A DNA stretch of 32,428 nt from an uncultured Anaerolineales bacterium (GTDB taxonomy: Bacteria > Chloroflexota > Anaerolineae > UBA7937), in the NCBI GenBank assembly GCA_964514645.1, contig CAZERB010000001.1, positions 1 through 32,428 on the forward strand, given 5' to 3'. How positions within the stretch are numbered: the stretch's first letter is position 1; the number at the start of each line of letters is the position of its first letter. The position numbers and the translations under genes were made by a program. Below the pieces are notes generated by a model. The model saw only the letters and a program-made list of their open reading frames with translations, did not search any database and had not been told where the DNA came from. Positions 1-32,428 of this stretch are shown here, piece by piece.

Positions 1-1
1 G

Positions 2-2341
2 CGGGACAAGAGGGGAGGAGGTAGGAGTTCCCTGGAGTTTCAAGTGTGCCTTCGGGACCCTGAGGTCCCTCAGGACCGAAGGACAGCATCCGAAGGAAAG
101 GATAACGGCCGCTTTCGGCCCCTCACCGGGGATACCATCCGCCAAACTCAAAATAAGATCATAGATCTCCTGCACATGGATTATGAGACCTTCATAAACT
201 CCGCTTTCCTCCTGCAAGGGAGGGCCGATGAGTTCACCACCAAGCCGCCAGCGGAGCGGAAGCGGATATTGGGCGAGATTCTGGGCCTCTCCCTTTACGA
301 GAGGCTGGAGGAGCGAGCCAAGGAGAGGGTCAAGGAGAGAGAGTTTCAATTGAGAGAGGTAAGAGCCGCTCTAGAGGGTATAGAGCGAGAACTGATACGG
401 ATGCCCGAATACGAGAGGGCGGTAACAGAGGCTCGGGAGATCGCCGCCCAGTTGGCTCGCCAACTCCGCCAGGAGCAAGGAGAACTTCAAAGGAAGCGGG
501 AGATCAAAAGGGAACTCGATCTCAAGGTTGCCCAGGCGGAGGAGATCTTCCAAAGGATAAAAGAGGGAAAGGACGAACTAACCCACATAGAGCGAGAGAT
601 CGATCTGGCCGAGAACCGACTAAGAGGTTACCAGGAGATCCTGGCCCAAGAAAGGAGAATAGAGGAAGGGTTCGCTTCCTTGGTGACCGCTCGGGAGGCC
701 CACGAAACGTTCAACCGTAAACTGGCGAAAGTAGTGCAACTCAACGAGGAGAGAAACCAACTAGAGAGAAAAATCGCCGAGGCCAGAAGCGCTCTCGTCT
801 TCGAACGGGGTCTCTCTTTGGAGCGGATAGCCCAACTCGAGGCTCAAATCGAAAGGGGGCCCAGCCTGGAGGAAGAAATTGCCTCCCTTCGTCGCCAACT
901 AGATAGGCTAGACCTATTAGAAGAGGAACTGGAGGGGAAGCAAGCCGAGGAGCGGGCTACTTCCCAGGAAATCGTTAGCCTCCAGGCGACTAACCAGGGG
1001 TTGATCTCCGATATGCAACTCCTCAAGGAGAAATTGGGTCTCCTAAAGGAGGCGGAGGCCAAATGCCCCCTTTGCGAGCAAGACCTAACCGAGATAGAGA
1101 TAAGTCGTATTGCAGAGAAGTACCTTTCGCAAGGCAAGGAGAAGGGAGCCTTATATCGCCAAAATAAAAGGAGAGTTGAAGAGTTAGAGGGCCAGTTGAG
1201 GGACCTCCAAAAGGAGATAAAAGACCTGGAGGGAGAAGTCAAAAAGAAACCTTCTCTCCAAAGCCGAAAGGAAATAGCCTCCCAGGCCCTAGCCCAGGTC
1301 GAGGAGGCGGAGAACAGCCTGGCCCGAGAGAAAGAGAGGCTTCAGGCCCTAGAGGAACGGCTGGAGAAGAATGAGTACGCTAAGGAGGAACAAGGGGTTT
1401 TCGCCGCACTAGAGCACGAGATTAAAGGCCTGGGCTACGATCCCCAGGAACACGAGGAGATTCAAAGGCGGCTCTCCTCCTTGGCTAACTATGAAGTGGA
1501 GATGAAAGAATTGGAGAGAGCCCGGCAAGGGGTTGAAGCCACAAAAGAGGCTTTGGAACGAGCAAGAGGATCGTATATCCGCTGGCAAAACGCTCTGGCT
1601 GCTGATAAGGCGAGGAGAGAGGCATTAGAGAAAGAGGTCATGGAGTTAGAGAAAGCGGTGGAGGGCTTAGAAGAGCAAGAGCGCTTAGTCCAGGGGCTCC
1701 AAGATGAAGAAAGCCAAGCCCGCCAGGCGCTCGGCGCCACCCAGGAGAGAGTGGACCGCTGCCGAGGCCTGGAGAAAGAAAAAGAGGCAAAGGTCGCTCA
1801 GGAGCGAGAGATCACCGAAGAGAAAACAATCTACGAGGAACTGCAACTCGCCTTCGGTAAGAAGGGCGTCCAGGCTATGATCATCGAAAGCGCCCTCCCG
1901 GAACTGGAAGAAGAAGCCAACCGCTTACTTAGCTGCATGACAGACGGCCGTATGCATCTCCGTTTCGAGACTCAAAGAACCACTAAAAAGGGTGAGCCCG
2001 TAGAGACGCTAGAGATCAAGATCTCCGACGAACTGGGCGCTCGATCTTACGAACTCTACAGCGGTGGGGAGGCTTTCCGGGTCAATTTCGCCATCCGCAT
2101 CGCCCTCTCCAAACTCTTGGCCCGTCGGGCCGGAGCCAGGCTGGAGACCCTCATCATCGACGAAGGGTTTGGCACCCAGGATACCATAGGGAGAGAGAGG
2201 TTAATCGAGGCTATCAACTCCATACAGGACGATTTCGCCCTCATCCTGGTGATAACCCATATTGAGGAGTTAAGAGACGCTTTCCCCGTCCGTATCGATA
2301 TCTTCAAGACCCCAGAGGGCTCCCAGATCTCCATGACCTAG
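2..2341 (+). CDS. sbcC: SbcC/Rad50-family double-strand-break repair ATPase, C-terminal part (5' end lies outside the window)
   Basis: The frame is open from nt 2, with no stop before the ORF-track GTG at 44. Very long E/K/R/L/Q-rich coiled coil. Zinc-hook AEAKCPLCEQDL. C-terminal ABC signature LYSGGEAFRVNFAIRIALS, Walker B LIIDEGFG and H-loop VITHIEEL. Confidence 0.9.
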   Translation, partial: RDKRGGGRSSLEFQVCLRDPEVPQDRRTASEGKDNGRFRPLTGDTIRQTQNKIIDLLHMDYETFINSAFLLQGRADEFTTKPPAERKRILGEILGLSLYERLEERAKERVKEREFQLREVRAALEGIERELIRMPEYERAVTEAREIAAQLARQLRQEQGELQRKREIKRELDLKVAQAEEIFQRIKEGKDELTHIEREIDLAENRLRGYQEILAQERRIEEGFASLVTAREAHETFNRKLAKVVQLNEERNQLERKIAEARSALVFERGLSLERIAQLEAQIERGPSLEEEIASLRRQLDRLDLLEEELEGKQAEERATSQEIVSLQATNQGLISDMQLLKEKLGLLKEAEAKCPLCEQDLTEIEISRIAEKYLSQGKEKGALYRQNKRRVEELEGQLRDLQKEIKDLEGEVKKKPSLQSRKEIASQALAQVEEAENSLAREKERLQALEERLEKNEYAKEEQGVFAALEHEIKGLGYDPQEHEEIQRRLSSLANYEVEMKELERARQGVEATKEALERARGSYIRWQNALAADKARREALEKEVMELEKAVEGLEEQERLVQGLQDEESQARQALGATQERVDRCRGLEKEKEAKVAQEREITEEKTIYEELQLAFGKKGVQAMIIESALPELEEEANRLLSCMTDGRMHLRFETQRTTKKGEPVETLEIKISDELGARSYELYSGGEAFRVNFAIRIALSKLLARRAGARLETLIIDEGFGTQDTIGRERLIEAINSIQDDFALILVITHIEELRDAFPVRIDIFKTPEGSQISMT

Positions 2342-3060
2342 GAGTGCCAATCACCCTCTCCTCGCATCCCCCGGGATCCCGTAGGGAGATAATCGCAATA
2401 GGGAGCGAGAAGGCATATCTCGCAGCGAGGACGCTGGGCTTTGCACACCTCCCGGCCGTGGGCGATCAGGTTGAGGTGAAAAGCGTAGTAATCCCGGGGA
2501 GATAAGAGGGCTTCCAAGATCTCCTGAGCCTCTTGGGTGGAGGCCTTTCGGCTAATTAGGCCTAGCCGCTTGCTTACCCGATAGACATGGGTATCCACCG
2601 GAAAGGCAGGCCGTCCGCAGCCGAAAAGGAGAACACAAGCCGTGGTCTTGGGCCCCACCCCAGGAAGAGAGCCTAGCCACTCTTTCGCCTCCTCTATCTC
2701 CATCTGGCAGATAAAGTCGAGAGAGAGTTCCCCCCGCCGCTCGGTGATGGTCTCGAGGATATCTTTGATGCGAGGGGCCTTAACGTTGGCCAGACCGCCG
2801 GGCCTGATCGCCTCAGCGACCTCTTCCACCTGAGCATCCCGCACCCTCTCCCAAGTGGGGAACCTCTCCCTTAACCGCTCATAAGCCCGATCCCTATTTA
2901 CGTCGGAGGTGTTCTGAGAGAGGATGGTGTAGATCAACTCACTCAGAGGGTCAAGGTGCTTCCGCCATCGGCGGAGGCCGTACCGCTCCAAGAGGGCTTG
3001 ATGGATAGCCTTGACCTTGGTTACCTTCTCCCCTATGACAAAGCCAGAAGTCAGGCGCAT
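2338..3060 (-). CDS. nth: Endonuclease III-like HhH-GPD base-excision DNA glycosylase with a 4Fe-4S cluster loop
   Basis: Helix-hairpin-helix LPGVGPKTTACVLLFG. Catalytic-Asp segment FPVDTHVYRVSKRLGL. C-terminal CKAQRPRCEICLLAPYC (C-x6-C-x2-C-x5-C). Confidence 0.85.
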   Translation of the reverse strand: MRLTSGFVIGEKVTKVKAIHQALLERYGLRRWRKHLDPLSELIYTILSQNTSDVNRDRAYERLRERFPTWERVRDAQVEEVAEAIRPGGLANVKAPRIKDILETITERRGELSLDFICQMEIEEAKEWLGSLPGVGPKTTACVLLFGCGRPAFPVDTHVYRVSKRLGLISRKASTQEAQEILEALLSPRDYYAFHLNLIAHGREVCKAQRPRCEICLLAPYCDYLPTGSRGMRGEGDWHS

Positions 3061-3073
3061 AACAATGAACTTC

Positions 3074-5371
3074 TTACACGCGTCTCAAATGGAGTTCCAC
3101 TTGGGCTTGGTCTTTCAGGGTGAAGCCCAAGCCCACCACCCCAGGAGCGACTTTGCGCACTCCACGACGTCGCCCGTTTACCCACGCGCTCACCGCTCGG
3201 TAGGGCTCTGGCACGGCGAAAAGCAACTCCCCGAACTGGCTCCCAGGCTTAACCAACTCTAAGATGAACCTCGGTTCCCTGCGGCGCCCATCCTGCCACT
3301 CCACCGCTTTTACCTCCACCCCACCCTGAGTGATATGGAAAGTGGAGGTTAGAAACTGAGGCTGGCTTGTGGCCTCCTTAAAGAGGAGAAGCACCGTCTC
3401 ATGAGGCTGGTGGCGAGAGATAGTAAGCCTCTCTTGGAACACGCCTAAATACCGCTTGGGCCAAAAATCATAGACATGATAAGGTTTAGCGGGCTTGAGC
3501 CCCATCTGGCCAAAATCGATCTCGGTTTCGACGGTCCCATCGGCCCAGTTGATGAAGGCAGCCACCATCCACCGGCCATATTCGGCCTCTATGGGGAGAG
3601 CGAAGAGAGAGGGTAATTCATTCTCGAAGAGATCGCAAGGCTTGGCACTCCCTCCATAGGGAGGGAGGATCCGCTTCAAATATTTGCGCCTCCCTTCACC
3701 GAGAGATGGTAGATCATCGCCCGAAAAAACACTCCCCCCCGCCAAACCCACTATTGAAACCAGAGTCCGCATCTCGTTCAACTTCAGGTTCGATTCTCCC
3801 CCTCGAGGGCGCAGCAGGACACAATCGGGGTCGTTCGTCCAGAGCCAGCCATGCATAAAATAGCGAGCCATAACGTTGCGCAGGGCGTTACGCACAGAGG
3901 GGGAGGATAGATCTCCCCATAGGGGCTGCCAATGAACCGCCATATCGGGCCCTATACGCATCCCATCCAAAAGCCCCACCGCCGGCCCCCAGGGAGCGCC
4001 ACACCCCAAGAGGAACTTATCGCCCACCGCCTCCCGGATGATCTCCAACCCCTGGCGGAAAGCCCGGGCCCGAGTGACCTGGGAATCGTAACGCCGCCCC
4101 TCCAGGGCCCCGGCGTAAAGGAAGTCGATCTTGAAGAGATCGTAACCCCAATCATCGCTCAAGATGCGAAACAACTCTTTCAGCCACATTTTTACCTCTG
4201 GATGGGTAAGATCCAAGGCGTATGTGGGGACCGCCCAGTGGTGCCAGGCGACGACCGGCTCATCCCTCTCATCCCGAAGCACCCAATCGGGATGCTCCTT
4301 GTAGAGGCGAGACTGGGAACTTGTGGCAAAAGGGGCTATCCACAAACCAGTTCTCCGAGCAGAGGCTCTTATCTCCTCCCCTACCCGCCTCATCCCCTGA
4401 GGGAACTTCCCCTCGTCGGTAAATAGCCAATCCCCTATCTCTTTTTGGTGTCCATCGTCGATGAGGAAATAGTCAAGAGGCAGATCGCCCGCTCCTTTGG
4501 CGTTAGAAAGAACCTCGTGGGCACCGTTCTCACCGTAGAAATAGTACCAAGAACACCAACCGGTAGGTATCTTCTTCGCCTTTCGGGCCCCCATATTCTC
4601 CCCCAAAGCCTGGGCATATCCTTCCAAAAGAGAGATGGGGTCGCGCCCCCCCCTTACCAGAAGCTCCTCCGAGGAGATCCGCTCCCCGGGATAGAGGCGC
4701 ACCCCATCGGCATAGGCGGTGGCAGCCAGACGCTGAAACCGGAGGCCCTTCACCTCCAGTCGTATCTCGGCCATCTGCTCCCTGGCGGTGGTGAAGCCGA
4801 GGAGAAGCGAAAGTCTGGAGGTGCGGTTGTGGAGGACGGTCATCCAATGGCTCACTAGAGTCTTGGGGGCAAGGGGTAAAGGGTAAGGCTCATGCTGGAG
4901 GCGATACTCCTCCGTCCCAGGAGTGACATAGTGACCGTTATCCAGGTGACGGGCGAAACTAGGCGACCAGGACTGCCAACCGTTTTGGTAGAAAGACCAA
5001 CCCTTTGGAGAACCGAGATGCAGCCTCCCTTGATCGCTAGTTAGGAGAAAGGGGGAAAGTTCAAACACTTCCAGAGGCCTTTGACCCACATTGATGAGGC
5101 GCAATTGTAAATGGACGCCCTTCTTTACCGAGGCCTGCCAGGTGAGTTCCAGATCCTCGTTCTTGGTGCTAAGACTAACCCTATCCTCTCCCACCCCGTA
5201 GGCCACATCCCCCTGGAGGCCGAGGGTTTTCTCCTTTCCCTGCACGCGGTATTTTGCCTCCGCGGTGACTCCCCTGATGAAAAGGCCAAGGTGACGGATC
5301 TCCATTCTGCCCCGGGAGGGTTCCACTCTAAGAACATGTCCTACGTCGATCTTTCCTCCCACAGCCATCAT
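3074..5371 (-). CDS. Glycoside hydrolase family 36 alpha-galactosidase (Thermotoga GalA-like subgroup)
   Basis: GWCSWYYFYG, YFLIDDGHQKEIGDW, LFKIDFLYAG (nucleophile region), LLGCGAPWGPAVGLLDGMRIGPD and WTNDPDCVLLR. From memory these align closely with T. maritima GalA (FKIDFLFAG, ILGCGSPLLPAVG..DGMRIGPD, LNDPDC). AAGGAGGG SD lies before ATGATG. Confidence 0.85.
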   Translation of the reverse strand: MMAVGGKIDVGHVLRVEPSRGRMEIRHLGLFIRGVTAEAKYRVQGKEKTLGLQGDVAYGVGEDRVSLSTKNEDLELTWQASVKKGVHLQLRLINVGQRPLEVFELSPFLLTSDQGRLHLGSPKGWSFYQNGWQSWSPSFARHLDNGHYVTPGTEEYRLQHEPYPLPLAPKTLVSHWMTVLHNRTSRLSLLLGFTTAREQMAEIRLEVKGLRFQRLAATAYADGVRLYPGERISSEELLVRGGRDPISLLEGYAQALGENMGARKAKKIPTGWCSWYYFYGENGAHEVLSNAKGAGDLPLDYFLIDDGHQKEIGDWLFTDEGKFPQGMRRVGEEIRASARRTGLWIAPFATSSQSRLYKEHPDWVLRDERDEPVVAWHHWAVPTYALDLTHPEVKMWLKELFRILSDDWGYDLFKIDFLYAGALEGRRYDSQVTRARAFRQGLEIIREAVGDKFLLGCGAPWGPAVGLLDGMRIGPDMAVHWQPLWGDLSSPSVRNALRNVMARYFMHGWLWTNDPDCVLLRPRGGESNLKLNEMRTLVSIVGLAGGSVFSGDDLPSLGEGRRKYLKRILPPYGGSAKPCDLFENELPSLFALPIEAEYGRWMVAAFINWADGTVETEIDFGQMGLKPAKPYHVYDFWPKRYLGVFQERLTISRHQPHETVLLLFKEATSQPQFLTSTFHITQGGVEVKAVEWQDGRRREPRFILELVKPGSQFGELLFAVPEPYRAVSAWVNGRRRGVRKVAPGVVGLGFTLKDQAQVELHLRRV

Positions 5372-5449
5372 CCCTCCTTACGCGCACAAGCGCCCGGCAG
5401 GGGTAAGCGACCCCCGATGTGAGAAGAAGGAGAACGGCCTCCGGCGACG

Positions 5450-7183
5450 CTAGATATATCCCATATAAGTAAGAACGAAGATAAAGAGACGGAGTATGCC
5501 AGCGGTGAAAGCGAAGACGAAGAAAGCGCCAAAGAGCGACCGACTTCTGGTCCACCTGAGGTAAAAAGCCATCACCCCTAAGCCCAGGGTCGCCAAAAGT
5601 ATAGGGAAGAGCCGACCGGTGAAGATCGGCGCTAGCTGGGGCATAGATATAGCCAAGAAGGGAAGGAGACCTCGTCCACTGGGGGTGATCAACATCATAG
5701 CCACAAGTTGCATAAGCATAGCCACAACCAGGGCCACCCAGGCTCCCAAGGTCGTCAACTCGCCTTCTCCTGTCAAGAGGTAGAAAATCAAAAGCCAAAA
5801 CAGGGGAAGAACAAGCCAGGCTATGAGCACCGGGGTAAAACAGACGACTAAAAGGAGAGCCATTATTAGATCGCCACCTCTATCTACCACATCGGCTAAG
5901 GTGACCTTGTTCAGCACCTCTTTCACCTGCGGCGAGGTGCTGGCGTACAAGACCTGGTATTCTTCAAACCCTGCGGTGTCGATCCAAGCCAGATGGAGAG
6001 CCAGCCCCGGGTCGGCTACGATATGGGGGGTCAAGGAAGCCATTTTTGTGGCGGTGACGATCTGGTACCCTTTCAATTGGCCTTGGGAGAAGACGAGCAT
6101 AGCGATCTGGAGATGTTCTCCCAGTCTAGTGGAAATGTTCATGCTAAGGGCCACCGGCAACTCCGACCTCTGACCATCTACCACCCAAGGCCGGCTCAAA
6201 AAAGTGGAGACCTCTGCTTTCTGAGAGGCCAAGAGATGGTAAGCATACTCCCCTGCATAGGGGTCGTATCGTGGCCTCTCTGTGGGGGGTAGCCGCAACT
6301 CCATCACCACGCTTTCAGAGGGCCTTCCCAGGGGAAAAGTGGCGTAGAAGGTATCGCCGCCCGCCGCCTGTCCTCTCTCTTCTATAGACCAAAAGATGTA
6401 GCCATTCTTAAGATCGAGCCCCAGAACTGGACCGACCATGATCTGTCCTCCTCGGAGGACTACCTCGGCGATCCCTGTAACCTCCCCCAAGACCCTCCTC
6501 TCTGGATCGAAGGTAGCATAGTATATCTGGCGGATGCCATAGGCGGGCTCTTCAAACCAAGAAAGGTGGAAAGTTCCCTCCTGGTCCAATTGCAAAGTGG
6601 GGGCTATCCCTTGAGAGGCGATAAGGGCATTGGGCGAAGCCACCAAACTCTCAGGATCGATAGTCAGGCTATATACGCCAGGGCTCGCATAGGCGGCTTG
6701 AGACCAGAAGAGTTCGATCTGCCCTTGGGCACTAAATCCTGAAGCCACATAACCCACCTCCATCCCCGGCAAGGAGAGGAGAAAAGGGTCGGAGATGATC
6801 TCCCCTGAGGAGTTTAACTGTACGTAGTAGAGGCCCTGACCTTCCTCCTTACTGGCGATCCAAAAGAGGTGGAGCCTCCCCAGGGGGTCTAAGAGGAACC
6901 CCGGCTTCTGAGAGGATCGAGTAGGCAAATCGAGGCTCTTATCCGCTACAACCTGCCCCTTCTCATCTAACTTGGCCCAGCGGAGAAGATGCTCCCCATC
7001 CACCCAGGTCAGATAAACTACACCCTCGCCAGCCTGGATGGCTACCGGGTTGTTGAGGCGGCTTATCCCTACCGGCTGCCCCTTGCTCCAATCGAGGGAG
7101 GCTCGAGGCGTGGTCCGAGGTCCAGCACACCCCCCTAAAACGACCCCCAGGAGAAGCAATAAGGTCAAAACCCTTTCCTTCAT
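5450..7183 (-). CDS. Lipoprotein with an extracytoplasmic beta-propeller-like repeat domain fused to a C-terminal ~6-TM membrane domain; function unknown
   Basis: The ORF is open to 7252, but ATG 7183 is preceded by GGAGAGG and gives MKERVLTLLLLLGVVLGGCAG (signal plus LGGC lipobox). At least six repeats of hxhxW-x8-12-hYY/hY-x-h-D/N-xxG. The last ~170 aa are strongly hydrophobic (about 6 TM). Confidence 0.75.
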   Translation of the reverse strand: MKERVLTLLLLLGVVLGGCAGPRTTPRASLDWSKGQPVGISRLNNPVAIQAGEGVVYLTWVDGEHLLRWAKLDEKGQVVADKSLDLPTRSSQKPGFLLDPLGRLHLFWIASKEEGQGLYYVQLNSSGEIISDPFLLSLPGMEVGYVASGFSAQGQIELFWSQAAYASPGVYSLTIDPESLVASPNALIASQGIAPTLQLDQEGTFHLSWFEEPAYGIRQIYYATFDPERRVLGEVTGIAEVVLRGGQIMVGPVLGLDLKNGYIFWSIEERGQAAGGDTFYATFPLGRPSESVVMELRLPPTERPRYDPYAGEYAYHLLASQKAEVSTFLSRPWVVDGQRSELPVALSMNISTRLGEHLQIAMLVFSQGQLKGYQIVTATKMASLTPHIVADPGLALHLAWIDTAGFEEYQVLYASTSPQVKEVLNKVTLADVVDRGGDLIMALLLVVCFTPVLIAWLVLPLFWLLIFYLLTGEGELTTLGAWVALVVAMLMQLVAMMLITPSGRGLLPFLAISMPQLAPIFTGRLFPILLATLGLGVMAFYLRWTRSRSLFGAFFVFAFTAGILRLFIFVLTYMGYI

Positions 7184-7282
7184 ACCCAAGCCTCTCCAAG
7201 AAACGAGAGGCGGTCCCCATCGCCCGCCTCTCACTTTAAGACCATCGATCAAGGATCCCCAACCGCATCGCCCAAGTCCCGA

Positions 7283-8212
7283 CTACATAGTGCCTCTCAT
7301 CATCGGATCTAAGGCGTCGCGCAGACCATCGCCTAAGAAGTTGAAGGCCAACATTGTCAGGCTGATGGCCAAACCGGGGAAGATGGTGAGGTGAGGGACA
7401 GCCCGCAGCCCCTGCCAACCCTCCTGGACCATCTGCCCCCAACTGGGGAAGGGAGGGGGTACCCCCAGGCCGATAAAACTCAAAACCGCTTCGGTTAAGA
7501 TATAGCCGGGTATACCCAGGGTGAGGGCTACAACAACGGGGCCCAGGCTATTGGGCAGAAGATGTCGGCTGATGATCTCCAACGGCCGAGCACCGATCAT
7601 CCGTGCGGCCTCCACGAAATCCTTCTGCTTGAGAGAGAGAAACTGTCCCCGCACCAAACGGGACATCCCCATCCAGCCCACAGCCCCTATGCCGATGAAG
7701 ATATTGGTCAATCCAGGCCCCAAGACCACCATGATGAGGATGACGAAGAGGAGGGTGGGGAAGGCGTACATCACGTCCACAAACCGCATCATGTAGTTAT
7801 CGATGCGCCCCCCCAAATAGCCAGCCATCGAGCCATAGGTTAACCCGATGACCAAAGCGGTCAAAGCACCCACTACGCCCACCGTAAGGGAGACCCGTCC
7901 GCCCCAGATGACGCGGCTGAAGACATCCCGCCCCAACTTATCGGTGCCCATAATATGGTCCGGCCACTTGGGACCTATACGGTTATTGGCGTAATCGGTC
8001 TCCTTGTAACTGTAAGGAGCCACCCAAGGGGCGAAGATGGCCCCAAAAGCGACCAGGAGGATGAAAAGCCCCCCGGCCACCGCCATCTTGTTTCTCAGCA
8101 ACCGGTGCCAAGCGTCTCGCCAGAGGCTCACCGAGGGGCGAGCCAACTCCATCTCCACCGGTATGGCCGGTGGTGGCCCTCCCACCTCTTGACCTCTCTC
8201 CCCTACCGTCAT
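7283..8212 (-). CDS. ABC transporter permease, OppC/DppC-type
   Basis: BPD_transp_1-type membrane protein. EAA-loop FVEAARMIGARPLEIISRHLLPNSLGPV. N-terminal SLWRDAWHRLLRNKMAV is typical of OppC/DppC. SD GGAAGGTGGGGAG lies before ATG 8212. Confidence 0.9.
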   Translation of the reverse strand: MTVGERGQEVGGPPPAIPVEMELARPSVSLWRDAWHRLLRNKMAVAGGLFILLVAFGAIFAPWVAPYSYKETDYANNRIGPKWPDHIMGTDKLGRDVFSRVIWGGRVSLTVGVVGALTALVIGLTYGSMAGYLGGRIDNYMMRFVDVMYAFPTLLFVILIMVVLGPGLTNIFIGIGAVGWMGMSRLVRGQFLSLKQKDFVEAARMIGARPLEIISRHLLPNSLGPVVVALTLGIPGYILTEAVLSFIGLGVPPPFPSWGQMVQEGWQGLRAVPHLTIFPGLAISLTMLAFNFLGDGLRDALDPMMRGTM

Positions 8213-8224
8213 CTCCCCACCTTC

Positions 8225-9187
8225 CTACTCATATCGGATACGCGGATCTATGAAAGCGTAACTGATATCCACCACCAGGTTGAAGAAAATCAAGGCCACC
8301 GCGTAAACCATGATGGTACCCATGATGAGGAGATAGTCCCTATCGGTGATGCTAGTGACGAAGAATTTCCCTATCCCCGGGATGGAGAAGACCCATTCCA
8401 CCAAGAAGGAACCAGTTAGCCAAGCCGCGGTAAGGGGCCCCAGGATAGTGGTCACGGGGATAAGGGAGTTCTTTAAGGCGTGGCCCACTATCACCGCCCG
8501 CTCCCTCAAACCCTTGGCCCGAGCGGTGCGGATATAGTCCTGACGGATGGTCTCCAACATGCTGGCCCGAGTGAGACGAGCGATGAAAGCCGTCCCCCCC
8601 GTCCCCAGGGTAATGGCCGGCATGATCACCTGCAAGGGCGTCTCCCCCCAGCCGAAGGCTGGGAGCCAGTGTAAAGTCAAGGTGAAGAGCACGATAAGCA
8701 TCGCCCCCAAGACGAAGTTAGGGATAGAAACTCCCAGCATGGAGAAAAACATGGCTATGTAATCTATTATGGTGTTCTGCTTCAGGGCGGAGATGATGCC
8801 CAAAGGTATCCCTATGCCTATGGCGATGGCTAAAGAGACGAGCCCCACCTGAGCAGATACCATTATGGGCGCATGGATAGGGTCCTTCCAGAAATCCCGG
8901 CCGAACATGATCTGGTTGATGGTCCTCCCCGGCTTACGGTAGGAGGGCCCGAAATCGAAATGGAAGATTATCCTCTTCATATAGTTTATATACTGCTTCC
9001 AGGCCGGCTGGTCAAGCCCATACTTGGCCTCCATGTTGGCTCGGATCTCCGCGGGTATAGGCCTCCCCGAGGCCCCGGCAGTGAAAGGCCCCCCGGGCAC
9101 CAGTTGCATAGCGGTGAAAGTCACTACGCTGACCATCAAGAGCACCGGAATAGCCCACAAACCCCGATACACTATGAACCTCAACAT
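8225..9187 (-). CDS. ABC transporter permease, OppB/DppB-type
   Basis: MLRFIVYRGLWAIPVLL start. EAA-loop YIRTARAKGLRERAVIVGHALKNSLIPV. Six predicted TM segments. Confidence 0.9.
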   Translation of the reverse strand: MLRFIVYRGLWAIPVLLMVSVVTFTAMQLVPGGPFTAGASGRPIPAEIRANMEAKYGLDQPAWKQYINYMKRIIFHFDFGPSYRKPGRTINQIMFGRDFWKDPIHAPIMVSAQVGLVSLAIAIGIGIPLGIISALKQNTIIDYIAMFFSMLGVSIPNFVLGAMLIVLFTLTLHWLPAFGWGETPLQVIMPAITLGTGGTAFIARLTRASMLETIRQDYIRTARAKGLRERAVIVGHALKNSLIPVTTILGPLTAAWLTGSFLVEWVFSIPGIGKFFVTSITDRDYLLIMGTIMVYAVALIFFNLVVDISYAFIDPRIRYE

Positions 9188-9264
9188 ATTCTGAACCCCT
9201 GCTCCAAACTAGAGGTGATGAGAGACCAAAATAGAGGATAAGGGATAATATCTATGATACCAGG

Positions 9265-9295
9265 CCATGTAGCCCTCATCATGAGGGCTACATGG
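9265..9295 (-). promoter_or_regulatory. Intercistronic stem-loop between the binding-protein and permease genes (15-bp perfect inverted repeat around one central nt)
   Basis: CCATGTAGCCCTCAT-C-ATGAGGGCTACATGG read directly. It begins 9 nt after the binding-protein stop and has no U-tract after it. Confidence 0.6.
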
Positions 9296-9304
9296 CTATA
9301 CTAC

Positions 9305-11023
9305 CTACAGGTTGTTGCACTCATCCAGGATGCTCAGGTAGACGCCCCACTCCATGATGACCAGTTTGACGCCGATACCCAGGTTCTCCTCCCACATGGC
9401 CTGCATACCTTCGAGGACATCCTCGTTGCCTCGGTTGAACCAGGTCTCGATGACGATCTCAGCGGGGTCGGCGATGCCGGCCTCATCCATGTAGGCCTGG
9501 AGTTCTGCCTTGGCCGCGTCAACATCGAACTCATAGCCCACCTCCCCGCAGCCCTGGTAACCCGGAATGGCTGGCGGGACTACCCCACAGGCCACCTCAC
9601 GCCAAGGCATGTTCAGCACGTTGTCCAAGATAGAGCGCTTGTCCACAGCCATCGCTAGTGCCTTGCGGAAGTGGAGGTTGTCGGTATGCTCTGCCTTGGT
9701 GTTGAGCCCCACATACCAGGTGCCCGGCCGAGGAGTCACCACGAACTCCTTGCTCAGCACCGGGTCCTCGAGGATGCGAGGGATCTCCTCGTTGGGGAAC
9801 CAGTCAGTGGCGTCTATCTCGTTGTTCTCGTAGGCGGCTAGACAGGTGGTACGCTCGTAGATGATGGGGTACTCCACCCGCTCGATAGTCACCTTGTCAG
9901 CATCGTGGTAGGTGGGGTTCTTCTCGATGGTCAGGTGGTCCTCATGAGCCCACGCGGTGAGGACATAGGGCCCGTTGCTCACGAAGTTGCCCGCCTCGGT
10001 CCAGTCGTCGCCGAACTCCTCGATCACATCCAGGCGCACCGGATAGGTGGTGGAGAAGGCCAGGATGGAGTCGAAGAAGGCCGCTGGGTCGTGCAAGGTG
10101 ATCTCCAAGGTGAGGTCATCGAGAGCCCTCACACCCACGGTGGTGGGGTCATCGGTAACGCCGGTGGCGAAATCCTCCGCCCCAGCGACAGGATACATGT
10201 TGTAAGCGTACTCGGCCGCCGTCTCCGGCTTCAGCAAGCGGATTATCCCGTCCACAAAATGCTGAGCGGTCACCGGCTCACCATCCGACCAAACGCCGTC
10301 ATCCCGCAGATGGATGGTGTAGACCAAGCCGTCGTCGGAGACCTCATAACTCTCCGCCGCTGCCGGCTCGACGCTACCGTCGCCCCTATAGCGGTAGAGC
10401 CCTTCGACCAACTGGTTGAGTATCATGTGCGAAGTGGTATCGGTGGCCAGGTTGATGTCCAAGGTGGGTGGCTCGGTGCCTAGAGCGTACTTCATGCTCG
10501 TCTTGGCAGGATCATCGAAAGACCAGAGCATGAAGTGAGGAGACCCGAAGGGAGGCCACTCCTGGTTGATGCCGCTCTTCACCATGGCGATGCGGTCGTA
10601 GTGGTAGACCGGCACCACCATGACAACGTCCTCCGCCATGATCTTCTCGGCCTGCTGCCAGATGGCGGCCCGAGCCTCGGGATCTGTCTCCACCAGCGCC
10701 TGGTCCACCAGGTCGAGGAAGGTGTCATCCGACCAGAAGGTGTACTGGAACGGGGATTTGGGGCTGAAGACCTCGTTGATGATGTTGTTGGCATCAGCGT
10801 AGTCCATCACCCAACCCATGCGGTAGGCCTGGTAGGTGCACTTAGCCTCGAACTCCGTGATCTCTGGCGCGGTAGTGACTATCACCGTCTCCACCACCGG
10901 CACCTCCACCGTCTCCACGATCCTCTCCGGAGTCGGTGTCGCTGCCGGCGCACACGAGGCCACCCCTAACGCCAAGAGGGCCATAAGCCCCACCACGCCT
11001 GCCCAACGCAGTTTGCTAGACAT
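9305..11023 (-). CDS. ABC substrate-binding lipoprotein, family 5 (OppA/DppA/AgpA type), apparently circularly permuted
   Basis: Signal plus lipobox LALGVASC, then a P/T/V/E linker. Family-5 hallmarks are present but in non-canonical order: GWVMDYADANN...DPEARAAIWQQAEKIMAEDVVMVVPVY comes first; ALGTEPPTLDINLATDTTSHMILNQLVEGLYRY...VYTIHLRDDGVWSDGEPVTA follows; the protein ends at MEWGVYLSILDECNNL. Confidence 0.9.
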   Translation of the reverse strand: MSSKLRWAGVVGLMALLALGVASCAPAATPTPERIVETVEVPVVETVIVTTAPEITEFEAKCTYQAYRMGWVMDYADANNIINEVFSPKSPFQYTFWSDDTFLDLVDQALVETDPEARAAIWQQAEKIMAEDVVMVVPVYHYDRIAMVKSGINQEWPPFGSPHFMLWSFDDPAKTSMKYALGTEPPTLDINLATDTTSHMILNQLVEGLYRYRGDGSVEPAAAESYEVSDDGLVYTIHLRDDGVWSDGEPVTAQHFVDGIIRLLKPETAAEYAYNMYPVAGAEDFATGVTDDPTTVGVRALDDLTLEITLHDPAAFFDSILAFSTTYPVRLDVIEEFGDDWTEAGNFVSNGPYVLTAWAHEDHLTIEKNPTYHDADKVTIERVEYPIIYERTTCLAAYENNEIDATDWFPNEEIPRILEDPVLSKEFVVTPRPGTWYVGLNTKAEHTDNLHFRKALAMAVDKRSILDNVLNMPWREVACGVVPPAIPGYQGCGEVGYEFDVDAAKAELQAYMDEAGIADPAEIVIETWFNRGNEDVLEGMQAMWEENLGIGVKLVIMEWGVYLSILDECNNL

Positions 11024-11184
11024 CTTTTCTCTCTCCTCTTTCTAAGATAGTGGTACTTCCTGCCTCATCTAATTGCCTCTCTCCCTCACCCCCTTTCCAA
11101 ATATAGCCTCCTTCCTCATCGAAGTGGAATCGAGCATACTCTTCGAAAATATACACAAAGAAAGGTCCCAAAAAGTTCATCGCC

Positions 11185-11213
11185 ATTTTATTACACACTA
11201 TATCTCTTGTCAA
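11185..11213 (-). promoter_or_regulatory. Sigma-70-type promoter for the binding-protein/permease genes
   Basis: Minus strand TTGACA (11213-11208), 17-nt spacer, TAAAAT (11190-11185). It lies 5 nt downstream of the upstream ATPase stop and leaves a ~150-nt leader. Confidence 0.55.
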
Positions 11214-11217
11214 GCCT

Positions 11218-12198
11218 CTAGACGCGCCAACAAGCCACCCAGTGCTCCCCCCCTACATCTTTGAACTCCGGCTCCTTCTCCTTGCAGATCTCCATCACCA
11301 CCGGGCAACGGGTTGAGAAGTTGCAGCCCACGGGGGGGTTGGCGGGGCTGGGCACATCGCCGGTAAGGATTAGCCGCTGCCTCTTCTCCTCCACCAGGGG
11401 ATCGGGGATGGGAACCGCAGAAAGGAGAGCCTGGGTGTAGGGGTGGAGGGGGTTCCGGTAAAGTTCGTCTCTGCCGGTGAGCTCCATGATCTTCCCCAGG
11501 TACATCACCGCTACTCGGTCGCTGATATGCCGCACCACACTCAGATCATGGCTGATGAAAAGATAGGTGAGGTGAAACTCCCCTTGAAGTTCCTCCAAGA
11601 GGTTAATAATCTGAGCCCGGATAGATACATCCAAGGCGGAGATCGGCTCATCGCAGACTATGAAGTCCGGATTAACAGCCAAGGCTCTAGCCACGCCAAT
11701 CCTCTGTCTCTGCCCACCGCTGAACTCGTGAGGGTAACGGTTGACGAAATAGGGGTTCATTTTCACCACGCGGAGGAGTTCCTGGACCCTCTCTTTCCGC
11801 TCCTTTCTGCCCGCTAACTTATGCACCTCTAAGGGCTCGCCAATGATACCTCCCACCGTCATACGAGGGTTCAGGGAAGCGTAAGGGTCCTGGAAGATCA
11901 TCTGCATCCTTCGGCGCATACGCCGCAACTCCTCCCCCTTCATCCTGGTGAGATCTTTCCCCTCAAAGAGGACCTCCCCCGCTGTGGGTCGGTAGAGTTG
12001 TAAGATCGTTCGGCCTACGGTCGTCTTCCCACAACCGCTCTCCCCCACCAGGCCTAATGTCTCTCCCCGGCGGATAAAGAAACTGATCCCATCAACAGCC
12101 TTTATATCCCCCGCATGTCGCTGAACAATGATGCCCTGTGTGATGGGGAACCACATCTTCAAATCCTTGACCTCGATGAGGATCTCGTCTTTTCCCAC
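11218..12198 (-). CDS. ABC transporter ATP-binding protein, OppF/DppF-type
   Basis: Walker [10 protein letters not shown], signature [15 protein letters not shown], Walker [13 protein letters not shown], and a C-terminal oligopeptide-ABC extension ([17 protein letters not shown]). The start is uncertain. GTG 12198 gives [17 protein letters not shown] and a typical ~326-aa length. The frame stays open to TTG 12318, and GTG 12285 has an AAGGAGGTG SD. Confidence 0.85.
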
Positions 12199-12220
12199 CG
12201 AATCCTGTCCCTTCCCTGCG

Positions 12221-12256
12221 GGATCCCGAGGGACGGGATCCTGTCCCTCGGGATCC
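12221..12256 (-). promoter_or_regulatory. GC-rich 14-bp perfect stem-loop between (or at the 5' edge of) the two ATPase genes
   Basis: GGATCCCGAGGGAC-GGGATCCT-GTCCCTCGGGATCC read directly. Three GGATCC hexamers occur within 36 nt. Confidence 0.55.
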
Positions 12257-12278
12257 TGTAAGGATAAGGATGAGGAGA

Positions 12279-13268
12279 CTACCACTCTACACCTCCTTTT
12301 GTCACATCTACCCAGCAAGCGATCTCATGGCCTAGAACTATCTCCCTGAGGGAGGGGCGTTCCTCCTGGCAGTGATCGAGCCGATACGAGCAACGGGCAT
12401 AGAAGGGACAACCGGGCGGCAAGGCTATGAGATCGGGAGGCAGGCCCTCAATGGTATCTAGTCTCTCCTCCCGCACCTTATCGACCCGGGGAACGGAGCC
12501 CAAAAGAGCGGTGGTATAAGGGTGTCTAGGGTCTCCATATAACTCCTTCACCCCCGCCGACTCGACGAAGAAGCCCGCGTACATCACCTTCACACTCTGT
12601 GCTATGCCGGCGATGATCCCTAGATCATGAGTGATCCAGATGACCGCCATCCCGAACTCATTCTTCAGGCGCTTCACCAGATCGATAAATTGAGCCTGGA
12701 TAGTAACATCCAAAGCGGTGGTCGGCTCATCGGCGATGAGGATAGCGGGGTTGCAAGAGAGAGCCATGGCGATCATCACCCGTTGTCGCATCCCTCCGCT
12801 AAACTGATGGGGGTAATCATCGATGCGATCCTCCGCCTCGGGGATCCCCACCGTATCCAACAGTTCGATGCTTCGCTCCCGCGCCTCCTCCTTGGTCATC
12901 CCCAAATGGAGCATCAACGCTTCGCTCACTTGCTGATTGATAGTCAAAACCGGGTTGAGGGAGGTCATAGGATCCTGAAAGATCATGGCTATCTTATTGC
13001 CCCTGACGCGACGAATCTCGTCCTCACCGATCTTCAAGAGATCCTTCCCATCGAAGAGCACCTCGCCGCCTGCGATCTTCCCCGGAGGCTGGGGAATGAG
13101 GCGCATGATGGAGAGCACCGATACGCTCTTGCCACAGCCGCTCTCCCCCACGATACCCAGCGTCTCTCCCTCCTTCAAAACATAGGAAATCCCGTTTACA
13201 GCGTTAACCACCCCGTCTTGGGTGAAGAACTGGGTCCTTAGATCCTTTACTTCCAGCAAGGCAGCCAC
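12279..13268 (-). CDS. ABC transporter ATP-binding protein, OppD/DppD-type
   Basis: Walker A GESGCGKS, signature [15 protein letters not shown], Walker [13 protein letters not shown], and a C-terminal [11 protein letters not shown] motif. GTG start is preceded by GAGGAGGGTG. Confidence 0.9.
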
Positions 13269-13334
13269 AAAACACCCTCCTCTTATACGCTAGCCTAACT
13301 TTTTGTTTGAACTCCAATTATCGCGATGGGGAAA

Positions 13335-13364
13335 ATTATATGAGATACCCAGAATAGTTGTCAA
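13335..13364 (-). promoter_or_regulatory. Consensus sigma-70 promoter of the ABC transporter operon
   Basis: Minus strand TTGACA (13364-13359), 18-nt spacer, TATAAT (13340-13335), about 65 nt upstream of the GTG at 13268. Confidence 0.6.
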
Positions 13365-13420
13365 GCGGAACCAAGGATAAAAAGGGCCAGTTGAGACTTC
13401 TCTCCTTTGCTCCTGAACCT

Positions 13421-13789
13421 TCACCGAATGGTGGGAGTTAGTGCCCACCAAAAATTGAGCGTCGCCTCCCGGTAAGAATATAGAGGCCAGGACGCACCAT
13501 AGATGGAGGCCATCACAGAGGCTGGCGTGGACTGTTCCCCGGCCCAAAGCCGTGCTTCATCCAAGCGAAAGCGCAAGAAGAGAACCGCCTGAACAGAGGC
13601 GAGGGCCTCCCCTAGCCACACTCTGGCTTTTCTTCTCCAAGGCAAAGGCCTAACTTCTCCAGAAGAAACCCCCGGGGCAAGTTTGGCCTCTATAGCCTCC
13701 CAAACGCGAGGGGGAGGATCCTTATCAGGTACAAACTTGCCTAGAGCCCAACTTAGCAAGAGATCGAACTCATCGCCTTCGTAACCCAT
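13421..13789 (-). CDS. Small protein downstream of the ECF sigma gene; possible non-canonical anti-sigma factor
   Basis: Starts 6-18 nt after the sigma-factor stop (ATG 13789 with GGTGAGGG SD; GTG 13801 also possible). The N-terminus DEFDLLLSWALGKFVP...PPRVWEAIEAKL resembles anti-sigma N-terminal helices. No HxxxCxxC zinc motif and no clear TM segment. Confidence 0.5.
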   Translation of the reverse strand: MGYEGDEFDLLLSWALGKFVPDKDPPPRVWEAIEAKLAPGVSSGEVRPLPWRRKARVWLGEALASVQAVLFLRFRLDEARLWAGEQSTPASVMASIYGASWPLYSYREATLNFWWALTPTIR

Positions 13790-13807
13790 CAAAACCCTCA
13801 CACCGAT

Positions 13808-14386
13808 CTACAACGAAGATAGATCATAGGCTTCCCTGGGCACTGCCTTTTCCTCAGCCAGTTTCCCTTTAAGGATCTTCCGAGCATGGTGGAGTCGAGA
13901 CTTCACCGTCCCCACGGGGCATTCCAGGATGTAGGCTATCTCCGTCAGACTAAAGCCCTGGAGATAGAAGAGCATCACCACCAGGCGGTGATGTATGTTT
14001 AGAGAATTAATCGCCTCGTGCAGCCTCCGATGCAACTCCTTCCTCTCATAAGCATGCTCTGGCGAAAGTTGGGGGGCCGCCACCAGCCGATCTATCATCT
14101 CCTCCACAGAGACAAACCAAGGACGCCGCTTCACCACCCAGTTGTAGCTCAGGTTCACCACTATGCGGTGCAACCAAGGCCCCAAAGGGGCCGAACAATC
14201 GACCCGAGAAAGAGAACGATAGGCTTTAAGGAAACAATCCTGCAACATCTCCTCGGCAGCGCCTTGGTCATCGGTTATAGCCAGGGCGGTGCGGAAAAGC
14301 CTCTTCTTGTATCTGTCGTAAAGGGCTACAACCGCTTCCGAATCCCCTTCTCGGATTCTAGAAACAAGTTCGGCGTCCCTGTTCAT
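13808..14386 (-). CDS. ECF-type RNA polymerase sigma-70 family factor
   Basis: Region 2 (AEEMLQDCFLKAYRSL, WLHRIVVNLSYNW) and region 4 HTH (LQGFSLTEIAYILECPVGTVKSRLHHARKIL). Length 192 aa. Confidence 0.9.
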   Translation of the reverse strand: MNRDAELVSRIREGDSEAVVALYDRYKKRLFRTALAITDDQGAAEEMLQDCFLKAYRSLSRVDCSAPLGPWLHRIVVNLSYNWVVKRRPWFVSVEEMIDRLVAAPQLSPEHAYERKELHRRLHEAINSLNIHHRLVVMLFYLQGFSLTEIAYILECPVGTVKSRLHHARKILKGKLAEEKAVPREAYDLSSL

Positions 14387-14460
14387 CCCTCACCCGCTTT
14401 GGACGCTTCCCTCTCCACATATACACAATATGGAGAGAATAAAGGTTCATTTTTAACATT

Positions 14461-15933
14461 TTAAGAGGAAAGGCCACCGTTGTCAAATCTGCCTTTCCAC
14501 CTCAGGTTGGGCCTGCGGGCGGCGGTTACCTCATCGAGGTGGCTGAGGGGCGTCTTATGAGGTGCCGAAAGCACGTTATCTGGCTCCTCCCTCGCCTCCC
14601 GAGCGATCTCCTTCATGGCCGCTAGAAAGCCCTCCAACGTCTCAAGACTCTCTGTCTCCGTGGGCTCGATCATGAGGGCTTCCTCCACGATCAAGGGGAA
14701 ATAGATAGTTGGGGGGTGGAAGCCAAAATCGATGAGTCGCTTAGCGATATCTAGAGTATGGACGCCGATTTCCTTCTGCCATTTGCCGGAGAATACACAT
14801 TCGTGGAGACAAGGTCTATCGTAGGGCAGATAATAGTAGCCCTTCAGTTGGCTCAGAAGGTAATTGGCGTTGAGCACCGCGTGTTCACTTACCTCCCGCA
14901 AGCCATCACCACCCAACGATCGGATATAGGCGTAGGCCTTCACCATCACCCCAAAGTTACCATAGAAGGAACCCACCTTCCCGATGGATAAAGGACGGTC
15001 ATAATCCAGGTAGTATCTCGTTCCCTCGCTCGTCTCTGTTCGGGCCACCAGGGGGAGGGGCAGGAAGGGAGCCAGATCCTCACTCACCGCCGTGGCCCCG
15101 GCCCCTGGGCCTCCCCCACCATGCGGCGTGCCGAAGGTCTTATGCAGGTTGTAATGGAGGATATCCATCCCCAGTTCTCCTGGCTTGGCGATGCCTAAGA
15201 GGGCGTTCATATTGGCCCCATCGCAGTAGATGAGGGCTCCCAGGCCATGGATGATCTCCGCCACCTCCAAGATCCGCTCCTCGAAGAGGCCCAAGGTGTT
15301 GGGGTTGGTGAGCATCAAAGCCGCCACCGACTCATCGGCTCTCTCTCGTAAGATATCGGCATCTATATTCCCTCGCCCATCGGAGGGGATAGTCATCACC
15401 TGGTAGCCACACATAGCCGCCGTAGCCGGATTGGTGCCGTGGGCCGAGTCTGGGACCAAGACCACCTTCCGCCCTCCATCATGGCGGTTTTGGTGGTAGG
15501 CCCGCACCATAAGCATCCCCGTCAACTCCCCATGGGCCCCCGCCGCCGGTTGGAGGCTTACTGCCGGCAGCCCCGCTATCTCCGCTAGATACCCTTGCAA
15601 CTCATACATCAATTGCAAAGCCCCTTGCACTAACCCCTCATCCTGATAGGGATGGATATGGGCAAATCCAGGTAGGCGGGCCATCTCCTCGTTGACCTTG
15701 GGGTTATATTTCATGGTGCAAGAGCCCAGGGGGTAGAAGCCCGTGTCTACTGAGAAGTTGAGGTGGGAGAGACGGGTGAAATGTCTAATCAAATCCCTCT
15801 CACTCACCTCGGGAAGAGAAAGGTCATCCCGAACCCGACCTTCCGGTAGCGATACTTGGGGGACATCGCACGCCGGCAAAGAAACCCCGGTTCTTCCGGG
15901 CGAACTGAGTTCGAAGAGCAGAGGCTCATCCAT
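14461..15933 (-). CDS. gcvPB: Glycine dehydrogenase (decarboxylating) subunit 2 (P-protein C-terminal subunit)
   Basis: MDEPLLFELSSPGRTGVSLP start, GSCTMKYNP, and the PLP-Lys region NLHKTFGTPHGGGGPG. Confidence 0.95.
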   Translation of the reverse strand: MDEPLLFELSSPGRTGVSLPACDVPQVSLPEGRVRDDLSLPEVSERDLIRHFTRLSHLNFSVDTGFYPLGSCTMKYNPKVNEEMARLPGFAHIHPYQDEGLVQGALQLMYELQGYLAEIAGLPAVSLQPAAGAHGELTGMLMVRAYHQNRHDGGRKVVLVPDSAHGTNPATAAMCGYQVMTIPSDGRGNIDADILRERADESVAALMLTNPNTLGLFEERILEVAEIIHGLGALIYCDGANMNALLGIAKPGELGMDILHYNLHKTFGTPHGGGGPGAGATAVSEDLAPFLPLPLVARTETSEGTRYYLDYDRPLSIGKVGSFYGNFGVMVKAYAYIRSLGGDGLREVSEHAVLNANYLLSQLKGYYYLPYDRPCLHECVFSGKWQKEIGVHTLDIAKRLIDFGFHPPTIYFPLIVEEALMIEPTETESLETLEGFLAAMKEIAREAREEPDNVLSAPHKTPLSHLDEVTAARRPNLRWKGRFDNGGLSS

Positions 15934-15934
15934 A

Positions 15935-17092
15935 CTACAACCCTCTTAGCACCTTCTGAGCGGAAACCAACCCCGCACCCAACTCAAACCTATAGCCGCA
16001 AGACAAAAGCGCCCCTTCGATGGCTCCTACCGTAGCCAATATGTGGCTACCGTTGACCCCACCCATATGTCCCACTCTGAAATAACGTTCCTTGATTTGA
16101 GGGTGCAGGCCACCAGCCACGATAACGCCCCGACCCCCTATTTCTCCTAGAAGTTCCTCGCCTACCCCCTCCGGGTAGTAGATAGCGCTCATGGTGTGGG
16201 CTGCCACCTCTAAAGCGGGCACCTGCTTCAACCCCAAAGCGGTCATGGCCGCCTTGAAGGCCTCGCTTATGAGCCTATGGCGTCGAAATCGGGCCTCCAT
16301 CCCTTCTTTTAGGATCTCATCCAGGCTCTCCCCAAGGGCGTATATGAGGTTTACTGGCGGGGTACCGAAATAACCCACTTTCCGGGCTTCATACGCCTCC
16401 ATGACGGGGAGCCAATTGGCGAGATCGGCATAATAGTTGGCCACAGGGGTGCGGCGCTTCCGGAAAAGGTCTAAGGCCCGGGGAGTAACCATCAGGATAG
16501 CCAAGCCCGGTGGGACGCCCAAAGCCTTCTGAGAGGCGGTGAGACAGATATCGATCCCCCACTTTTCCTGGCGGAACTCCTGGCCCCCAACGGCGCAGAC
16601 GCCATCAACCACGCTCAAGGCACCATAGCGGTGGGCCAGACTTCCCAGAGAGGCCACATCAACCAGCACCCCGGTGGAGGTATCGACATGAGTAGCCAGG
16701 AGCAACTTATATTTTGCGCTCGTAAGAGCCCTCTCCACCTCTTCCAAAGAGGGAACATCTCCCAGTTTGGCTCCCACCTGGGTCACCCGTGCGCCGTACC
16801 GCTCACAGATGGAGGCGAAGCGATGGCTAAAGTAGCCGGTATCGACTAGTAATACCCAATCCTCAGGCTCGATGAGGTTAGCCGCCGCCATCTCCATAGC
16901 CAGGGTCCCCGAGCCAGCCACCACGAAGGGCTGCCCTTCTTCGGTCAGGAAAACCTCCCTGAGCCTCTCCAAAGAGTGGCCGAAAACCTCGATGAAGTCG
17001 GGCGAGATATGGCTTGGGGTCCTGATAGCCATAGCCTGGAGCACCGCTGGCGCGAACTCCACAGGGCCGGGGATCATCAAGAGTTCGTTCAT
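15935..17092 (-). CDS. Class-V aminotransferase, alanine-glyoxylate / serine-pyruvate (AGXT/SgaA-like)
   Basis: MNELLMIPGPVEFAPAVLQAM, SGTLAMEMAAANL and the PLP-lysine motif LTASQKALGVPPG. The true start ATG 17092 overlaps the gcvPA stop (ATGA). The ORF-track extension to 17230 would overlap gcvPA and is rejected. Confidence 0.85.
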   Translation of the reverse strand: MNELLMIPGPVEFAPAVLQAMAIRTPSHISPDFIEVFGHSLERLREVFLTEEGQPFVVAGSGTLAMEMAAANLIEPEDWVLLVDTGYFSHRFASICERYGARVTQVGAKLGDVPSLEEVERALTSAKYKLLLATHVDTSTGVLVDVASLGSLAHRYGALSVVDGVCAVGGQEFRQEKWGIDICLTASQKALGVPPGLAILMVTPRALDLFRKRRTPVANYYADLANWLPVMEAYEARKVGYFGTPPVNLIYALGESLDEILKEGMEARFRRHRLISEAFKAAMTALGLKQVPALEVAAHTMSAIYYPEGVGEELLGEIGGRGVIVAGGLHPQIKERYFRVGHMGGVNGSHILATVGAIEGALLSCGYRFELGAGLVSAQKVLRGL

Positions 17093-18426
17093 CTTATCTC
17101 TCCCAGTACCTCGACTAAAGCGTCGATCTCCTCCTTGGGGTTCATCTCCGTGACGCAAAAGAGCAACCCATCGGCCAATTCCGGGTAATCGCGCCCCAAG
17201 TCGTAGCCACCGACGATACCCCTCTCCCATAATCTACCATTCACCTGCCGTGGGGAAAGAGGTGTCTTCACCACGAACTCCTTAAAAAAGTCGCCGAAGG
17301 GGAGTGCGAACCCAGGAAGGCCCTCTATTTGACGAGCCGCGTAATGGGCCTTATGGAAGGAGAGTTCCGCCACCTGGCGCAGCCCCTGTTTCCCCATGGC
17401 CGCCAGATAGACCGTGGCCGCTAGAGCAACCAGGGCCTCATTAGAGCAGATATTAGAAGTAGCCTTCTCCCGGCGGATATGCTGCTCCCGGGCTTGGAGG
17501 GTGAGGACAAACCCCCGGCGCCCCTGGCTATCAGTAGTCATCCCCACCAAACGTCCGGGAAGTTGGCGCATATATTCCTGGCGGCAAGCCAAGAAGCCAA
17601 GATAGGGCCCTCCGAAACTCAAAGGGTTCCCTAAGGATTGGCCTTCTCCCACTACTAGATCGGCTCCTTCCTCCCCGGGAGGGCGAAAGAGCCCCAGAGC
17701 GATGGGGTCCACGCAAACCACGAGGAGAGCGCCAACCCTACGGGCTAATTCGCTGGCCGAAGACAGATTCTCCAGGCAACCGAAGAAGTTGGGATGCTGG
17801 ACGATGAGACAAGCGGAAGCGGAGGATAGGCTCTCCCTTGCAGAGGCCAGGTCCACCCGGCCATGGCGGTCGTACCCCACCTCCCTTATGGGCAGCCCCA
17901 GGCCTTGAGTATAGGTTCGAACCACCTGGCGGTAGGCTGGATGGACATTTCGGGCTACAACTAACTCCTCGCGGCGGGTGATACGTGCGGCCATGAGGGC
18001 TGCCTCCGCCAGGGCTGAAGCCCCATCGTAGAGGGAGGCGTTAGTCACGTCCATGCCCGTTAGGTCACAGATCATACTCTGATACTCGTAGATGGCGGTC
18101 AAGGTCCCTTGGCTAGCCTCCGGTTGATATGGGGTATAGGCGGTATAGAACTCCCCCCGCCGTAGAACATGATCCACCACCGCAGGGATGAAATGACGGT
18201 AAGCCCCAGCACCCAAGAAGCAAGGGTGGTGGTCTAGATCGGCGTTCTCTTCTGCCAACCCTTGGAGGAGTCGCACCACCTCCATCTCCGAGAGACCAGG
18301 CGGGAGATGAAGAGAGGGGTAGCGACTTTCTTCGGGTACAACTTCAAAGAGCCTATCTGTAGAATCGACGCCTATGGCCTCGAGCATCCTTTGGCGATCG
18401 GCCTCGGTATGGGGAACGTAGCCCAT
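17089..18426 (-). CDS. gcvPA: Glycine dehydrogenase (decarboxylating) subunit 1 (P-protein N-terminal subunit)
   Basis: MGYVPHTEADRQRMLEAIGV, FLGAGAYRHFIPAVVDH and EFYTAYTPYQPEASQGTL. Confidence 0.95.
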   Translation of the reverse strand: MGYVPHTEADRQRMLEAIGVDSTDRLFEVVPEESRYPSLHLPPGLSEMEVVRLLQGLAEENADLDHHPCFLGAGAYRHFIPAVVDHVLRRGEFYTAYTPYQPEASQGTLTAIYEYQSMICDLTGMDVTNASLYDGASALAEAALMAARITRREELVVARNVHPAYRQVVRTYTQGLGLPIREVGYDRHGRVDLASARESLSSASACLIVQHPNFFGCLENLSSASELARRVGALLVVCVDPIALGLFRPPGEEGADLVVGEGQSLGNPLSFGGPYLGFLACRQEYMRQLPGRLVGMTTDSQGRRGFVLTLQAREQHIRREKATSNICSNEALVALAATVYLAAMGKQGLRQVAELSFHKAHYAARQIEGLPGFALPFGDFFKEFVVKTPLSPRQVNGRLWERGIVGGYDLGRDYPELADGLLFCVTEMNPKEEIDALVEVLGEIR

Positions 18427-18429
18427 CTC

Positions 18430-18708
18430 TTACTCCTTGCAGATCCTCCGAACCTCGAAGGTCACCCAAGCGTGATCTGGACAGGTGAAAGTCGTACTAT
18501 CTGGATCCTTCGCCTCACCATAGGTCACTAGATCTGCGCCCAGTCGCATGGCATGGATAACCGGATACATGGCACAAAAAGCCTCCCCACATAGCCCCAA
18601 GGGCGTCCCATATTCGAACTCGAATCTATCGCCCACCTTATGACCAGCCCGGCAACCGGGCTTCGCTTCCTTCACACTGACGACGAAACCCCATTTCTCC
18701 TTGTCCAT
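18430..18708 (-). CDS. Small Cys-rich protein resembling the uncharacterised ~90-aa family I recall as TIGR04076
   Basis: 92 aa with PGCRAGHKVGDRFEF, GLCGEAFCAMYP and FTCPDHAWVTFEVRRI. It starts 9 nt after the gcvH stop and ends 3 nt before the gcvPA start. Confidence 0.7.
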   Translation of the reverse strand: MDKEKWGFVVSVKEAKPGCRAGHKVGDRFEFEYGTPLGLCGEAFCAMYPVIHAMRLGADLVTYGEAKDPDSTTFTCPDHAWVTFEVRRICKE

Positions 18709-18717
18709 CTTATCCTC

Positions 18718-19101
18718 CTACCCGAGCCCTTCCAGGTACCCCTCGTACTCCTCGGCGGTCAAGAGGTTCGCAAGTTCGGAGGTATCTGAAGGCTTGATTT
18801 TCATCATCCAGCCCTTGCCATAGGGGTCCTCGTTGACGAACTGTGGGTGGTCACTCAACTCCCCGTTCACCTCCAACACCTCTCCGCTGAGAGGCGCATA
18901 GAGGTCAGAGGCCGCTTTCACCGACTCCACCACCCCAAAAGGTTCAAACTGGGTCAAGATCTCCCCGGGAGGTGGCAACTCCACATAGACTATATCGCCC
19001 AATTGGCCTTGGGCATAATCGGTGATCCCTACAGTAGCGAGTCTCCCCTCGAGCCTCACCCACTCGTGTTCTTTACTATATCTGCAATCCCGCGGCTTCA
19101 T
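18718..19101 (-). CDS. gcvH: Glycine cleavage system H protein (lipoyl carrier)
   Basis: YSKEHEWVRLEG..ATVGITDYAQGQLGDIVYVELP and lipoyl-lysine motif VESVKAASDLYAPLSGEV. Confidence 0.95.
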   Translation of the reverse strand: MKPRDCRYSKEHEWVRLEGRLATVGITDYAQGQLGDIVYVELPPPGEILTQFEPFGVVESVKAASDLYAPLSGEVLEVNGELSDHPQFVNEDPYGKGWMMKIKPSDTSELANLLTAEEYEGYLEGLG

Positions 19102-19183
19102 ACCTGCTCCCTTCTCTGTGAAAGGACACTGTCGCTTCTAGCCCATAAGACGAGGAGGCCGATGATCTTTCAACCTCTCCTCC

Positions 19184-19310
19184 AAACTCCCGGCGGGCAA
19201 CTCTCCCCTGGGGGAGGCGAACGGTATCCACCCGCAACCCTACCAGTCGACCCTCATATATCCCCTCACTGGCGATGGTCACCTCTTTCCCCAAGCGCCT
19301 CTCCGACTTA
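19184..19310 (-). pseudogene. Relic of the N-terminus of a NudF-type ADP-ribose pyrophosphatase (NUDIX) gene
   Basis: Translation LKSERRLGKEVTIASEGIYEGRLVGLRVDTVRLPQGRVARREF matches the B. subtilis NudF N-terminus (MKSLEEKTIAKEQIFSGKVIDLYVEDVELPNGKASKREIV, from memory). There is no ATG/GTG at the expected start (CTT). Similarity is lost after RREF, no NUDIX box follows, and the frame runs into gcvH. Confidence 0.55.
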
Positions 19311-19838
19311 AGGGATGACCAGGGTCTGCCCTATGTAAATCGTGTTCACATCTGGCAGGTTGTTGGCCACCGCGATCGCTTCAGGCGTAGTATTGAAACG
19401 GCTGGCGATTGAGTAGAGGGTATCCCCATATTGCACCACATATACCTGGCCAGCGACCGGCGTCACCTCCCCAGCCTCAGGGATAACGAGTTCCTGCCCC
19501 ACATAGATGAGGTAGGGATAGGTAAGCCCATTGGCGGCAGCAATGGCCTCCACGGTGACCCCGTTAGCCTGAGCGATGGAGAAGAGGGTATCTCCAAAGG
19601 AGACGATATGGACCGTCACTTGTGGTGTGGCGGTGGGTGAAGGGGTAGGAGTTGCCGCTGGCGTGGCTGTAGGGGTGGGAGAGACAAGTGGTGGAGTCTC
19701 CGTCGCTAGTGGAGCAGTGGTAGGGGTACTCACCGGCTCGGTAGCCTGGGGGAGGATAATCTGTGGCTTGGGCCGCTGACAGCCCATAAAAGTGAAGACC
19801 AAACAGAGCACGACCAAAATCACAACAGCCTTTTTCAT
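19308..19838 (-). CDS. Secreted/lipoprotein with a Pro/Thr-rich linker and two LysM peptidoglycan-binding domains
   Basis: MKKAVVILVVLCLVFTFMGCQ signal. TPTATPAATPTPSPTATP linker. Two LysM repeats (HIVSFGDTLFSIAQANGVTVEAIAAANGL..IYVGQELVIP; YVVQYGDTLYSIASRFNTTPEAIAVANNL..IYIGQTLVIP). Confidence 0.9.
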   Translation of the reverse strand: MKKAVVILVVLCLVFTFMGCQRPKPQIILPQATEPVSTPTTAPLATETPPLVSPTPTATPAATPTPSPTATPQVTVHIVSFGDTLFSIAQANGVTVEAIAAANGLTYPYLIYVGQELVIPEAGEVTPVAGQVYVVQYGDTLYSIASRFNTTPEAIAVANNLPDVNTIYIGQTLVIP

Positions 19839-19908
19839 CTCTTCTCCTTTCTAGGAAGCCTCAGGCAAGGATTACCTGGCGCATCTCCGCTTTATAAACA
19901 TCCTAATA

Positions 19909-20460
19909 TTAGACAGCACAGACACCTTTCCTAGATGCGGCGTCGTCAGAATAGAGTTCACTTTCCGCCATAACCTTTGCGAACGCTCGGTACGCCTCTT
20001 CCCCATAAAGGACGAAGACCACCTCCTCTAAGGAACTCTCTCCAGCCAGGCGCTTTTGCACCTCTCGAATCATCACTTCAGCAGCCTTCGCATAGGGGAA
20101 GCGCCCCACCCCCGTACCCAGGGCGGGAAAGGCTATGCTCTTCAGGCCCAGTTCCTCGGCTCGGAGGAGGCTGTTTTTGGTCGCAGTGCGGATCTTCTCC
20201 TCATCGGTGACCAGATCGGGCCCCATAACCGCGGCGTGGATCACGTACTTACAAGGTAACTTCCCCGCTCCGGTGACCACCGCCTCCCCCACAGGGATAG
20301 GCCCCTTCTTCACCACCTCTTCCTCTATCTCCCTACCACCAGCCCGCCTGATCGCTCCGGCCACCCCACCTCCCATCCAGAGGGAACTGTTGGCCGCATT
20401 GACGATCGCTTCTGCCTTCTCACGAGTGATATCCCCTTGACGGAGGGTGATTCTAGCCAT
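19909..20460 (-). CDS. Macro-domain protein (ADP-ribose / O-acetyl-ADP-ribose binding or deacetylase, Af1521/YmdB-like)
   Basis: ITLRQGDITREKAEAIVNAANSSLWMGGGVAGAIRRAGG, YVIHAAV and IAFPALGTGVGRFP. Confidence 0.9.
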   Translation of the reverse strand: MARITLRQGDITREKAEAIVNAANSSLWMGGGVAGAIRRAGGREIEEEVVKKGPIPVGEAVVTGAGKLPCKYVIHAAVMGPDLVTDEEKIRTATKNSLLRAEELGLKSIAFPALGTGVGRFPYAKAAEVMIREVQKRLAGESSLEEVVFVLYGEEAYRAFAKVMAESELYSDDAASRKGVCAV

Positions 20461-20462
20461 CC

Positions 20463-22352
20463 CTACCTACTCTTCCCCTCCATATCGATGAGAACTCGGG
20501 CCACAGCGTCGATGGCCACTCTCTGCTTGCGGTAGAGGTCCGACTCGCTCATGGCCAAACGCTGGGCGATTTCCCTCATCCGCCAACCGCGGATGAACTT
20601 CATCTCCAAGATATTATAGAGTACCCACCCTCTGGCGGTGAGGCTCCTTTCCTCCTCTGGAGGCTTCAGGGCCTCGATAGCCCCTCGCAGGACCGCACGG
20701 AGAGCCTCAGTGGGAACATATCCGTTCTCTGCCAGGGCCCTCTGCACTATCCCCATCTTGAGGAGAGGGCTCTCTAATAGATTAGGGCCTCCCCAATAGT
20801 GAGCAAGAGCCTCTTTCACCACCTTATTGAAATCGGAAGCGTAGATGGGGCTCTCCTCCGGCGGAAAGACGGCGGAACCAACATAGCGGGGAGTGCTTCG
20901 CCAGCGTTGGATCGACTGGATCTCCGGCGCGATCTGGCTTAGTACCGCAAAGACCCCTTGCTGCAACTGCCGGTCTTCCAAGGCCAACTCCGCTTGGTGA
21001 ACCAGCATCCGCACCGTCTCCTCTTCCCTCTCCGTCAACTCCTCCTGCCTGGCCTCCACACCCAGTACCCCTAGTGTACCCTCCCGCGACTTCGTACGCA
21101 AGGGAAGGAGCCAGAAGCCCCCCTTATCTATAAAGCCCTGGCTTTCTCCTCCCTCAAGGGGCAAAGCGAGCAAACCATTTGGATCCTCCGACTCCAAGAA
21201 CGCATCGACACTCCTCCGAGAACCACAGAACGCCTCCAAATGGAGGCCATCTTCCCCGGGTGTGACTATGAAACCGGTACCAACACGCAAAAGATCGCAG
21301 AGAGCGGTAAGGATATTTTGCAAGAGTTCTTGCAGGTCGGTGGTGGTAAGGAGCCGATCCTCCAACTCCCGTATCCGAGCCACCTCTGCCCTATCCCGGC
21401 GGTAGGCCAGAAGATCGATAAGCGGCCTGGCGGCACTGATAGCGACCTGCAGGAGGACGATACCCAGCACCGTAGCGAAGATGAGGACCGTATCTCGAGG
21501 AAGGCCCAGGATGCTCTCCACCCGGGGTATCACCAGCATCAAGATGAGAAGGCAACTTCCCACCAAAGGGCCCCGGAGGAGGTAGTTTATTAGACTCCGC
21601 TTCACCACCCGGTCGGGCATCAGAACCCCATGATAGGCCACACTGTATCCCATCACCACGGTCATGATTGCGATACCCGCGCTCCCTACCAAGGATAAGA
21701 AGAGGATAAAGGTGGGAGAGAAGCGAGCAGGGAGGCTAGCCAAAAGAAGGTAAGGAAAAGCGCCCAAGGCGGGAGCGACGAAGGAGATGGTCAAGTAGGT
21801 CATCCGCCGTCGGGAAGCCGGGGTGAGGGTCCGGTGGCGGGCTCGAAGGGTGTTCAGAACCCCCCAACCGGTCACCAGGAAAAAGTAGAAAGCGAAGGCC
21901 CAGAAGAGAGGCCCAGCCCTGAAGTAGGTGACCCAAAGGGTATGCACACCATCCCGCACCACTAGAGGGGTTAAGATGGTGAGGGAGAAGAAAAGGGCCC
22001 CCAAAAGGTAACTGAAGATGACAAAACCCCGCCGCAGACGAGAGAAGGAGTTTGTGGTTCGAAGCAGCGCATCGGAGAAATGGAGGTAGGCGACGGGGAT
22101 GAAGGCTATCCCCAACCACTGAAACTTCAGCCAGAAGAACTTGGCAGAGGCGGTGCTCACGTTTAGGAGTATAACATCGGCAGCGTGGACGATAGTGACA
22201 AAGGCCAAAAGGGAAGAGAAAGAGCGGGCTACCGTATTGCGAAGGTTGTGAGTGAGGATATAGACCAGGAGTGAGAAGGCGAGTATGACATTGATAGAGG
22301 AGAGGATCAGGTTGCCGAAAGCCAAGACCCTCTCCAGCGTTAATTGCTCCAT
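20463..22352 (-). CDS. Polytopic membrane protein (about 9 TM, HisKA_7TM-like) fused to a GAF-like domain and a C-terminal sigma-70 region-4-like HTH
   Basis: The N-terminal 300 aa are almost entirely hydrophobic helices. The middle region TTDLQELLQNILTALCDLLRVGTGFIV...GTLGVLGVEA is GAF-like. The C-terminus YNILEMKFIRGWRMREIAQRLAMSESDLYRKQRVAIDAVARVL is r4/LuxR-like. No HisKA/HATPase motifs. Its ATG overlaps the cdsA stop (TGATG). Confidence 0.8.
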   Translation of the reverse strand: MEQLTLERVLAFGNLILSSINVILAFSLLVYILTHNLRNTVARSFSSLLAFVTIVHAADVILLNVSTASAKFFWLKFQWLGIAFIPVAYLHFSDALLRTTNSFSRLRRGFVIFSYLLGALFFSLTILTPLVVRDGVHTLWVTYFRAGPLFWAFAFYFFLVTGWGVLNTLRARHRTLTPASRRRMTYLTISFVAPALGAFPYLLLASLPARFSPTFILFLSLVGSAGIAIMTVVMGYSVAYHGVLMPDRVVKRSLINYLLRGPLVGSCLLILMLVIPRVESILGLPRDTVLIFATVLGIVLLQVAISAARPLIDLLAYRRDRAEVARIRELEDRLLTTTDLQELLQNILTALCDLLRVGTGFIVTPGEDGLHLEAFCGSRRSVDAFLESEDPNGLLALPLEGGESQGFIDKGGFWLLPLRTKSREGTLGVLGVEARQEELTEREEETVRMLVHQAELALEDRQLQQGVFAVLSQIAPEIQSIQRWRSTPRYVGSAVFPPEESPIYASDFNKVVKEALAHYWGGPNLLESPLLKMGIVQRALAENGYVPTEALRAVLRGAIEALKPPEEERSLTARGWVLYNILEMKFIRGWRMREIAQRLAMSESDLYRKQRVAIDAVARVLIDMEGKSR

Positions 22353-23143
22353 CAGACTTTTATCACCCAGATCAGATAATAATAAACCGCAGCCACCGAG
22401 AAGAGGAGGCTATCGATCCGGTCCAGCACCCCTCCATGGCCCGGGATCAGCCACCCTGAGTCTTTTGCCCCCGCCCAACGCTTGAACATCGACTCCACCA
22501 AGTCGCCTCCCGTGGCTGCTAGACTGATAAGCAAACCCAGAAGAAAGGCATGGAGGAGCGGCAACCTCAAAACCGCCCCCATAAGGGTGCCTACCGCCAT
22601 CCCCGATATCCAGCCCCCTATGCTCCCCTCCCAGGTCTTCTTGGGGCTGATGCGAGGAGCGAAGGGGTGCTCCCCTATCCATCGGCCCACAAAATAGGCG
22701 CCAGTATCGTGGGCCCAAGCGGGAAAGAAAGCGAGTAACGTCCATCCTAACCCTCTGGGGAGATCCCGCAAGAGAATGAAGTGGCTGAGCAAGAGAGCGA
22801 TATATATGCCCCCGCCCAGGCTGAGAGCCCAACCCACCACCGGGATATCTCCGCCCCGACGAGCCATCTGCCAGAGGAGAGAGAAAGCCAGGAGTAGGGT
22901 CATACCGCCCCTTATCATTGCCAAAGAGGGGTACAAGGTCCCGACCATGATAAGGAGGATAAGAAGCACGGTGAGGGGGTAGTCAGCCCTTTCCCCTGCT
23001 TGGGAGATAAGACGAAGATACTCATATCCCGCCGCTATAGCCACCACTGTCAAGAGCGCCCAGTACCAGAGTCCACCCAGATAGACGAACCCCAAAATCA
23101 AGGGGCCCATGACTAAAGCGCTGATGACGCGCTTGGCAAGCAT
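22352..23143 (-). CDS. cdsA: Phosphatidate cytidylyltransferase (CDP-diglyceride synthase)
   Basis: Signature SMFKRWAGAKDSGWLIPGHGGVLDRIDSLLF; multi-TM protein. Confidence 0.9.
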   Translation of the reverse strand: MLAKRVISALVMGPLILGFVYLGGLWYWALLTVVAIAAGYEYLRLISQAGERADYPLTVLLILLIMVGTLYPSLAMIRGGMTLLLAFSLLWQMARRGGDIPVVGWALSLGGGIYIALLLSHFILLRDLPRGLGWTLLAFFPAWAHDTGAYFVGRWIGEHPFAPRISPKKTWEGSIGGWISGMAVGTLMGAVLRLPLLHAFLLGLLISLAATGGDLVESMFKRWAGAKDSGWLIPGHGGVLDRIDSLLFSVAAVYYYLIWVIKV

Positions 23144-23169
23144 GGCCCTCCTCTCCCAGGGCAGAATAT

Positions 23170-23886
23170 CTAGCCTTCCCTCAGCAGCCCGAACCTCCTC
23201 TCCCTCTGACTGTAGGCCAAAAGCGCCTTATAAAGTTCTTCCTTGTTGAAATCGGGCCAGTAAGTAGGCGTGGAGTAATATTCCGCATAGGCCGCCTGCC
23301 AGATCAAAAAGTTGCTGAGCCGCATCTCCCCACCGGTGCGGATAATCAAGTCGGGGGGAGGCAACCCAGCGGTGTAGAGATACCGTTCAAACAGTTCCTC
23401 GCTTAACTCCTGGGGAGAGATGCCATCTCCCATCAATTGCCGCACCGCATCCAGGATCTCACTGCGCCCACCATAGTTGAAAGCCACATTCAATATCAGC
23501 CGGTCGTTACCTTTAGTCAATTCGATAGCATCCCTCACCGCCCGCTGCAACCTCTGGGAGATCCCTTCCAGCCGACCGATATGACGCAACTTAACACCGT
23601 TCTTGTGGAGGTTCTCTACCTCCCGATCGATAACCTCCTCCAGAATGCGCATCAAGCCCCGCACCTCCGCTTGGGGACGCCCCCAGTTCTCCGTGGAGAA
23701 GGCGTAGATGGTGAGGATCTTGATGCCAAACTCGCTACACGCTTCCAGAACCCGACGGATATTCTCCGTACCAGCACGATGACCCTCCAGCCGAGGCAAG
23801 CCGTGCTCCCGGGCCCATCGCCCGTTCCCGTCCATTATGATCCCCACATGCTGGGGAATGGTAACTAGAGACCCCTCTTTATCCAT
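23170..23886 (-). CDS. uppS: Isoprenyl transferase / undecaprenyl-diphosphate synthase
   Basis: [22 protein letters not shown] and [29 protein letters not shown] 23886 lies 10 nt after the frr stop. The ORF-track extension to 23955 overlaps frr and is rejected. Confidence 0.9.
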
Positions 23887-23896
23887 AAGAAACCGC

Positions 23897-24454
23897 TTAT
23901 ACCTCTTTGATCTCCTCTTCCTTGGCTCGCCCCACCTCGTCCACCCGTTCCACACACTTGTCCGTCAACTTCTGCATATCCTCTCGGGCCCGGTAATGCT
24001 CATCTTCGGATATAAGTTTCTCCTTCTCCATCTCCCTTAGATCCTGTAGGCCATCGCGGCGACAGTTGCGGATGGCTACCCGCGCTTCTTCTACGCGACG
24101 ACCCACTACCCTTACCAACTCCTGCCGTCGTTCTTCCGTCAAACGAGGGATAGGCAGACGGATCACCTTTCCATCGTTGAGGGGGGTCAACCCCAGATCC
24201 GACTTGAGGATCGCCTTCTCGATCTCAGACAAAGAGGTGGGATCATAAGGCCGGATGATCATGAGGCGTGGCTCGGGAACAGAGATGGCAGCCAACTGGT
24301 TGAGGGGGGTGGGAGCACCATAATAATCGACCCTCAATTTCTCTACGAGGGCTGGAGAGGCCCTCCCCGTCCTGATGGTGGCCAAGTCGCCTTGCAGGAC
24401 TTCCTCCGCCTTCTTCATCCGGGCCTCGATCTCTTTCAATAGGTCGTCGATCAT
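23897..24454 (-). CDS. frr: Ribosome recycling factor
   Basis: [49 protein letters not shown] 24454 overlaps the pyrH stop (ATGA). The longer ORF-track start at 24532 is rejected. Confidence 0.95.
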
Positions 24455-25182
24455 GAGCCTCCTCCCGAACGATCGATTAGGGTCCCCACCCTCTCGCCCA
24501 GCACCGCTTTCTCCAGGCTTTGGGGCTCCCACAAGCCCACCACGATGATGGGGAGTTCGTTATCCATGCATAAGGAGAGGGCTGTGCTATCCAAGATCCC
24601 CACCCCCAGATTCAAGGCCTCGATATAAGTCAGATGCTCCAACCTCCGTGCAGCGGGGTTTAACAGGGGATCCTCATCGTAAACGGCGTCCACCTTGGTG
24701 GCCTTGATGAGGACCTGCGCGTCGATCTCCATGGCTCTCAGGGCAGCAGCGGTATCGGTAGTGAAGTAGGGGTTGCCGGTCCCGGCGCCCAGGATCACCA
24801 CCCGCCCTTTCTCCAGATGGCGGATGGCTCGTAAGCGGATATAAGGCTCGGCCACGGCCCGCATCTCGATAGCCGTCTGAACCCTAGTGGTCACCCCTGC
24901 CCTCTCCAAAGCGTCCTGCAAGGCTAAAGAGTTCATCACCGTAGCCAGCATCCCCATATGATCGGCGGTAGCCCGCTCCATCCCATGAGCCATGCCATCC
25001 TTGCCCCGCCAGATATTCCCTGCGCCGAGGACGATGGCTACCTGGACCCCCCGTTCCTTCACACCCTTTACCTTCTTGGCTACCTCTTCGGCCCTTTGGG
25101 GATCTATGCCCCATCCCTCCAGCCCAGCCAGCGCCTCGCCGCCCAGTTTCAAGAGGACTCGTCCATACTTCGCTTCACCCAC
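24451..25182 (-). CDS. pyrH: UMP kinase
   Basis: [25 protein letters not shown] and [17 protein letters not shown]. Confidence 0.95.
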
Positions 25183-25191
25183 CTCGCCTCC

Positions 25192-25788
25192 TTAAGACCT
25201 CTCCCCTAGTTCGTATCGCACGAAACGGCGTACCACTATGTTCTCCCCCAGTTTGGCGATACCCTCAGTGATGACCTCTGCCACCGTTAACCCTTCGTCT
25301 TTGATAAAAGGTTGTCTAAGAAGGCAAACCTGGTCGTAATATCCCTCCAGTTTCCCTTCCACGATCCTCTCCATAAGATGCTCTGGCTTGTCTTGCCCCT
25401 CCAATTCGGTGAGAAAGAGTCGCTTCTTCTCCTCTATCACCTCAGGGGGGATATCTTCTGGACGAAGATACTGGGGGTTGGAAGCCACCACCTGCATCGC
25501 CAGGTCATGGGCTAACCTCTGGAACTCCTCAGTCCGAGCCACGAAATCGGTCTCGCAATTGATCTCTACCAAGGCCCCCAGCCGACCTCTAGCGTGGATA
25601 TAGGCCTCCACCAACCCTTCTTGAGCCACGCGGCCCGCTTTCTTGGCCGCGATGGCTAGGCCCCTTTGGCGCAGAAGCCTCGTCGCCTCCTCAAGGTCAC
25701 CCCCTGTCTCCTCCAACGCCCTCTTGCAATCTAAAACCCCGGCCCCGGTGTGTTCTCGGAGCGCCTTCACCATCTCCTTACTTACCAC
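25192..25788 (-). CDS. tsf: Translation elongation factor Ts (short ~200-aa form)
   Basis: [45 protein letters not shown] start overlaps the rpsB end by 7 nt and is preceded by GAGGAGG. Confidence 0.9.
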
Positions 25789-26633
25789 CCTGCCTCCTCA
25801 TCTTCGGACTCCGCTGCTTCCTCTTCAAACTCCACTTCTGCCTCTGGAGACTCCACTTCTGAAGCCGCAACCTCCGTCGCCTCCTGAGCCACGGCGGCCA
25901 GATACGTCGGTACGGCGGGCTCAACCTCCTCCTCGACCTGCAACGATTCCCAAATCTGTCTCCCTTCCTGGATAGCCTCCGCCACCTTGACACAGATTAG
26001 TTTAATGGCCTTTATGGCGTCATCATTGGCGGGGATGACAAAATCGATGAGATCAGGATCACAGTTAGTGTCCACCACAGCCACTATCGGGATCCCCAAC
26101 CGGTGGGCTTCTTTGACCGCGATATCCTCCCGTCGAACATCGACGATGAAGACCATATCCGGGAGGCGCAGCATCTCCTTTATCCCTCCCAGGCGCCGGT
26201 TCAAACGAGCGATCTCCCTCTCAATGCTCAGAGTCTCCTTTTTGCGCAACCCCTCGAAGTCTCCCCTGGCATACCGGGCTTCCAGATCGAGGAGGTAATC
26301 TATACGCTGGCGGATGGTGCGGAAATTAGTAAGCGTCCCTCCTAACCAACGCTCATTCACATAGGGCATGCCACAACTCTCGGCCGCCAAGGCGATACTC
26401 TCCTGTGCCTGTTTCTTGGTGCCTACGAAGAGGATCTTACCGTCCTGGCTGGCCACCTCCTTCACCTTCTCACACGCTTCCTCCAACCGAGATAGGGTTT
26501 GCTGCAAGTCGATGATATGGATCCCATTACGCTCCGTGAAGATGTAAGACCGCATCTTGGGGTGCCATCGCCTAGTACGATGGCCAAAATGGACGCCAGC
26601 CTCCAAGAGTTCCTTCATAGTCGCTACAACCAT
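25782..26633 (-). CDS. rpsB: 30S ribosomal protein S2 with an acidic C-terminal extension
   Basis: [30 protein letters not shown] and [25 protein letters not shown]. The tail is [25 protein letters not shown]. Confidence 0.95.
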
Positions 26634-26770
26634 TCTAAACCCCTTTCGTTTTAGACTTCCGCCTCCCTCCCCCTGGCCGGGAACCGAGCAAAAGAAAGAC
26701 CACTACCTCGCACCTCTTCCCTCGGCACGCCCGTCCAGTCAGGAGACGTGCTTATTAGGTTCGATTAAGA

Positions 26771-26799
26771 AGTATAGCATATAGTCAACTGGCAGGCAA
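26771..26799 (-). promoter_or_regulatory. Probable rpsB operon promoter
   Basis: Minus strand TTGCCT (26799-26794), 17-nt spacer ending in TGC (extended -10), TATACT (26776-26771). It leaves a ~130-nt leader. Confidence 0.5.
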
Positions 26800-26800
26800 G

Positions 26801-26828
26801 TTGAACTTGGAGAAAGGTATGTTATACT
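26801..26828 (+). promoter_or_regulatory. Probable promoter of the Trm112-like gene, back-to-back with the rpsB promoter
   Basis: TTGAAC (26801-26806), 16-nt spacer ending in TGT (extended -10), TATACT (26823-26828). GGGAGG SD and ATG 26849 follow. Confidence 0.5.
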
Positions 26829-26848
26829 ATCTGCCGAAGGGAGGCGAA

Positions 26849-27049
26849 ATGGTCAGCAAGGATCTTCTGGAGATACTCGTCTGCCCAGCCTGCAAGACAA
26901 AGGTGGAACTGGTTAGGGGTGCTTGGCTCGTCTGCCAGAACGAGCAGTGCCGCCGCAAATACCCCATTCGAGACGACATCCCCATTATGCTCATCGAGGA
27001 GGGGGATAAGTACATCGATGTCCCGGTGGAGGAACTGGGAACCTCGTAG
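26849..27049 (+). CDS. Trm112/YcaR (UPF0434) family small zinc-ribbon-like protein
   Basis: MVSKDLLEILVCPACKTKVELV...CQNEQCRRKYPIRDDIPIMLIEEG. ATG 26849 has a GGGAGG SD. The ORF-track start at 26801 coincides with the promoter -35 and is rejected. Confidence 0.85.
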   Translation: MVSKDLLEILVCPACKTKVELVRGAWLVCQNEQCRRKYPIRDDIPIMLIEEGDKYIDVPVEELGTS

Positions 27050-27272
27050 CAGACCCAAAAAACCTTCCTCCCCTTCTCTACTACTGCGAGAGCCCCTGAC
27101 ACCCTAACATCGAGAAGAGATAGGGGAGTCCACCTTCTTTGCTTTGGCCCCGCCACTACTATGACGCCTATGAAAGGGCCAGTGGCTATCAACCAGACTT
27201 CAAAGCCTCTTCTGCCCTCCCCGGCCCTCTGCTCTGAACCTCAACTTCCTGCTTTATGATGGGAAATGGCTA

Positions 27273-27301
27273 TTGTCAAGGCTTCACAAAGGTGTTATAA
27301 T
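27273..27301 (+). promoter_or_regulatory. Sigma-70-type promoter of the pseudo-receiver gene
   Basis: TTGTCA (27273-27278), 17-nt spacer ending in TGT (extended -10), TATAAT (27296-27301). AGGAGCCGGGAG SD lies before ATG 27364. Confidence 0.55.
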
Positions 27302-27363
27302 CAATTTAACATCTCTCTTTCATAAGATGGGTTGAAGGTTAAAGCCTTCTTAGGAGCCGGGAG

Positions 27364-28938
27364 ATGGCCAGAAAGATAGTTATCCTCGATGACCGGTCGG
27401 ATATTCTGGGCTTCCTCCTCGACCAGGTGTTAAAACCCAGCGGCTACGAAACGCTTGTCGCCAAAGACACCGAGGAAGGCCTACACAAAGGTCTATGGGA
27501 AAACCCAGACCTCATCATCCTGGCTTCCCTGTTCCTCTCCGCCTCCACTTTAGCCATCCATAGGACCATCCAATCCAGGTTGCCCGACATACCGGTGATC
27601 ATCACCGCCTCCTACGGCTCCCGGGAGTTGGTAGAGGAAGCCCTCAATCAGGGGGTGAGGAGTTGCCTCCTCAAGCCTTTCACCGCGGAGGAGGTAAAGG
27701 AGGCCATCGAGGGGACTCTGAAAGGGGCACCAGAGAAGGAAACCCTTGCAAAGAGGGTAGGGGAAGAGAAGATCGCTCCCCCTAGAAAAGTGGTCCCGAA
27801 AGCCGGCCATGTTCACGCTATCGGGAAATCTATCATCTCCGTCCTGGAGATGGAAAAGGTCCTCGCCCGCATCGTGGAGGCAGCCATCTACCTGACTGCT
27901 GCCGATGAAGGCTCTCTACTTCTAGTAGAGGGAGAAGATCGATTCAAGGTCAGGGCGGCAAAGGCTCGAGGGGAGAGGTATGCTCGTCCTCTGCAAAAGG
28001 TGGTTGAAGACAGAATCGCCACTCAGGTAGTAAGTATGGGCAAGCCGCAGAGGCAAAGAGGTCCCCGGGAGCACGAGTGGAGCGAGATGAAAACGGGCCA
28101 TCTTGTGGAGCACCTCTTATATGTGCCCCTCATGGCAAGAAATGAAGTCATCGCTATCCTTTGCCTCTTCAATAGGGATGCCGGCCGACCTTTCCTTGAG
28201 AGCGATCTGGACAACCTAGTGGCCTTAGCCGATTATGCCGCCACCGCCCTCCAGAACGCCCAACTCTTCGAAAACCTCCTCCAAGGCTATGAAGATCTGA
28301 GACAAATCCAAGAGCGGGAAACGCCTCAACAACCCCCCTGGGGTATAGAGAGGAGAAAGGGAGAGCGGAGGGTCGAAGAAAGGCGTAAGGGAGAGCGGAG
28401 GGTCAAAGAAAGGCGGCAAGAGGAACGCCGAGTGGCCGAAAGAAGGCAAGGAGAAAGTCCTGAGAGCCTCCAAGTGGAGCGTAGACAAGGGAAAAGGAGA
28501 AGGGAAGAGAGACGGCAGGCGGAAAGAAGAGAGGAGGAACGGCGAAAGGGAGATAGGCGGCAAGCGGAACGGCGAAAGGGAGAACGAAGGGCCGATCTCC
28601 CCTGGGCCGAGGCCAGCGAATCAGAGGAAGCCAAAACAGCGTCCATCCATGAAGAGAGTCTTTTAGATGAAACAAGGAGGTCAGAGGTGGCTGAGAAGTT
28701 AGTGGGAAGGGTAACTCACTACTACAGCCGGATCGGCGTGGTCGTAGTGGAGGTCACCGACACCCTAAAGGTGGGGGATACCATCCACATCAAAGGCGGC
28801 ATCCGCGACTTCGAGCAAACGGTCGACTCCATGGAGATCGAGCACCAGAATGTGGAGGTGGCTACCAAGGGACAGTCGATCGGGCTCAAGGTTATAGAGA
28901 AGGTGCGGGAAAACGACCTGGTGTATAAGGTCGAGTAG
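27364..28938 (+). CDS. Multidomain regulator: receiver-like domain lacking the phospho-acceptor Asp, a GAF domain, an Arg/Glu-rich decapeptide repeat region, and a C-terminal EF-Tu-domain-2-like beta-barrel
   Basis: REC-like IVILDDRSD...DLIILASLFLSAST (Ala where CheY has D57)...VIITAS...LLKPF. GAF LEMEKVLARIVEAAIYLTAADEGSLLLVE...LLYVPLMARNEVIAILCLFNR. Eight ERRxGERRxx units. C-terminus VGRVTHYYSRIGVVVVEVTDTLKVGDTIHIKGGIRDFEQTVDSMEIEHQNVEVATKGQSIGLKV. Confidence 0.85.
   Translation: MARKIVILDDRSDILGFLLDQVLKPSGYETLVAKDTEEGLHKGLWENPDLIILASLFLSASTLAIHRTIQSRLPDIPVIITASYGSRELVEEALNQGVRSCLLKPFTAEEVKEAIEGTLKGAPEKETLAKRVGEEKIAPPRKVVPKAGHVHAIGKSIISVLEMEKVLARIVEAAIYLTAADEGSLLLVEGEDRFKVRAAKARGERYARPLQKVVEDRIATQVVSMGKPQRQRGPREHEWSEMKTGHLVEHLLYVPLMARNEVIAILCLFNRDAGRPFLESDLDNLVALADYAATALQNAQLFENLLQGYEDLRQIQERETPQQPPWGIERRKGERRVEERRKGERRVKERRQEERRVAERRQGESPESLQVERRQGKRRREERRQAERREEERRKGDRRQAERRKGERRADLPWAEASESEEAKTASIHEESLLDETRRSEVAEKLVGRVTHYYSRIGVVVVEVTDTLKVGDTIHIKGGIRDFEQTVDSMEIEHQNVEVATKGQSIGLKVIEKVRENDLVYKVE
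28348..28590 (+). repeat. Eight tandem, in-frame ~30-nt repeats encoding ERR(K/Q)(G/E/A)(E/D/K)RRxx
   Basis: Units 1 and 2 (gagaggagaaagggagagcggagggtcgaa / gaaaggcgtaagggagagcggagggtcaaa) are 26/30 identical. Later units are more diverged, and one carries a 3-codon insertion (GESPESLQV). Confidence 0.9.
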
Positions 28939-29007
28939 CAAGGGAGCGGCCCTCGCACTTTCCCCTACTCAGGGGCTTAGTGCATTGCTCTCTGTTCATA
29001 AAAGCAA

Positions 29008-29047
29008 AGCCCCTTCAGTGAGAGGCTGCAAGGGGCTATTGATTTTA
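29008..29047 (+). terminator. Probable rho-independent terminator after the pseudo-receiver gene
   Basis: AGCCCCTT (29008-29015) pairs with AAGGGGCT (29030-29037), 8 bp with a 14-nt loop, followed by ATTGATTTTAT. Confidence 0.5.
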
Positions 29048-29069
29048 TGTATAGGAGATAGGTAATAAC

Positions 29070-29987
29070 TTGCGTGCCTATAAGGTCCCCCAGGCTGCTA
29101 TCGTTCTCTTACTCCTCACTGGGGTCAGCGTAGCCCTTTGGGCCCTGCTGACACCCTCAGCCGCCACAGGGTTATTACAGGTCACGTTCCTTGATGTCGG
29201 CCAGGGAGATGCCGCTTGGATTAAGACTCCCGATGGCTGGGATATCCTCATCGATGGAGGTAAAAAGAGCGCGGGGCCAGGCCTCCTCTCCTACCTCCAG
29301 AGCCAGGAGGTGACGGAGATAGAGGTTCTGGTGCTCAGCCACCCTGATGCCGATCATGTGGGAGGTTTTATCACAATCCTTGAGAATATGGATGTCGGCA
29401 AGGCCCTCCTCAACTGCCAGCGTACTGAAACCGACACCTATAAGGAGTTCGAAACCCTCCTAGTAGCGAAAGAGGTCATAACCACCTGTGTTCGAGATGG
29501 GCACAACTTCACTTGGGGGGCGTATATCACCGCATCCGCTGTCAACCCCGCTGAGCCCCTCATGTCAGGCACTAACAACAACTCCGTTGTCTTGCGCGTC
29601 TCCCACGGCACCATAGACTTTCTATTCACCGGAGATATCGAATCGGAGGCTGAGGCCCGAATCCTGGACAGAGGCCCCATCATTGAAGCGGAAATCCTCA
29701 AGGTAGCCCATCATGGCAGCGGCTCCTCGTCGACCGCTCTCTTTCTGGCCCAAGTCGATCCAGAACTCGCCGTAATCTCAGTTGGCGCCTCGAACCCCTA
29801 TGGCCACCCTGACCCAGGAACCCTTGCCCGGCTACATGATGCCGGCGCCACCATCTACAGGACCGATCTCAATGGAACCATCGTGGTCACCACCGATGGC
29901 ACAACCTATTCGGTCGAACCGGAAACCTCCTATCTTCTTTATCTGCCCCTCGTTATGAAAGGCTGGCTGTCGATTCTGGACCCATAG
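29070..29987 (+). CDS. Secreted or membrane-anchored metallo-beta-lactamase-fold hydrolase of the ComEC/Rec2 C-terminal-domain type
   Basis: N-terminal hydrophobic helix AAIVLLLLTGVSVALWALL. LQVTFLDVGQGDAAWIKTPDGWDILIDGG, LVLSHPDADHVGG, LFTGDIESEAE and LKVAHHGSGSSS. TTG start with AGGAGA SD 11 nt upstream. Confidence 0.85.
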   Translation: MRAYKVPQAAIVLLLLTGVSVALWALLTPSAATGLLQVTFLDVGQGDAAWIKTPDGWDILIDGGKKSAGPGLLSYLQSQEVTEIEVLVLSHPDADHVGGFITILENMDVGKALLNCQRTETDTYKEFETLLVAKEVITTCVRDGHNFTWGAYITASAVNPAEPLMSGTNNNSVVLRVSHGTIDFLFTGDIESEAEARILDRGPIIEAEILKVAHHGSGSSSTALFLAQVDPELAVISVGASNPYGHPDPGTLARLHDAGATIYRTDLNGTIVVTTDGTTYSVEPETSYLLYLPLVMKGWLSILDP

Positions 29988-29991
29988 CCTG

Positions 29992-30627
29992 CTAGTAGTT
30001 CTTGACGACCAGGGGGAGATATACCTTCGAGCCTTTGAAAGTGAAACTCAGGTCGTCGAAGAAGACAGGGGTCTCGGGATTGGGATTCGCGATATGCACA
30101 ACACACTTTATACGAGCAATGGTAGCGGCAGGGGGCGCTTGTACACCATCACTACCGTTGTATGGGATGCGACGCTCCTGATAACCGGGCTCGTCATCAT
30201 AGACTTTCTGAGAATCGACTGGGGGAGGTATCTTTCCCAAAGAGTCCCGCCATTCGATGCTTAGCATAGCCCAGTAGTCTTCGATAGGACTATCGTTATA
30301 GTTATAAACCCAGCCAGACAGCCTATAACGGAAGCCCCCTATCACTGGCACGTCCTGATAGATATACATTTCACCTCCCTCCCCGACGGTCAGATTCAAG
30401 GAAGCGGCCCATTCCCCTGAGTGTACAGGGTATGGATTCGTTACGGTGATGAAATCGGTGGTCTCGTGATCGATATGCTGCCAATGCACAGTCCCTTCTT
30501 CGAAGCCCGGATTCTGGAGGAGGTTTGAACCGCCAGAAGCCCGCCCTGGTGATGGTGAAAGCAAAGCAGCAAGGAGAAGAAAGCAGACCCAGACAATGAG
30601 AAAAGCAACGAGTGTGCGTTTTGTCAT
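29992..30627 (-). CDS. Secreted protein with a carbohydrate-binding-module-like (CBM4/9, galactose-binding-like) jelly-roll
   Basis: Signal MTKRTLVAFLIVWVCFLLLAALL. SNLLQNPGFEEGTVHWQ..., HSGEWAASL, YQDVPVIGGFRYRLSGWVY and VFFDDLSFTF are typical of CBM4/9-like modules. Confidence 0.7.
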   Translation of the reverse strand: MTKRTLVAFLIVWVCFLLLAALLSPSPGRASGGSNLLQNPGFEEGTVHWQHIDHETTDFITVTNPYPVHSGEWAASLNLTVGEGGEMYIYQDVPVIGGFRYRLSGWVYNYNDSPIEDYWAMLSIEWRDSLGKIPPPVDSQKVYDDEPGYQERRIPYNGSDGVQAPPAATIARIKCVVHIANPNPETPVFFDDLSFTFKGSKVYLPLVVKNY

Positions 30628-30637
30628 TTTGTGCCCT

Positions 30638-30666
30638 AGGATACAACATTACAAGCCCACCGTCAA
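30638..30666 (-). promoter_or_regulatory. Probable promoter of the CBM-like gene (very short leader)
   Basis: Minus strand TTGACG (30666-30661), 17-nt spacer, TATCCT (30643-30638). Only 10 nt (AGGGCACAAA) separate the -10 from ATG 30627, and there is no SD. Confidence 0.4.
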
Positions 30667-30808
30667 GGGGGAAAAGAAAAAAGAGAGCCGAGTTCAGCCC
30701 CCTTAGAAAGAACATGTTCTGAGTGAAACAGGTATTAGGTAAGGTTAATCAGCCAACAGGGCGCTCGCATGCGGCTATAGCCTAAAATGCCGCCGCGAAT
30801 GACCATCT

Positions 30809-31600
30809 CTACTCTTTGCTTATCTTTATATAGTCGATCTCCAGCCATTGTCGGTGGGGCACCGCTAACAATCCCGTCTCTAACCCTCCAGTAGGGGTCA
30901 TGGAGGCCGAGTTATTGTCCATCCAAGCCACGAAACCCAAAGGGAGCCTAGGAGGGTTGGCCACCCGATAGACCTCCCTCCCATCTACCTGGAAGAGGGC
31001 TGCCTGCCGCCGCCAATGGATAAAGTAGGTATGCCACTCCCTCATATCTACCTCCAGGAGCCTGTCCCCCATGCTCAGAGCACGGTAGGCCAACCCTAGG
31101 AATACCTTGTTAGTGAAGGGCATCCTTGTGACCAGATCGACCAGACCCATAAGCGGCCCCATCCCTTTTCCTCCATTGAGCATCGCTGCCTTCCAGCCAT
31201 TTCCAGGCTGACCGGGGGTCAGAGAGATATCGGAGGGAGGAGAGGCGTAGAAGAACCATACCCAGTTGGGGGGCACCCTTATCCCCCCTTCCCAGTCGTA
31301 GGGGGCGTTCCAAAAACCGAAGCCCGCGGTTCCTAAAACTTCCCCCGCGGAGTGGGAGAAGCGGGCTCTTACTTCCATAGTCAAGGGGGGAGTCCAGGGG
31401 AAGTTCTCCCGCGCATGATGGCGATGATCGTTGATCTCCGCGTCTGAGAGTTCTCCGACTCTGGCCCTCTCCAAGGAGAAGAGCACCGTCTCAGGCGCGC
31501 TCTCTATCTCCCCCTGGCCCACAGCGAACCGCACCCAATATGGCGAGATACCGCCCTCAAAACGGTCAATAACCCTCTCTTGCGAGGCCATAGCGCTCAT
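30809..31600 (-). CDS. Hypothetical cytoplasmic protein, possibly concanavalin-A-like/jelly-roll fold
   Basis: 263-aa ORF without a signal peptide. W/F/G-rich beta-type composition (GTAGFGFWNAPYDW, WVWFFYASPP, FVAWMDNNS, WLEIDYIKISKE). No motif I can assign with confidence. ATG 31591 is an alternative start. Confidence 0.55.
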   Translation of the reverse strand: MSAMASQERVIDRFEGGISPYWVRFAVGQGEIESAPETVLFSLERARVGELSDAEINDHRHHARENFPWTPPLTMEVRARFSHSAGEVLGTAGFGFWNAPYDWEGGIRVPPNWVWFFYASPPSDISLTPGQPGNGWKAAMLNGGKGMGPLMGLVDLVTRMPFTNKVFLGLAYRALSMGDRLLEVDMREWHTYFIHWRRQAALFQVDGREVYRVANPPRLPLGFVAWMDNNSASMTPTGGLETGLLAVPHRQWLEIDYIKISKE

Positions 31601-31726
31601 GCCTTCAAGGAGATGATTTCACAGACGCTAGTATAATATGCCTTGGTAAGAAGAGCGAATGGACAACCGCTAAGACCACCTCCCCTACCATTCTAACCCC
31701 CAAAAGAGTATGCGGTTACACCCCTC

Positions 31727-31755
31727 TTGCCTCCCTCTCTTGAACCTGCTAAGAT
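31727..31755 (+). promoter_or_regulatory. Probable promoter of the pentapeptide-repeat gene
   Basis: TTGCCT (31727-31732), 17-nt spacer, TAAGAT (31750-31755). GAGGAG SD lies before ATG 31774. Confidence 0.45.
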
Positions 31756-31773
31756 AAAGCGAGGAGAAAGGCG

Positions 31774-32334
31774 ATGAAGGGCGAGGATCCCAAAGCCGAG
31801 ATAGTGGCTAAGGTAAAGCGAGGCGAGAGCCTAGAGGGTGCCCGACTACCCTTCATAAACCTGAAGCGAGCGGAACTCGAGGGTGCTAATCTCCAAAGGG
31901 CAGATCTCACCGGGGCCGTCCTCCTCTTCGCCAAACTACAAGGTGCCAATCTGCGAGAAGCAAAACTGGAGGGGGCTATCCTGAGAGGGGCCAAGTTAGA
32001 GAAGGCGAATCTAGTCGGAGCAGACCTGCGGGGCGCTTTCTTAGGCCTGGCTGACCTCACCGGGGCTGATTTGAGTGAGGCCAACTTGAAGGGAGCCAAC
32101 CTCCAAGGCGCGATCCTCAGAGAGGCCAAACTGGTCAAGGCTGACCTCCAGGATGCGTACCTAGAGAGCACAGATCTGGAAGGAGCGAATCTAAGAGGAG
32201 CGGCCCTCCGTGGTTCCTACCTCCGGGACACGAATTTCGAAGGGGCCGAACTCGAGGGCGCCGATTTCAAGGGCGTCCAAGGGTTGAGGGCGAAGACGGG
32301 GGAATACCTGCGAAGCAAAGGTGTAACCCTCTAA
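31774..32334 (+). CDS. Pentapeptide-repeat protein
   Basis: Almost the entire protein is A(D/N)LxG-type pentapeptides ([51 protein letters not shown]...). Confidence 0.9.
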
Positions 32335-32342
32335 GCCCCACC

Positions 32343-32371
32343 TTGACCGAAGAGCCCGAATAGGCTATACT
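32343..32371 (+). promoter_or_regulatory. Probable promoter of tRNA-Pro
   Basis: TTGACC (32343-32348), 17-nt spacer, TATACT (32366-32371). The tRNA 5' end follows 7 nt later. Confidence 0.5.
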
Positions 32372-32378
32372 ACTATTG

Positions 32379-32428
32379 CGGGGTGTAGCGCAGGTGGTAG
32401 CGCGCAGCGTTTGGGACGCTGAGGTCGT
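32379..32428 (+). tRNA. tRNA-Pro (anticodon UGG), 5' 50 nt; the 3' part lies beyond the window
   Basis: Acceptor CGGGGTG, U8 A9, D-arm GCGC-AGGTGGTA-GCGC, anticodon arm CAGCG-TTTGGGA-CGCTG (TGG at 32412-32414, G37), variable AGGTC. It is collinear with E. coli tRNA-Pro as I remember it. Confidence 0.85.

Follow-up and report, generated by a model that had tools for sequence, protein, structure and literature searches.

Can a large binding protein of an ABC importer be cut open in one loop, closed at its old ends and still be maintained as a working receptor? This question is raised by a single gene in a contig of an uncultured Anaerolineales bacterium. The stretch of DNA that we analysed (hereafter the window) is 32,428 nucleotides long and contains only one open reading frame of the SBP5 family, at positions 9305-11023. 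The original prediction for this gene was that it encodes a circularly permuted OppA/DppA-type lipoprotein, in which a C-terminal module is followed by an N-terminal and then a middle module.

Our results confirm the unusual order itself, and they support its interpretation as a circular permutation. Judging from sequence comparisons and predicted structures, we consider it very probable that the protein is a functional, natural circularly permuted OppA-type lipoprotein, that it serves the surrounding oppDF/oppBC importer, and that the rearrangement originated within the Anaerolineae.

Chain order and the opened loop

The order of the modules becomes apparent when the protein is compared with complete OppA chains. 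In a phmmer search against PDB sequences, B. subtilis OppA (8are, overall E 3.6e-74) matches the query in two pieces: residues 15-414 of the chain correspond to query residues 170-566 (i-E 3.4e-65), and residues 418-497 correspond to query residues 63-143 (i-E 9e-06). E. coli OppA shows the same non-colinear pattern, with residues 407-494 of its chain matching query residues 62-151 (i-E 1.2e-04). As a circular permutation demands, the two OppA-matching stretches adjoin each other at one position in the canonical chain (OppA ~403-407/415-417). If the query is re-ordered, so that residues 171-572 are followed by residues 60-170, it becomes colinear from end to end with the canonical relative P0116, at 62% identity. 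The C-module, N-module, middle order that had been predicted is confirmed by these two comparisons.

Against OppA as well as P0116, the protein agrees with the definition of a natural permutant, namely reciprocal homology of first and last parts with one shared breakpoint (PMC3320104). The segments run from signal peptide and lipobox through a linker to the C-terminal, the N-terminal and finally the middle module. This is a complete set of segments, with nothing missing and nothing duplicated. Since the chain does not follow the canonical colinear order (N-terminal, middle, C-terminal), it is homologous to SBP_bac_5 but a topological variant of it. The alignments to P0116 and to the family also bear out that a single surface loop holds both new termini and that the old termini are connected by a short linker. 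A PAKTS-like linker had been placed near nt 10490-10520, and the hexapeptide DPAKTS is found within this range (Table 1).

One expectation did not hold. Two non-colinear hits to Pfam SBP_bac_5 had been anticipated, but PF00496 yields a single hit (232.7 bits against a cutoff of 32.4), in which query residues 218-563 correspond to profile positions 2-331 of 368. The reason is that the PF00496 profile is confined to the middle of the protein, and the non-colinearity is visible with full-length comparators. Neither phmmer on PDB sequences nor Foldseek found a PDB chain that matches the whole query fold sequentially.

Table 1. Positions of the permuted gene, its parts and its neighbours in the window
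Feature	Position	Strand	Basis or remark
oppD-like ATPase gene, upstream of the binding protein gene	12279-13268	-	ABC_tran + oligo_HPY
oppF-like ATPase gene, upstream of the binding protein gene	11218-12318	-	ABC_tran + oligo_HPY
Sigma-70-like promoter match TTGACA-17-TAAAAT, 11/12	11185..11213	-	Spacer between oppF and the binding protein gene; consensus match only
Whole gene, 572-aa circularly permuted family-5 (OppA-type) substrate-binding lipoprotein	9305..11023	-	ORF listing; stop codon 9305-9307
Putative signal peptide and lipobox, residues 1-24, MSSKLRWAGVVGLMALLALGVAS-C24	10952..11023	-	Read from sequence
Flexible tether, residues 25-61, Pro/Thr/Val/Glu-rich	10841..10951	-	pLDDT <50 for residues 22-60
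Cys62, N-side cysteine of the opened loop	10838..10840	-	Invariant in family alignment
Relocated C-terminal module, residues 62-170	10514..10840	-	Corresponds to OppA ~407-517 and P0116 454-567; E 2e-36 to P0116 C-terminus
Strand YRMGWVMDY with R68 and D74	10802..10822	-	OppA Arg413/Asp419 by E. coli OppA alignment
Join of old C- and N-termini, residues 171-176, DPAKTS	10496..10513	-	Alignment to P0116; family consensus W-x-[LM]-P-E-G-[QE]-T
N-terminal and middle modules, residues 177-572	9308..10495	-	Corresponds to OppA ~15-414; Pfam, NCBIfam, phmmer and Foldseek matches
Cys569, C-side cysteine, 3 residues before the stop	9317..9319	-	At least 90% conserved
Perfect 15-bp hairpin between the stop codon of the binding protein gene and oppB	9264..9296	-	Just 3' of the stop codon
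oppB-like permease gene, downstream of the binding protein gene	8225-9187	-	BPD_transp_1/BPD_transp_1_N/OppC_N set across the oppB-oppC pair
oppC-like permease gene, downstream of the binding protein gene	7283-8212	-	BPD_transp_1/BPD_transp_1_N/OppC_N set across the oppB-oppC pair

The N-terminus has the features of a putative bacterial lipoprotein. A hydrophobic stretch covers residues 5-23 and is predicted by AF2 as a helix (residues 4-22) that gives way to disorder. The residues V-A-S-C fit the lipobox pattern, and Cys24 is at least 90% conserved among 96 family members. The tether that comes next varies in sequence and length across the family. Because the chain is opened in a loop of domain III while the old termini in domain I are joined, the anchor sits at the ligand-binding strand. 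Lipid anchor and tether would hence attach to the strand with the peptide-anchoring Arg and Asp instead of to domain I.

Where the chain has been opened, canonical relatives have a variable loop between the helix ...EWxxYLxxLDxC and the ligand-binding strand C-x7-GWxxDY. In these relatives, canonical proteins of the same Chloroflexota clade, two cysteines close a Cys-x(6-16)-Cys loop. The pair is found in all 33 canonical relatives and in 128 of the 129 permuted proteins (P0044 lacks the C-side cysteine), and in none of 10 outgroups. In permuted proteins one cysteine of the pair is located at each new terminus, and the chain usually ends 2-3 residues past the C-side one. The spacing from cysteine to GW is 8 residues in 126 of the 129 permuted proteins, the same as in canonical relatives. 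Hence, the cysteines occur near both new ends as predicted, and their covariation across the family supports the proposed disulfide staple without proving the bond. Most likely, a disulfide between Cys62 and Cys569 replaces the backbone link that was lost at the cut. Many Anaerolineae are anaerobes, and for this reason extracellular disulfides are less certain in this group.

Operon, predicted fold and conservation

The gene is part of an operon that looks the same for both topologies: ECF sigma factor, oppD, oppF, binding protein, oppB, oppC and an open reading frame of ~600 aa, for which there is no match in Pfam, NCBIfam or PDB. The protein hence has the Opp/Dpp-type permease and ATPase neighbours that characterise cluster C binding proteins. 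The permeases are 50-94% identical to those of the window in permuted loci and 55-79% identical in canonical loci. The hairpin behind the gene has a free energy of -35.7 kcal/mol (z-score -4.4), and 0 of 200 shuffled sequences fold as well; as it is not followed by a T-run we do not call it a terminator. A scan for the promoter consensus found one site where 0.8 are expected.

The AF2 model of the protein has a mean pLDDT of 89.9 and a pTM of 0.83, shows order from residue 61 onwards, and is particularly confident at the junction (pLDDT 94-97 for residues 161-180). Foldseek aligns 411-424 columns of this model to structures of OppA, MppA and DppE (probability 1.00, E 3e-33, TMt 0.55-0.68). For the model of a canonical sister protein, which served as a control, it aligns 519-545 columns with TMt 0.75-0.90. 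The shortfall of the permuted model (~110 columns) equals the 111 residues of the C-module. After re-ordering, three-state secondary structure agrees with that of the independently modelled canonical sister at 96.3% of positions, compared to 35% for circularly shifted controls. The AF2 models and the Foldseek control thus agree that the predicted OppA-like three-domain fold is otherwise unchanged by the permutation.

The residues expected to hold the ligand are also present. R68 and D74, which align with Arg413 and Asp419 of OppA, are invariant across 96 sequences, and by this measure the query would qualify as an OppA-type peptide binder. Arg413 we take to have a peptide-anchoring role in OppA structures. 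Asp419 of S. enterica OppA binds the N-terminal amine of the peptide (PMC5736914). With fold and peptide-binding site otherwise unchanged, peptides with a free N-terminus would be captured and handed to OppBC as usual.

The permuted order is not restricted to our contig. It is found in 119 of the 120 best homologue clusters, and identical breakpoint, junction motif and termini are shared by 134 distinct sequences. Among GTDB species genomes, at least 26 (Anaerolineae/Thermoflexia MAGs) carry a permuted gene, so that orthologues with the same order do exist in related genomes, as predicted. A neighbour-joining tree built from 177 re-ordered cores separates the 134 permuted sequences, without exception, from the remainder by one split (bootstrap 76). 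The permuted clade is nested within canonical Chloroflexota sequences, with P0116 as its sister (bootstrap 72). The bootstrap value of 76% for the split provides moderate support for a single origin of the clade. The dN/dS ratio is 0.26-0.33 overall, and neither the separate modules nor the junction reach 0.5 (0.25-0.49 for residues 155-195, which span the junction). The rearrangement is heritable and conserved, neither a one-off nor an artefact.

Could the order nevertheless be produced by a misjoined assembly, or by tandem binding protein genes that were collapsed into a false C-N-middle arrangement? Some related operons do have SBP5 paralogues in tandem (e.g., L053 and L054), and repeats of this kind could confuse assemblers. 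But the 90% cluster of the query alone unites 9 sequences from assemblies of four sources (NCBI, JGI, ENA and Logan), and the breakpoint recurs in all the sequences and species genomes mentioned above. Assemblies whose sequences differ by 44-96% cannot share one systematic error. Moreover, the open reading frame is uninterrupted, has its own signal peptide and evolves with a dN/dS of ~0.3. An artefact is therefore effectively refuted, and we see practically no chance that it explains the data. It is only slightly more conceivable, and still very improbable, that the gene is a decaying remnant, the C-terminal fragment of one copy fused to a truncated second copy, while transport relies on a binding protein encoded elsewhere. 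Other binding proteins may exist in the genome outside the window. A remnant is nonetheless hard to reconcile with purifying selection on both modules and the junction, with ligand residues and terminal cysteines that hardly vary, if at all, in a clade of deep divergence, and with a confident and complete AF2 fold. It would also be the sole binding protein of an otherwise intact opp operon, in the window as in most related loci.

One irregularity concerns the relocated C-module. When permuted proteins are compared to canonical relatives, its divergence relative to the N-terminal and middle part is 1.1-1.4, as opposed to 0.94-1.11 within groups. Possible reasons are that the module evolved faster once it had been relocated, or that it derives from another paralogue. 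Module-wise distances show no alternative closest relative for the C-module, and the excess divergence is modest.

How the rearrangement may have arisen

We propose that the permutation arose once, in an ancestor within the Anaerolineae, and in place within the operon. The most likely route would be tandem duplication with in-frame fusion, after which redundant parts were lost; this is the duplication model of circular permutation (PMC3320104). The old C- and N-termini, both part of domain I, are joined by ~4-6 residues, and the resulting gene has been kept in many species under purifying selection. As the duplication model predicts, the wider family holds tandem-fused doubles and partly truncated forms. 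The tandem doubles are only 28-34% identical to the query and hence not its direct ancestors, and none of the intermediates found lies near the P0116/type-A node.

The wider family contains further permutations. Besides the breakpoint described here (type A), there are at least four others in single-length lipoproteins, all in predicted loops, so that at least five different breakpoints are present in the family. One candidate had to be discarded: L049 looked like a type-A variant with an internal deletion of ~105 aa, and the gap turned out to be a masked stretch of 100 Ns. Giant open reading frames that contain SBP5 domains were suspected to be artefacts of N-runs. They contain neither Ns nor stops, which is why we regard these giant proteins as real open reading frames.

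Instead of duplication, fusion and truncation, the gene could have been split and its halves re-fused in reverse order. Several proteins of ~390-400 aa consist of the N-terminal and middle part only and could represent one half of a split gene; P0127 and P0147 even end with a type-A-like C-terminus. These proteins are, however, most simply explained as truncated gene calls. P0127, for example, starts inside the junction motif (MQWQLPDGRDTL...), as expected from a gene call truncated at a contig edge. The other half, a separate gene for signal peptide and C-module, is absent in all 81 loci that we examined, and the intermediates of the duplication model, full as well as half-truncated doubles, are present in the family. 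We therefore think that fission is quite unlikely.

A different issue is whether the permutation was itself advantageous. One could argue that what was selected is the new position of the tether, since the anchor or transmembrane attachment moved from domain I to domain III, beside the cleft. This would alter how the tethered receptor approaches OppBC, or permit fusions, for example to sensor kinases. Indeed, every permuted form found here either has a signal peptide and a lipobox-like cysteine or follows a transmembrane helix, and in P0073 and P0119 a type-A domain is placed behind a Ser/Thr kinase and one transmembrane helix. The recurrence of breakpoints across the family is also compatible with selection, and the authors of the cluster B study raised the same idea for tethered binding proteins (PMC4990184). 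On the other hand, disordered tethers of 35-100 aa are found in canonical and permuted proteins alike, so that the point of attachment should matter little. Permeases are equally similar to those of the window in both topologies, which gives no hint of co-adaptation. The simpler explanation is near-neutral fixation, and we are doubtful, without dismissing the idea, that moving the tether was adaptive.

An even broader claim would be that cluster C binding proteins are a hotspot of circular permutation, and that the permutations are non-neutral because each of them moves the membrane tether or the fusion point of a transmembrane helix. Tandem-fused doubles would serve as intermediates, selection would act on permease reach or on signalling through fused kinases, and the terminal disulfide of type A could tie the integrity of the receptor to redox state. 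We consider this rather unlikely.

If our preferred reading of a functional, naturally permuted receptor is correct, it amounts to a rare natural experiment. A receptor of ~510 residues and three domains was re-threaded and retained over long evolution, while a sister lineage retains the canonical orthologue in this operon, and a pre-existing loop bracketed by cysteines can explain the site of the cut. This makes it possible to test whether a disulfide licenses a break in the backbone, whether tether position matters in lipid-anchored ABC receptors, and by what steps a large protein is permuted through duplication. There are practical consequences as well. Annotation pipelines label the permuted proteins as 'oligopeptide-binding proteins' or 'hypothetical', Pfam covers just 60% of the fold, and structure searches that align sequentially score them too low. 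For the engineering of permuted or split peptide biosensors, the natural breakpoints indicate where the OppA scaffold tolerates a cut.

Comparison with known systems

No permuted cluster C binding protein had been known to the original prediction, and we also found none in the literature searched. On permutation in OppA, in cluster C or in solute-binding proteins generally, the papers covered, which include few from subscription journals, describe only a cluster B case and engineered cpGFP sensors.

The closest structurally characterised proteins are the cluster C members OppA, MppA and DppE (PF00496; e.g., PDB 8are, 3tcf, 4toz and 8azb), which are clearly homologous to the query. They share with it the elements of the predicted three-domain fold, the Arg413/Asp419 residues and the oppDF-SBP-oppBC operon setting. 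In contrast to these proteins, the query is ordered C-terminal, N-terminal, middle instead of N-terminal, middle, C-terminal, has a cysteine at each terminus, and has its membrane tether beside the ligand-binding strand in domain III. With 242.1 bits it remains far below the cutoff of 947 for the NCBIfam OppA equivalog (NF011684/PRK15104); by the NCBI rule, it is OppA-like and not an OppA equivalog.

Closer still are the canonical orthologues from Anaerolineae (P0116/L081; L023-L036, L041, L056 and L064), which are 51-62% identical to the query. Operon position, neighbours, lipoprotein signal, long tether and the cysteines that flank the breakpoint are all shared. The difference is that in the orthologues the loop is closed (C-x6-16-C) and the order is canonical, so that their termini correspond to the internal junction of the query.

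Natural permutation of a substrate-binding protein has already been documented in cluster B, for the glucose-binding lipoprotein TpMglB-2 of Treponema pallidum and its 'Cluster Bc' relatives (PMC4990184). Like the query, these are mainly tethered lipoproteins and represent a family rather than a one-off, and TpMglB-2 retained ligand binding and a bilobed fold after permutation (PMC4990184). Unlike the query, they belong to the type I sugar binders of cluster B (~350-400 aa), have no sequence homology to it and use another breakpoint; neither a cut bracketed by a disulfide nor a canonical orthologue in the same operon has been reported for TpMglB-2 (PMC4990184). All matches of the query in PDB, Pfam and NCBIfam are to peptide and nickel binders of cluster C and none supports homology to MglB-type proteins of cluster B, so the relation to 'Cluster Bc' is one of analogy, not membership.

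With respect to mechanism, the classical cases of permutation by duplication are saposin/swaposin and DNA methyltransferases (PMC3320104). The series described there has its counterpart in the SBP5 family, where canonical proteins, tandem-fused doubles, partly truncated doubles and permuted single-length proteins are all found. But whereas the classical cases are small domains or enzymes, the protein described here is an extracytoplasmic receptor of ~510 residues and three domains, in which the anchor was moved as well.

Module order and its conservation

The protein sequence quoted in the original prediction is the exact translation of the substrate-binding protein (SBP) ORF in the table, a 572-residue product. 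In full-length comparisons with solved structures, residues 170–566 match positions 15–414 of B. subtilis OppA (8are, i-E 3.4e-65) and residues 63–143 match positions 418–497 (i-E 9e-06). For E. coli OppA, chain residues 20–402 correspond to residues 182–564 and 407–494 to 62–151. The two OppA-matching stretches are hence swapped and abut at a single point of the canonical chain. Since a circular permutation is defined by two stretches in exchanged order that meet at one chain point (PMC3320104), the protein is a circular permutant. These non-colinear alignments bear out the predicted order of C-module, N-module and middle, and with it the reading as a permuted SBP. Only the expectation of two non-colinear Pfam hits failed: there is a single SBP_bac_5 match (residues 218–563 against profile positions 2–331 of 368, 232.7 bits), because the C-terminal segment lies outside the model.

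Orthologues of the same order, proposed as a check on the original prediction, are common. We searched the 120 best protein clusters from a collection of 5.8 billion sequences with the query's own modules, and 119 of them share its order (53–96% identity; JGI, ENA, NCBI and Logan assemblies). Nine sequences from four sources make up the protein's own 90% cluster, one of them MCJ7667248.1 of an Anaerolineae MAG. When each GTDB species is represented by one genome, the best 80 loci include permuted genes from at least 26 genomes, all of them Anaerolineae, Thermoflexia or unclassified Chloroflexota MAGs. Against four homologues, dN/dS is 0.26–0.33 overall (0.36–0.49 in the relocated module, 0.25–0.49 at the junction and 0.24–0.31 in the rest). 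One could argue that the order reflects a chimeric assembly or a remnant in decay. The order is shared across clusters, genomes and sources and dN/dS is low; hence, both readings are excluded for practical purposes. That the permutation is real and conserved is close to certain.

Features of the window and of one homologous locus
Feature	Position (strand)	Description
SBP ORF	9305–11023 (−)	permuted OppA-type lipoprotein
C-module	10514–10840	residues 62–170
N-module and middle	9308–10495	residues 177–572
Join of old termini	10496–10513	...WSFD-DPAKTS-MKYALG...
ECF sigma factor, small putative anti-sigma ORF, gcvP-subunit glycine-cleavage genes	13421–18426 (−)	directly upstream of opp operon; the 126-aa anti-sigma ORF matches NCBIfam weakly
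600-aa ORF	5450–7252 (−)	downstream of oppC; lipobox-like N-terminus (…VVLGG-C), ~430-aa extracytoplasmic part, 4–5 C-terminal TM helices
Hairpin	9264–9296 (−)	perfect 15 bp, directly 3' of SBP stop in SBP–oppB spacer; −35.7 kcal/mol, z-score −4.4, no T-run
Sigma-70-type promoter match	11185–11213 (−)	near-consensus TTGACA-17-TAAAAT, 11/12, in 194-nt oppF–SBP spacer
P0124, SBP of order middle, C, N	L046:5842–7626 (+), JACPPX010000028.1	Chloroflexi MAG, locus syntenic with window

Breakpoint, cysteines and predicted fold

The position of the cut can be read from P0116, a protein of canonical order among the 120 top matches that is 62% identical to the query. Re-ordered as 171–572 plus 60–170, the query aligns with P0116 from one end to the other. 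Where the chain is cut, P0116 reads ...EWATYLSVLDEC-NNTPENLAS-CEFNGYRLGWVMDY...; the window protein ends in ...EWGVYLSILDECNNL(stop), and its fold begins with ...EAKC-TYQAYRMGWVMDY.... Hence, the chain was cut inside a short loop between two cysteines, leaving one at each new end, just as the original prediction had placed the new termini in one loop with a Cys near both. The short PAKTS-like linker that it expected near nt 10490–10520 is also there, as DPAKTS.

Both cysteines occur in all 33 canonical Chloroflexota relatives, around a loop of 6–16 residues and variable sequence. Outgroups (Deltaproteobacteria/Myxococcales and locus L062) have a shorter loop and neither cysteine (10/10). Permuted proteins keep both in 128 of 129 cases, usually end only 2–3 residues past the C-side Cys and, as in canonical relatives, have a Cys-to-GW spacing of 8 residues (126/129). 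An ancestral disulfide that closed a permissive loop would now hold both ends of the permuted chain. This is the simplest reading of the sequences, and we consider it likely that a disulfide staples the two termini. A second conserved pair, C479 and C493 (ACGVVPPAIPGYQGCG), is in the consensus of the permuted family and of canonical relatives, is absent from P0116, and probably forms another extracytoplasmic disulfide.

Little intervening sequence separates the old termini: canonical proteins end in ...HW-x-L-P(stop), and the permuted family reads W-x-[LM]-P-E-G-[QE]-T-T-L-R at the join, running into the first strand.

An AF2 model from a 96-sequence alignment (mean pLDDT 89.9, pTM 0.83) shows disorder only in residues 1–60, the signal peptide and tether, and pLDDT 94–97 at the junction. 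Foldseek, which aligns sequentially only, matches this model to OppA, MppA, DppE and other cluster-C structures (E down to 3e-33) over just 411–424 columns with target-normalised TM of 0.55–0.68. As a control, the P0116 model (pLDDT 80.6) covers 519–545 columns of the same PDB entries with TM of 0.75–0.90; for 8azb it is 528 columns and TM 0.90 against 414 and 0.68. The shortfall of about 110 columns is the size of the relocated module. After re-ordering of the query, its model and the independent P0116 model have the same three-state secondary structure in 96.3% of aligned positions (492/511), compared to a mean of 35% and a maximum of 43% in circularly shifted controls. Foldseek found no PDB chain that matches the whole permuted fold sequentially, and hence no solved structure of this topology.

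Origin of the permuted clade and other rearrangements

We computed a neighbor-joining tree from 177 non-identical cores over 493 columns, with permuted sequences re-ordered and 100 bootstraps; one split separates all 134 permuted sequences from the others. Rooted with deltaproteobacterial sequences, they are nested within canonical Chloroflexota proteins; P0116 is their immediate sister (72%), and the next branch is a canonical Anaerolineae clade of 15 members (73%). P0116 is closest to permuted proteins (62–67% identity, against 51–57% to full-length canonical ones). Its locus has the gene order of the window: gcvT/H/P, ECF sigma, small putative anti-sigma, oppD, oppF, SBP, oppB, oppC and an unknown of ~590 aa, with a melibiase further along. 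The operon is common to loci of either topology, and the permeases resemble those of the window to about the same degree in both. Hence, the permutation happened once (the split has a bootstrap of 76%), in place, in an orthologous operon and without the partner proteins visibly changing.

How did it happen? If the route was duplication, fusion and truncation, one would expect fused doubles and half-truncated forms (PMC3320104). In 1.84 billion representatives, searched exhaustively, N-M-C-N-M-C tandem fusions of 1,037–1,238 aa turned up, two of them with lipoboxes (P0130, 1238 aa; P0137, 1192 aa; P0151, 1037 aa). N-M-C-N-M or half-truncated doubles also occur in the wider family (P0152, P0157, P0166, P0190, P0215). 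All these forms are only 28–34% identical to the query; they show that the duplication route is in use among SBP_bac_5 proteins but do not mark themselves as ancestral. Related operons often contain tandem SBP paralogues, from which such fusions could be made. The alternative, gene fission, would leave separate modules, but no split genes for them were found in the related loci searched, and proteins with 'N-M only' resemble gene calls that were cut short. On balance we lean towards duplication, fusion and truncation as the origin of this clade.

Relative to the remainder of the protein, the C-module has diverged somewhat further from canonical relatives (distance ratio 1.1–1.4, against 0.94–1.11 within groups), and no canonical sequence is clearly closest to it. 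This could reflect faster evolution after relocation or an origin from another paralogue.

In P0124, the SBP of this operon has been circularly permuted a second time, independently. It is cut at query residues ~288/291 (FNTGE|TDDPSTVG), with the Cys-bracketed loop intact, and has its own lipobox, a Pro-rich tether and a 15-aa linker between the old termini. P0161 and P0192 (37–41% identity; P0192 on five contigs) share its breakpoint, making three 50%-identity representatives. Other single-length lipoproteins are cut at query residues ~88–97 (P0214, 590 aa), ~441–446 (P0206, 540 aa) and ~485–500 (P0242, 542 aa; cluster member P0283 on 16 contigs). All five breakpoints lie within predicted loops of the AF2 model, and circular permutation seems recurrent in family 5. 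In P0073 (868 aa) and P0119 (890 aa), a Ser/Thr kinase domain, one TM helix and a ~50-aa linker precede a permuted domain with the query's breakpoint and both terminal cysteines; the permuted fold appears to have become the sensor of a receptor kinase on the outside of the cell. Giant Chloroflexota ORFs, from 1,300 to more than 3,900 aa long, embed a canonical domain closely related to the permuted clade (loci L040, L052, L071, L042, L043, L055 and L068; P0121, 2077 aa, 59% identical; P0139, P0145 and others). They contain no Ns or stops and hence are real ORFs.

One could also argue that tether relocation is possibly recurrent, and perhaps selected, across these permutants. The further breakpoints and the domains behind a kinase and TM helix would fit this, but long flexible tethers and unchanged permeases favour near-neutral fixation.

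Function and known systems

The SBP gene lies between oppD/oppF-like ATPase and oppB/oppC-like permease genes and is the only SBP_bac_5 ORF in the 32-kb window. In OppA, Arg413 binds the peptide carboxylate. E. coli OppA Arg413 and Asp419 align with R68 and D74, which are invariant among 96 family members and lie on the first strand past the new N-terminus, 6 and 12 residues beyond Cys62. In S. enterica OppA, Asp419 forms a hydrogen bond with the peptide's N-terminal amine (PMC5736914). The chain starts with a signal typical of lipoproteins (…LALGVAS-C24) and continues into a disordered tether of ~37 residues. A lipid-anchored peptide receptor best explains operon position, binding residues and signal together, and we are fairly confident, from sequence, that the protein serves the operon in this role. 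It would supply oligopeptides or murein peptides to the adjacent importer, an ordinary job for a re-threaded chain, and its tether would now leave the protein at domain III, next to the binding strand, rather than at domain I.

The ECF sigma/anti-sigma/gcv neighbourhood is kept in the P0116 locus (L081) and in L046. The product of the 600-aa ORF has no match in Pfam, NCBIfam or PDB; its gene has the same position in loci of both SBP topologies (29–36% identity, 87% in the closest MAG). The hairpin may act between the cistrons, as a stabiliser or attenuator, and so lift SBP expression relative to the permeases. The promoter match may give the SBP gene its own promoter, with a match count in the region no higher than in shuffles. 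Compared with the closest sampled relative (L001, L061; MAG JBHIDN01), the SBP is 79% identical and flanking genes 81–95% (oppB 93%, oppC 94%, oppD 95%); on these identities, the receptor evolves faster than its transporter.

Like OppA, MppA and DppE, the protein is a homologue within Pfam SBP_bac_5 (PF00496), but it departs from the usual colinear architecture, and its matches to the NCBIfam OppA-type equivalog stay below the cutoff. Source annotations call the permuted proteins 'oligopeptide transport system substrate-binding protein', 'ABC transporter substrate-binding protein' or 'hypothetical protein'. Swapped sequence order has also been described for OpuAC and ProX (cluster F). A natural circular permutation is known from TpMglB-2, the cluster-B glucose receptor of Treponema pallidum, and its relatives; this mostly tethered group was named 'Cluster Bc', and its authors speculated about anchoring (PMC4990184). 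For cluster C our full-text searches gave no report of a permutant, in agreement with the original prediction, and we found no solved structure; by analogy, these proteins could be named 'Cluster Cc'. Circular permutation as an evolutionary process, and its precedent in SBPs, were known already, and the present case is unusually well documented. Its value is that canonical and permuted orthologues occur in one operon type, that the cut site is structurally explained, and that questions of topology and tethering become directly testable.

Follow-up and report, generated by a model that had tools for sequence, protein, structure and literature searches.

Glycine cleavage operons and their closest described relatives

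As a module, the glycine cleavage system is both central and very conserved. In the canonical operon, exemplified here by locus L069, the genes follow the order gcvT-gcvH-gcvPA-gcvPB and the two P-subunit genes overlap, while the L protein of the system is commonly encoded elsewhere. The coupling of a serine:glyoxylate or alanine:glyoxylate aminotransferase with glycine decarboxylase, as in photorespiration, is established biochemistry, and both the glycine cleavage system and the AGXT-family enzymes are reversible. The TIGR04076 family consists of uncharacterised small cysteine-containing proteins, some of them with repeats, and a literature search found two incidental mentions of it.

The locus described here lies on a contig of 32,428 bases (hereafter, the window) from an uncultured Anaerolineales bacterium of the phylum Chloroflexota. 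Its H, PA and PB proteins are orthologous to those of the canonical operon, pass the respective equivalog models and are encoded in the same order and orientation. Nevertheless, the locus departs from the canonical operon in having an aminotransferase gene of the AGXT family between gcvPA and gcvPB, which overlap in L069, and a TIGR04076 gene between gcvH and gcvPA, and in lacking both gcvT and a glycine riboswitch. These two inserted genes had been pointed out in a preliminary description of the sequence, and both are indeed present. The locus is best explained, with fair but not high confidence, as a glycine-decarboxylase core and an aminotransferase held in one operon, with the T protein encoded elsewhere and the gcvT-less layout recently derived.

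Gene content and organization of the locus

The features of the locus, from upstream to downstream, are the following:

19308..19838, minus strand: LysM-domain lipoprotein-like gene, a conserved upstream neighbour (PF01476, 117 bits)
19101..19294, minus strand: remnant of a NUDIX (ADP-ribose pyrophosphatase-like) gene, located with the intact 172-aa NUDIX protein of locus L084 as tblastn query
18718..19101, minus strand: gcvH, glycine cleavage H protein, 127 aa (TIGR00527, 164 bits against a cut-off of 116; PF01597, 155 bits)
18430..18708, minus strand: TIGR04076-family small protein, 92 aa (TIGR04076, 52.6 bits against a cut-off of 33)
17089..18426, minus strand: gcvPA, glycine dehydrogenase (aminomethyl-transferring) subunit 1, 445 aa (NF001696, 644 bits against a cut-off of 364; PF02347)
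15935..17092, minus strand: AGXT-family class V aminotransferase, 385 aa (PF00266, 94.9 bits against a cut-off of 21.5)
14461..15933, minus strand: gcvPB, glycine dehydrogenase subunit 2, 490 aa (NF003346, 744 bits against a cut-off of 441; PF21478 and PF02347)
13808..14386, minus strand: ECF sigma factor gene, directly downstream of gcvPB (PF04542 and PF08281)

The five genes from gcvH to gcvPB are all on the minus strand, and their junctions, given in the preliminary description as 9, 3, -4 and 1 nt, were all re-read in the sequence with the same result: 9 nt between gcvH and the TIGR04076 gene (GAGGATAAG), 3 nt between the latter and gcvPA (GAG), an overlap of 4 nt between the gcvPA stop and the aminotransferase start (ATGA), and 1 nt between the aminotransferase gene and gcvPB. 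No promoter- or terminator-like signal above chance was found inside the five-gene unit. The tight packing, the common orientation and the lack of such internal signals agree with the single translationally coupled unit proposed earlier, in which the five genes would be co-transcribed.

The H protein carries the lipoyl-lysine motif VESVKAASD and is thus an H protein with a lipoyl-lysine, and the PA and PB products together make up a two-subunit P protein, with the PLP-lysine motif NLHKTF in the gcvPB product. The aminotransferase is of the AGXT-type class V, with the PLP-lysine motif SQKAL, and its best solved relatives are the Sulfolobus serine-pyruvate aminotransferase 3ZRP (2e-73) and the yeast alanine-glyoxylate aminotransferase 2BKW (3e-72), followed by 1VJO (1e-55). 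None of the NCBIfam equivalogs reaches its cut-off with this protein, the best being BhcA (236 against 650), and the models for PhnW and pyridoxamine-pyruvate transaminase score far below theirs (168 against 361 and 175 against 600, respectively). From these relatives, the substrates are inferred to be of the glyoxylate, serine and alanine type.

The resemblance to photorespiratory-type coupling is that an AGXT-family enzyme and the P and H proteins would together convert glyoxylate into glycine and then decarboxylate it, but here both steps would be encoded in one operon, in a non-phototrophic Chloroflexota lineage, and the aminotransferase substrates are predicted from sequence. In the favoured reading, the aminotransferase would interconvert glyoxylate and glycine, with serine, alanine or another compound as the amino donor, the P and H proteins would decarboxylate that glycine, and the cycle to methylene-THF, NH3 and NADH would be completed by a T protein and a dihydrolipoyl dehydrogenase whose genes lie elsewhere.

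What is missing from the locus

The statement of the preliminary description that gcvT is absent from the locus holds for the whole contig, as tblastn with E. coli and Chloroflexota GcvT queries found no GcvT homologue in the 32,428-base window. No gcvT was found by tblastn within 10 kb on either side in the close relatives L002, L004 and L010 either, although the same search does detect the gene in L008, L057, L023, L025, L027 and L038. In a collection of 5.8 billion proteins, only two clusters are at least 65% identical to the GcvT of L008, and both come from gcvT-bearing arrangements; hence, any gcvT present elsewhere in the genomes of the gcvT-less clade would be a divergent copy. Two candidates for such a gene were rejected: P0082, the most abundant GcvT candidate cluster, comes from an unrelated organism with the canonical order gcvT-gcvH-gcvPA-gcvPB, and P0011, the closest outgroup GcvT (64% identity), is encoded in the arrangement gcvT-MazG-GNAT-gcvPA on a contig of 65% GC and hence is from outside the clade as well.

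Regarding the L protein, no pyridine-nucleotide disulfide oxidoreductase is encoded among most window ORFs of at least 120 aa, two ABC ATPase ORFs of the window having been identified from their relatives. The search for a glycine riboswitch upstream of gcvH, a check named in the preliminary description, was carried out with Rfam: no family reaches its gathering score over the whole window, and at positions 18900-19500 no glycine riboswitch appears with E ≤ 10, the two matches obtained there being at chance level and to unrelated families.

Probable ages of the aminotransferase insertion and of the gcvT-less layout

The order gcvH-TIGR04076-gcvPA-aminotransferase-gcvPB-ECF sigma is found in at least eight distinct close relatives (JGI, ENA, Logan and GTDB MAGs named Anaerolineales). 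In the distant Chloroflexota loci L023, L025 and L038, the order is gcvT-gcvH-gcvPA-aminotransferase-gcvPB-ECF sigma, and L027, also distant, has the same order with gcvT about 5 kb upstream. These four loci, from Ardenticatenales and other Chloroflexota MAGs, thus share with the window the aminotransferase gene between the P-subunit genes and the downstream ECF sigma gene (4 of 4), and three of them (L025, L027 and L038) also share the upstream LysM gene. Their proteins are 54-69% identical to those of the window. They differ from it in having gcvT directly upstream of gcvH (L023, L025 and L038), in lacking a TIGR04076 gene (all four), and in intergenic gaps of tens to several hundred nt, compared with the overlaps in the window.

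Consequently, the three departures from the usual layout, which had been taken together as one local remodelling, differ widely in age, the insertion of the aminotransferase gene being common to distant Chloroflexota. The preliminary description had named an order both common and already described in the lineage as speaking against its reading; the first half applies, as gcvPA-aminotransferase-gcvPB proved to be typical of the lineage, but a literature search found no paper that describes it. Since this order is conserved and extends to distant Chloroflexota, it is plausible that glyoxylate/serine transamination and glycine decarboxylation are functionally linked, as also suggested previously, but the link would be an old and conserved trait rather than the outcome of a local remodelling. 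The aminotransferase gene would have been located between gcvPA and gcvPB since before the clade split from its Ardenticatenales-like relatives. The evidence for a single ancient embedding is the shared flanking synteny and not the aminotransferase tree, because in the NJ tree the gcv-embedded aminotransferases form two groups, with homologues from non-gcv contexts between them.

In three close relatives, with identities of about 90%, gcvT is part of the locus and has duplicated gcvH/TIGR04076 remnants on its flanks. The sister Anaerolineales loci UBA7937 (L008/L099), UBA3082 (L057) and the JGI contig L098 share with the window the segment gcvPA-aminotransferase-gcvPB-ECF sigma (about 90% identity) and the same flanking genes, but they contain an intact gcvT (TIGR00528, 419 bits) and TIGR04076 only as pseudogenes, which is the reverse of the window. 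The order in L008/L099 is gcvH, an internally deleted TIGR04076 gene, gcvT, a fusion of a gcvH fragment with the 3' end of a TIGR04076 gene, and gcvPA, and in L057/L098 it is a TIGR04076 pseudogene, gcvT, gcvH, a TIGR04076 remnant, and gcvPA; the segments are collinear, with 87% identity. An intact TIGR04076 gene and no gcvT are found in the window and in L002, L004, L010, L037, L084 and L092-L096. Where gcvT is present, every TIGR04076 copy is a pseudogene, L008 having lesions that arose independently from the ones found in L057/L098. Recombination between the duplicated gcvH-TIGR04076 units would delete gcvT and leave exactly the gcvH-TIGR04076-gcvPA arrangement of the window.

The absence of gcvT together with the presence of TIGR04076 is confined to one genus-level clade, whose nearest relatives keep gcvT in the locus. 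In an NJ tree of the aminotransferase and gcvPB, the gcvT-bearing L057 and L008 fall outside the gcvT-less group, with bootstrap values of 92% and 60%. The gcvT-less, TIGR04076-containing layout thus appears to be a recent derived state of this clade, with the polarity of loss versus regain weakly resolved. A horizontal origin of the gcvT of L008/L057 is not claimed: this GcvT shares 55-58% identity with Firmicutes GcvT and about 50% with that of L025, which is of the Ardenticatenales type, but the other operon proteins are likewise only 54-69% identical to their Ardenticatenales counterparts.

All five genes are under purifying selection in the gcvT-less clade, with dN/dS values among five clade members of 0.18 for gcvH, 0.195 for the TIGR04076 gene, 0.13 for gcvPA, 0.17 for the aminotransferase gene and 0.14 for gcvPB. 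As these values are in the range of 0.13-0.20 for every gene, the module has been functional after gcvT left the locus, and decay of the operon was rejected on the same grounds.

The TIGR04076 protein

The TIGR04076 gene of the window is a real gene under selection. Its product passes the family cut-off and has the residues C19, H23, C40, C76 and P77-D78, which are invariant in an alignment of 61 TIGR04076 sequences; what sets it apart from other members is its gcv context, specific to its clade. The AF2 model of the protein has a pLDDT of 87.8, and Foldseek found no match to it in PDB and BFVD at E ≤ 1e-3, while phmmer against PDB sequences gave only chance-level matches, to alphavirus macro domains (E ≥ 0.045). 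The closest relatives outside the clade are 63-68% identical and occur in unrelated gene contexts, and the neighbourhoods of the family elsewhere are inconsistent, some examples being a HAD hydrolase with an M17 peptidase and an IclR regulator with a peptide transporter. Some members adjoin an HdrD/GlcF-like Fe-S oxidoreductase with a CCG domain. The protein probably has an accessory role based on a Cys3His metal or thiol site.

Alternative readings of the gcvT-less operon

Apart from the favoured reading, it is conceivable, though unlikely, that the module works mainly in the reductive direction, as a glycine synthase in a reductive glycine/serine route, with the aminotransferase draining glycine or serine to glyoxylate or hydroxypyruvate. 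The reversibility of both enzyme systems would allow it, and, having no glycine riboswitch, the locus does not show the feature by which catabolic control through glycine induction is usually recognised. Nonetheless, the window contains no sign of the reaction direction and no genes for formate-THF ligase, FolD, SHMT or serine deaminase, and the T protein, missing from the locus, would be needed even more strictly in reverse.

Loss of gcvT from the genome without any substitute is a still less likely case, in which P, H and the aminotransferase would persist for a partial reaction, for instance glycine-CO2 exchange or a slow loss of formaldehyde and NH3 by aminomethyl-H protein without enzymatic catalysis, or in which H would be kept for lipoyl relay while the rest decays. 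This would be in line with the absence of gcvT from all examined contigs of the clade and with a deletion-prone neighbourhood, in which the NUDIX gene was deleted in at least five different ways. However, dN/dS values of 0.13-0.14 over the 935 aa of the P protein and of 0.17 for the aminotransferase, in lineages separated by a dS of about 0.25-0.33, argue against decay or a marginal role.

Finally, a glycine decarboxylase independent of the T protein, in which gcvT was truly lost in the clade and the TIGR04076 protein replaces or bypasses the T-protein step by discharging or processing the aminomethyl-lipoyl H protein, or by using its conserved Cys/His site to re-oxidise or reduce the lipoyl arm, would fit the reciprocal pattern of the two genes, the independent lesions of the pseudogenes, the close insertion between gcvH and gcvPA, the oxidoreductase neighbours of other family members and the failure to detect an L008-type gcvT for the clade in the protein collection, but it is the least credible of these readings given that a 92-aa protein offers no plausible folate site, that its relatives outside the clade have unrelated contexts, that the anticorrelation comes from two clades and hence from few independent events, that the rearrangement which brought gcvT there could itself have damaged the TIGR04076 copies, and that the absence of gcvT refers to contigs, so that a copy may lie elsewhere in the genome.

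If gcvT is encoded elsewhere in the genome, as the favoured reading has it, the locus would be an ordinary lineage-specific operon variant; if the T-less reading were true, it would provide the first function for the TIGR04076 family and define a glycine cleavage system that works without T. The most promising lead is the reciprocal distribution of gcvT and TIGR04076: the recent and clean contrast between loci with gcvT and a dead TIGR04076 gene and those without gcvT and with TIGR04076 under selection constitutes a natural experiment through which the function of an uncharacterised family becomes testable. This swap also raises the question whether the P and H proteins are useful without an operon-encoded T protein. 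Moreover, the presence of an aminotransferase gene between the P-subunit genes in more than one Chloroflexota lineage points to a dedicated route from glyoxylate to glycine to C1 units in abundant uncultured Anaerolineae.

Flanking genes

The decayed NudF gene reported upstream of gcvH in the preliminary description is real: residues 1-36 of the NUDIX protein are kept at 19294-19187 and residues 150-172 at 19166-19101, these two end segments being all that is left after deletion of the Nudix box, and the 3' end of the remnant overlaps the gcvH start. The window ORF has no match in Pfam or NCBIfam, and no intact Nudix domain is left in this pseudogene. In L084 and L010, an intact 172-aa NUDIX protein (PF00293, 62 bits in L084) is encoded upstream of gcvH and likewise overlaps its start. 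Rather than taking the place of a riboswitch, the remnant is the leftover of a neighbouring gene that was repeatedly deleted in the clade. The variable region is bordered on its 5' side by the LysM-domain gene, as seen from synteny. On the opposite side, the ECF sigma gene keeps its syntenic position in every relative, close or distant, and lies outside the metabolic module; a promoter-like site, with 11 of 12 consensus matches, is located at 14486-14458 on the minus strand.

Organization of the operon

Five contiguous open reading frames lie on the minus strand, exactly at the coordinates of the preliminary description, whose observations were confirmed in every detail, and profile searches identified them as listed here.

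Genes of the operon, with profile matches
18718-19101, minus strand: gcvH, 127 aa (TIGR00527, 164 bits, cut-off 116)
18430-18708, minus strand: TIGR04076-family protein (52.6 bits, cut-off 33)
17089-18426, minus strand: gcvPA (NF001696, 644 bits, cut-off 364)
15935-17092, minus strand: class V aminotransferase (PF00266, 94.9 bits)
14461-15933, minus strand: gcvPB (NF003346, 744 bits, cut-off 441)

The four junctions previously described as 9, 3, -4 and 1 nt can all be read in the sequence: gcvH and the TIGR04076 gene are separated by 9 nt (TAG, GAGGATAAG, ATG), the latter and gcvPA by 3 nt (TAA, GAG, ATG), ATGA is common to the end of gcvPA and the start of the aminotransferase gene, and a single T stands between the TAG of the aminotransferase and the ATG of gcvPB. 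For the aminotransferase, the start at 17092 agrees with that of every relative, in which the gene is called at 385 aa. The translations contain the catalytic motifs, namely the lipoyl-lysine motif VESVKAASD in the H protein and the PLP-lysine motifs NLHKTF (PB) and SQKAL (aminotransferase).

No GcvT homologue was found anywhere on the window, a complete contig of 32,428 bp, in agreement with the absence of gcvT originally noted at the locus, and no dihydrolipoyl dehydrogenase among the window ORFs scanned. The upstream region had also been described as lacking a glycine riboswitch, which holds: no Rfam family matched in the window, and a permissive search of 18900-19500 returned no such element. 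A sigma-70-like near-consensus promoter (14458-14486, minus strand; TTGACA, 17 nt, TAAAAT; 11/12 matches) falls within the last gcvPB codons, upstream of the ECF sigma factor gene, the regional promoter count being at chance level. Window ORFs without a Pfam match are located at 5450-7252 (600 aa), 30809-31600 (263 aa) and 29992-30627 (211 aa).

Distribution of the layout

When GTDB was scanned with the aminotransferase, at one genome per species, 60 loci were returned, and these were annotated by tblastn with the window proteins and GcvT. Near-identical loci (protein identity 73-94%) occur in MAGs named Anaerolineales, Anaerolineae or Chloroflexi, with more copies in JGI, ENA and Logan contigs. 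The order gcvH-TIGR04076-gcvPA-aminotransferase-gcvPB-ECF sigma is found in the window and in loci L001-L007, L010, L037, L084 and L091-L096 of its relatives. In four distant Chloroflexota (L023, Ardenticatenaceae; L027, Ardenticatenales; L025 and L038, labelled Chloroflexia), at 54-69% identity, the aminotransferase gene also stands between gcvPA and gcvPB with the ECF sigma factor gene downstream; a LysM gene lies upstream in L025, L027 and L038, gcvT is directly upstream of gcvH in L023, L025 and L038 and 5 kb upstream in L027, and none of these four loci has a TIGR04076 gene. Its presence in these distant lineages marks the aminotransferase insert as old and typical of the lineage. The earlier interpretation of a remodelled module is supported in part. 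The operon is a known system, in a variant common in its own lineage, and a literature search found no published description of the aminotransferase-containing gcv layout.

Additional aminotransferase homologues, with 28-63% identity, occur in other Chloroflexota, Bacteroidota, Acidobacteriota, Myxococcota and further phyla, none adjoining gcv genes. In a neighbour-joining tree of aminotransferases (L008-L067), whose deep branches carry no bootstrap values, the two gcv-embedded groups (the window clade and an Ardenticatenales-like group) are not sisters, and homologues located outside gcv contexts, Bacteroidota included, branch between them, which hints at relocation or transfer of the aminotransferase; what supports a single ancient embedding is thus the flanking synteny that the two groups share. 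Another variant of the operon 5' part, again with a nucleotide pyrophosphohydrolase, is seen in a relative with 65% GC (L100:91-2359), where gcvT, a MazG-like pyrophosphohydrolase and a GNAT acetyltransferase precede gcvPA (66-70% identical to that of the window), with no gcvH between.

Reciprocal retention of gcvT and TIGR04076

In three close relatives it is precisely the 5' part of the operon that departs from the window layout. In L008 (UBA7937) and L099, independent assemblies that are 99.96% identical, the order is gcvH, a TIGR04076 copy that lacks 128 bp internally, an intact gcvT (TIGR00528, 419 bits), a gcvH-TIGR04076 fusion and gcvPA; in the fusion, a TIGR04076 3' end follows the 5' fragment, interrupted by stop codons, of another gcvH. 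In L057 (UBA3082) and the JGI contig L098 (91.6% identical) the order is LysM, a TIGR04076 pseudogene, gcvT, gcvH, a short TIGR04076 remnant and gcvPA, and the upstream TIGR04076 copy has a stop codon, frameshifts and changes at conserved positions (a His replaced by Tyr, a Cys by Ser). Thus, among genomes that are about 90% identical, TIGR04076 copies are all pseudogenes where gcvT is in the locus (L008:7214-8654; L057:3512-3726 and 5285-5380; L098:1809-2014 and 3599-3627), and the gene is intact and under selection where gcvT is absent (window 18430-18708). This reciprocal retention, rather than the points stressed in the preliminary description, is the main interest of the locus, and it gives a concrete starting point, open to testing, for finding out what this uncharacterised family does.

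L008 and L057 are collinear, at 87% identity, over a stretch that runs from the 3' part of TIGR04076 across gcvT into the 5' part of gcvH, and a 1-bp deletion in the downstream remnant is common to L008 and L098; the lesions of the upstream copy differ between the L008 and L057/L098 lineages. The simplest common ancestor of the gcvT-bearing forms is gcvH-TIGR04076-gcvT-gcvH-TIGR04076-gcvPA, a direct repeat around gcvT. Recombination between the repeats would give the window layout; conversely, the repeat would arise if a fragment bearing gcvT were integrated into that layout by a single crossover. In a neighbour-joining tree of the aminotransferase and gcvPB, L057 and then L008 fall outside the gcvT-less group (bootstrap 92% and 60%), which weakly favours loss of gcvT in the clade of the window.

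Within the gcvT-less clade, purifying selection acts on each of the five genes, with dN/dS of 0.18 (gcvH), 0.20 (TIGR04076), 0.13 (gcvPA), 0.17 (aminotransferase) and 0.14 (gcvPB) at mean dS of 0.23-0.33. Therefore the operon kept working after the departure of gcvT and TIGR04076 is a real gene; beside this selection, a residual partial function of the module appears very unlikely.

Location of gcvT and proposed mechanism

Neither the window nor the 10 kb on either side of the operon in L002, L004 and L010 contains a gcvT. In a 5.8-billion-protein collection only two clusters are at least 65% identical to L008 GcvT, both from gcvT-bearing arrangements. For TIGR04076, the clusters from the gcvT-less clade comprise over 50 members, so there is no L008-type gcvT elsewhere in the clade. 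We know of no role for the P protein without the T protein, and P is strongly conserved here; most probably, therefore, the clade carries gcvT elsewhere in the genome, possibly as a divergent copy. Two candidates for such a copy did not hold, the second coming from the 65%-GC relative with gcvT-MazG-GNAT-gcvPA.

Beside the observed gene identities, packing, conservation, selection and evolutionary states, the most likely mechanism is one in which the aminotransferase would convert glyoxylate into glycine, or exchange serine with hydroxypyruvate, P and H would decarboxylate glycine, T and L proteins encoded elsewhere would complete the cycle, and the TIGR04076 protein would act as an accessory at or near the lipoyl arm of H. 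The same module running in the reductive direction is unlikely. A T-less system in which TIGR04076 makes up for the T protein, which the reciprocal pattern might evoke, is very unlikely.

The TIGR04076 protein

Among 1.84 billion representatives searched in full with HMMER, 234 clusters match TIGR04076 at E<=1e-3, multi-repeat and fused forms included. C19, G22, H23, C40, C76, P77 and D78 are invariant across 61 aligned members, a pattern that suggests a Cys3His metal or redox site. The AlphaFold2 model is alpha/beta and confident (pLDDT 87.8, pTM 0.80). Neither solved structures nor viral models match it significantly, nor does the sequence significantly match PDB sequences.

Outside the clade, TIGR04076 neighbourhoods are inconsistent, and thus the gcv association is specific to this clade. 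In the closest relatives (63-68% identity) the gene comes after that of a HAD hydrolase and faces an M17 aminopeptidase gene; in Dehalococcoidales (L085:2949-5267; L088:2961-5267) it comes 9-21 nt after that of a 676-aa protein with Fer4 and CCG domains, of HdrD/TfrB/GlpC/GlcF type (all under cut-offs); and one member is flanked by an IclR regulator and a peptide transporter. The HAD hydrolase has weak similarity to phosphoglycolate phosphatase; the glycolate theme of these neighbourhoods may be coincidence.

The upstream NUDIX remnant

The LysM gene and gcvH are separated by 200 nt of a leftover NUDIX gene, which bears out the decayed NudF gene recognized there earlier: residues 1-36 (19294-19187) and 150-172 (19166-19101) are kept and the Nudix box is gone. 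An intact 172-aa protein (PF00293, 62 bits; best NCBIfam match NudE, under its cut-off) is encoded at the same place in L084 (7093-7611) and L010 (7456-7986), overlapping the gcvH start. Elsewhere the pieces kept are 1-25 and 111-172 (L004), 1-24 and 143-172 (L037), 94-172 (L093), 120-165 (L008) or nothing (L057), and in L002 the gene is interrupted by an insertion of about 1 kb carrying a 292-aa ORF without a Pfam match. Because different pieces are missing in different relatives, the loss was repeated and independent, with internal deletion in at least five different ways at a local deletion hotspot.

Two genes upstream of the remnant is a macro-domain gene (19909-20460) conserved in all relatives, so NUDIX more likely belonged to ADP-ribose metabolism than to the gcv unit; the two proteins could form an ADP-ribose processing pair. 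The 629-aa protein encoded upstream of the macro-domain gene, at 20463-22352, with a 7TM histidine-kinase-type N-terminal region, a GAF domain and no detected kinase domain, is likewise conserved in all relatives.

Follow-up and report, generated by a model that had tools for sequence, protein, structure and literature searches.

Organization of the locus

The window, a 32,428-nucleotide stretch of DNA from an uncultured Anaerolineales bacterium, contains a long open reading frame (ORF) that encodes four parts in succession: a receiver lacking its phospho-acceptor aspartate (pseudo-receiver, denoted as REC*), a GAF domain, a tract of Arg/Glu repeats (denoted as the ERR tract) and a C-terminal β-barrel (Table 1). 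A first-pass annotation had described a gene of this extent and composition. The ORF exists as given, all the peptide strings quoted from it are present, and each of the four parts was recovered. The same annotation had treated these parts as a single unit, which is borne out only in part: the four are present, but the barrel is a pre-existing small gene with its own Shine–Dalgarno (SD) sequence and start codon, and relatives exist in which the gene is split or the REC-GAF region is missing.

Table 1. Positions of the features at the locus (window coordinates)
Feature	Position	Strand	Remarks
Trm112-like small zinc-ribbon gene	26801..27049	+	Conserved neighbor, lying upstream of the barrel or fusion gene at all Anaerolineales loci examined
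Sigma-70-type promoter, TTGTCA-17 nt-(TG)TATAAT	27273..27301	+	11/12 matches, extended -10
Shine–Dalgarno sequence AGGAG	27352..27356	+	7 nt 5' of the long-ORF ATG; read from sequence
Long ORF, REC*-GAF-ERR-barrel	27364..28938 (incl. stop codon)	+	524 aa, ATG start
Aspartate-less receiver, residues 5–116	27376..27711	+	D9/D10; acceptor position Ala54; T position Ala82; Lys104
GAF domain, residues 162–298	27847..28257	+	E 1e-13; a long helix continues from it to about residue 318
Arg/Glu pentapeptide tract, residues 329–409	28348..28590	+	Two blocks of seven [E/D]RR units each (14 in total); net charge +16
Junction linker, residues 410–441	28591..28686	+	Former gene tail and intergenic spacer, nearly neutral
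Internal ribosome-binding site AAGGAGG (28674–28680), 6-nt spacer, GTG (28687–28689)	28674..28689	+	Putative start of the 83-aa barrel
U32-C/EF-Tu-domain-II-like β-barrel, residues 442–524	28687..28938	+	83 aa, nested in-frame
Hairpin and U-rich tail	29005..29048		Probable bidirectional intrinsic terminator; folding z = -3.9

The long frame is not a chance ORF, and all four parts are under purifying selection, with dN/dS ratios against relatives of 0.18–0.44 for REC, GAF, ERR tract and barrel. Homologs of the ORF fall into 17 clusters (P0001–P0017) with 48–97% identity, of which 15 are full-length and two (P0014 and P0015) are truncated; a more distant fusion, P0209, lies beyond these clusters at 38% identity. 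The whole protein is covered by no Pfam or NCBIfam model, in agreement with the previous remark that the combination was not recognized as a described architecture, and the NCBIfam scan yielded receiver-only matches far under their cut-offs. Likewise, no DNA-binding or enzymatic output domain is detectable in the 524 residues. The full-length AF2 model is confident for the receiver and GAF domains; the barrel is poorly modeled in it because the alignment is shallow, and this part of the model was not used.

The gene had been credited with its own strong promoter and a terminator. The promoter is present, with an extended -10 element of the form TGnTATAAT. The terminator is less clear-cut, as a simple scan found none on the plus strand and marked the hairpin at 29,005–29,048 on the minus strand; it is plausible because RNA folding gives a strong hairpin at 29,005–29,041 followed by AUUUUAU. 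No structured RNA or riboswitch was detected in the leader or the gene (Rfam, E ≤ 1).

Receiver, GAF domain and Arg/Glu tract

The receiver is recognized by the Response_reg model (PF00072) with an E value of 1e-10 and 42.2 bits against a curated cut-off of 30.2, and its AF2 model displays the alternating strands and helices of a (βα)5 fold with pLDDT values of about 80–90. A gapless alignment, in which 'LLDMKIPGMDG' around D54 of Spo0F pairs with 'ILASLFLSAST' of the window protein, places Ala54 at the acceptor position. No Asp or Glu occurs between D49 and D75; therefore, a shifted acceptor Asp is unavailable, and the loss of the phospho-acceptor noted in the first-pass annotation is confirmed. 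The acceptor Asp is absent from all 16 aligned full-length homologs (Ala; Thr in two), and P0209 carries Ser at this position. The nearest REC-GAF-kinase relatives retain 'D..MPKM.G'. Since the acceptor Asp is missing, canonical phosphotransfer is impossible, which supports the earlier proposal that the domain is not a conventional two-component output. The remaining active-site residues had been described as kept. This holds for the acidic pair D9/D10 and Lys104 in the window protein, but the conserved Thr/Ser is kept only loosely, because the position aligned to it without gaps is Ala82, flanked by Thr81 and Ser83.

An alternative is that the protein is a conventional response regulator that receives its phosphate at an unusual site (a shifted Asp, Ser55, Thr81 or Ser83) from another kinase or from the product of a 7TM-GAF signaling gene, which is a conserved neighbor. 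The retention of D9/D10 and Lys104 in the window protein, the conservation of Ser55 beside the acceptor position in P0001–P0017, and the neighboring gene itself would fit this idea. However, the acid-free stretch from D49 to D75 leaves no place for a shifted Asp, and the 7TM-GAF neighbor has no HisKA or HATPase match. Furthermore, the active site drifts in divergent homologs, from DD to NE, from T to A, and from K to E, N, Y or Q; drift of this kind marks a relaxation of the phosphotransfer chemistry. We regard phosphorylation of this kind as very improbable.

The domain fits the definition of aspartate-less receivers (ALRs), namely a computationally recognized receiver in which the D site is absent (PMC12632262). 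ALRs are reported to be joined more often to rare output domains (PMC12632262). The window protein shares with the ALR-containing atypical response regulators the recognition by PF00072, the confident (βα)5 model, the missing acceptor Asp and the drift of the active-site residues. It differs in adding a GAF domain, the Arg/Glu repeats and, nested within the frame, the gene of a small protein, a combination not found among the described ALR architectures that could be located; 'GAF' does not occur as a term in that analysis (PMC12632262). The single domains are familiar, and pseudo-receivers on unusual outputs are a recognized, poorly understood class.

The reported fusion to a GAF domain is well founded. 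Three Pfam models match over this region with E values from 1e-13 to 8e-10, all above their cut-offs: GAF_3 (PF13492), GAF_2 (PF13185) and GAF (PF01590) score 52.1, 46.2 and 39.7 bits against 27, 28.6 and 22.4, respectively. The AF2 model has pLDDT values of about 80–90, and the PDB matches are to GAF domains of phosphodiesterases and of an HD-GYP-type phosphohydrolase. The sequence carries N270-R-x5-F277-x3-D281, which we take to resemble the NKFDE motif of phosphodiesterase and cyclase GAF domains, a resemblance that does not itself identify a ligand.

The ERR tract is composed of x-[E/D]-R-R-x units with a strict 5-residue period and contains 38% Arg and 25% Glu. The decapeptide repeats described previously were not upheld: the unit is a pentapeptide, and a single 30-nt (decapeptide) pair reflects a recent DNA duplication. 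The number of units varies from 3 to 17 among homologs, and the dN/dS ratio of the tract is 0.22–0.38. Opposite-charge pairs at i to i+3/i+4 spacing number 44, compared with a shuffle mean of 37.2 ± 4.3 (p ~0.07), and the 81 residues include one Pro and six Gly, the latter approximately every 10 residues. AF2 draws the tract as two long helices with low confidence (pLDDT 42–60). A single α-helix of the ER/K type was considered but is not supported, as the charge pairing does not clearly go beyond what the composition gives. The repeats are absent from P0209, the most distant fusion, and are a lineage-specific elaboration of the linker.

The barrel and its free-standing relatives

The AF2 model of the barrel alone has a pLDDT of 96.5. 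Its top PDB structure matches are the U32 C-terminal domains of 4HE5 and 4HE6 (TM 0.86–0.92; rmsd 0.9–1.0 Å over 79–83 residues), while domain II of EF-Tu and IF2 gives TM 0.6–0.8 and rmsd 2.2–4.6 Å at a Foldseek probability of 1.0. The previous description as an EF-Tu-domain-II-like barrel is thus sound as to the translation-factor type of the fold, but the U32 C-terminal domain fits better by both measures. This domain (PF16325, Peptidase_U32_C), found in TrhP and RlhA-type RNA hydroxylases, is nearly identical in fold to the window barrel. However, the score of the latter lies just under the cut-off of 28.2 bits (26.2 for the barrel alone, covering 5–82 of its 83 residues, and 21.5 for the full protein), the identity is about 20%, and no U32 catalytic domain is attached (no PF01136 match in the 524-aa protein). 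Some relatives in the family pass the cut-off, such as P0182 at 31.3 bits. Domain II of EF-Tu, EF1A and IF2 belongs to the same barrel superfamily, but the structural fit is poorer, the 524-aa protein contains no GTPase domain, and the GTP_EFTU_D2 score (PF03144) of 21.7 bits is well under the cut-off of 30.3. A PDB sequence search with the barrel alone returned nothing significant, and a profile search gave weak matches to EF1A, eIF5B and Pbp11 only; the profile aligns 'SMQIEH...GQSIG' with 'SIEMHH...GDNIG' of archaeal EF1A domain II (E 1e-3).

The barrel is found mostly as a free-standing protein. Free relatives are 58–99% identical over the 83 residues, and the best 120 of 822 matches are all 78–124 aa long and 57–99% identical. 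Once clustered at 50%, the family still numbers 2,288 representatives (E ≤ 1e-10), and at least 593 GTDB species-level genomes, both bacterial and archaeal, carry a barrel. No REC-GAF fusion is present at 78 of the 80 best barrel loci, and nearly all of the loci hold an ORF of about 85–135 aa from stop to stop. The N-terminal extensions of free-barrel representatives are strongly polybasic in 50 of 73 cases, and the barrel also occurs in tandem behind TIR domains. H452, G471, D472, G478, S489, I492, E493, H494, G503 and G507 (H11, G30-D31, G37, S48, I51-E52-H53, G62 and G66 in barrel numbering) are invariant in the family, and all are present in the window. The window copy resembles the free barrels along its entire length and shares with them the invariant residues, the SD sequence, the start codon and, in Anaerolineales, the Trm112/rpsB locus. 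It differs in being in-frame with a 441-aa upstream sensor module, whereas nearly all others are 85–100 aa long, polybasic-tailed, in tandem or joined to TIR domains. Judged by these sequence comparisons, the barrel is an independent, extremely conserved protein, not simply an output domain. Free barrels are entered in the NCBI and JGI databases as 'translation elongation factor-like protein' or 'putative protease'. A literature search retrieved no functional study of the free barrel family and no experiment on any member.

The genes around the barrel are frequently linked to tRNA and translation. In the window and its clade, these neighbors are the Trm112-like gene and, adjoining it, the divergent rpsB-tsf-pyrH-frr genes. 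Free barrels elsewhere neighbor GatD-GatE, MiaB-like methylthiotransferases, a class II aminoacyl-tRNA synthetase directly upstream, MnmA/ThiI-like proteins, deoxyhypusine synthase and archease-RtcB, although the neighbor counts are phylogenetically non-independent (for example, all 11 of 11 GatD cases are from Bathyarchaeia). These neighborhoods, together with the recurrent polybasic tails, point to tRNA or translation for the barrel family.

Pyrococcus abyssi Pbp11 (PDB 7ANU) binds tRNA in a manner that depends on its flexible N-terminal tail, and its interaction network contains ribosomal and tRNA-processing proteins (PMC9540759). Pbp11 is a free-standing EF-Tu-domain-II-type barrel of about 90 aa, and its tail and barrel parallel the charged tract and barrel observed here. 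However, the two are only marginally related (profile match to 7ANU at E 0.011 and 19 bits; Foldseek E 8e-4, TM 0.65, 26% identity), and the window barrel does not appear to be of the Pbp11 family. Pbp11 occurs in Thermococcales only and has PAN, the proteasome activator of archaea, as a binding partner (PMC9540759); bacteria have no PAN.

A role unrelated to RNA has to be weighed here. The barrel could be a small-ligand, metal or protein–protein interaction domain, for instance an accessory subunit resembling the C-terminal domain of U32 radical-type hydroxylases, in which case REC*-GAF would regulate an enzyme partner and the ERR tract would be a charged helical spacer. The close structural match to the U32 domain (about 1 Å rmsd) and the invariant H11, D31, S48, E52 and H53, which look like a ligand or metal site, are consistent with this proposal. 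So are the net acidic core (+11/-14, counted from sequence), the TIR fusions, in which the barrel is possibly a sensor or binding module, and the two helices drawn by AF2. Nevertheless, no U32 catalytic gene appears among the 25 most frequent neighbor families in the census, and polybasic tails, the usual accessory of a nucleic-acid-binding protein, recur on the free barrels. In addition, 'S-M-Q/E-I-E-H ... G-Q-S-I-G' aligns with 'S-I-E-M-H-H ... G-D-N-I-G' of EF1A domain II, and the ERR charge pattern, interrupted by regularly spaced Gly, suits a salt-bridged single helix no better than that of shuffled tracts does (p ~0.07). We consider a non-RNA role of the barrel unlikely.

Internal start, natural variants and proposed function

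Fused, split and deleted relatives all preserve the internal AAGGAGG-N6-GTG in their DNA, as do the approximately 50%-identical L006 and L009. The distant L098 has AAGGAGG-N8-ATG, and the distant fusion with 38% identity keeps an internal SD sequence and ATG, yet is devoid of the ERR repeats. In bacteria, in-frame internal starts produce two isoforms of IF2 (alpha/beta), CheA (long/short) and ClpB. As in these proteins, initiation at the internal SD sequence and start codon would add a short C-terminal isoform to the full-length product; in contrast to them, the predicted short form goes back to a once separate gene that was taken in by the fusion, and is not one ancestral protein in shortened form.

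Four states of the locus occur among close relatives: fused, split, REC-GAF deleted and barrel only. The split form arises from a GAA to TAA change at codon E436 and was found in L001–L004, four independent samples; REC-GAF-ERR is still under purifying selection in this lineage. REC-GAF has been deleted twice independently, in L005 and L019, where the upstream promoter block, the SD sequence and the barrel remain. L027 carries a free barrel at the same Trm112/rpsB locus, and no REC-GAF remnant was found there. Altogether, close relatives have lost or uncoupled REC-GAF on at least three occasions, and the junction linker evolves almost neutrally among them (dN/dS 0.69–0.81); therefore, tethering is dispensable. 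The 83-aa gene calls of P0039, identical to the window barrel, were rejected as a further biological split, as their contigs begin about 50–430 nt 5' of the barrel and the frame stays open as far as the contig edge; the two longer contigs begin just ahead of the repeat tract. Alleles of all four kinds thus exist side by side in nature, and the metagenome JGI 3300031877 holds both a fused allele (L007) and a deleted one (L005); together they offer a genetic series for what tethering adds.

These variants raise the question of whether the fusion is a tolerated read-through of two neighboring genes unrelated in function, with REC*-GAF-ERR as an independent regulator, the barrel acting only as the free 83-aa protein made from its own start, and the join being neutral and devoid of mechanistic meaning. 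The high dN/dS of the linker, the persistence of the internal SD sequence and start codon, and the intact barrel after two independent deletions all suit such a reading, as does the lineage, sampled four times, in which a single nonsense change splits the gene and REC-GAF-ERR stays under purifying selection. On the other hand, none of the full-length members of the 17 clusters has lost the fused frame, and it is also kept in a lineage whose REC-GAF is only 38% identical and whose linker is wholly different. The frame has been held through in-frame indels among homologs down to that identity, and all changes in linker length are in-frame, whereas a neutral join would be expected to gain stops and frameshifts far more often. 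Even if the two parts were translated separately, lasting adjacency at such depth would imply a functional link. A neutral read-through therefore appears improbable to us, given how consistently the frame is kept.

We tentatively favor the reading that this lineage has evolved a ligand-sensing tether for an RNA- or tRNA-associated barrel, made as two isoforms. The Anaerolineales fusion joins in-frame one unit, consisting of the pseudo-receiver, the GAF domain and the polycationic ERR tract, to a second, the pre-existing 83-aa U32-C/EF-Tu-domain-II barrel, which nearly everywhere else stands free beside tRNA and translation genes. Since the barrel has retained an SD sequence and a start codon, the gene most likely gives rise to both a tethered form of 524 aa and a free barrel of 83 aa; use of the internal start is predicted from the conservation of these elements. 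The barrel may bind RNA or a component of the translation apparatus, with the end of a tRNA or an enzyme that handles tRNA as the most plausible ligand, and the ERR tract, with its net positive charge, would confer non-specific RNA affinity or reach, as the polybasic tails may do on many free barrels. A ligand of the GAF domain and/or a partner of the pseudo-receiver would change the availability of the tethered barrel, and binding would thereby set the balance between regulated and free forms. We infer both the RNA or tRNA binding and the ligand control from the contexts, tails and domains described above. Several observations sit less easily with an RNA tether: the barrel core is net acidic, the U32 C-terminal domain, its closest structural relative, has no demonstrated function in the literature found, and the ERR tract, unlike pure Lys/Arg tails, is one-quarter Glu and is missing from P0209, the oldest fusion.

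A more specific proposal, which we hold to be doubtful, is that the barrel may be a hitherto unrecognized, pan-prokaryotic 'mini EF-Tu domain II' factor that binds the 3' or aminoacyl end of tRNA, for example escorting or shielding tRNAs in amidation, thiolation, ligation or charging. Its capture by an aspartate-less REC-GAF sensor would allow one gene to supply the free factor constitutively alongside an RNA-tethered isoform gated by a metabolite. If this proposal is true, small molecules would act through the locus directly on tRNA handling or translation, bypassing transcriptional control.

The gene is a concrete case for the question of how aspartate-less receivers signal. The fusion also works like a 'Rosetta stone', in that it ties a very large small-barrel family, which extends over thousands of 50%-identity clusters in many bacterial and archaeal phyla with about 60% identity across the domain boundary, to a ligand-sensing module. 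Its occurrence in a few uncultured Anaerolineales hints that the function of the barrel is under small-molecule control in these organisms.

Domains of the protein and its receiver site

The long ORF encodes a receiver (residues 5–116) and a GAF domain (residues 162–298), both of which exceed the curated Pfam cut-offs, and its last ~80 residues give two sub-threshold Pfam matches, to Peptidase_U32_C and EF-Tu domain 2. The NCBIfam matches reflect a receiver-level likeness to many response regulators, all far under the family cut-offs. In the best PDB alignments, Asp54 of Spo0F ('LLDMKIPGMDG') pairs gaplessly with 'ILASLFLSAST', which places Ala54 at the acceptor position. No acidic residue that could serve as a shifted acceptor is present between D49 and D75 of the window protein, and the receiver thus lacks a phospho-acceptor Asp, as the first-pass annotation had proposed. 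The acceptor is likewise missing in every aligned fused homologue (Ala, or Thr in two), and the REC-GAF kinase relatives in the same alignment retain 'D..MPKM.G' there. The other active-site residues had been described as kept; this stands for the acidic pair and the Lys of the window receiver, which drift in more divergent members, and holds only loosely for the conserved Thr position, which is Ala82. A 2025 analysis of bacterial pseudo-receivers defined an aspartate-less (ALR) subclass (PMC12632262), and under its definitions the window receiver is, as judged from its sequence, an ALR pseudo-receiver. The protein accordingly belongs to the ALR class and the GAF superfamily. Non-canonical phosphorylation of the receiver is very improbable.

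The tract between the GAF domain and the barrel comprises 14 [E/D]RR units in two blocks of seven, with a strict five-residue period rather than the decapeptide first described. It consists of 38% Arg and 25% Glu with a net charge of +16, and the remainder of the protein carries −16. Recent DNA duplication in the repeats is limited to a single 30-nt pair, and the unit number ranges from 3 to 17 among homologues. The charge pattern expected of a salt-bridged single helix is not significantly above shuffled sequences, and AlphaFold2 predicts helices here at low confidence only.

The predicted promoter is confirmed as TTGTCA-17-TGnTATAAT (11 of 12 matches). The proposed terminator fared less clearly: a simple scan found none on the + strand, but a strong hairpin with a U-rich tail follows the gene. 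This hairpin scores as a minus-strand terminator too, yet both flanking genes lie on the + strand.

Coordinates of the fusion gene and associated features
Feature	Position	Strand	Remarks
Long ORF, 524 aa	27364..28938	+	Read from the window sequence
Internal Shine-Dalgarno AAGGAGG, 6-nt spacer, GTG	GTG at 28687	+	Reads 'TRRSEV' in the long frame
Trm112-like zinc-ribbon gene	Window 26801-27049	+ in window	Constant upstream neighbour of the barrel/fusion gene in Anaerolineales
Hairpin with U-rich tail	29005-29048		Between the fusion gene and the metallo-beta-lactamase-fold gene; z = -3.9
Metallo-beta-lactamase-fold gene, TTG start	29070-29987	+	Downstream of the fusion gene
629-aa protein, N-terminal HisKA_7TM and GAF	20463-22352	-	Immediately past cdsA, where the rpsB-...-cdsA string ends

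No HisKA or HATPase domain was detected in the 629-aa 7TM-GAF protein, whose gene position is conserved in loci L006 and L007. A link between this protein and the REC-GAF gene is possible.

A barrel gene nested within the fusion gene

When the last 87 residues were searched alone, 822 protein matches were obtained, of which the best 120 are all 78–124 aa long and 57–99% identical. The source names include 'translation elongation factor-like protein', 'putative protease' and 'EF-1alpha', and many matches are archaeal. Several close Chloroflexi relatives are annotated as separate 83-aa genes, whose start codon matches Val442 of the window protein. Together with the internal ribosome-binding site, this shows, at the level of sequence, that an independently startable barrel gene has been captured inside the longer one.

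The retrieved contigs share a common locus, in which one strand carries rpsB-tsf-pyrH-frr and the other Trm112 and then the barrel or fusion gene, and this locus exists in four states. The first is one long ORF (window, L006–L009 and L018). In the second, found in four independent samples, a single GAA-to-TAA change at codon 436 yields a 430-aa REC-GAF-ERR protein and an 83-aa barrel. In the third, two different internal deletions remove REC-GAF and keep the promoter, Shine-Dalgarno sequence and barrel; in L005, the last repeat also remains, as do the initial ~10 codons in a shifted frame, and in L019, the leader is joined to what is left of the ERR tract, now bearing a TGA. In the fourth, a more distant Anaerolineales genome (L027) carries a free barrel with its own Shine-Dalgarno sequence and ATG, and no REC-GAF remnant was found at this locus. 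The fused allele L007 and the deleted allele L005 come from one and the same metagenome. These states show that the sensor half has been lost or uncoupled repeatedly, and that this is tolerated.

In short-read assemblies, the Arg/Glu tract is a frequent site of breaks or gaps (L099–L101; L002, GCA_003453555.1, has a run of N inside it), which accounts for 'partial' REC-GAF genes and isolated 83-aa calls in public records. Lone calls of the window-identical barrel on three contigs were rejected as split genes: the contigs begin ~50–430 nt upstream of the barrel, and the frame stays open right up to the contig end; in the two longer cases, the start lies just ahead of the repeat tract.

A search of 5.8 billion proteins for the whole protein returned 17 homologous clusters at 48–97% identity (15 full-length and two truncated), all of them in Anaerolineae/Chloroflexi metagenome bins; beyond these, the closest relatives are REC-GAF-HisKA-HATPase kinases. 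When 1.84 billion representatives were searched exhaustively with a profile, 2,288 barrel-family clusters were obtained at E ≤ 1e-10; one of them, P0209 (451 aa), is a distant REC-GAF-barrel fusion with 38% identity in REC-GAF and 45% in the barrel. In this protein, the acceptor position is occupied by Ser and the Lys position by Gln, and its linker is unrelated to that of the window protein and free of ERR repeats; therefore, aspartate-less REC-GAF and barrel were already associated before the ERR expansion. Its locus, L098, again contains S2 and Trm112, with a class I SAM methyltransferase, of which the window holds no homologue, between Trm112 and the fusion (L098 1148-2096). The first barrel codon is here an in-frame ATG, preceded by AAGGAGG at a distance of 8 nt. 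Three deep fusion lineages thus conserve the internal ribosome-binding site and start codon, which argues against a recent accidental read-through and supports, but does not prove, that both long and short isoforms are made.

The per-segment dN/dS values between the window and five relatives are 0.21–0.30 for REC, 0.21–0.44 for GAF, 0.22–0.38 for the ERR tract and 0.18–0.25 for the barrel, and the 31-codon junction linker reaches 0.69–0.81 among close relatives. A functionally neutral join of REC-GAF and barrel would accommodate this neutral linker and the nonsense and deletion alleles, but the reading frame is maintained down to 38% identity, and we consider such a join unlikely. The fusion has been maintained across deep divergence. 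The barrel dS (window 28687-28935 versus L009 and L006) is ~0.58–0.59, far under the REC/GAF dS of 1.3–1.6 in the same gene pairs; nucleotide-level constraint, high-expression codon bias of the short form, or recombination are possible reasons.

Fold, distribution and neighbours of the barrel family

The AlphaFold2 model of the barrel from a 58-sequence alignment is all-beta, with a pLDDT of 96.5. Foldseek against the PDB placed the C-terminal domain of the Geobacillus U32 'peptidase' (4HE5/4HE6) first, with TM scores of 0.86–0.92 and an rmsd of 0.9–1.0 Å, followed by domain II of EF-Tu, EF1A and IF2 (0.6–0.8; 2.2–4.6 Å). The initial description as an EF-Tu-domain-2-like barrel is therefore correct for the superfamily, but the U32 C-terminal type is closer. 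The family-invariant residues are H11, G30-D31, G37, S48, I51-E52-H53, G62 and G66. In an alignment with archaeal EF1A domain II, the segment 'SMQIEH...GQSIG' pairs with 'SIEMHH...GDNIG', which we take to be the EF-Tu domain II region contacting the tRNA 3' end, and the barrel segment may correspond to that region. The window barrel scores under the curated cut-offs of PF16325 and PF03144, and their defining partners (the U32 catalytic or GTPase domain) are missing; it belongs to an uncharacterised free-standing barrel family. Among free-standing barrels of this general type, only Pyrococcus Pbp11 (TM 0.65) has been studied, and its relation to this family is marginal. It binds tRNA, for which its flexible N-terminal tail is required, and ribosomal and tRNA-processing proteins were recovered with it in pull-downs (PMC9540759).

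At least 593 species-level genomes encode members of the family, including Anaerolineae, Saccharibacteria and other CPR groups, WOR-3, Nitrospirota, Omnitrophota and Planctomycetota among bacteria, and Bathyarchaeia, Hadarchaeota, Aenigmatarchaeota and Woesearchaeota among archaea. REC-GAF fusions account for 2 of the 80 best barrel loci. The nearest upstream and downstream ORFs at 77 loci, whose counts are not phylogenetically independent, include GatD (11), MiaB/MtaB-type radical-SAM methylthiotransferases (11), class II Asp/Asn/Lys-tRNA synthetase (6; same strand and directly upstream in the checked WOR-3 locus L050), Mur ligases (6), and MnmA-like (5), ThiI-like (4) and NFACT-R_2 (5) hits, the last three possibly overlapping on the same ORFs. 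Deoxyhypusine synthase adjoins the barrel in a Hadesarchaeon. In L012–L014, the free barrel (4001-4255) follows archease-RtcB after a 13-nt gap; in Bathyarchaeia (L015–L017, barrel 4001-4267), it precedes GatD-GatE by ~130–160 nt. Both arrangements look operonic. Besides the Trm112/rpsB-tsf-frr setting, five or more different neighbourhoods linked to tRNA or translation are found repeatedly across phyla, with counts that are not independent.

Other Anaerolineae carry two adjacent barrel copies (L022 3442-3976, L023 3714-4249), ~48–65% identical to the window barrel. A second Anaerolineae type (L010–L011, L021; 72–75% identical) adjoins a LiaF-like membrane protein gene; in L010, which shares its metagenome with L005 and L007, a radical-SAM/HHH gene flanks the other side.

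N-terminal extensions of at least 25 aa are present in 73 of 136 single-barrel representatives, 50 of these 73 being strongly polybasic and 3 acidic. Tails of 40–130 aa that are almost pure Lys/Arg (P0173, P0190, P0204, P0206, P0215, P0225, P0231, P0277 and ~40 more) resemble the tails of histone H1 or ribosomal proteins. With its net charge of +16, the ERR tract matches this repeatedly seen layout of a polycation followed by a barrel, though it is Glu-rich as well.

The metagenomic proteins P0160, P0161, P0163, P0164, P0177 and P0182 have an N-terminal TIR_2 domain, with ThsB-like hits in some, followed by two tandem barrels, which suggests that in proteins of the defence type the barrel can serve for binding or sensing. 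These TIR fusions, the U32 C-terminal match and the acidic barrel core would suit a module that binds a protein, metal or ligand and has no connection with RNA, with the ERR tract as a spacer, an account to which we assign a low probability.

A proposed gated, tethered barrel

We tentatively favour a reading, given slightly less than an even chance as a whole, in which the barrel would bind RNA or the translation apparatus, with tRNA or a tRNA-handling enzyme as the likeliest target. Non-specific RNA affinity or reach may come from the ERR tract, a GAF ligand and/or a partner of the pseudo-receiver may gate the tethered copy, and the internal start would supply free barrel alongside it. The natural allelic series (fused, split, deleted and barrel-only) could be used to find out what tethering contributes.

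Pfam, NCBIfam and the literature yielded no described family or paper for the whole architecture or for the free barrel family, in line with the first-pass annotation, which had not recognised the four-part combination as a known one. Each domain type is already known, and pseudo-receivers on rare outputs are a recognised class. Because only a few uncultured Anaerolineales have the protein, its own impact is modest. What makes it valuable is mainly the hint it gives about how a very widespread but unstudied small barrel protein functions and is regulated.
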